A stretch of DNA of 28,755 nucleotides, from positions 1 through 28,755 of the IMG/VR virus record IMGVR_UViG_3300020727_000063. The stretch is one strand, 5' to 3'. How positions within the stretch are numbered: the first letter of the stretch is position 1; each line of letters opens with the position of its first letter. The translations under genes were made by a program, and so were the position numbers. Of the stretch, positions 1 through 28,755 are shown in pieces. The notes beneath the pieces were generated by a model. The model was not told the DNA's origin and searched no databases. It saw only the letters and a list, made by a program, of their open reading frames with translations. This DNA is from a virus (Duplodnaviria > Caudoviricetes).

Positions 1-302
1 CATTTAAACCTCTGGGGGACAAGATTATAGTCCGCCCAGATGTTCGTGTTTTAAGCGATGTAATCTATGTAGATAACAAAGAAGCTCAAAACATGGGAAC
101 AGTAGTGGCAGTAGGCCCTGGCAAGAAGCTAACTGCCGAGCGTAGAGAAGCAATGCCAATAGAAGTAGGTGCAAGAATCCGCTTTGGAACTATGAATGAT
201 GATCCTAAAGAGGAATATCTTAAATTCACGCCAATCGTTCACGAAGGTGAAAAATGTTTAATTCTTTCATGGCAGGATGTATGTTGGGTGGAAAATGAAT
301 AA
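1..302 (+). CDS. groES: GroES/Cpn10-like co-chaperonin, 5'-truncated by the window edge
   Basis: The frame of ORF 93..302 is open back to position 3: FKPLGDKIIVRP...MGTVVAVGPGK...EVGARIRF...EKCLILSWQDV. This matches the Cpn10 pattern (PLxDRVxV ... GxVvAVGxG ... VGDxV). Confidence 0.85.
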   Translation, partial: FKPLGDKIIVRPDVRVLSDVIYVDNKEAQNMGTVVAVGPGKKLTAERREAMPIEVGARIRFGTMNDDPKEEYLKFTPIVHEGEKCLILSWQDVCWVENE

Positions 303-846
303 TTTTTATACTTATGCTCATACAAAGCCTGATGGGTCTATTTTTTATATAGGTCAAGGCACAAAAAAACATAAACGTGCTTATCATAAAGGTGGTAGAA
401 GCGAATATTGGCATAGAATTGTTGATAAATATGGTTATAACGTAGAAATTTTGGCTGAATGGGAAACCTCTGAAGAAGCAAAAAATCATGAAATATTGTT
501 AATTTCTTGTCTTAAAGACATGGGAGTTAAACTTGTAAATCATACAAATGGTGGAGAAGGATTGTCAGGAATGACATTTTCTGAAGAACATAAAACAAAA
601 TTATCAAAAAGTAGAATTGGAAATCAATGGGCAAAAGGGCAAAAATGGTCTGAAAAATCTAAAAAATTAATTTCTGAATCAAATAAAAAACGAGGCCTTA
701 TGAATCCACAAACATTTAATTTTGCTGGAAAAAGCCATACTGAAGAACATAAAGAATATATGCGACAAAAAATGAATGGTCGTGTATTTTCTGATGAAAC
801 ACGAAAAAAAATGAGCGATGCTCAAAAACGTAGGTTTGCTGGGTAG
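295..846 (+). CDS. Free-standing GIY-YIG-like homing endonuclease with NUMOD3 repeats
   Basis: N-terminus FYTYAH..DGSIFYIGQG..KRAY..E..LVNHTNGGEG. C-terminal repeats FSEEHKTKLS, HTEEHKEYMR and FSDETRKKMSDAQK. More AT-rich than its neighbours. The ATG at 295 overlaps the groES end and is preferred over 277. Confidence 0.8.
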   Translation: MNNFYTYAHTKPDGSIFYIGQGTKKHKRAYHKGGRSEYWHRIVDKYGYNVEILAEWETSEEAKNHEILLISCLKDMGVKLVNHTNGGEGLSGMTFSEEHKTKLSKSRIGNQWAKGQKWSEKSKKLISESNKKRGLMNPQTFNFAGKSHTEEHKEYMRQKMNGRVFSDETRKKMSDAQKRRFAG

Positions 847-859
847 AATAGGGGAAAAA

Positions 860-1180
860 ATGTATAGTACATTACGCAAAATTTGGGATAGATTACAAGC
901 CATTTGGAAATGGATGCAAGACCAAGTAGAGCCTGAGCCTGTAAAACCATCTAATGCGTGGCATTTCCCTGTTAATGACGAAGTTAAACGTAAACCAGCC
1001 CTTAAAAAGGCTACAACTAGGAGCAAAACCATGCCTCTCAAAAAATCAGCCAGCAAAGCAGCATTTAAGTCAAACATTAAAGCCGAAGTAGAAGCTGGTA
1101 AGCCAGTAAAGCAAGCTGTTGCAATCGCATATAGCGAGAAACGTGCTGCAACTAAGAAAACCAAAGCTAAGAGAGTATAA
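860..1180 (+). CDS. Basic hypothetical protein with an internal in-frame start at 1031
   Basis: SD-like AGGGG precedes ATG 860. A second SD, AGGAG (1019-1023), precedes ATG 1031, which begins MPLKKSASKAAFKSNIKAEVEAGKPVKQAVAIAYSEKR, a small basic phage protein type. Confidence 0.6.
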   Translation: MYSTLRKIWDRLQAIWKWMQDQVEPEPVKPSNAWHFPVNDEVKRKPALKKATTRSKTMPLKKSASKAAFKSNIKAEVEAGKPVKQAVAIAYSEKRAATKKTKAKRV

Positions 1181-1182
1181 GA

Positions 1183-1359
1183 ATGATTACTTTTACAATA
1201 CAACAAGTAAACGAATTGCTACAAGCATTAGGACAATTACCTTATGTGTATAGCAAGAACCTCATAGATGGTATTAACGCTATTGCTCAAGCTCAGATGG
1301 ATGTTGCAAAAAAACAACAGTCTGATGAGATTAAAGAGCCTGATATTTCACAATCATAA
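1183..1359 (+). CDS. Hypothetical protein, 58 aa (not in the ORF track)
   Basis: ATG 1183 to TAA 1359 reads MITFTIQQVNELLQALGQLPYVYSKNLIDGINAIAQAQMD... and fills the gap between flanking genes. Confidence 0.7.
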   Translation: MITFTIQQVNELLQALGQLPYVYSKNLIDGINAIAQAQMDVAKKQQSDEIKEPDISQS

Positions 1360-1360
1360 G

Positions 1361-1378
1361 TGTTGTAAAAAAACAACA
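1361..1378. promoter_or_regulatory. Palindrome copy 1: TGTTGT-AAAAAA-ACAACA
   Basis: Perfect 6-bp inverted repeat with a 6-nt spacer just after a stop codon. Related copies at 2961, 5091 and 9056. Confidence 0.55.
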
Positions 1379-1389
1379 TAATCAAATAC

Positions 1390-1677
1390 ATGGAAATTGA
1401 GTCAAAAAAAGTAGGTGCGCCTCTTGGTAATAAAAACAATACCAAGAATAAGCTGTTCTTTGATCAAATTAAAAGGCACTTGACTCAGAATCCACAAAAG
1501 CTAGAAAAGATTGTTGAAACTCTTGTTGATTCTGCTCAAGAGGGTGAAGCATGGGCTGTCAAAGAGATTATGGACAGAGTTGACGGCAAAGCTCATCAAT
1601 CTACAAGCATAGAAGATGCAGAAGGTAATAACTTGATACAAGCTATTGAAGTCAGGTTTATAAAGCCAAGTGAGTGA
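1390..1677 (+). CDS. terS: Probable terminase small subunit
   Basis: GAPLGNKN N-terminal motif and AVKEIMDRVDGK motif. Lies directly upstream of, and overlaps, terL. Confidence 0.6.
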   Translation: MEIESKKVGAPLGNKNNTKNKLFFDQIKRHLTQNPQKLEKIVETLVDSAQEGEAWAVKEIMDRVDGKAHQSTSIEDAEGNNLIQAIEVRFIKPSE

Positions 1678-2956
1678 AATCACACCAGAAATTAGGAAAG
1701 CAGTTAGTGCGGTTGATTTTCCAATCAAGCTACAGTTTCTATTCGAGCCATCACGCTTTAAAGTGGCCCATGGTGGGCGAGGGTCTGGAAAATCTTGGGG
1801 ATATGCCAGGGCTTTGCTTGTAATAGGTGTTAAAAAAACAATTAGAGTTCTTTGTGCTCGTGAGTTTCAAAATTCTATTGCTCAATCTGTTCATAGATTA
1901 TTGGCAGACCAAATCATAGCTATGAAACTAGAGTCATTTTATGAAGTTACTCAAAACCAAATTAGAGGCAAAAATGGCACAGAATTTAACTTTGTAGGCT
2001 TAAAAAACAATCCAGCAAATATAAAATCTTATGAGGGAAGCACTCACGTTTGGATAGAAGAATCGCAAACCGTAAGTGATCGAAGTCTTGAAATTCTTAT
2101 TCCTACAATAAGAACGCCTGATTCAGAAATATGGATTACATTCAATCCTGAGCTAGAAACTGACCCTGTATATCAGCGATATGTATTAAATCCACCTGAT
2201 AACTGCAAAACAGTCAAAGTTAACTGGCAAGACAATCCTTGGTTTCCTGATGTTTTAAGACTTGAAAAAGATGCTCTTTTTAGTAGAGATAGGCAAGCCT
2301 ACAACACCGTTTGGGAAGGTTTATGCCGTCAGACGGTAGATGGTGCTGTATTTGCCAAAGAAGTCACTCTGGCTGAACTAGATGGAAGGATTTGCAATGT
2401 ACCTTACGATCCAATTAAGCCTGTTCACGCTGTATTTGATTTGGGCTGGGCAGATGCTACTGCTATTTGGTTTGTTCAGTTTATTGCTCAAGAAGTAAGG
2501 CTTATACGCTATTACGAGGATAATCAACAGACAATTGCTCATTATCTTGCTAAAATACAGTCCTATGGATACATTATCGACACTATTTGGTTGCCACATG
2601 ATGCTGGTAACAAAACTTTGGCCTCACATGGCAAAAGTATCGAAGAAATCGTCAGAGCTAGTAACTACAACACAAGAGTTATTGAACGCACACCTATCGT
2701 TGATTCGATCAATGCTGCACGAATGATGTTTAACAAGTGCTGGTTTGACCGCACGAATACGCACGAAGGCTTGCAATGCCTTAGACACTATAGATATGAC
2801 GTTGACCCAGACACCAAGCAATTTAGCCAAAAACCATTACACGACAACTACAGCCACGGAGCAGATGCTTTCCGTTACATCGGCCTTATGGTTAACGAGC
2901 CAAGAAAAGCAGCAAAACCCAAAACTTATCAACTACCGTCAAGTTGGATGGGGTAA
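1670..2956 (+). CDS. terL: Terminase large subunit (PBSX/XtmB-like)
   Basis: Walker A GGRGSGKS, CAREFQNSI, Walker B VWIEE, coupling motif TFNP, and nuclease motifs FDLGWADAT and HGADAFRY. GTG start. Confidence 0.95.
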   Translation: MSEITPEIRKAVSAVDFPIKLQFLFEPSRFKVAHGGRGSGKSWGYARALLVIGVKKTIRVLCAREFQNSIAQSVHRLLADQIIAMKLESFYEVTQNQIRGKNGTEFNFVGLKNNPANIKSYEGSTHVWIEESQTVSDRSLEILIPTIRTPDSEIWITFNPELETDPVYQRYVLNPPDNCKTVKVNWQDNPWFPDVLRLEKDALFSRDRQAYNTVWEGLCRQTVDGAVFAKEVTLAELDGRICNVPYDPIKPVHAVFDLGWADATAIWFVQFIAQEVRLIRYYEDNQQTIAHYLAKIQSYGYIIDTIWLPHDAGNKTLASHGKSIEEIVRASNYNTRVIERTPIVDSINAARMMFNKCWFDRTNTHEGLQCLRHYRYDVDPDTKQFSQKPLHDNYSHGADAFRYIGLMVNEPRKAAKPKTYQLPSSWMG

Positions 2957-2960
2957 AATG

Positions 2961-2978
2961 TGTAGTAAAAATACTACA
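2961..2978. promoter_or_regulatory. Palindrome copy 2: TGTAGT-AAAAAT-ACTACA
   Basis: Perfect inverted repeat with a compensatory change relative to copy 1, between terL and portal. Confidence 0.55.
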
Positions 2979-3014
2979 GTTGGCTTAAAATCAGCCAAAT
3001 ACTAAGGAATCCCT

Positions 3015-5090
3015 ATGGCATACGATAGCGTTGCAGACTCTCAATCAGACGGCAGAATTGAAGAAGCTAAACAGTTTCTACGTCTTTGTAACGATTCAGA
3101 TAGCAACAATCGTGCCGAAGCTCTTGACGATGTAAGGTTTGCGGCTGGTGATCAATGGCCTGTAGATGTACAAAACAGTCGTGTATTAGAAGCTCGCCCA
3201 TGCTTGACAATTAATAAGCTAGATGCTTATGTACGTCAAATCTGTAATCAGCAACGTCAACAACGCCCACGCATTAAAGTGCATGGCATGAACAATGAGT
3301 CAGATGCCAAAGTAGCTGAGATCATTACAGGCATCACTAGGCATATTGAAAACCAATCTGATGCTGACCAGGCGTATGACCATGCGTTTGAATATTGCGT
3401 AAAGATGGGTTGGGGCTACTGGCGTGTCACTACAGACTATATTAAGGATGATAGCTTTGACCAAGAAATCTACATTAAGCGCATTGAAAATCCTTTTAGC
3501 GTTTATTTTGACCCTAATTCTGTTCAACCAGACGGCAGCGATGCTGAAAAGTGCCTTGTTACAACAGTTGTTAGTAAAGCCGTGTTCCGCAAGATGTATC
3601 CCGATGCCGATGACGTACAGGGATTTTCCAGTAGAGGAACAGGCGATACGGAGTCGGAATGGGTTACAAAGGAAGATATACGCATAGCTGAGTATTTCTA
3701 TACTGAGCGTGAGAAAGCAATGATTATTCAGCTTTCAGACGGCACTACAGGCTATAGCGATGAAATGCCATCTAAAGAAGTGTTGGCTGCCGCAGGAATT
3801 ACAGTTATTGATAAGCGTGATACTTGGCGTAAAAAGATCAAATGGTGCAAGCTAACAGCTATGCAAATCCTTGAAGAAGGCGAATGGGCTGGTAAATACA
3901 TCCCAATCGTGCCTGTATATGGTCAAGAAGTCAGAGTTGATGACAAGCATAAGAAGTTTGGTTTAGTGCGTATGGCTAAAGACCCACAACGTATGTATAA
4001 CTACTGGGCTACTGCTCTGACTGAAACTGTAGCATTAGCTCCTAAAGCTAAATGGTTGCTTGCTGAAGGTCAAGACGAAGGCCACGAAAACGAATGGGCA
4101 ATGGCTAATATTAAAGCTATGCCTGTATTGCGTTACAAGCAAACTGACACAGAAGGCAGAACAGCACCAACGCCTGTAAGATTACAACCAGAACCACCAC
4201 CAGCAGGTGTTATGTCAGCATTACAAGGCATGAACCAAGATTTAATGGCTGTAGTAGGTATCTTTGACCCTGGACAATTGCCACAAGGACAACAATCAGG
4301 CAAAGCATTACAAGGTCAACAGCAACAAGCTGATATGACTAACTTTCACTACTATGACAATCTGACTCGCTCAATACGTCATACAGGTCGAATTATTCTT
4401 GATCTAATCCCTAAAATCTATGACCGTCAACGTGTAATGCGTATTATTGGCGATGATGGTAAGCCTGACATGGTTACTATTAACGAGCAAGGTCAAGACG
4501 AACAAGGCGTGTCTAAGGTCTTAAACGATGTAACTGTAGGCGAATATGACGTAGTAATGGAAACAGGCCCTGGCTACAATTCTAAACGTCAAGAAGCCGT
4601 AGATTCTATGATGGGCTTATTAGGTGCTGATCCTACATTGATGCAAACTGCTGGCGATCTAATCTTCCGCAACATGGACTTTCCAGGCGCAGAAATCATT
4701 GCAGACAGACTTGCAGCATCTAATCCTATGGCGCAAATTGACGATAAGTCACCAATTCCACCACAAGTACAGATGCAGTTGGCTCAGAGCAAACAACAGA
4801 TTCAACAGCTTCAGCAACAAATTCAAGCTGAAGAAATGGATAAGAAATATCGTGCTACTGTTCAACAGCAAGTACAAGAAGCTGAAACTCAGCGTGAGAA
4901 GATGCGTTTAGATGTTAAGCGTGAAGATACTCAAATGCGTACTGATACACAAGCGCATGACACAGTTATTAAGACTCAGACTCAATTAGAAGTAGAGCAG
5001 TTAAAAGCGCAAGTAGCTATCTTGCTTGCAAATATGGATCATAAACAAGCTGAATTAGCTAACGCAGAAACTACAGAGCGAGCAATTTAG
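3015..5090 (+). CDS. Portal protein, P22 gp1-like
   Basis: 691 aa after terL. Motifs GDQWP, RPCLTINKL, YIPIVPVYG, KDPQRMYNYW and GEYDVVMETGPGYNSKRQE, plus a Q-rich C-terminal coiled coil (barrel). SD AAGGA. Confidence 0.92.
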   Translation: MAYDSVADSQSDGRIEEAKQFLRLCNDSDSNNRAEALDDVRFAAGDQWPVDVQNSRVLEARPCLTINKLDAYVRQICNQQRQQRPRIKVHGMNNESDAKVAEIITGITRHIENQSDADQAYDHAFEYCVKMGWGYWRVTTDYIKDDSFDQEIYIKRIENPFSVYFDPNSVQPDGSDAEKCLVTTVVSKAVFRKMYPDADDVQGFSSRGTGDTESEWVTKEDIRIAEYFYTEREKAMIIQLSDGTTGYSDEMPSKEVLAAAGITVIDKRDTWRKKIKWCKLTAMQILEEGEWAGKYIPIVPVYGQEVRVDDKHKKFGLVRMAKDPQRMYNYWATALTETVALAPKAKWLLAEGQDEGHENEWAMANIKAMPVLRYKQTDTEGRTAPTPVRLQPEPPPAGVMSALQGMNQDLMAVVGIFDPGQLPQGQQSGKALQGQQQQADMTNFHYYDNLTRSIRHTGRIILDLIPKIYDRQRVMRIIGDDGKPDMVTINEQGQDEQGVSKVLNDVTVGEYDVVMETGPGYNSKRQEAVDSMMGLLGADPTLMQTAGDLIFRNMDFPGAEIIADRLAASNPMAQIDDKSPIPPQVQMQLAQSKQQIQQLQQQIQAEEMDKKYRATVQQQVQEAETQREKMRLDVKREDTQMRTDTQAHDTVIKTQTQLEVEQLKAQVAILLANMDHKQAELANAETTERAI

Positions 5091-5108
5091 TGTTGTAAAT
5101 AAGCAACA
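5091..5108. promoter_or_regulatory. Palindrome copy 3: TGTTGT-AAATAA-GCAACA
   Basis: Immediately after the portal stop, one mismatch. Followed by an extended -10-like TGtTATAAA (5113-5121). Confidence 0.5.
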
Positions 5109-5169
5109 TTTATGTTATAAAAGCATTTACCTACCAATGGGTTCATTGGGTTAATTCTTGGAGTTATCC

Positions 5170-6081
5170 ATGTCAGAAGCAAATGTAAGAACGGCAGATA
5201 ATGTCGTAACAAGCGATAATTTAGCGGAATGGACTGCTAATAAACTTGGTTTAGCTAGTGAAGAAGCCCCTGTTGCGGCTGAAGCAGTCGAGGAAACTCC
5301 TGATTCAGAGCCAACAATCAAGGCTGAAGCTGAGAGTGAACCAGAGGCAGAAGATGAAGCGCAAGTAACAGACAAGCCTAAACAAAATCCCAAACTTGAA
5401 AAACGATTTTCTGAGCTTACAAAACGAGCCAAACAAGCTGAGGCCGACAAAGCAAACTTAGAAGCACGTTTACAAGAACTTGAGAGCAGACAAACCCCTG
5501 CAACCCAACAAGTTGATCCTGTCATCGAAAAACCACAAGCATCGCAGTTTAATGATGCTTTTGAATACGCTGAAGCATTAGCTGAATGGAGCGCAGAAAA
5601 GGCATTAGAACAGCGTGATATACAAGAACAGCAACGCAAAGTAGATGAACAGAGAAACGAAGTAATCAAGTCGTGGTCTGCAAAACTCGAAGCTGCTAAA
5701 GCTGATCTTCCTGACTTTGACGATATGGTAGCTTCTAGCAATGTACAAGTACGAGATGAAGTACGAGATGCAATCCTAGAATCAGATGTAGGCCCACAAA
5801 TCCTATATCACCTAGCATCAGATGACGATTACGCTAATAAATTGGCAGCAATGCCGACTAATAAAGCACTCAAGGAATTAGGGAAATTGGAAGTTCAATT
5901 CGAGCGTAAAGAAGCTCCTATTGAGAAAAGCGAACCTGTTGCTAGAAGTAAAGCACCAGCACCGATTAAGCCAATCACAGCAGGAAAAGGAACGTCTGAC
6001 GTTCTCATTGACGGAAATGGCGCATTTCATGGCACATACGCTCAATGGAAAGCTGCAAGACAGGCTAAACGGATACGCTGA
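5170..6081 (+). CDS. Capsid scaffolding protein
   Basis: Acidic N-terminus, coiled coil (LEKRFSELTKR) and basic C-terminus (YAQWKAARQAKRIR). Lies between portal and capsid. SD GGAG precedes ATG 5170. Confidence 0.85.
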   Translation: MSEANVRTADNVVTSDNLAEWTANKLGLASEEAPVAAEAVEETPDSEPTIKAEAESEPEAEDEAQVTDKPKQNPKLEKRFSELTKRAKQAEADKANLEARLQELESRQTPATQQVDPVIEKPQASQFNDAFEYAEALAEWSAEKALEQRDIQEQQRKVDEQRNEVIKSWSAKLEAAKADLPDFDDMVASSNVQVRDEVRDAILESDVGPQILYHLASDDDYANKLAAMPTNKALKELGKLEVQFERKEAPIEKSEPVARSKAPAPIKPITAGKGTSDVLIDGNGAFHGTYAQWKAARQAKRIR

Positions 6082-6112
6082 TAAACCCAATATTTAATAA
6101 AGGAAATAAATC

Positions 6113-7852
6113 ATGGCAAATAATTTGCTAACCATTTCCAAGATCACTAACGAAGCATTGATGGTCTTGGAAAACGAATTAACATTTACATCAGAAGTAG
6201 ATCGTAACTATGATGATCAATTCGCTGTGGTATAAAGCCTGCCTCAGTTTTTACTGTGGGTCTTATATTTGAGGTGGTAAGATCGGTAACACAGTAAACG
6301 TCCGTAAAAAGAGTTAGGTGTGCGGACGAAAAAGTTTCTCTGATTGACTTGGAGTCCCAGAAGTGGGTAACAAGGGGCAAGCGAAAGCAGCCTGAACGAC
6401 TAAGTGAGAAGCCCCGAAAGGGATGCGATAGTCTGAACTAGGATATAACTAAAGAAGTCCTAGAGTGCGATTCGAAGAAGTTGCACCGCCATTGAAAAAT
6501 GGTCAGTAAGTCGAAAGACTGAAAGTAACAGAATGAAACCTGGACGCTTTATTGGAACTACAGGGCCAGCCCTGAACGTAGAAGATTTCAATGAAACTTC
6601 TGTGCCTGTAACTTTGTCAACACAGTTCCATGTGGATAAACGTATGTCCACATATATCCACTAAGGATATTGGCAAAATTTCTTCTGATTGACTTGGAAG
6701 CCCAGAAGTGGGCGACAGGGCGCAAGCAAGGCAACTGTGCAGCGTGAACGACTAAGTGAAGAAACCCTGAAATGGGATGCGATAGTCTGAACATTGGTAT
6801 AACTTTATAAGAAACCGATGAGAGCGACCTGAAGCGGAAGCTCCACTACAGAACACCGTAGGGGTAACAGAATGACACAATTTACAACACAAGATTTGGC
6901 ATTGTCTTTAGATATGTTCTCTGATCGTGTATTGAAGCCTGCTGTAGCTGCTATCGCCAACAAGATTGACCGTGATGGTACTTTGCAAGCTGCTAACAAC
7001 ACAGCTAACATCGTTGGTACTGCTGGTACGCCCCCAACAGGTTTAATTACCTATTTAACGGCTGCTGCTTACCTTGACTCTGAAGGCGCACCTCGTGATG
7101 GTCGTAGATCATGTATCGTTGAGCCGTTCACTTCCGCTACTATTGTTGACAGCTTGAAAGGCCTATTTGTGCCACAAGAAGCTATTGGCGAACAGTATCG
7201 TAAAGGACTTATGGGTCGGGATTCCGCCGGGATGAACTGGAAAATGGATCAAAACGTGGTAGCTCACCAATTTGGTAGCTTTGCTGGTTCTGCAACTATT
7301 ACTGGTTCAAGCGGTTTCTTGACAAGTGGTTGGGCTTCTAGCTCTAACATCACTTTGACATTAACTTCTGGCGTTAGCTTAAATCAAGGCGATACATTTA
7401 CAATCGCTGGCGTTTATGCAGTTAACCCACAAAACCGTCAAGCCTATGGTTCAAACAAGTTGCGTAACTTTGTAGTTAATACAGCAGTTAGCGGTTCAGG
7501 TGGTACTATTTCTGTAAACGTAAGCCCTGCGGTTATTACTGCTGGTCAGTTCCAGAACGTATCTATTCCTACTGCTCTGTCAACAGCTACAGTTAACTTC
7601 TTTAATCAATCTGGTACTGTTTCCCCACAAAACATCATCATGCACCGCAATGCGTTTACTCTAGCAGTAGCCGATCTTGAGTTGCCAGAGGGTGTTCACT
7701 TTGCAGGTCGTGCAAGCGACAAGGAAATCGGTCTGTCAATGCGTGTAGTTCGTCAATACACTATTAACAATGACTCTATTCCTACACGTCTTGACGTTCT
7801 GTATGGTTGGGCTAATTTGTATCCTGAACTCGCTTGCCGTGTTGCAGCTTAA
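6113..7852 (+). CDS. Major capsid protein, P22 gp5-like, spliced: join(6113..6231,6272..6305,6536..6637,6875..7852), 410 aa
   Basis: SD AAGGA and ATG 6113. Joined exons (119+34+102+978=1233 nt) read continuously: MANNLLTISKITNEALMVLENELTFTSEVDRNYDDQFAVV|GGKIGNTVNVR|KPGRFIGTTGPALNVEDFNETSVPVTLSTQFHVD|TQFTTQDLALSLDMFSDRVLKPA...RLDVLYGWANLYPELACRVAA. This is a typical P22-coat-family sequence. Confidence 0.92.
6232..6271 (+). other. 40-nt intervening sequence in the capsid gene; putative core-less group I-type mini-intron
   Basis: Introduces an in-frame TAA (6233) and a frameshift. Removing 6232-6271 restores GT|A GGT GGT AAG. The 5' exon ends in U and the insert ends in G. GCCUCAGU (6241-6248) pairs with the 5' exon with U.G at the junction, and GCCU (6237-6240) pairs with the 3' exon AGGU. 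Confidence 0.7.
6306..6535 (+). ncRNA. Group I intron, 230 nt, no ORF
   Basis: P1: CGUCCGU exon with GCGGACG (6322-6328), U.G at the splice site. P10: UUAGGUGU with AAACCUGG. P3: GUUUCUC with GAGAAGC. P4: CUUG/CAAG. P5: CCCA-GAAG-UGGG. P7: GACUA (6398-6402) with UAGUC (6429-6433). P8: CCC-GAAA-GGG. P9: CUAGGA/UCCUAG. Terminal G at 6535. Removal restores VNVR|KPGRF. Confidence 0.93.
6638..6874 (+). ncRNA. Group I intron, 237 nt, no ORF
   Basis: P1: AUGUGGAU exon with GUCCACAU (6646-6653), U.G at the splice site. P2: AUAUCC/GGAUAU. P3: UUUCUUC with GAAGAAA. P5: GCCCA-GAAG-UGGGC. P7: GACUA (6750-6754) with UAGUC (6783-6787). P8: CCC/GGG. P9: CAUUGGU/ACCGAUG. Terminal G at 6874. Removal restores FHVD|TQFTT. 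Confidence 0.93.
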
Positions 7853-7878
7853 TTCACGAATAACGAAAGGAAACTATA

Positions 7879-8313
7879 ATGTCTAATCCAGGCCCAGCAG
7901 TAACCACTTCGATTCACCCACAAGTTTTAGGCTCTAACCAAGCATTGCGTTTGATCGCAACTGCTCAAGGTGTTAGCCTCGCAACTTTAGGTGATACCGC
8001 AGTTAACGTAATTGATGTAACCAACTATGTTCCAGTATCCGTTATTACGGCTAACTGTAACAATGCTGGTGCAGCAGTATCCACAGCAAGCACCTATTTA
8101 GGTGTTTACACAGGCTTAGCAGGTACAGGTACAGCCGTATATACCAAAGCTGCTTTAGCAACTAACACAACTACTGCTAACGCATCGGTTGTAGCTGCAA
8201 CTTTAGTAGCAAGTGCAACATCTGCTCAAACTTTGTATGTAAACGTATCTTCTGCTGCTGTAACAGGCACAATTGACGTATATGTATATGGTTACGACTT
8301 GTCAGCACAGTAA
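7879..8313 (+). CDS. Putative virion structural or capsid accessory protein
   Basis: Strong SD GAAAGGA, directly after the capsid gene and before a terminator. A/T/V-rich with capsid-like codon usage. Function inferred from position only. Confidence 0.6.
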   Translation: MSNPGPAVTTSIHPQVLGSNQALRLIATAQGVSLATLGDTAVNVIDVTNYVPVSVITANCNNAGAAVSTASTYLGVYTGLAGTGTAVYTKAALATNTTTANASVVAATLVASATSAQTLYVNVSSAAVTGTIDVYVYGYDLSAQ

Positions 8314-8329
8314 TTTGTTGTAAAATAGA

Positions 8330-8358
8330 AGCCCAACCCCTAAAAAGGTTGGGTTTTT
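8330..8358 (+). terminator. Rho-independent terminator
   Basis: Stem GCCCAACC / GGTTGGGT with an 8-nt loop, followed by a T-run. Confidence 0.8.
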
Positions 8359-8376
8359 AACATTCTGAGGGGGCTT

Positions 8377-9057
8377 ATGAAAAATGTAATGATTGCCATG
8401 CCTTGCTATTCAGCAAAGGTACACTTTCCTACCATGCGTTCTATTTTGCTTGATGCTATCAATATTATTGGTCGTGGAGATAAATTCTGTATTGCTGAAG
8501 ATATTGGAAATAGCGATATAGCAGGATCAAGAGGGGCATTATTTGGTGCTTTTGTACGTTCTAATTGCGATACGCTAGTTTTTGTTGATGATGACGTATT
8601 TTGGGAGCCAGGAGCATTAATTAAGTTAATTGACTACCCTGTAGATGTAGTAGGTGGTATTTACCCTAAGAAGCAAGAGCCTATGGAATGGCCTTTTAAA
8701 ATTGCCGAAAAAGAAGAATATCGTAATGATCCTGAAACAGGATTAATGGAAGTTTTAGGGCTTCCTGGTGGTTTTTTAAAGATTAGTAAAGATTGTGCTT
8801 TAAAGATGATTGAGGCATATCCTAGACAAACATTGCGTAGCGTAAGTGAAAACAGTCAATTTTGGCCTGTATTTGACCCTTATGAAACTCCTGACGGCAA
8901 TCGTTTAAGTGAAGATTTCAGCTTTTGCCAAAGATGGATAGATATAGGTGGCAAAGTATGGGCAAATCTTGAATTTGAATTAGGTCATATCGGTTACAAA
9001 ACTTTTAAAGGAAGTTGTGGAAAACACTTGAGGGAAGCACAAAACAATGTAAAATAG
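8377..9057 (+). CDS. GT-A fold glycosyltransferase-like protein
   Basis: VMIAMPCY start, DxD-type motif LVFVDDD, VVGGIYPKK, GFLKI, LSEDFSFCQRW and LGHIG. SD GAGGGG. Confidence 0.75.
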   Translation: MKNVMIAMPCYSAKVHFPTMRSILLDAINIIGRGDKFCIAEDIGNSDIAGSRGALFGAFVRSNCDTLVFVDDDVFWEPGALIKLIDYPVDVVGGIYPKKQEPMEWPFKIAEKEEYRNDPETGLMEVLGLPGGFLKISKDCALKMIEAYPRQTLRSVSENSQFWPVFDPYETPDGNRLSEDFSFCQRWIDIGGKVWANLEFELGHIGYKTFKGSCGKHLREAQNNVK

Positions 9058-9073
9058 TTGCAGTATTACAACA
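9056..9073. promoter_or_regulatory. Palindrome copy 4, inverted: AGTTGC-AGTATT-ACAACA
   Basis: The reverse complement reads (G)TGTTGT-AATACT-GCAACT, matching copy 3. Overlaps the upstream stop codon. Confidence 0.4.
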
Positions 9074-9097
9074 CTCACCTTTGCAAAGGGACAAATT

Positions 9098-9424
9098 ATG
9101 TCAAGCACTACCGTTACTCGTGGTAATTCCCACGAAACTTTTTACATCACCCCATCCATTACTCCTGCTGCTGTAGCCGCAAATACTTCTGCTGCTCAGA
9201 CTTTTAGCGTTGGTGGCTTACAAACTACCGATTTTGTGTTGGTTCAAGGCTATCAAGGCACACAAACTACAGGTATTGTTATTGCTGAATCTGATTGCTT
9301 AACTGCTGGCGTACTATCAATACAGTTCGCAAACGTAACAACTGGTAGCGCAACACCTTCTTCTGGCTTGTATGCGGTTCAAATTACTCGTTTAGAAGGC
9401 CCAGCACCCTCTACTGCTGTTTAA
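9098..9424 (+). CDS. Hypothetical virion protein
   Basis: 108 aa, T/S/A-rich, SD AAAGGG, in the structural operon. Confidence 0.65.
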   Translation: MSSTTVTRGNSHETFYITPSITPAAVAANTSAAQTFSVGGLQTTDFVLVQGYQGTQTTGIVIAESDCLTAGVLSIQFANVTTGSATPSSGLYAVQITRLEGPAPSTAV

Positions 9425-9433
9425 GGATAAATC

Positions 9434-9787
9434 ATGGCAAACGTATCAGCTTATAGATTTGTTGGCCCTACAACGGCTATTGCAGTAACTACAGCTAGTT
9501 CGACTTCTGTAACAATTACCCCTTTAGGTAATGATCAAGCGAACTTTTGTGGCTTTTTAAACGTAGGTACAACACCTATTGCTATTACTATTGCTCCAGC
9601 CGTTGCAGGAACTACGACAACTGCTGCGGCAGCCGTTCTTCCTACAGGTGGAAATAGCTCTAACAGTTTTGTTCTAGGTATCTCAATGTCACAACCTACC
9701 GTGATTGCCGTACCGCCTAGCTTTGCTATTACTGCTATTGGAACAGCTAATACGCTGTATGTATTGCCTATGGTTGATCAAAACTAA
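9434..9787 (+). CDS. Hypothetical virion protein
   Basis: 117 aa, T/A-rich, SD AAGGA. Confidence 0.65.
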   Translation: MANVSAYRFVGPTTAIAVTTASSTSVTITPLGNDQANFCGFLNVGTTPIAITIAPAVAGTTTTAAAAVLPTGGNSSNSFVLGISMSQPTVIAVPPSFAITAIGTANTLYVLPMVDQN

Positions 9788-9795
9788 GGATAATT

Positions 9796-10338
9796 ATGTC
9801 AAATTTTAACGGTGTAGCATCAGTTTCAACGACTAATATTGTCCCAGTTCAAGCGCAATTTGATTCTTCTGGTAATTGTTTGGGTCTTATTGGGCCAGGT
9901 GGAGTATTTTTTTCACCGCCATTAACTTCAGATACTATTACTGGTGCAACCATTGATAACAGCACAATTGGAGCAACTACACCTTCTACTGTAAATGCAA
10001 CCAATGTATCAATAAACGGCAAATTGCACGTTTCTGCTACTGCACCTACGATTGCATCAGGTTTTGGTACAAGCCCTACGATTACAGCATTTAATTCATC
10101 AGCATTTAAAATTGTAGTTGGTACAGGTGGCGCAGCAAATGGTGTTATCACATTTCCTGCCGCACCTAATGGTTGGGTAGTATATGCACAAGACGTTACT
10201 AGCGGAACATCATTATTTTTACAGCAAACTGCAAGCACTACAACTTCTGCTACTTTAACAAGTTTTAGCATTACTTTAGGTACTGCTGCAAACATGACTG
10301 CTGGCGATACGATTATAGTAATGGCATTTCCTTATTAA
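9796..10338 (+). CDS. Short fibre or spike-like virion protein
   Basis: 180 aa. Shares the N-terminal motif NIxPVQAxFxxxGxxxxxIGxG and the IGATTPST repeat with the next gene. SD AAGGA. Confidence 0.6.
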   Translation: MSNFNGVASVSTTNIVPVQAQFDSSGNCLGLIGPGGVFFSPPLTSDTITGATIDNSTIGATTPSTVNATNVSINGKLHVSATAPTIASGFGTSPTITAFNSSAFKIVVGTGGAANGVITFPAAPNGWVVYAQDVTSGTSLFLQQTASTTTSATLTSFSITLGTAANMTAGDTIIVMAFPY

Positions 10339-10346
10339 GGATTAAT

Positions 10347-12926
10347 ATGGCTACTGGCCCAGCGTTAACGCAAGATCAAAATATCCTGCCTGTACAGGCT
10401 TATTTTAATTTAGACGGTACATTTAACACGTTTATTGGTCAGGGCGTACCATTTACTGTCCCTGTAAGTGGTTCGGTAACTAATGCAACCATTACAAATA
10501 GTACGATTAATAGTACGACTATTGGTGCTACAACCCCTAGTACAGGGGTTTTTACTAATATAGCTACAACTACAGGCACAATTTCAACAACGCCTTCAAG
10601 CTCTACAGACATTGCTAATAAGTTGTATGTTGATACAGTTGCTTTAGGTATTAGTTGGAAAGAGCCTGCACAAGCAGCAACTACAGTCAACATTACGTTA
10701 TCAGGGCTTCAAACAGTCGATACAGTCGCTTTAGCGGCAGGCAACATAGTCTTAGTTAAGAATCAAACAACATCTTCTCAAAACGGCATTTATGTAGCTT
10801 CTACAGGTGCTTGGACTTATGCTCCAGGCTCGACTACATGGGCGCAATATGTAGGCGCAATGATTTTTGTAGACGGTGGCGCACAAGCAGGTAGTCTTTG
10901 GTATAACTTAGCTCAACCTGGCGGTACATTAGGTACTACCAATATGACTTGGAGTAATTTTTCCACGTCAGGTGTATATACAGCAGGAACAGGTTTAACT
11001 TTAAGCGGTACAGCATTTAGTATTACTCCTGTTGGTACAGCAGGAACATACGGCTCTGCATCAGCCGTACCTGTTTTTGTTACAAACGCTTCAGGTCAAG
11101 TATCAAGCGTAACTAATACAAGTATTGCAATTGCTGGAAGTCAAATTACTAGCGGTACAATAGGCTCAAGCTATATTAGTGGCTCATATACAGGCATTAC
11201 AGGCGTTGGTACGTTAACTGCTGGCACTTGGAACGCATCAGTAATTGGTGCAACTTATGGCGGTACAGGCGTTACTAGTTTAAGTGGTATTGTTTACGGC
11301 AATGGCACTTCAGCATTTACAGCAGCGACAGGCTCACAAATTGCTTCAGCAATCGGCACAACAGCCGTAACTAATGCTACCAACGCTACAAATATAGCTG
11401 GTGGTGCAGCAGGACAAATTCCATTTCAAACTGGTGCTGGAGCAACTTCATTTACTGCCGCAGGTACAACAGGTCAAGTATTAACTAGCGCAGGCGCAGG
11501 AACTCCTACTTGGACAACTCCTACAACTGGCACAGTAACATCAGTAAGCGGTACAGGAACAGTTAACGGCATTACTCTTACAGGTACAGTAACTTCTAGC
11601 GGAAGCATTACTTTAGGCGGTACTTTAGGAAGCATTGCAAACAGTCAGCTTACTAATAGTTCTATTACTTTTGGTTCTACTGCTGTTTCTTTAGGCACTA
11701 CTGTTAGTGCTTTAAATGGTGTATCTATCGGTGCTACAACAGCTTCAACAGGTGCATTTACTTATGCTTCTTTAAGCTCAACTACTAGCACTACACCTGT
11801 TTTATCGTTTAATGCTGCTAATGCTTCTTTTGCTAGTGGTGCAACTGTATCAGGTAATTATTTACAGTTTTTGGTACAAAACAAATCAGGTACGGCTGGC
11901 GCATCTACAAACTATGTATTAAGCAATGATCTAGGCACAGACTCTACATATTATGGCGAGTTTGGTATGAACTCCTCAGTATTTAGCGCATCTACACCTA
12001 GTGATTTCTTTAGTATTAACAATGGCGTTTATTTCTCAGGTCACGATGGTGACATTGCTGTTGGCTCTGGAAATGGTTATAAAACCTATTTTGCTTGGGG
12101 ATCAACTGGTCAATCAGCCCATGTAATTAATGCTTCAGGTGCTATTGGCTTATCTACAAACTTGGGAACAACCCCAGCACTTAGCGGTACGACTGGATTT
12201 GGAACAAGCGGTCAAGTTTTAACATCAAATGGTAGCGCAGCAGCTCCTACATGGACTACAGTTACATCAGGCATAACAATTACTGATGACACAACTACTA
12301 ATGCGACTCGTTATTTAACGCTGACAAGTGCTACAAGCGGCACAATTACAGGTGAATATACTTCATCTACTAAACTGCAATTTAACCCTTCTACAGGTGT
12401 TATAACTGCTGCTTTTAGTGGCGCTTTAAATGGTTCTGTAGGTGCAACAACACCAAGCACAGGCGCATTTACTACTATTTCTGCATCAAGCACAGCAACA
12501 TTACCTGGCTCATCTAGCACTTTGGCTGCTATTTTGACTAATGCTGCTGAGATTTGCACAGTATCAGCTACTGCTGCTACAGGAACAATTGCTTATTATC
12601 CATCTACACAATCTGTTCTTTATTACACTACATCAGCATCAGCTAATTGGACTGTAAATTTGGCTTTCTCTGCTGGCACAACAATGAATACTGCAATGTC
12701 AACAGGGCAATCTTTAACTGTAGCTTTCTTGGTGACTCAAGGTTCAACAGCGTATTACAATACTGTAGTTCAAGTTGATGGAACTACATCAGGAGTAACA
12801 ACTATTTGGCAAGGTGGTGCGCCTTCTTCAGGAAATGCATCGGGAGTAGATGTTTATACATATACCATTATTAAAACTGGTTCTGCTGCATTTACAGTAT
12901 TAGCTTCTCAAACTCAATTTAAATAA
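10347..12926 (+). CDS. Long T/G/S-rich fibre protein
   Basis: 859 aa with very few charged residues. Repeats (I/V)GATT(P/A)STG(A/V)FT x3 and GTxGQVLTSxG...PTWTT x2, plus a VLVKNQT..QNGIYV module seen in phage fibres. Confidence 0.75.
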   Translation: MATGPALTQDQNILPVQAYFNLDGTFNTFIGQGVPFTVPVSGSVTNATITNSTINSTTIGATTPSTGVFTNIATTTGTISTTPSSSTDIANKLYVDTVALGISWKEPAQAATTVNITLSGLQTVDTVALAAGNIVLVKNQTTSSQNGIYVASTGAWTYAPGSTTWAQYVGAMIFVDGGAQAGSLWYNLAQPGGTLGTTNMTWSNFSTSGVYTAGTGLTLSGTAFSITPVGTAGTYGSASAVPVFVTNASGQVSSVTNTSIAIAGSQITSGTIGSSYISGSYTGITGVGTLTAGTWNASVIGATYGGTGVTSLSGIVYGNGTSAFTAATGSQIASAIGTTAVTNATNATNIAGGAAGQIPFQTGAGATSFTAAGTTGQVLTSAGAGTPTWTTPTTGTVTSVSGTGTVNGITLTGTVTSSGSITLGGTLGSIANSQLTNSSITFGSTAVSLGTTVSALNGVSIGATTASTGAFTYASLSSTTSTTPVLSFNAANASFASGATVSGNYLQFLVQNKSGTAGASTNYVLSNDLGTDSTYYGEFGMNSSVFSASTPSDFFSINNGVYFSGHDGDIAVGSGNGYKTYFAWGSTGQSAHVINASGAIGLSTNLGTTPALSGTTGFGTSGQVLTSNGSAAAPTWTTVTSGITITDDTTTNATRYLTLTSATSGTITGEYTSSTKLQFNPSTGVITAAFSGALNGSVGATTPSTGAFTTISASSTATLPGSSSTLAAILTNAAEICTVSATAATGTIAYYPSTQSVLYYTTSASANWTVNLAFSAGTTMNTAMSTGQSLTVAFLVTQGSTAYYNTVVQVDGTTSGVTTIWQGGAPSSGNASGVDVYTYTIIKTGSAAFTVLASQTQFK

Positions 12927-12927
12927 T

Positions 12928-13773
12928 ATGCCATCAATTATTACTAGAGGCGCTATTTCTTCCAAAGCATTTGGTTTTGGATATTCTAAAAAATCGCCTC
13001 CTGTTATTACTTATTTAGTTGTAGCTGGTGGCGGTGGTGGCGGTCAAGCAGCCTTTTATCAAGCTGGCGGTGGTGGCGCTGGTGGATTGTTAACTAATAC
13101 AGCTACTTTTGCATTAGGAACAACATATACAGTTACAGTTGGTGCTGGTGGATCAGCAAATACTAAAGGTTCAAACTCAGTATTTTCAACAATTACTGCA
13201 ACTGGCGGTGGTTATGGTGGCGTTACTACAGTATCTACATCAGGTGGATCTGGTGGCTCTGGCGGTGGTGGTGGCGCAAATCCATCACAAACTGGTGGAA
13301 CAGGAACATCAGGGCAAGGAAACAATGGCGGTTCTGTAACTGGAGATTATCATGGCGCTGCTGGAGGCGGTGGTGCTGGCGCTGCTGGTTCTGCTGGCAC
13401 AAGTTCTGGTGGTGGTAATGGTGGTGTTGGTATATCCTCGTCAATTACTGGAACCGCTACTTATTATGCTGGTGGTGGTGGTGGTGGCGCATATAATGTT
13501 ACAGCAGGAACAGGGGGTAATGGCGGTGGAGGCGCAGGTGCTTCTACAGCCCCAGGTGGAAATGGAGTAAATGGAACTGCAAATACTGGCGGTGGTGGTG
13601 GCGGTTCTGCAAATGGTGGTGGAAGTGGCGGATTAGGTGGCACAGGTGGTTCAGGTGTTGTTATTTTAAGCACAACATCAACTGCTGTTTCTACTACAGG
13701 CTCTCCAATCATTACAAATGTTGGTGGATATAATATTTATACCTTTACTTCTTCTGGCTCTATTACTTTTTAA
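12928..13773 (+). CDS. Glycine-rich virion protein
   Basis: YLVVAGGGGGG, YYAGGGGGG, GTANTGGGGGG, GGSGVVIL and YTFTSSGSITF motifs of a common phage glycine-rich domain. Confidence 0.75.
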   Translation: MPSIITRGAISSKAFGFGYSKKSPPVITYLVVAGGGGGGQAAFYQAGGGGAGGLLTNTATFALGTTYTVTVGAGGSANTKGSNSVFSTITATGGGYGGVTTVSTSGGSGGSGGGGGANPSQTGGTGTSGQGNNGGSVTGDYHGAAGGGGAGAAGSAGTSSGGGNGGVGISSSITGTATYYAGGGGGGAYNVTAGTGGNGGGGAGASTAPGGNGVNGTANTGGGGGGSANGGGSGGLGGTGGSGVVILSTTSTAVSTTGSPIITNVGGYNIYTFTSSGSITF

Positions 13774-13781
13774 GGATAAAA

Positions 13782-14165
13782 ATGAGTCATTTTGCCAAAG
13801 TAATTAACGGAATAGTTACGGAAGTAATTGTTGCAGACCAAGATTTTATTAATAGTGGAGCAGTTGGCCTTGCATCAGAATGGATACAAACTTCTTACAA
13901 TACCAGAGGTGGCAAACATTATGACCCAACAACAGGAAAAGAAAATACTTCTGCACAAAATCCAGCATTAAGAGCTAATTATGCTGGAATTGGTTATATA
14001 TATGATGCAAAAAATGATGTATTTTATGCGCCTCAACCATATCCTTCTTGGACTATATCTGCTCCAAATTGGACTTGGATGCCACCTGTACCATTTGCCA
14101 CAGATGGAAAAACATATCTATGGAATGAAACAGCAAAATCTTGGGATGTCGTAAATGCAAACTAA
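13782..14165 (+). CDS. Conserved phage hypothetical protein, fibre-associated
   Basis: MSHFAKV..., WIQTSYN, LRANYAGIGYIYD and PQPYPSW. SD AAGGA. Confidence 0.7.
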   Translation: MSHFAKVINGIVTEVIVADQDFINSGAVGLASEWIQTSYNTRGGKHYDPTTGKENTSAQNPALRANYAGIGYIYDAKNDVFYAPQPYPSWTISAPNWTWMPPVPFATDGKTYLWNETAKSWDVVNAN

Positions 14166-14472
14166 TTGGAAAATAACTAATATTGTTTTTAACGATAATA
14201 CGTTAATTTCAGCGCATTATTTTGCATCATTATCTGATGATAAAAACACAGTAGAAACACAAGGCGAATGGAAATTTTTAGAGCCTCGTAACAAAGTTCC
14301 ATTTAATGAGCTAGAAGAACGCTACATTATCCAATGGATCGAAGAAGAAGCTAGTAAAGATGGCTCAAATATCATAAAATCTAACCTAGAACAGCAATTG
14401 CAAGCATTAAATAGCGAAAAAAGCATTTTGCCGTGGGTTAAACCAACCTTTAAACCAAATATAGGACTATAA
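14155..14472 (+). CDS. Hypothetical protein, possible fibre assembly factor
   Basis: 105 aa overlapping the previous stop. VPFNELEE..IIQWI and LPW motifs. Confidence 0.6.
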   Translation: MQTNWKITNIVFNDNTLISAHYFASLSDDKNTVETQGEWKFLEPRNKVPFNELEERYIIQWIEEEASKDGSNIIKSNLEQQLQALNSEKSILPWVKPTFKPNIGL

Positions 14473-14474
14473 CC

Positions 14475-15458
14475 ATGTCATCAACTATTAATGCTTCTTC
14501 TGCTGGTATTGTCGAAACAGCCGATTCTAGCGGTACTTTACAGTTACAAACAGGCGGTCAAACAGGCGTTTATATTGATGCCTCGCAAAACGTCACAATT
14601 CCTAAAAATCTGACAATTAGCGGAACTTTAACATATTCAGGTGGGGCTGGCGTTACAAGCATTTCAGGCGGTTCTACAGGTTTAACATACGGCTCAGGTA
14701 CAGGAACAGTTACTACTGCTGGAACATTACTGTATTCAAGCGGTGGTACAGGTTTAACTGGATCAGGTTCAAGCGGCAATTTATTAGTATCTACAGGGTC
14801 AGGATGGACTTCATCTAGTTTAGCAACTGCTGGTATTGCGCCTGCTACAGGAAGTTCAGTTTATGCACCTTTAGCTAGTCCTGCATTAACAGGTACAGTT
14901 ACAGTAGCTTCTCATCTTTATGTAACAGCTACACCTTCTTCTAGCGGTTCTGCATTTTATTCTCAAGCAAACTCATCAGGAATATCAGTTGCAGGAACTT
15001 TTGATTGTCAATATACAGGCGGTGTAGCCCTTGATTGTTTAGTGGCAAATACATCAAGTTATTTAACTGTATTTAGTTACGGAACAGTAGGAAGCGCATC
15101 ACCTGTAGGTTCAATTACAACTAATGGCACATCTACAACTTACGGTACATCGTCAGATCGCAGACTTAAATCTAATATTGTTTCATTAACTGATGCTAGT
15201 AGTAAAATTGATGCGTTGCAACCAAGAACATTTACTTGGAATTCAACAAGTCAAACAGATATTGGCTTTATTGCTGACGAAATTCAGTCAATTTTGCCTA
15301 ACTCAGTTCATGGTCAAGCTAATGCTGTTGATGCTGATAATAACCCTAAGTATCAGATGGTTGATGTTTCTACTCCAGAAATGATTGCTTTAATGGTTTG
15401 TGAACTTCAATCTCTACGCAAACGAGTTGCAGCATTAGAAGCTAAAGTTGGGATTTAA
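14475..15458 (+). CDS. Tail fibre with C-terminal intramolecular chaperone (peptidase S74-like)
   Basis: YAPLASPALTG fibre motif, TSSDRRLKSNI autocleavage motif, IGFIADEIQ, and a terminal coiled coil LQSLRKRVAALEAK. Confidence 0.85.
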   Translation: MSSTINASSAGIVETADSSGTLQLQTGGQTGVYIDASQNVTIPKNLTISGTLTYSGGAGVTSISGGSTGLTYGSGTGTVTTAGTLLYSSGGTGLTGSGSSGNLLVSTGSGWTSSSLATAGIAPATGSSVYAPLASPALTGTVTVASHLYVTATPSSSGSAFYSQANSSGISVAGTFDCQYTGGVALDCLVANTSSYLTVFSYGTVGSASPVGSITTNGTSTTYGTSSDRRLKSNIVSLTDASSKIDALQPRTFTWNSTSQTDIGFIADEIQSILPNSVHGQANAVDADNNPKYQMVDVSTPEMIALMVCELQSLRKRVAALEAKVGI

Positions 15459-15460
15459 TT

Positions 15461-16432
15461 ATGGCTAAAGCCCTAGACATTATTAGTCGTGCGCTAAAAG
15501 ACATTGGCGCATTAGAAGCTGGTGAAAGCCCATCTGCTGATGCTGTTCAAGATGCTTTTGATATGCTCAACGATATGGTTGGGCAATGGTCTAATGAAGA
15601 TATGATGGTTTTCTATAAAAATGAAATTATCTTCCCTATAACTCCAGGTCAAACTCAATATACTATTGGCCCAGGAGGTCAAGTGGGATGTAGTTTTGTA
15701 GGCTCAATTGCAGGCAATATTTTAACTATTACTGCAATTAATTCAGGTGGTATATCAATAGGTCAAACTATTACAGGGTTAGGCGTAACTGCTGGCACTA
15801 AGATTGTTCAGTTTTTAACAGGTGCAGGTGGCAACGTAAACGAAGTAGGAACATATCTAGTTAATATTCCACAGAGCTTATCTAGTTTGACGTTTACAGG
15901 CTACTATCAACGCCCATTAACCATTAATTCAGCGTTTGTGCGTATCAATACAAACTCTAATGGCATACCTATTGTTAATGGTGGTTTAGATTATCCAATT
16001 TCAATCTTAAACGTAGAAGATTACCAAATGATTGGTTTAAAGACTTTAAATGGGCCGTGGCCTAAAGCTCTTTACTACCAACCTACAGAAACACTAGGTA
16101 ACATCTTTGTATGGCCTAATCCATCGCAAGGCGAAATGCACATATTTGCTGATAATATTTTTAGCGAATTTACTACCATTTACGATGATATTAACTTGCC
16201 ACAAGGCTATACAATGGCACTTAGGTGGTGTTTAGCAGAACGTTTAATGCCTATGTATGGCAAGGCTTCAGCAACACAAATAACAATGATTAATGGCTTT
16301 GCAGCACAAGCTAAAGCAACAGTTAAACGCACTAATATGCGCCCAGTTCAATCTGCTCGTTTTGCTGATGCTATGTTAGCTTCACGCCAACGTGATGCGG
16401 GCTGGATTTTGAGTGGGGGTTTCTTTAGATAG
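15461..16432 (+). CDS. Head-to-tail adaptor, P22 gp4-like, with an inserted beta domain
   Basis: DIISRALKDIGAL..DAFDMLNDMVGQW N-terminus and LPQGYTMALRWCLAERLMPMYG C-terminus. Lies upstream of the gp10-like gene. Confidence 0.7.
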   Translation: MAKALDIISRALKDIGALEAGESPSADAVQDAFDMLNDMVGQWSNEDMMVFYKNEIIFPITPGQTQYTIGPGGQVGCSFVGSIAGNILTITAINSGGISIGQTITGLGVTAGTKIVQFLTGAGGNVNEVGTYLVNIPQSLSSLTFTGYYQRPLTINSAFVRINTNSNGIPIVNGGLDYPISILNVEDYQMIGLKTLNGPWPKALYYQPTETLGNIFVWPNPSQGEMHIFADNIFSEFTTIYDDINLPQGYTMALRWCLAERLMPMYGKASATQITMINGFAAQAKATVKRTNMRPVQSARFADAMLASRQRDAGWILSGGFFR

Positions 16433-16450
16433 AGGATTTGTTCGATAGTG

Positions 16451-16487
16451 TGATATAATAAAGATTCTAACAAAGGAGTCTTATCAT
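16451..16487 (+). promoter_or_regulatory. Extended -10 promoter plus RBS-sequestering hairpin upstream of the HNH gene
   Basis: TGaTATAAT at 16451-16459. Stem AAGATTCT (16461-16468) pairs with GGAGTCTT (16475-16482) and covers the SD AAGGAG (16473-16478). Confidence 0.65.
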
Positions 16488-17094
16488 AAAAACACTAGCA
16501 GAACTAAAAGCAGAAAAATTAGAAGTAAACAAAGCAATAAAAAGATTAAAAGATAACGAAGCATACGCAAGAAAAGTAAACAGAGAAATAGGTGCGCCAG
16601 GAAAACCAGCAAACACTCCTGAAGTTTTATGGAGCAAAGTTGATAAACGTAGCGAAAATGAATGTTGGAATTGGAAAGGTTTTATAAATCATGATGGTTA
16701 TGGAAGGACTTGGATTAATGACAAAGGCTACTATGCTCACAGAGTCATTTATTCGCTTGCTTATCCAAACACAATTAACCTTAGTGCGCCTAAATTTACA
16801 GATAATTCAGGATTTCTTTTACACACTTGCGACAACCCTTCTTGTTGCAATCCAAAACATTTATGGGTCGGCACTCATGCTGACAATATGGCTGATAAAG
16901 TTGCTAAAGGTAGACAAAAAAGATTTCCACAAGATTCTGGCCCACGTTGCAAACTTACAATGGATCAAGCTAGAGAAGTTCGAAAACTTAGGAAAAATGG
17001 CATGACTGTTCCACAATTAATGGAAAAATTTGAATTAAGTCGTGCAAGCATAAAAACCTTGTTGCGTGGTGATTCATACAAGGAAAGCGAGTAA
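16486..17094 (+). CDS. Free-standing HNH homing endonuclease, about 202 aa, probable ATA start (ORF track gives only the last 68 aa)
   Basis: Frame is open from 16471: ...LWSKVDKRSENECWNWKG..DGYGRTW..YYAHRVIY..LLHTCDNPSCCNPKHLWVGTHADNMADKVAKGR, then an HTH-like KLTMDQAREVR..SRASIKTLLRG. There is no in-frame ATG/GTG/TTG before 16888. ATA lies 7 nt after AAGGAG. Confidence 0.85.
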   Translation: MKTLAELKAEKLEVNKAIKRLKDNEAYARKVNREIGAPGKPANTPEVLWSKVDKRSENECWNWKGFINHDGYGRTWINDKGYYAHRVIYSLAYPNTINLSAPKFTDNSGFLLHTCDNPSCCNPKHLWVGTHADNMADKVAKGRQKRFPQDSGPRCKLTMDQAREVRKLRKNGMTVPQLMEKFELSRASIKTLLRGDSYKESE

Positions 17095-17096
17095 CT

Positions 17097-19493
17097 ATGC
17101 CAGATTTTGGCTTTGTCGGAGCAAGTTATGAAGCGCCATCTTTGTATCAAGACAGCCAAGAGTGTATTAACTGGCGGCCTGAAGTTGACCCAACTAAAGC
17201 TCAAGGTTCAAGAGGCGTTGTTGCTTTTTATCCTACTCCTGGCCTCACTTCAATTGTAGTTTTATCAGCACAATCCCCTGTTAGGGGAATGAGAACATTA
17301 GCTGGTGGCACATACATGGTCGCAGTTTGCGGTCAGTATGTCTATGCAATGGATTCTTCTTATGTGCCTTATGTAATCGGTATTTTAAATAGCGGTACAG
17401 GTCAAGTAGGCATTACTGATAACGGTATTAACGTTTATATTGTTGACGGAACTTATCGTTATACATGGCGCATATCAACTCCTGATGCTTGTTCATTTAC
17501 AGGCACAATTTCAGGAACTACTCTAACTGTTTCTCAAGTCAGAGAAGGAACAATTAAAGTAGGACAGTCTTTATATGGCATAGGAATAGGCTTAGAAACG
17601 GTTATTACTAGCTTTGGCTCAGGATCAGGCGGTGTAGGCACATATAACATTAATACCTCATACACCATAGCAACAGCTCAGCTTTTAAACACTAATGGCG
17701 GTGGCGCAATATTTACAGGTTCTATTGGAACAACGTCTTTGACTGTTACAGCCGTAACAAGTGGTGTTTTATACCCAGGTCAAACAATCGTAGGCACAGG
17801 GGTTACCCCTAATACTATTATTACCGCTTTAGGCTCTGGCACAGTATTAAGTCAAACCATTGCAAGCGGTGGTACAGGATACGCTTTAAATGACCTTATA
17901 ACGGTTTTGGGCGGTGTTTATGGAAGTAGCCCAGCTACATACAAAGTAACAGCAATAACGACAGGTGGCGTGGTTTCAGGGCTTTCTATGACGTTTGCTG
18001 GTGCTTATACATCTGTTCCTTTAAATCCTGCATCTACAAGCACAAATGGTGCTGGCACAGGGTTAACCCTAACGCTTACAACAGGCACAGGTACAGGCAA
18101 TACAGGTAACTATCTTATTAATTTTAGTCAAACTGTTTCGTCTGAAACAATGTATGCCGTTCAGTTTTCAGTATTACCTAGCTCTGACGGTGCTTTTGCT
18201 GGTGGAACAACTGTAGATACAGTAGATAATTACTTTGTTTATAACGATCCTAATACTCAACAATGGGCAGCTTCTAATCTTCTTAGCCCAATTACTTATG
18301 GTTTAAGTTATGCAAGCAAGTTTACTGGGCCTGATAATTTAGTATCTTTAATTACAGATCATGGTCAAGTCTATCTATTGGGTGAAAATACTTCAGAAGT
18401 ATGGTCTGATGTAGGTACATTTCCATTTCCGTTTCAAAGAATTCCAGGATCATCAAGTCAACATGGTATAGCCGCTAAGTTTTCGATGGCTCGTTTAGGC
18501 AATTCTTTTGCTTATTTAGCTAAAAACAATCGTGGGCAGTCAGAAGTTGTAATGATGAACGGCTATTTTCCACAAAGAATATCAACTCATGCTGTAGAAA
18601 ACACATTAGTCAACCAATATGTTGAAGATGCTGTAGCTTATACCTATCAGCTTGAAGGTCACGAAGTCTATGTGCTTTCATTCCCTACAATTGATTTAAC
18701 ATGGGCTTATGACGTTACTACACAACTTTGGCACAAATGGCTATATGTCGATACAAACAATATCTATCACCGCCATCGTTCTAATTGCGCTACTGTATTT
18801 AACGATGTTGTATTAGTTGGCGATTGGGAAAATGGTCATATTTATCAATTAGACCCTACAAACTATACTGATAATGGTGATGAAATCCGCAGATTGCGTA
18901 GAGCACCTCATTTAGTTACAGACTTACAACGTCAGTATTTTGATGAATTTCAGATTCAATTTCAGCCTGGAGTCGGTTTATCAGGTGTAGCTCCTAGCTC
19001 TGGTAGTAGCTCAATTTCAACAACAACAGGTGTACCTGCGCCTGTTTATGTAAATACATCAACAAATACATATCAGCCATCGCCTTATACAATAACGGCA
19101 GGAACAACAGTAACCGTTGCTTATGGCAATACATTGACTGTTTACCCACCAACTCCAGGTCAAACAACTTACGTTCAATCGCCTTATATTATTAGCCCAG
19201 GAAGCATTATTTCAGTTACACCTAATAATGTATTAATTGTTCAACCAGGCAGCGTAGTAGTGCCTTTTGACACTACCAATCCACAAGCTATGCTACGTTG
19301 GTCAAATGATGGTGGCTCAACTTGGAGTAATGAACATTGGACAGGCATTGGCAGAATTGGTAAATATACTAATCGTGCAATGTGGCGCAGACTTGGCTGG
19401 TCAAGGGATCGTATTTTTGAAGTAGTGGTTACTGATCCTGTTAAAGCAGTAATCGTATCTGCCAATCTTAAAGCATCAAGTGGGGAAAACTAA
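17097..19493 (+). CDS. Packaged-DNA stabilisation / tail hub protein, P22 gp10-like
   Basis: MPDFGFVGASY, FYPTPGL, TFPFPFQRIPG, RISTHAVE, YTYQLEGHEVYVL, TWAYDVTTQLWH and MLRWSNDGGSTWS..WRRLG..RDRIFEV. Enlarged by low-complexity insertions. Confidence 0.85.
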   Translation: MPDFGFVGASYEAPSLYQDSQECINWRPEVDPTKAQGSRGVVAFYPTPGLTSIVVLSAQSPVRGMRTLAGGTYMVAVCGQYVYAMDSSYVPYVIGILNSGTGQVGITDNGINVYIVDGTYRYTWRISTPDACSFTGTISGTTLTVSQVREGTIKVGQSLYGIGIGLETVITSFGSGSGGVGTYNINTSYTIATAQLLNTNGGGAIFTGSIGTTSLTVTAVTSGVLYPGQTIVGTGVTPNTIITALGSGTVLSQTIASGGTGYALNDLITVLGGVYGSSPATYKVTAITTGGVVSGLSMTFAGAYTSVPLNPASTSTNGAGTGLTLTLTTGTGTGNTGNYLINFSQTVSSETMYAVQFSVLPSSDGAFAGGTTVDTVDNYFVYNDPNTQQWAASNLLSPITYGLSYASKFTGPDNLVSLITDHGQVYLLGENTSEVWSDVGTFPFPFQRIPGSSSQHGIAAKFSMARLGNSFAYLAKNNRGQSEVVMMNGYFPQRISTHAVENTLVNQYVEDAVAYTYQLEGHEVYVLSFPTIDLTWAYDVTTQLWHKWLYVDTNNIYHRHRSNCATVFNDVVLVGDWENGHIYQLDPTNYTDNGDEIRRLRRAPHLVTDLQRQYFDEFQIQFQPGVGLSGVAPSSGSSSISTTTGVPAPVYVNTSTNTYQPSPYTITAGTTVTVAYGNTLTVYPPTPGQTTYVQSPYIISPGSIISVTPNNVLIVQPGSVVVPFDTTNPQAMLRWSNDGGSTWSNEHWTGIGRIGKYTNRAMWRRLGWSRDRIFEVVVTDPVKAVIVSANLKASSGEN

Positions 19494-19729
19494 TGGCTAA
19501 TGATATTTGGGGATCAACTCAGGGTAATCCCTATCCTGTAACCCCTTTAGTTGACGATCAGACAAAAATGCCTACAAGGGCATGGCAACAATGGTTTTTA
19601 AACTTATTAAACTTTAGCTCTGCTACTAACGCTACTAAAGGTACAGGTACTTTGCCTAGTAACCCGCAAGGTTTTATCAATATTACTGTTCAAGGTAAGC
19701 CTTATAAAGTGCCTTATTACAATGTCTAA
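19493..19729 (+). CDS. Hypothetical tail-associated protein
   Basis: 78 aa coupled to the upstream stop. PLVD...TRAWQQWF and GKPYKVPYY motifs. Confidence 0.65.
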   Translation: MANDIWGSTQGNPYPVTPLVDDQTKMPTRAWQQWFLNLLNFSSATNATKGTGTLPSNPQGFINITVQGKPYKVPYYNV

Positions 19730-20078
19730 TTTTTCAAAACAATTTAAAGAAATGGAAGGAAAATGGGCTTTTGACCCTAAAACTGTTCACCATTTCTCAT
19801 CGGGCGTATATGCAAAACAAATGTTTATGCCTAAAGGTTATGTAGCTTATAGTCATGCACACAACTATAATCATCTCAGCATATTGGCAAAAGGTCGTGT
19901 AATTGTTAAAACAGACGATTATAATAAAGAATATGTTGCGCCAGCTTGTTTAACTATAGAAGCAAATATCCATCATCAAATAGAGTCTTTGGAAGATTGC
20001 GTATGGTTTTGCATACACGCAACTGATGAAACTGATGAATCTAAAGTGGATGAGGTTTTAATTAAAAAACATGAGTAA
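19722..20078 (+). CDS. Cupin (RmlC-like) fold protein
   Basis: HHFSSGVYAKQM..SHAHNYNHLSILAKGRV..HHQIESLEDCVWFCIH, a His-rich cupin pattern. Confidence 0.7.
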   Translation: MSNFSKQFKEMEGKWAFDPKTVHHFSSGVYAKQMFMPKGYVAYSHAHNYNHLSILAKGRVIVKTDDYNKEYVAPACLTIEANIHHQIESLEDCVWFCIHATDETDESKVDEVLIKKHE

Positions 20079-20607
20079 TATTAAATTACTTTCTCAAAAT
20101 GCAAATGTAGCTCCTATTTATTGGGCTATTTTGCAACATCCAGAACTTTGGAACGAAAATACAGCAAGAACAGCAAGCGAATCTAGCCCTCATTATGGTT
20201 TAGACGATATTTGGCCTAGATTTGGCGAAATTGAATATGCAGATAATGGGCTTCCTCATGATTCTAAATGGTATCCATCTGCTGATATTTTAGGCATAAA
20301 ACCATTTGTTTATGATCTTTTTAGAGCGGTTGAAGGCGTTGAATTGGGTGGAGTATTGATTACTAGAATTCCTGCTGGTAAAAAATGCAAACCTCATGTA
20401 GACCCAGGATGGCACGCTAGAAGATATGAAAAATTTGGAGTTCAAATTACTAGCGCACCTGGTCAAAAATTTTGTTTTGATGAAGAAGAATTAGAAACCA
20501 AACCAGGAGATATTTTTTGGTTTGACAATCAATATACCCATTGGGTAGTTAATCCAACCCCATACGATAGAATTACTATGATCGTATGTATTCGTAAGGA
20601 GCAATAA
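20071..20607 (+). CDS. 2OG-Fe(II) oxygenase, aspartyl/asparaginyl beta-hydroxylase-like
   Basis: HxD motif (KPHVD), distal His in WFDNQYTHWVVN, and DRITMIV with the 2OG-binding Arg. Confidence 0.75.
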   Translation: MSNIKLLSQNANVAPIYWAILQHPELWNENTARTASESSPHYGLDDIWPRFGEIEYADNGLPHDSKWYPSADILGIKPFVYDLFRAVEGVELGGVLITRIPAGKKCKPHVDPGWHARRYEKFGVQITSAPGQKFCFDEEELETKPGDIFWFDNQYTHWVVNPTPYDRITMIVCIRKEQ

Positions 20608-20608
20608 T

Positions 20609-21397
20609 ATGCCATGGGCAGCCGCAGCAGCAGCAGCAGGAACAGTAGCAGGAGCTTATATATCTTCTCAAGGTCAGCAAAATGCTGCTAACACACAAGC
20701 TAATGCAGCACTTACACAACAAGGAAATATGCTTGCCGCTGGTCAGCAGGCATCGCAACAATTTACACCTTATGCCAATTATGGAACTACAGCATTAAAC
20801 AATTTAACTGGCAATAATGCGTATTTTAACAATCAATTTAGCAATGCTGACCTTAATTCTCAATTAGCTCCTAACTATGCTTTTGGATTGCAACAAGGTG
20901 AAAATACCACTAATGCTGCAAATAATGCAACAGGTGGCGCAGTAAGCGGAAATGCTTTGCAAGCTTTAAATACTTTTGGTCAAAACTATGCACAAAATGC
21001 TTATCAAGGCGCATTTACAAATTATCAAAATCAAAGAAACAATATAGCTACAATCAATAGCACTCAAGCTCAATTAGGTCTTGCAGGAGCTACAGGCTCT
21101 GCAAATGCACAGTTAGGAACGGCTACAAACATTGCAAACATTGGTATGCAAAACGCACAAAATCAAGCCGCTTCTCAAATTGCACAAGGAAATCTTGCTG
21201 GTAATGCAGTAAATTCATTGGGAAGCATTGGTTATGGATATGCAAATAACCAAAATATGCAAAATCAAATTCAATATCAGCAAGGTTTAAATAATATGGG
21301 TGGATATAATGCTGATCAAATAGCTCAAGGAGCAAGTCCAGGTGGCGCATTTACGCCTACCGCTGGCAATTCTTTTACTATTAATACAGGCGGTTAA
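20609..21397 (+). CDS. DNA ejection / pilot protein, P22 gp7-like
   Basis: Hydrophobic Ala-rich N-terminus (MPWAAAAAAAGTVAGAYIS), Q/N/A-rich body, PNYAFGLQQG and SGNALQAL motifs. SD AAGGAG. Confidence 0.7.
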   Translation: MPWAAAAAAAGTVAGAYISSQGQQNAANTQANAALTQQGNMLAAGQQASQQFTPYANYGTTALNNLTGNNAYFNNQFSNADLNSQLAPNYAFGLQQGENTTNAANNATGGAVSGNALQALNTFGQNYAQNAYQGAFTNYQNQRNNIATINSTQAQLGLAGATGSANAQLGTATNIANIGMQNAQNQAASQIAQGNLAGNAVNSLGSIGYGYANNQNMQNQIQYQQGLNNMGGYNADQIAQGASPGGAFTPTAGNSFTINTGG

Positions 21398-21399
21398 TT

Positions 21400-22941
21400 A
21401 TGCCAATATCAACTAGCGGTTTATCAGTCCCACAAGTTTCTACAAATTACGATTCTAGTATTTATGGCAACAAAGATATGCCTAAAGCTATGACTATTGC
21501 TGATATGTTGGACATCAACAAAAAGCAATTAGACCTTCAAAAAGCCACAGAAACTTATGGTCCAGAAGTAGCAAAAACAAAATCAGAAGCAAAAAGATTA
21601 GAAGCTGAATCACAAAATGCTCAACAAATTGCTCAACAAAATGCTTTAAAAACAGTTAAAGCTCACGTTTCAAATATTGCTCAAGGAACAGCAGAACTTA
21701 GTACTGATCCTGATTTAACGCCAGAAAAAATACTTAAAAAATATAATGAAATAAATGCTGCTGCACCAGGTGATGCCGCTTCTAAAGCTGCTGCATTGCA
21801 ACAAGTGGTTGCTGGTATGCCTCAAAAAATGCCGTCAGAAACTGACGATCAATTTCAAACTAGATTGCAAACTTTTGTTGCAGTGAATCATTTAAAAGGT
21901 TTAGATCATTTAGCTGCTGTTCAACAAGCATACCCAGGAACTGCAAACGTAAGCACAGGAGGTCAAACTGTTAATGTATCAACAGGAAATCCTTTGCTTA
22001 CTGGGCAAGCTCCAGGAACACCAACTGGTGCTTATTTACAAAATACACTTGCTCCTACTGTTGCTGTAAGCCCTACAGGCGGCCCAATGGCATTTGGTGG
22101 AGGTGGTGTTCCTCAGGCTGGAAATTTAAACAATAGGCCTCGTGAAGTTCAAGTTGCTCCTGCAGGAGGTGGAGCAACTGCTACAGGTATGCAACAAACT
22201 GCGCCTAAAACCAATGCACCTCAAGGTGGTGGTGTCACAGCGCAATCTATGAATCAACCAAAAGGTGGTTCATCTGCCGTTCCTTATATTCAAGGTGAGC
22301 CTTATGATGCGTTTAGAACTCGTGCGGGCGATGTAGCTAAAATGATTCCATCTGCTCAAAAAGCTTTAAATATTAATGAGCCTGATGCAATTCCAAACGC
22401 AATATATACAAACGAAAAAATACAAAAACTACTTGAGGACAAGAATTTAAATATTGGCCCTATTGCTAATGCGATTGCAAATAATACAGGTGGTGTTGGT
22501 TTGGATGCAAAACAAGATGAAATTAGAAAATATCTTGAGCAACGTATTCGCATGGAATCAGCTAGATCAAATTCAGATCAAGCATCACAAAGAACTGCTT
22601 TTGGCTCATTTGGCACAAATAGAGAAGCTCTAAAACAAATTCTTTATAAAGACAATGGAAGTCTTGCAGGTCAAGAATTATATCAACGTGGTTTGTTAAA
22701 TCATGCTGGCGATGTTAATAAACCTAATCTTCAATCAGTTAATAAATTTAATAATGATTATGCAAAAATTGCTGATCCAAAAGTTGTTCATTTGATTGGC
22801 GTTATTGGCGATAAATCAATTAAAGATTTAAGTCAGTCAGACAAAAAACACTTGGCAAAAGAATTTCCTAATATGTCTGTTGAGCAATTTCAAAAATTAT
22901 TGGATAAACGTCAACAATTAATTGAATTAGTAGGTAAATAA
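21400..22941 (+). CDS. Putative DNA ejection protein (gp20-like position)
   Basis: 513 aa, helical with a G/P/Q-rich linker. Second of three genes in the ejection-protein position; called on synteny only. Confidence 0.5.
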   Translation: MPISTSGLSVPQVSTNYDSSIYGNKDMPKAMTIADMLDINKKQLDLQKATETYGPEVAKTKSEAKRLEAESQNAQQIAQQNALKTVKAHVSNIAQGTAELSTDPDLTPEKILKKYNEINAAAPGDAASKAAALQQVVAGMPQKMPSETDDQFQTRLQTFVAVNHLKGLDHLAAVQQAYPGTANVSTGGQTVNVSTGNPLLTGQAPGTPTGAYLQNTLAPTVAVSPTGGPMAFGGGGVPQAGNLNNRPREVQVAPAGGGATATGMQQTAPKTNAPQGGGVTAQSMNQPKGGSSAVPYIQGEPYDAFRTRAGDVAKMIPSAQKALNINEPDAIPNAIYTNEKIQKLLEDKNLNIGPIANAIANNTGGVGLDAKQDEIRKYLEQRIRMESARSNSDQASQRTAFGSFGTNREALKQILYKDNGSLAGQELYQRGLLNHAGDVNKPNLQSVNKFNNDYAKIADPKVVHLIGVIGDKSIKDLSQSDKKHLAKEFPNMSVEQFQKLLDKRQQLIELVGK

Positions 22942-24557
22942 TGGGAATTACTGCTGAAGATTTGGCTGGCATTGTAAAAGGTGGCAATGTAGAGGAACCT
23001 GCGCCAAAAATTAATGCTAAAGACCTTTATAACATTGTTTCAAATACTGAACCAACATCAGGTCGTGATTGGTCAGATGTTCCTATTCAAGCTATTACAA
23101 ACGTGCCAAAAAGTGCGTATGAATTTGGCAAAAATATTGTAGAAGCTGTAAAACATCCATTACAAACTGCTGGTGGAATTTTAGATTTAGGTGCTGGCGC
23201 TTTGCATAATATAACGCCTAAACATATTGCAGAATGGATTGATAAAGCAGATTGGAATCCAGACGCAAGCGAAAGAGCTGTTCAAACAGCAAACGCAGTA
23301 GGTCATTTATATAAAAACAGATACGGAACTAGCGAAGGTTTTAAAGAAGCATTAGCTACTGATCCTGTAGGAGTTGCTAGTGATGTTGCAACATTAATGT
23401 CTGGCGGATCAACATTAGCAAGCAAAGTTGGTGCAGTAGAAAAAGCAGTCAATTTAGCAAAAAATGCTGGTGTTCCTGAAAAAGCTATTGAAACTGCTGG
23501 TAAAGTTGCAGAAAATTTAAATCCCGTCACAGCAACTGGTAATGTAATAGGTTCTATTGGAAAACCATTTTTAGGCGGTTTAACGGGTAGCAGTCCTGAA
23601 ACTATAGGTCGTGCAGCATTATCTGGATTTGAAGGCGATACTTCGTTTCTTAATCAAATGCGTGAAAATGCTCCCATAAATGAGCCATTAGATGCAGCAA
23701 GAGCTAATTTAGCAACTATGCGTCAAAACAGAGGAAGTGTTTATCGTTCAGGAATGAGTGACATTTCTCAAGATAAATCTGTATTAAATTTTAAAGATAT
23801 TGATAAAGCCCTTAAAGAAGCAAAAGATTCTATTTCTTTCAAAGGCCAACCAGGGTTTGAAATTCCCACAAAAGTTCATGAAGATTTATCACAAATCATC
23901 AATGATTGGAAAAAACTTAATCCTGCTGAATATCATACGCCTGAAGGATTAGATTTTTTAAAACAAAAAATTGGCGATTATTCAAAAAGCATTGGTTATG
24001 AACATACAAATGCAAATAGAATTGCTAGTGATATTTATAATTCAATTAAAGGAACTGTATCAGAACAAGCTCCTAAATATGCTGAAGTTATGCGTGATTA
24101 TCACGATGCTTCAGATCAAATTCAAGAAATTGAAAAAGCACTTTCTTTAAAAAATAGGGCTTCTGCCGATACTGCTATGCGTAAATTGCAAAGCATTACT
24201 AGAAATAATGTTTCAACAAACTATGGCCAACGGATAAATCTTGCACAACAATTAGAGCAAGAGGGTGGCAGACCATTTATCAATGCTTTAGCAGGACAAG
24301 CAATGAGTTCTCCAAATGCTAGAGGATTGGCTGGAACTTTGCAATCTGGAACTGGTATTGCAGGTTTATATAATCCTTATTTATTAGCTATGCAAGCAAT
24401 TCAATCCCCAAGATTAGTTGGTGAAACATTATATGCTGGGGGTCGAATAGCTAAAGCAGTTTCTAATTTATCTAAAAAAACTGGAATAAATCAAACTAGA
24501 GGAAATACTTTAGCTGATATATTGCAAAACGTAAATAAAACGCAAGAGGAAGAATAA
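22941..24557 (+). CDS. Putative DNA ejection protein (gp16-like position)
   Basis: 538 aa, helical, A/G-rich. TDPVGV, LDFLKQKI and SPRLVGE motifs. Translationally coupled. Confidence 0.55.
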   Translation: MGITAEDLAGIVKGGNVEEPAPKINAKDLYNIVSNTEPTSGRDWSDVPIQAITNVPKSAYEFGKNIVEAVKHPLQTAGGILDLGAGALHNITPKHIAEWIDKADWNPDASERAVQTANAVGHLYKNRYGTSEGFKEALATDPVGVASDVATLMSGGSTLASKVGAVEKAVNLAKNAGVPEKAIETAGKVAENLNPVTATGNVIGSIGKPFLGGLTGSSPETIGRAALSGFEGDTSFLNQMRENAPINEPLDAARANLATMRQNRGSVYRSGMSDISQDKSVLNFKDIDKALKEAKDSISFKGQPGFEIPTKVHEDLSQIINDWKKLNPAEYHTPEGLDFLKQKIGDYSKSIGYEHTNANRIASDIYNSIKGTVSEQAPKYAEVMRDYHDASDQIQEIEKALSLKNRASADTAMRKLQSITRNNVSTNYGQRINLAQQLEQEGGRPFINALAGQAMSSPNARGLAGTLQSGTGIAGLYNPYLLAMQAIQSPRLVGETLYAGGRIAKAVSNLSKKTGINQTRGNTLADILQNVNKTQEEE

Positions 24558-25309
24558 TGGCAACAGTAAATCTATCACCAGTAGGTAATGGAACTACATT
24601 TTTTGGTTCTACTGGACTACCTTTAAGTGGTGGTTTAATCTACACTTATCAAGCTGGCTCATCTACGCCATTAGCTACCTATAGTGACAATGGTGGCTCA
24701 ATTCCTAATACAAACCCTATTGTTTTAAATTCAGCAGGGCAAACCCCTAGTGAAGTTTGGATGATTGCTGGCTATTCGTACAAAATGCAAATTCAAACGT
24801 CTGCTGGCGTTATTGTTCAAACATTAGATAATTTATATGGTATTCCTACATCATCAGGCGGTGGTGGCGGTACTTCAGTTCCTACAGGTTGTATTTTAAT
24901 TTGGTCAGGTTCAGCAGGCTCAATTCCTAGTGGATTTCAGCTTTGCGATGGCACAAACGGAACTCCTGATTTACGCAATTCATTTGTATTAGGTGCAGGA
25001 AACAGTTATGTAGTAGGTCAAACAGGTGGTTCAGCAGATGCAGTTTTAGCAAGCCATACCCATACTGCTACTTCTGTTGTTACAGACCCAGGACACGTTC
25101 ATAGCACAAGAACAAACTCTGGTGGTGCTGGTAGCGATGCTGGTTATATTCCAACAGGTTTTAATAATTTCTTTGGCTCAACAGCGCATGGTATGGATTC
25201 AGCTACAACAGGCATTACTGTAGCTACAACTAACGCTGCATCAGGTGTTAGCCCTACAGGTGGTAATTTGCCACCTTATTACGCACTTTGCTACATTTAT
25301 AAGACTTAA
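24557..25309 (+). CDS. Tail appendage: tailspike head-binding-like N-terminus plus tail-collar domain
   Basis: N-terminal GLPLSGGLIYTYQAGSSTPLATYSD..NPIVLNSAG, collar motif VPTGCILIWSG..IPSGFQLCDGTNGTPDLRNSFVLGAG, and C-terminal NLPPYYALCYIYK. Confidence 0.75.
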   Translation: MATVNLSPVGNGTTFFGSTGLPLSGGLIYTYQAGSSTPLATYSDNGGSIPNTNPIVLNSAGQTPSEVWMIAGYSYKMQIQTSAGVIVQTLDNLYGIPTSSGGGGGTSVPTGCILIWSGSAGSIPSGFQLCDGTNGTPDLRNSFVLGAGNSYVVGQTGGSADAVLASHTHTATSVVTDPGHVHSTRTNSGGAGSDAGYIPTGFNNFFGSTAHGMDSATTGITVATTNAASGVSPTGGNLPPYYALCYIYKT

Positions 25310-25310
25310 T

Positions 25311-25517
25311 ATGATTGACATTGATCCAGTTAAAGTTGGGGTAATGTGGCAAAAAGTTGAGGCTATGGAAAAAGAAGTAGCTGAAATGCGTACTGATATT
25401 AAAGAGTTACTAGCTATGGCAAATAAAGGTCGTGGTGGCTTTTGGGTTGGCATGATGGTTGTATCAGGCATTAGTTCTTTTGTAGGCTTTGTAGCACACT
25501 ATTTCAGCGCAAAATGA
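25311..25517 (+). CDS. Small membrane protein (coiled coil plus C-terminal TM), lysis-region candidate
   Basis: ATG 25311 follows the upstream stop. GGFWVGMMVVSGISSFVGFVAHYF is a hydrophobic segment. Confidence 0.6.
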   Translation: MIDIDPVKVGVMWQKVEAMEKEVAEMRTDIKELLAMANKGRGGFWVGMMVVSGISSFVGFVAHYFSAK

Positions 25518-25520
25518 ACC

Positions 25521-25970
25521 ATGTCAGACCCATTCGGTATTGCACAAGGGGCAAAAACTCTTAGTCACAGTATTGATGCGAGCAGAGAAGCTAGTAAAGG
25601 TTTATCTAAAAGTATAGAAGGTGTACAAAAAGACGGTTTAGATGTAGCACAAAAGATGGCCCATGAAAGACGTAGGGCGCAAAAAGAAGCAGAGCATAAG
25701 AAGCAAACAGCATTAATTAAGGCTTTAGAAGATTGGCAACACAAGAAACAAATTAACGAAAAAGAAGCAAAGTTAAAGATTGATTTTGTAAAGAAGTATG
25801 GTGCTAAAGAATGGGATGCTGTTTTAAAGATTAAGCTAGATATTGAGAATATGGAAAGGCAGAATAATGAAGATTTTAAGCATGACCTTAAAGAAATTAG
25901 GAGAGTACAGTTCTATTGCTTTGCGTTGGCTGCGGTCATCGCTTGGTATCTAACCTGGGGATATAAATGA
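25521..25970 (+). CDS. Charged coiled-coil protein with C-terminal TM
   Basis: 149 aa ending FYCFALAAVIAWYLTW. Confidence 0.6.
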   Translation: MSDPFGIAQGAKTLSHSIDASREASKGLSKSIEGVQKDGLDVAQKMAHERRRAQKEAEHKKQTALIKALEDWQHKKQINEKEAKLKIDFVKKYGAKEWDAVLKIKLDIENMERQNNEDFKHDLKEIRRVQFYCFALAAVIAWYLTWGYK

Positions 25971-26200
25971 ACATATTGACTCATATTCTTACAGGAAAAG
26001 ATAACCAGACCCATGACATTGCTAAATGGGCATGGATGCTTGGATTCTTGCTTGTAGGGTTTTCTGCTATATATTTAATCTATACAGGCAAAGAAATCAG
26101 TCTTACTGAACTAGCTGGTGCTTTAGGCATCGTATCAGGTTCAGGTGCAGCTTCAGTAGCAGGTAAACACATGGCAGGTGCAGAGCCTGATCCACAATGA
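25967..26200 (+). CDS. Holin candidate (2 TM)
   Basis: 77 aa with two hydrophobic segments. ATGA overlaps on both sides, adjacent to the spanins and endolysin. Confidence 0.5.
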   Translation: MNILTHILTGKDNQTHDIAKWAWMLGFLLVGFSAIYLIYTGKEISLTELAGALGIVSGSGAASVAGKHMAGAEPDPQ

Positions 26201-26628
26201 ATTTTATTCTTTCTCTTTTAGGCGGTTCAAGTGTCCAAATTTACATATATTTGGCTGTTTTATTTGCTGGTTTTAGTGGCGGCTTTTATGTGGAGCATTT
26301 GCGCTTTGCTGATTTCCAAGATGGAGTCAAGATCGTTGCAGAAAAACAGATTGCTGAAAATAAAGCAAAAGAGAAAGAACAAGAATTAATAAATAGAGGA
26401 GTAACAGATGCGTACAACGCTAATCTTAGTAATATTCACAATTTTTATCACGGGATGCTCAACGACACCAGTAGCGGTGCAATGTCCACCAATGGCACAG
26501 CCACCATCACAATTAATGGCGAAGCCCATAACCTTTTACTTGTTGCCGAGCAATGCGCCGACACGACAACCCAATTAATAGCCCTTCAAGGCTGGATTAA
26601 CGAACAAGCAGGATTAGATGCAAAATAA
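26197..26628 (+). CDS. Rz: i-spanin, Rz-like
   Basis: N-terminal TM, coiled coil, and C-terminal AEQCAD..QLIALQGWI. Contains an embedded lipoprotein gene. Confidence 0.8.
   Translation: MNFILSLLGGSSVQIYIYLAVLFAGFSGGFYVEHLRFADFQDGVKIVAEKQIAENKAKEKEQELINRGVTDAYNANLSNIHNFYHGMLNDTSSGAMSTNGTATITINGEAHNLLLVAEQCADTTTQLIALQGWINEQAGLDAK
26408..26578 (+). CDS. Rz1: o-spanin, Rz1-like lipoprotein, 56 aa, embedded in the +1 frame (not in the ORF track)
   Basis: SD AGAGGAG (26395-26401). MRTTLILVIFTIFITG-CSTTPVAVQCPPMAQPPSQLMAKP... shows a signal peptide, lipobox ITGC and a Pro-rich mature part. Confidence 0.85.
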   Translation: MRTTLILVIFTIFITGCSTTPVAVQCPPMAQPPSQLMAKPITFYLLPSNAPTRQPN

Positions 26629-27145
26629 CTTTGATAAATGCCTTGATTTAGTTCTTAAATCAGAAGGTGGCTATGTTAATAATAGCCAAGACCCAGGTGG
26701 AGTTACTAATTTAGGAGTAACTCAAAGAGTTCTTGAAGAATGGTTAGGCCATCCTGTAGATGACAAGATTATGCGTAATCTTACAGTTGATCAGGTATCA
26801 GGACTTTATAAGGCTAAGTATTGGATGGCTTGCTACGCACCACAACTGCCTGTAGGAGTTGATTATTGCTTATTTGATGCAGCAGTCAACATGGGGCCTG
26901 GAAGGGCTGTAAAGCTCTTACAAGAAGCCATACAATGTATGCCTGATGGCACTATTGGCCCAAGAACTATGCAGCTTTTAGATCAAAAAAAGCCAGAAGA
27001 TATTGTAGATGCGTTTAGTCAGCGTAAAATTAACTTTTATGAAGGCCTTAAAACATTTCCTGTATTTGGAAAGGGTTGGCTCAAACGAGTTGAAGATGTA
27101 AAATTTAACGCATTAAATATGATTGGAGAAGCAAATGGCATTTGA
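26618..27145 (+). CDS. Endolysin, glycoside hydrolase family 108 with peptidoglycan-binding domain
   Basis: LKSEGGYVN, DPGGVTNLGVT, FDAAVNMG, DGTIGPRT and FGKGWLKRV. Confidence 0.92.
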   Translation: MQNNFDKCLDLVLKSEGGYVNNSQDPGGVTNLGVTQRVLEEWLGHPVDDKIMRNLTVDQVSGLYKAKYWMACYAPQLPVGVDYCLFDAAVNMGPGRAVKLLQEAIQCMPDGTIGPRTMQLLDQKKPEDIVDAFSQRKINFYEGLKTFPVFGKGWLKRVEDVKFNALNMIGEANGI

Positions 27146-27338
27146 AATTAAAGAACATAAGCAAAAATCTACAAAAACAGGTCATTATGTTAAAGACTCT
27201 GAGCATCGCACAGAAGATCGTGTAAATCGCTTAGAAAAGAAGCTAGACAAACATATTGCTTTGCCTATGGAGAAAGCTCACCATCCACATCAAGCAAGCC
27301 AAAAAGAAGCTCCTTTGCCTAATATGAGGAAGTATTAA
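27135..27338 (+). CDS. Small basic His/Lys-rich hypothetical protein
   Basis: SD GGAG before ATG 27135, overlapping the endolysin end. Confidence 0.55.
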   Translation: MAFEIKEHKQKSTKTGHYVKDSEHRTEDRVNRLEKKLDKHIALPMEKAHHPHQASQKEAPLPNMRKY

Positions 27339-27763
27339 AATAAGTCTGTTAATTCAGCTATTTTAAATAATTTGATGGGGCAGTCGTAAAATAACTCCCC
27401 TTTAGCAACATATTTGTTAGGAACTTCAATTAATGGGCAATTCTCTAAAGAGCTTACTTTTGCCCAATAAGCACGATGTAAGTCGTGAGTTAAAGCAAAA
27501 AATAGAACAGGCAGATTGCCTAGAGTTAGCTTGTCTTTACGTTGCGCTTTGTGAATACTACCAAATTGATCAAAACCTTCTTGTCGAACTTCTACCTCAA
27601 GCGCACCAACTGGAACACCTGATCGATAAACGATTAGATCAACTCCATACTTATTAGGGTTATCTTTACACTCTACGCCCCATTTCATTTGTATCCAGTC
27701 GGATACAGCTTTACGAGCAGGCGCATCATACTTATCGTGTAAATATTGGCTAAATAATTTCAA
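27335..27763 (-). CDS. Hypothetical protein, possible PD-(D/E)xK nuclease-like fold
   Basis: KYGVDLIV...ALEVEVR spacing resembles D...ExK-type cores. Also VPNKYVAKGELFY. Confidence 0.5.
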   Translation of the reverse strand: MKLFSQYLHDKYDAPARKAVSDWIQMKWGVECKDNPNKYGVDLIVYRSGVPVGALEVEVRQEGFDQFGSIHKAQRKDKLTLGNLPVLFFALTHDLHRAYWAKVSSLENCPLIEVPNKYVAKGELFYDCPIKLFKIAELTDLF

Positions 27764-27975
27764 TGTCTAAGTGCAATTACTAAAACTATGAAACAAAGCA
27801 AAAGAATATATGACACATTGCACCAATATTCAAAACGCAGCTTATAAGGATCACCAATAAGCCACTTTTGCAATTCAAGCATATCTGAATCGTGTTCTAT
27901 ATAACGTGGTTTAAGTGGGTTTTCGTCATACCTAGAACTAATTAAGACTTTGCCGTTATTTAGAAAATCAATCAT
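27760..27975 (-). CDS. Small membrane protein
   Basis: 71 aa with a C-terminal hydrophobic stretch, coupled to its neighbours. Confidence 0.55.
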   Translation of the reverse strand: MIDFLNNGKVLISSRYDENPLKPRYIEHDSDMLELQKWLIGDPYKLRFEYWCNVSYILLLCFIVLVIALRH

Positions 27976-28225
27976 TCTCTTGTGCCTTTCTTAGTATTAG
28001 ATAAGCAAAATAATGTTGTTGTGTAGTAAAACCTTGTTGCATAGCAATACCATCTTCCTGTGATTCTGCCCACAATTCGTTTACTACATCATCTGTTAGT
28101 GTCTTTACTGGATGGGTGTAGAGTGGAATACCATTTTTTAATTGCTGGCTACCAATATAGCAGTCGTAGTGTGGCAATCTTTCAAGGTCGTATGGGTCTA
28201 TGTATGCTACTGGTTCATTGTTCAT
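27968..28225 (-). CDS. Phage hypothetical protein
   Basis: MNNEPVAY...PLYTHP.KTLTDD...FAYLILRKAQE, a modular pattern common in small phage early genes. Confidence 0.7.
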   Translation of the reverse strand: MNNEPVAYIDPYDLERLPHYDCYIGSQQLKNGIPLYTHPVKTLTDDVVNELWAESQEDGIAMQQGFTTQQHYFAYLILRKAQEND

Positions 28226-28421
28226 TTGCTTTTGCCTTTTCTAGTTGATGCACTCGGCTCATTGCCTGTGTAGCCAAGTTGTGCATATCTTTGTACTTAC
28301 GCTTCCATTCTTCTATTTCAGCTTGTTGCTGGCGTAGCATGGTGGCTGTATGATTTCGTTCCCACATAGTTAGTTCTTCAGTTTTAAATGCTTGTATTTC
28401 AGCTAGTTCATTTGCGTTCAT
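28215..28421 (-). CDS. Phage hypothetical coiled-coil protein
   Basis: MNANELAE...ATMLRQQQAEIEE; overlaps both neighbours. Confidence 0.7.
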   Translation of the reverse strand: MNANELAEIQAFKTEELTMWERNHTATMLRQQQAEIEEWKRKYKDMHNLATQAMSRVHQLEKAKANEQ

Positions 28422-28633
28422 TTCTTTTTATTGTCCATGTCCATGTTTAACAGAGCAACCATGCTTTTATCTAAACGCTCAGAAATATTGACACAAACAT
28501 CTTTACAAAGCCAAAGAGTGCCACTTTCTGTATTTTCTGTAAGTTTTTCAGCAACTAACTCTAAAACATTGCCTAAGCAGCTTATTTGATTAGCGATTTT
28601 TTCAAGTTCGCCAGCTTCATCCCATAAACTCAT
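28418..28633 (-). CDS. Hypothetical protein
   Basis: The start at 28633 (MSLWDEAG...) forms an ATGA overlap with the upstream gene and is preferred over 28660. Confidence 0.6.
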   Translation of the reverse strand: MSLWDEAGELEKIANQISCLGNVLELVAEKLTENTESGTLWLCKDVCVNISERLDKSMVALLNMDMDNKKK

Positions 28634-28755
28634 TTTTGATCCCTTGCTGGAGTTGTCCAAAGCTGCTCAATATGTTCTGTAGCACCCATCTTTACAAGTT
28701 CACTTTTATAGAAGTGTCGTGCAACGTAATCTGCTCGTATAAACTTGCTTTCTTT
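28630..28755 (-). CDS. 3' end of a hypothetical gene truncated by the window edge
   Basis: Open frame KESKFIRADYVARHFYKSELVKMGATEHIEQLWTTPARDQK-stop, ending in an ATGA overlap. Confidence 0.55.
   Translation of the reverse strand, partial: KESKFIRADYVARHFYKSELVKMGATEHIEQLWTTPARDQK

Follow-up and report, generated by a model that had tools for sequence, protein, structure and literature searches.

A candidate core-less mini-intron in a phage capsid gene, probably spliced by the group I intron next to it

Architecture of the interrupted capsid gene

The window, by which we mean the whole stretch of DNA analysed (28,755 nucleotides from a virus of the Caudoviricetes), carries a P22-type major capsid gene, the features of which are collected in Table 1. 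From the ATG at 6113 the frame runs to ...DQFAVV and is halted by TAA 6233-6235; deletion of 6232-6271 (40 nt), 6306-6535 and 6638-6874 yields an ORF of 410 aa. The product is a P22-type coat protein with relatives in the PDB, and over residues 1-410 it is 100% identical to the product of uninterrupted alleles (L003, L004, L029), which bears out the original prediction of a frame break at TAA 6233 that is rescued by removing 6232-6271. Only two 40-nt deletions, 6232-6271 and 6233-6272, restore the ...AVVGGKI... of the homologues, with the same product. The former alone leaves a U before the cut and a G at the end, and this singles out the proposed junction, U6231/G6271.

Table 1. Coordinates of the capsid gene and of the elements that interrupt it
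Feature	Position in window	Strand	Remarks
Exon 1, P22-type major capsid gene	6113..6231	+	Last 8 nt form the P1a 5' strand, ending in U6231
Core-less mini-intron, 40 nt (candidate)	6232..6271	+	In-frame TAA 6233-6235; ends ...UUG, omega-G 6271
P10a guide	6237..6240	+	Partner 6272-6275
P1a guide	6241..6248	+	G6241 wobble with U6231; invariant U.U at position 4
Tethering helix Px, 5' strand	6250..6258	+	Partner 6290-6298
Px extension, 5' strand	6259..6266	+	Partner 6277-6284; minimum-energy fold
Micro-exon, 34 nt (GGKIGNTVNVR)	6272..6305	+	P10a target and Px 3' strand (6290-6298)
Neighbour (intron 2), full ORF-less group I intron without P2	6306..6535	+
Exon 3	6536..6637	+
Intron 3, second full group I intron, with P2	6638..6874	+
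Exon 4 to stop codon	6875..7852	+

The neighbour displays the features of a group I intron: a P3/P7 pseudoknot, P4-P6, P8 and a conserved P7. Using helix names taken from the established group I consensus, its P1 (P1b) guide lies at 6322-6328 and its P7 strands at 6396-6402 and 6429-6434, with a predicted G-site pair G6398-C6433; the guide reaches the core via a short A-rich linker. In the family of this intron (40 members), 97.8% of 1115 cells are paired and 14 pairs have changed on both sides; the P3 pseudoknot covaries, while P7 is invariant. The insert itself possesses the group I hallmarks of a P1 with a U.G wobble, a terminal omega-G and a P10. It had been predicted to share its geometry with both full introns: the guide pairings hold, but identity with both introns does not, as intron 2 lacks P2 and intron 3 has it, and the P10 of both contains mismatches. 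A promoter and terminator scan returned nothing above chance near the insert, and an Rfam search of the whole window at E-values up to 1 gave no match, even to the two full introns.

Pairing of the insert with its flanks

Two helices of the original prediction were found as claimed. P1 (P1a) brings together GCCUCAGU at 6241-6248 and GCUGUGGU at 6224-6231; 7 of the 8 positions are paired, position 4 being a U.U mismatch, and the wobble at the cut is U6231.G6241 (pairing is predicted with probabilities of 0.91-1.0). P10 (P10a) pairs GCCU with AGGU. A third helix, Px, had been missed: it joins 6250-6258 to 6290-6298 and is extended by 6259-6266 pairing with 6277-6284. The 3' strand of Px abuts the P1 of the neighbour, such that Px stops exactly where P1b starts, residues 6299-6305 of the micro-exon being the 5' strand of P1b. 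The extension, which was judged by eye from the sequences of the variants and is uncounted, occurs only in 40-41-nt variants and puts the 3' splice site in a 10-nt loop.

These helices are maintained across the variants of the insert, of which 23 are distinct, many rows resampling the same phage populations. In 22 distinct variants, 571 of 572 cells of P1, P10 and Px are paired (99.8%) and 6 pairs (31 cells) are altered on both sides, counts that take no account of relatedness among the variants; none of 500 shuffles reaches this pairing level. When the partners were slid by 1-3 columns, 33-48% of cells paired, and an exon-swap control gave 0/5000 for each of P1, P10 and Px. The U.G at the 5' splice site is present in 22/22 variants, with two P1 pairs changed on both sides, positions 1-4 of P10 are paired in 23/23 (five pair types occur at position 4 in the 22-variant set), and the terminal UG is found in 23/23. 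The folding energy of 6222-6339 is unremarkable (58 of 1000 insert shuffles fold as well), and hence the case rests on comparison. At the level of sequence and covariation, it is established that the insert pairs with the two exon ends through P1a and P10a and with the micro-exon through Px.

A P3-P7 core with a guanosine-binding site is absent from the insert, its 32-41 nt being used by the guide, Px and the two ends; all conserved bases are taken by P1a, P10a, Px and the terminal UG. In this genome, the family model matches 6329-6536 and 6674-6875 only, with no core in the insert, in agreement with the earlier statement that there is no room for P3-P9. The insert lacks the core that defines every family considered, and it recurs at unrelated sites with one layout.

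Distribution at the capsid site

The exact insert and junction are present in 18 viral contigs. A scan whose query named the exons only retrieved 44 viral contigs, every one of them with a 32-41-nt insert at this site, preceded by U and ending in UG. The P7 motif of the neighbour follows 120-122 nt on in 40 of these carriers, the full intron lying 34 nt downstream of the insert, and the other four contigs end 39-115 nt on, within the first bases of the neighbour. In metagenomes, the core is present in 25/28 stretches, the remaining three ending too early. The reverse scan returned 64 stretches with an intron of the 5' type of the neighbour: long-loop introns at the capsid site are accompanied by the insert in 48/48 cases and short-loop introns in 0/11, and 5 of the 64 introns sit in other genes. 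Short inserts with a U before and a G at the end, and with covarying guides, are thus found at the capsid site only before a full intron, as anticipated. The spacing between insert and neighbour is only 34 nt, and physical linkage could partly explain their co-occurrence.

Insert lengths of 32, 33, 34, 40 and 41 represent all three frames, and an in-frame stop is found in 72/72 rows; removal must therefore be exact. At least 50 viral contigs carry the insert. They are scattered over the capsid tree, on which 20 changes are counted for 155 rows, supported branches forcing no fewer than 12 of these, and insert, micro-exon and neighbour appear to travel between phages as one cassette. Many carriers are without intron 3, so this intron is not required for the mini-intron. 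In G005, a complete relative genome that carries the insert (35,664 bp, 100% complete), the family model, which is sequence-only and could miss a core of another group I subgroup, finds a single core, that of the neighbour. Together, these observations narrow the source of the putatively borrowed core, which had been proposed to be the intron 34 nt downstream or an excised intron, to the intron 34 nt downstream.

A search for an ancestral full intron bearing the guide of the insert yielded six hits, all attributable to chance; the pattern (exact guide plus a P4 motif within 40 nt) is strict, which leaves the absence of such an intron unproven. The nearest full intron in the capsid gene lies 3 nt upstream and has a different guide (L062, L150, L169). 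All carriers are uncultured assemblies. Three records of cultured or annotated phages matched, among them MW202520, and in the two examined the insert is absent: MW202674 has an intron at the intron-3 site only, and in Roseobacter phage CRP-118 the ribonucleotide reductase gene houses a member of the family, the frame being open up to it.

The same layout at other loci

A homology-free scan for P1 plus P10, covering 153 intron 5' ends, gave as its top new matches L116 (46 nt), L118 (40 nt) and L120 (53 nt), loci in other genes whose frame opens once the inserts are removed; at the L118/L120 site, insert-free homologues read YG-TY. Px, which the scan does not use, has 9-11 consecutive pairs in 12/12 frame-breaking rows, compared to at most 5 in 13 other candidates beside P2-less introns. 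As they lack Px, these 13 lower-scoring candidates were discarded, their reading frames having been assessed by visual inspection. In each of the four site types that share the layout, Px directly adjoins P1b, and the neighbours at all such loci are without P2, a helix borne by introns that are common in the same capsid gene.

A second type of insert measures 11-12 nt (L367, L384). The scan is blind to this type and chose the wrong neighbour P1 for several known carriers (rows L002, L143, L255), including the type found in the window, and it therefore undercounts. Among 24 loci of the genome collection it revealed no convincing insert.

RNA evidence

Four of 13 small-share RNA runs were examined, and in three of them (X1, X2 and X6, from three studies) we found a contig that precisely skips the equivalent of 6232-6271 as well as the neighbour. 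The evidence consists of assembled contigs, not raw reads, and of a relative in which 4 of the 40 insert bases differ. The depth of the joined contig is 13.5 (X1), 6.5 (X2) and 15.2 (X6), alongside neighbour-retaining contigs at a depth of 2-2.8. Of 21 listed differences, the joined contig shares 20 with the L083 carrier lineage, whose exact difference count (12 changes, 6 gaps) recurs in the retained-intron contig of X1. An intermediate from which the insert is removed and in which the neighbour is kept was not seen among the RNA contigs, and run X8 contained only an insert-free relative with a different junction, which is evidence neither way.

The joined junction that the original prediction expected in metatranscriptomes is thus present in RNA contigs, but a transcribed insert-free allele could also explain it. 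L448 (IMG/VR, 3,018 bp) has the joined form and a profile identical to that of the RNA contigs; should L448 turn out to be DNA, it would represent an insert-free allele, from which the RNA could have been transcribed.

Proposed mechanism and alternative explanations

We consider it likely, on the comparative evidence, that the core of the neighbour 34 nt downstream acts in cis and excises the insert as a core-less intron of group I type, Px with the micro-exon being predicted to tether the two. The comparative test supports the earlier proposal of a natural, non-autonomous intron that would borrow a neighbouring core. Px and P1b would stack on the micro-exon strand that they share, and P1a and P1b, hinged at one point next to the A-rich linker, could each dock in the single active site. 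P1a would dock at the outset, whereupon free guanosine would attack after U6231; P10a would then place G6271 in the G-site, so that exons 1 and 2 would be joined and a 41-nt RNA released. Afterwards, Px would be lost, P1b would dock and the neighbour would excise itself. Exon skipping would be blocked by P10a, because the guide fits the start of the micro-exon and not that of exon 3.

Splicing in trans, either by the excised neighbour or by the core of another transcript, with Px serving fold stability or timing, seems unlikely. The co-occurrence of the core and the covariation of P1 and P10 suit it equally well, a trans route would also save transcripts whose neighbour had spliced first, and engineered cores work in trans, according to the accessible text of PMC6155759 and PMC4094466. 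Nevertheless, the tethering helix favours cis over trans: trans action does not need the abutment of Px and P1b, which is found in all four site types. Furthermore, the core in carriers is always at a short, fixed distance downstream and never elsewhere only, and all such neighbours lack P2 even though P2-bearing introns are common in the same gene. Removal from RNA by host or phage proteins (nuclease plus ligase, or a protein-assisted reaction), of which the group I signals would be leftovers, must be regarded as very improbable. RNA contigs do reveal the joined product only, not the chemistry, and the available part of a study on lichen fungi reports that host machinery removes degenerate, non-self-splicing group I introns (10.1101/2021.05.01.442275). 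Yet in 22/22 variants the U.G at the cut, the terminal UG and P10 either do not vary or covary, they recur at unrelated sites, and the strict one-way dependence on a neighbouring core would be left unexplained. To our knowledge, bacterial machinery of this kind is not known.

Programmed translational bypass of the T4 gene 60 type can be accorded scant probability. It would fit the stop codon directly after the last codon of exon 1 (GTA TAA, 6230-6235 in the window) and the similar size, and it has a phage precedent (PMC5009743, available sections). However, the landing position before the resumed frame is TGA in 72/72 rows and does not match the take-off codon, no GTA or GTG lies within two codons of it, P10 covariation is given no reason, and the joined form is seen in RNA contigs; with inserts in three frames and no matched codon, bypass and frameshifting were rejected. 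That the insert is a minimal ribozyme able to splice itself, an ability claimed for PaSSU, a 67-nt intron of Phialophora, is extremely improbable. A small intron of P1, P7 and P10 was reported to splice in vitro with the help of exon sequence (PMC3160393, in its accessible part), but here all conserved bases are already spent, no P7-like G-site is present, the family model matches no core in the insert, and the insert is never seen in the absence of a neighbour. There is next to no likelihood that the insert arose by misassembly or is a dead sequence left behind by a deletion in defective phages, a reading that is largely refuted. The carriers are indeed all uncultured assemblies, with no insert-bearing cultured phage among the matches opened; against this stand the presence of the insert in at least 50 contigs of viruses, the compensatory changes among its 23 variants, intact exons, a scattered distribution over the capsid tree and the existence of joined RNA contigs, and no full intron with the guide of the insert was found (6/6 hits by chance). 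Neither misassembly nor a remnant confined to one genome, both raised in the original prediction, agrees with these data.

Significance and relation to known systems

Beyond the window, we lean towards a widespread class of non-autonomous 'passenger' introns in phages: guide-plus-tether RNAs of 11-53 nt, at several sites and in at least two capsid families, that would be removed by the ribozyme of the next intron, one core running two complete splicing cycles per transcript in a set order; in the 11-12-nt version, the guide would be handed to the exon. Group I introns are understood as self-contained, each with its own core for removal. If true, our proposal would mean that an intron has naturally been divided between an enzyme used in common and substrates without a core of their own; a single ribozyme would be able to serve two introns in vivo, and introns could be reduced to mere substrates. 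Such a step often features in ideas on how spliceosome-like systems arose, and in the literature searched it has so far been shown with engineered ribozymes only. With ~430 nt in all and compensatory variants supplied by nature, the system lends itself to a single in vitro experiment. In practice, essential genes of a phage appear disrupted when they contain such inserts, and Rfam finds neither the inserts nor their neighbours. Tools for excising RNA precisely could also be modelled on this layout, in which the insert carries the guide and is tethered to the exon. In the literature that we searched, mostly outside subscription papers and supplements, we found no description of a natural intron that lacks a core and relies on that of an adjacent intron, and term look-ups in the available text of PMC3679873, PMC3590771 and PMC3073962 gave nothing relevant. 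Supplements of intron surveys may list such inserts.

The T4 introns of td, nrdB and sunY are examples of self-splicing phage group I introns. Like these, the insert has a U.G at the 5' splice site, an internal guide forming P1 and P10, a terminal G after U, and an A-rich start with an in-frame stop; unlike them, it has no P3-P9 core or G-site, forms an extra helix with the downstream exon and is found only beside a full intron. In organelles, a split (trans-spliced) intron reassembles a single core that serves a single junction, and a twintron contains one complete intron inside another. The parts of these systems likewise cooperate by base pairing or splice in a required order, whereas in the capsid gene one core would serve two tandem junctions with a micro-exon kept between them.

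Engineered group I cores excise internal segments via P1, P9.0 and P10, with reported lengths of up to 28 nt for TES and 100 nt for the spliceozyme (PMC6155759, PMC4094466, available text). Going by these descriptions, the likeness is that a core would cut out a foreign internal segment and join its flanks by means of P1 and P10. The engineered systems do not occur in nature and work in trans, and their guide is part of the ribozyme, with the substrate on a separate RNA; the insert does not have this arrangement, as its guide is on the excised segment and the core lies on the same transcript, 34 nt downstream, and must later splice itself. The gap of T4 gene 60, as presented in the accessible part of PMC5009743, remains part of the mRNA, matched codons allowing it to be bypassed. 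The insert shares with it a stop right after the take-off codon, but a matching landing codon is absent and the splice-site helices covary. PaSSU-type fungal rDNA introns come close in layout: P1a, P10a and Px have counterparts in their P1, their P10 and a helix that the middle of the intron forms with the 3' exon (PMC3160393, accessible part). As described there, that type resides in eukaryotic SSU rRNA at one main site, has a claimed P7 of its own and claimed self-splicing, and ends in U, with no adjacent full intron invoked. The insert of the window has neither its own P7 or G-site nor a terminal U, and does not lie in eukaryotic SSU rRNA; the phage inserts are shorter (32-53 nt, and 11-12 nt in the second type), end in G, lack P7 and are tied to a neighbour.

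The capsid gene and its three interruptions

The window derives from an uncultured P22-like phage (28,755 bp, 81% complete), in which the frame of the capsid gene is broken three times. Once the three segments are deleted by script, the gene encodes a 410-aa protein with 100% identity to the products of three uninterrupted alleles (L003, L004 and L029), and the L003 product has matches among solved gene 5 coat proteins. For the first deletion, homologues fix a single product, and placement with a U before the insert and a G at its end gives exactly the 40 nt whose removal had been predicted to restore the frame. Both pairings ascribed to this insert in the original prediction are also present: P1a, with the end of exon 1 (7 of 8 pairs, with a U.G at the cut), and P10a, with the start of the micro-exon (4 of 4 pairs).

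Rfam 15 detected neither of the two long inserts in the window. With helix names taken from the established group I consensus, P3, P4, P5, P6, P7 and P8 are paired in 97.8% of 1115 cells across 40 members of their intron family, with 14 pairs changed on both sides and P7 invariant. By this pairing, both are real group I cores despite the Rfam result.

The insert-free alleles encoding the identical protein differ from the window by one base in exon 1, six in the micro-exon, 12 in exon 3, none in 6899-6978 and 12 in 7157-7257. This clustering around the introns looks like co-conversion, though the last block differs too.

Features of the capsid gene region, and inserts and introns at other loci
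Feature	Location	Length (nt)	Micro-exon (nt)	Remarks
Endonuclease-like ORFs	277-846; 16471-17094			free-standing; one with NUMOD3 motif, the other with HNH motif
Capsid gene start	6113
Insert	6232-6271	40
Micro-exon	6272-6305
Neighbouring intron (intron 2)	6306-6535			ORF-less
Exon 3	6536-6637
Intron 3	6638-6874
Px	6250-6258 with 6290-6298			stops where P1b starts (6299)
Px extension, 40-nt form	6259-6266 with 6277-6284			predicted fold; 3' splice site left in a 10-nt loop
P1a position 4	6228/6244			U.U mismatch
Neighbour's P10	6316-6321/6536-6541			mismatch at position 2 in the window
L116 insert	L116:1041-1086	46	33	near end of another gene
L118 insert	minus strand	40	26	same site as L120, different neighbour
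L120 insert	minus strand	53	48	same site as L118, different neighbour
Second insert type, shorter form	L367, L370	11		U before, UG at end
Second insert type, longer form	L384, L385, L400, L401, L419, L420	12		U before, UG at end
Intron of phage CRP-118 (L468)	OR420741.1, about 35,054-35,270			unannotated, P2-less

A family of inserts at the capsid site

The exact insert junction is present in 18 viral contigs. An exon-only scan, which named two flanking exon motifs separated by 16-46 bases, yielded 44 stretches, each of them with an insert at the capsid site (40 nt, n = 28; 34 nt, n = 10; 32 nt, n = 4; 33 nt and 41 nt, n = 1 each). Metagenome contigs scanned by guide supplied 28 further rows, which overlap the viral set and include one (L292) of the window's length. 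A scan by the neighbour's 5' type added six viral contigs. Many of these rows represent the same populations resampled, and they reduce to 23 distinct variants. An in-frame stop, a preceding U and a terminal UG occur in all 72 rows of the exon-only and metagenome scans; the insert lengths span all three frames, which excludes read-through by any fixed frameshift.

On an exon-sequence tree of 155 rows, the insert requires 20 gains or losses (shuffled mean, 32), at least 12 of them forced by supported branches. This distribution fits a cassette that may move or recombine between phages, a reading limited by phage mosaicism. The capsid gene has at least 10 intron insertion sites, and three loci (L062, L150 and L169) bear, 3 nt upstream of the mini-intron site, a full intron with P2 and its own guide, never together with the insert.

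Pairing and covariation

Besides the predicted P1 and P10, which were borne out, the analysis added a third helix, Px, predicted to tether the insert to the micro-exon. Across 22 distinct variants, P1a, P10a, Px and the neighbour's own P1 (P1b) are paired in 571 of 572 cells, in counts that ignore relatedness. Six pairs and 31 cells are changed on both sides, a level reached in none of 500 shuffles, and partners slid out of register pair in 33-48% of cells. P1 position 6 occurs in three Watson-Crick forms, P10 position 4 in five pair types and Px position 3 in four. When an insert is set between the exons of another variant, every helix score drops (0 of 5000 permutations as high, relatedness again ignored). 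The regional folding energy is by itself ordinary (58 of 1000 shuffles). The P1a mismatch is invariant in 23 of 23 variants.

Association with the neighbouring intron

The original prediction had proposed, as a check, to look for covarying short inserts that occur only alongside full introns, and the comparison bears it out. The P7 motif of the neighbour lies 120-122 nt downstream in 40 of the 44 exon-defined stretches, and the other four end within the neighbour's first bases. The insert accompanies all 48 long-loop introns at the capsid site (47 by script, L363 by eye) and none of the 11 short-loop introns there; five of 64 matches to the neighbour-type intron are in other genes. Part of this co-occurrence could be due to linkage, the two elements lying 34 nt apart. 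Intron 3 is missing from many carriers. In G005, a carrier genome rated 100% complete, the neighbour is the sole family-model match; G006 and G007 have one such match each, G006 also with a second, bare motif match unscored by the model.

The same layout at other sites

A homology-free scan examined 153 intron 5' ends for a P10-plus-P1 guide lying upstream; three new loci (L116, L118 and L120), each from one contig, came out at the top beside the known ones. The frame opens on removal of each insert, and insert-free homologues read straight through. The L120 gene belongs to a capsid family, its segments matching major head protein phrog_1357 in PHROGs; that of L116 had no family match. Px, absent from the scan criteria, forms 9-11 consecutive pairs in each of the 12 rows whose frame is broken (no more than 58 of 20,000 shuffles per row); in 13 other candidates it reaches five at best. 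No neighbour of an insert has a P2, and the distance between the guide G and P3 is constant at 12 nt. P2-less introns without an insert also exist, including seven loci at the site of L120's neighbour, and the dependence, of insert on neighbour, is therefore one-way.

A second insert type, of 11 or 12 nt, was found in eight contigs at another P22-type capsid site, 14 nt upstream of the first. A full P2-less intron, itself at another site, lies 38 nt downstream in all eight. For this type, known from two variants, the predicted P1 guide forms eight pairs with a U.G at the cut and lies, like a short hairpin, inside the micro-exon; the 12-nt form is in frame, yet contains a stop.

The wider intron family, of roughly 190-280 nt (including both long inserts, L100-L227 and L424-L447), is found chiefly in phage capsid genes, with further members in genome bins of prokaryotes. 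In the cultured Roseobacter phage CRP-118, a member divides the gene for ribonucleotide reductase, which is annotated there in two pieces, and has no mini-insert upstream; the phage is a ready laboratory source of the P2-less core type. In the deposited phage genome MW202674.1 (L467), the capsid annotation consists of two CDS plus a hypothetical protein, and the interruption is an intron at the site of the window's intron 3. Either endonuclease-like ORF of the window could be a mobiliser of the ORF-less capsid introns; the HNH-motif ORF has no ATG, GTG or TTG near the start of its open frame.

RNA contigs

Junction sequences in metatranscriptomes, which the original prediction had proposed as a check, were sought in assembled contigs from four of 13 listed runs (all 13 with small shares); the matching contigs belong to a relative. 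Three runs (X1, X2 and X6) each contain a contig that skips exactly the insert plus the neighbour, at depths of 13.5, 6.5 and 15.2, and also contigs retaining the neighbour, at depths of 2-2.8. The joined contig agrees with the carrier lineage L083 at 20 of 21 listed differences (12 of 21 for the best insert-free locus compared), and its junction is in none of 146 insert-free rows among the 60 commonest junctions listed. In X1, the intron-retaining contig runs from within the micro-exon through the intron into exon 3 and has exactly as many differences as that lineage. A mixture of spliced mRNA and its precursor would give this picture. When the junction was searched for, one IMG/VR record, L448 (3,018 bp), proved to have the same joined form and profile; it extends from the scaffold gene to the second gene beyond the capsid and, apart from the two exact deletions, equals carrier L280 in its first 1,016 bases. 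L448 could derive from RNA or represent a DNA allele without the insert, and because of the latter possibility the evidence for precise splicing in this relative is suggestive, not decisive.

Proposed mechanism and alternatives

The sequences establish P1a, P10a, Px, P1b, the missing P2 and the constant presence of the neighbour. They support, and sharpen, the proposal of a core-less intron borrowing a neighbouring core: the mini-intron is probably spliced in cis by the neighbour. Px and P1b, which share the micro-exon strand, would stack; the P1a guide would then have its 3' end next to the P1b-P3 linker, and P1a would be tethered to the core much like P1b. The core would first dock P1a and cut after U6231 with free guanosine; G6271 would then enter its G-site, aided by P10a, and exon 1 would be joined to the micro-exon. 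P1b would dock next, and the neighbour would splice itself out. This order matters because a neighbour that left first would strand the insert, unless it acts in trans. The P1a mismatch or that in the neighbour's P10 could tune the order.

We consider excision in trans by a group I core unlikely. Removal by a protein-based route is considerably less probable, and ribosome bypass slightly less so again, the matched codons of the T4 gene 60 type being absent at the insert. Self-splicing of the insert is very improbable, as is a dead remnant or artefact.

An origin of the mini-intron by deletion of a core is plausible; a search for an ancestral full intron, which required the exact guide and a P4 motif within 40 nt, gave none. 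By eye, insert positions 6237-6266 read as two blocks, each the reverse complement of part of the spliced exons but arranged in exchanged order (junction guide, then micro-exon match), and may have arisen by template switching.

Comparison with known systems

In fungal rDNA, putative group I introns of 56-81 nt are described that form P1 and P10, pair with the 3' exon through a further helix, and reportedly keep P7 and self-splice (PMC3160393). Degenerate introns of lichens are stated to be removed by host machinery (10.1101/2021.05.01.442275). The T4 gene 60 gap, possibly a degenerate group I intron, is bypassed via matched codons (PMC5009743); the capsid insert has none. Nowhere in the searchable literature, largely open-access main texts, was a naturally occurring core-less intron found that relies on the core of the intron next to it. 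Engineered trans-excision ribozymes and spliceozymes show that such chemistry is possible, with the guide there carried by the ribozyme (PMC6155759, PMC4094466). The insert resembles the substrate portion of a group I intron; the core that defines the family is missing from it.
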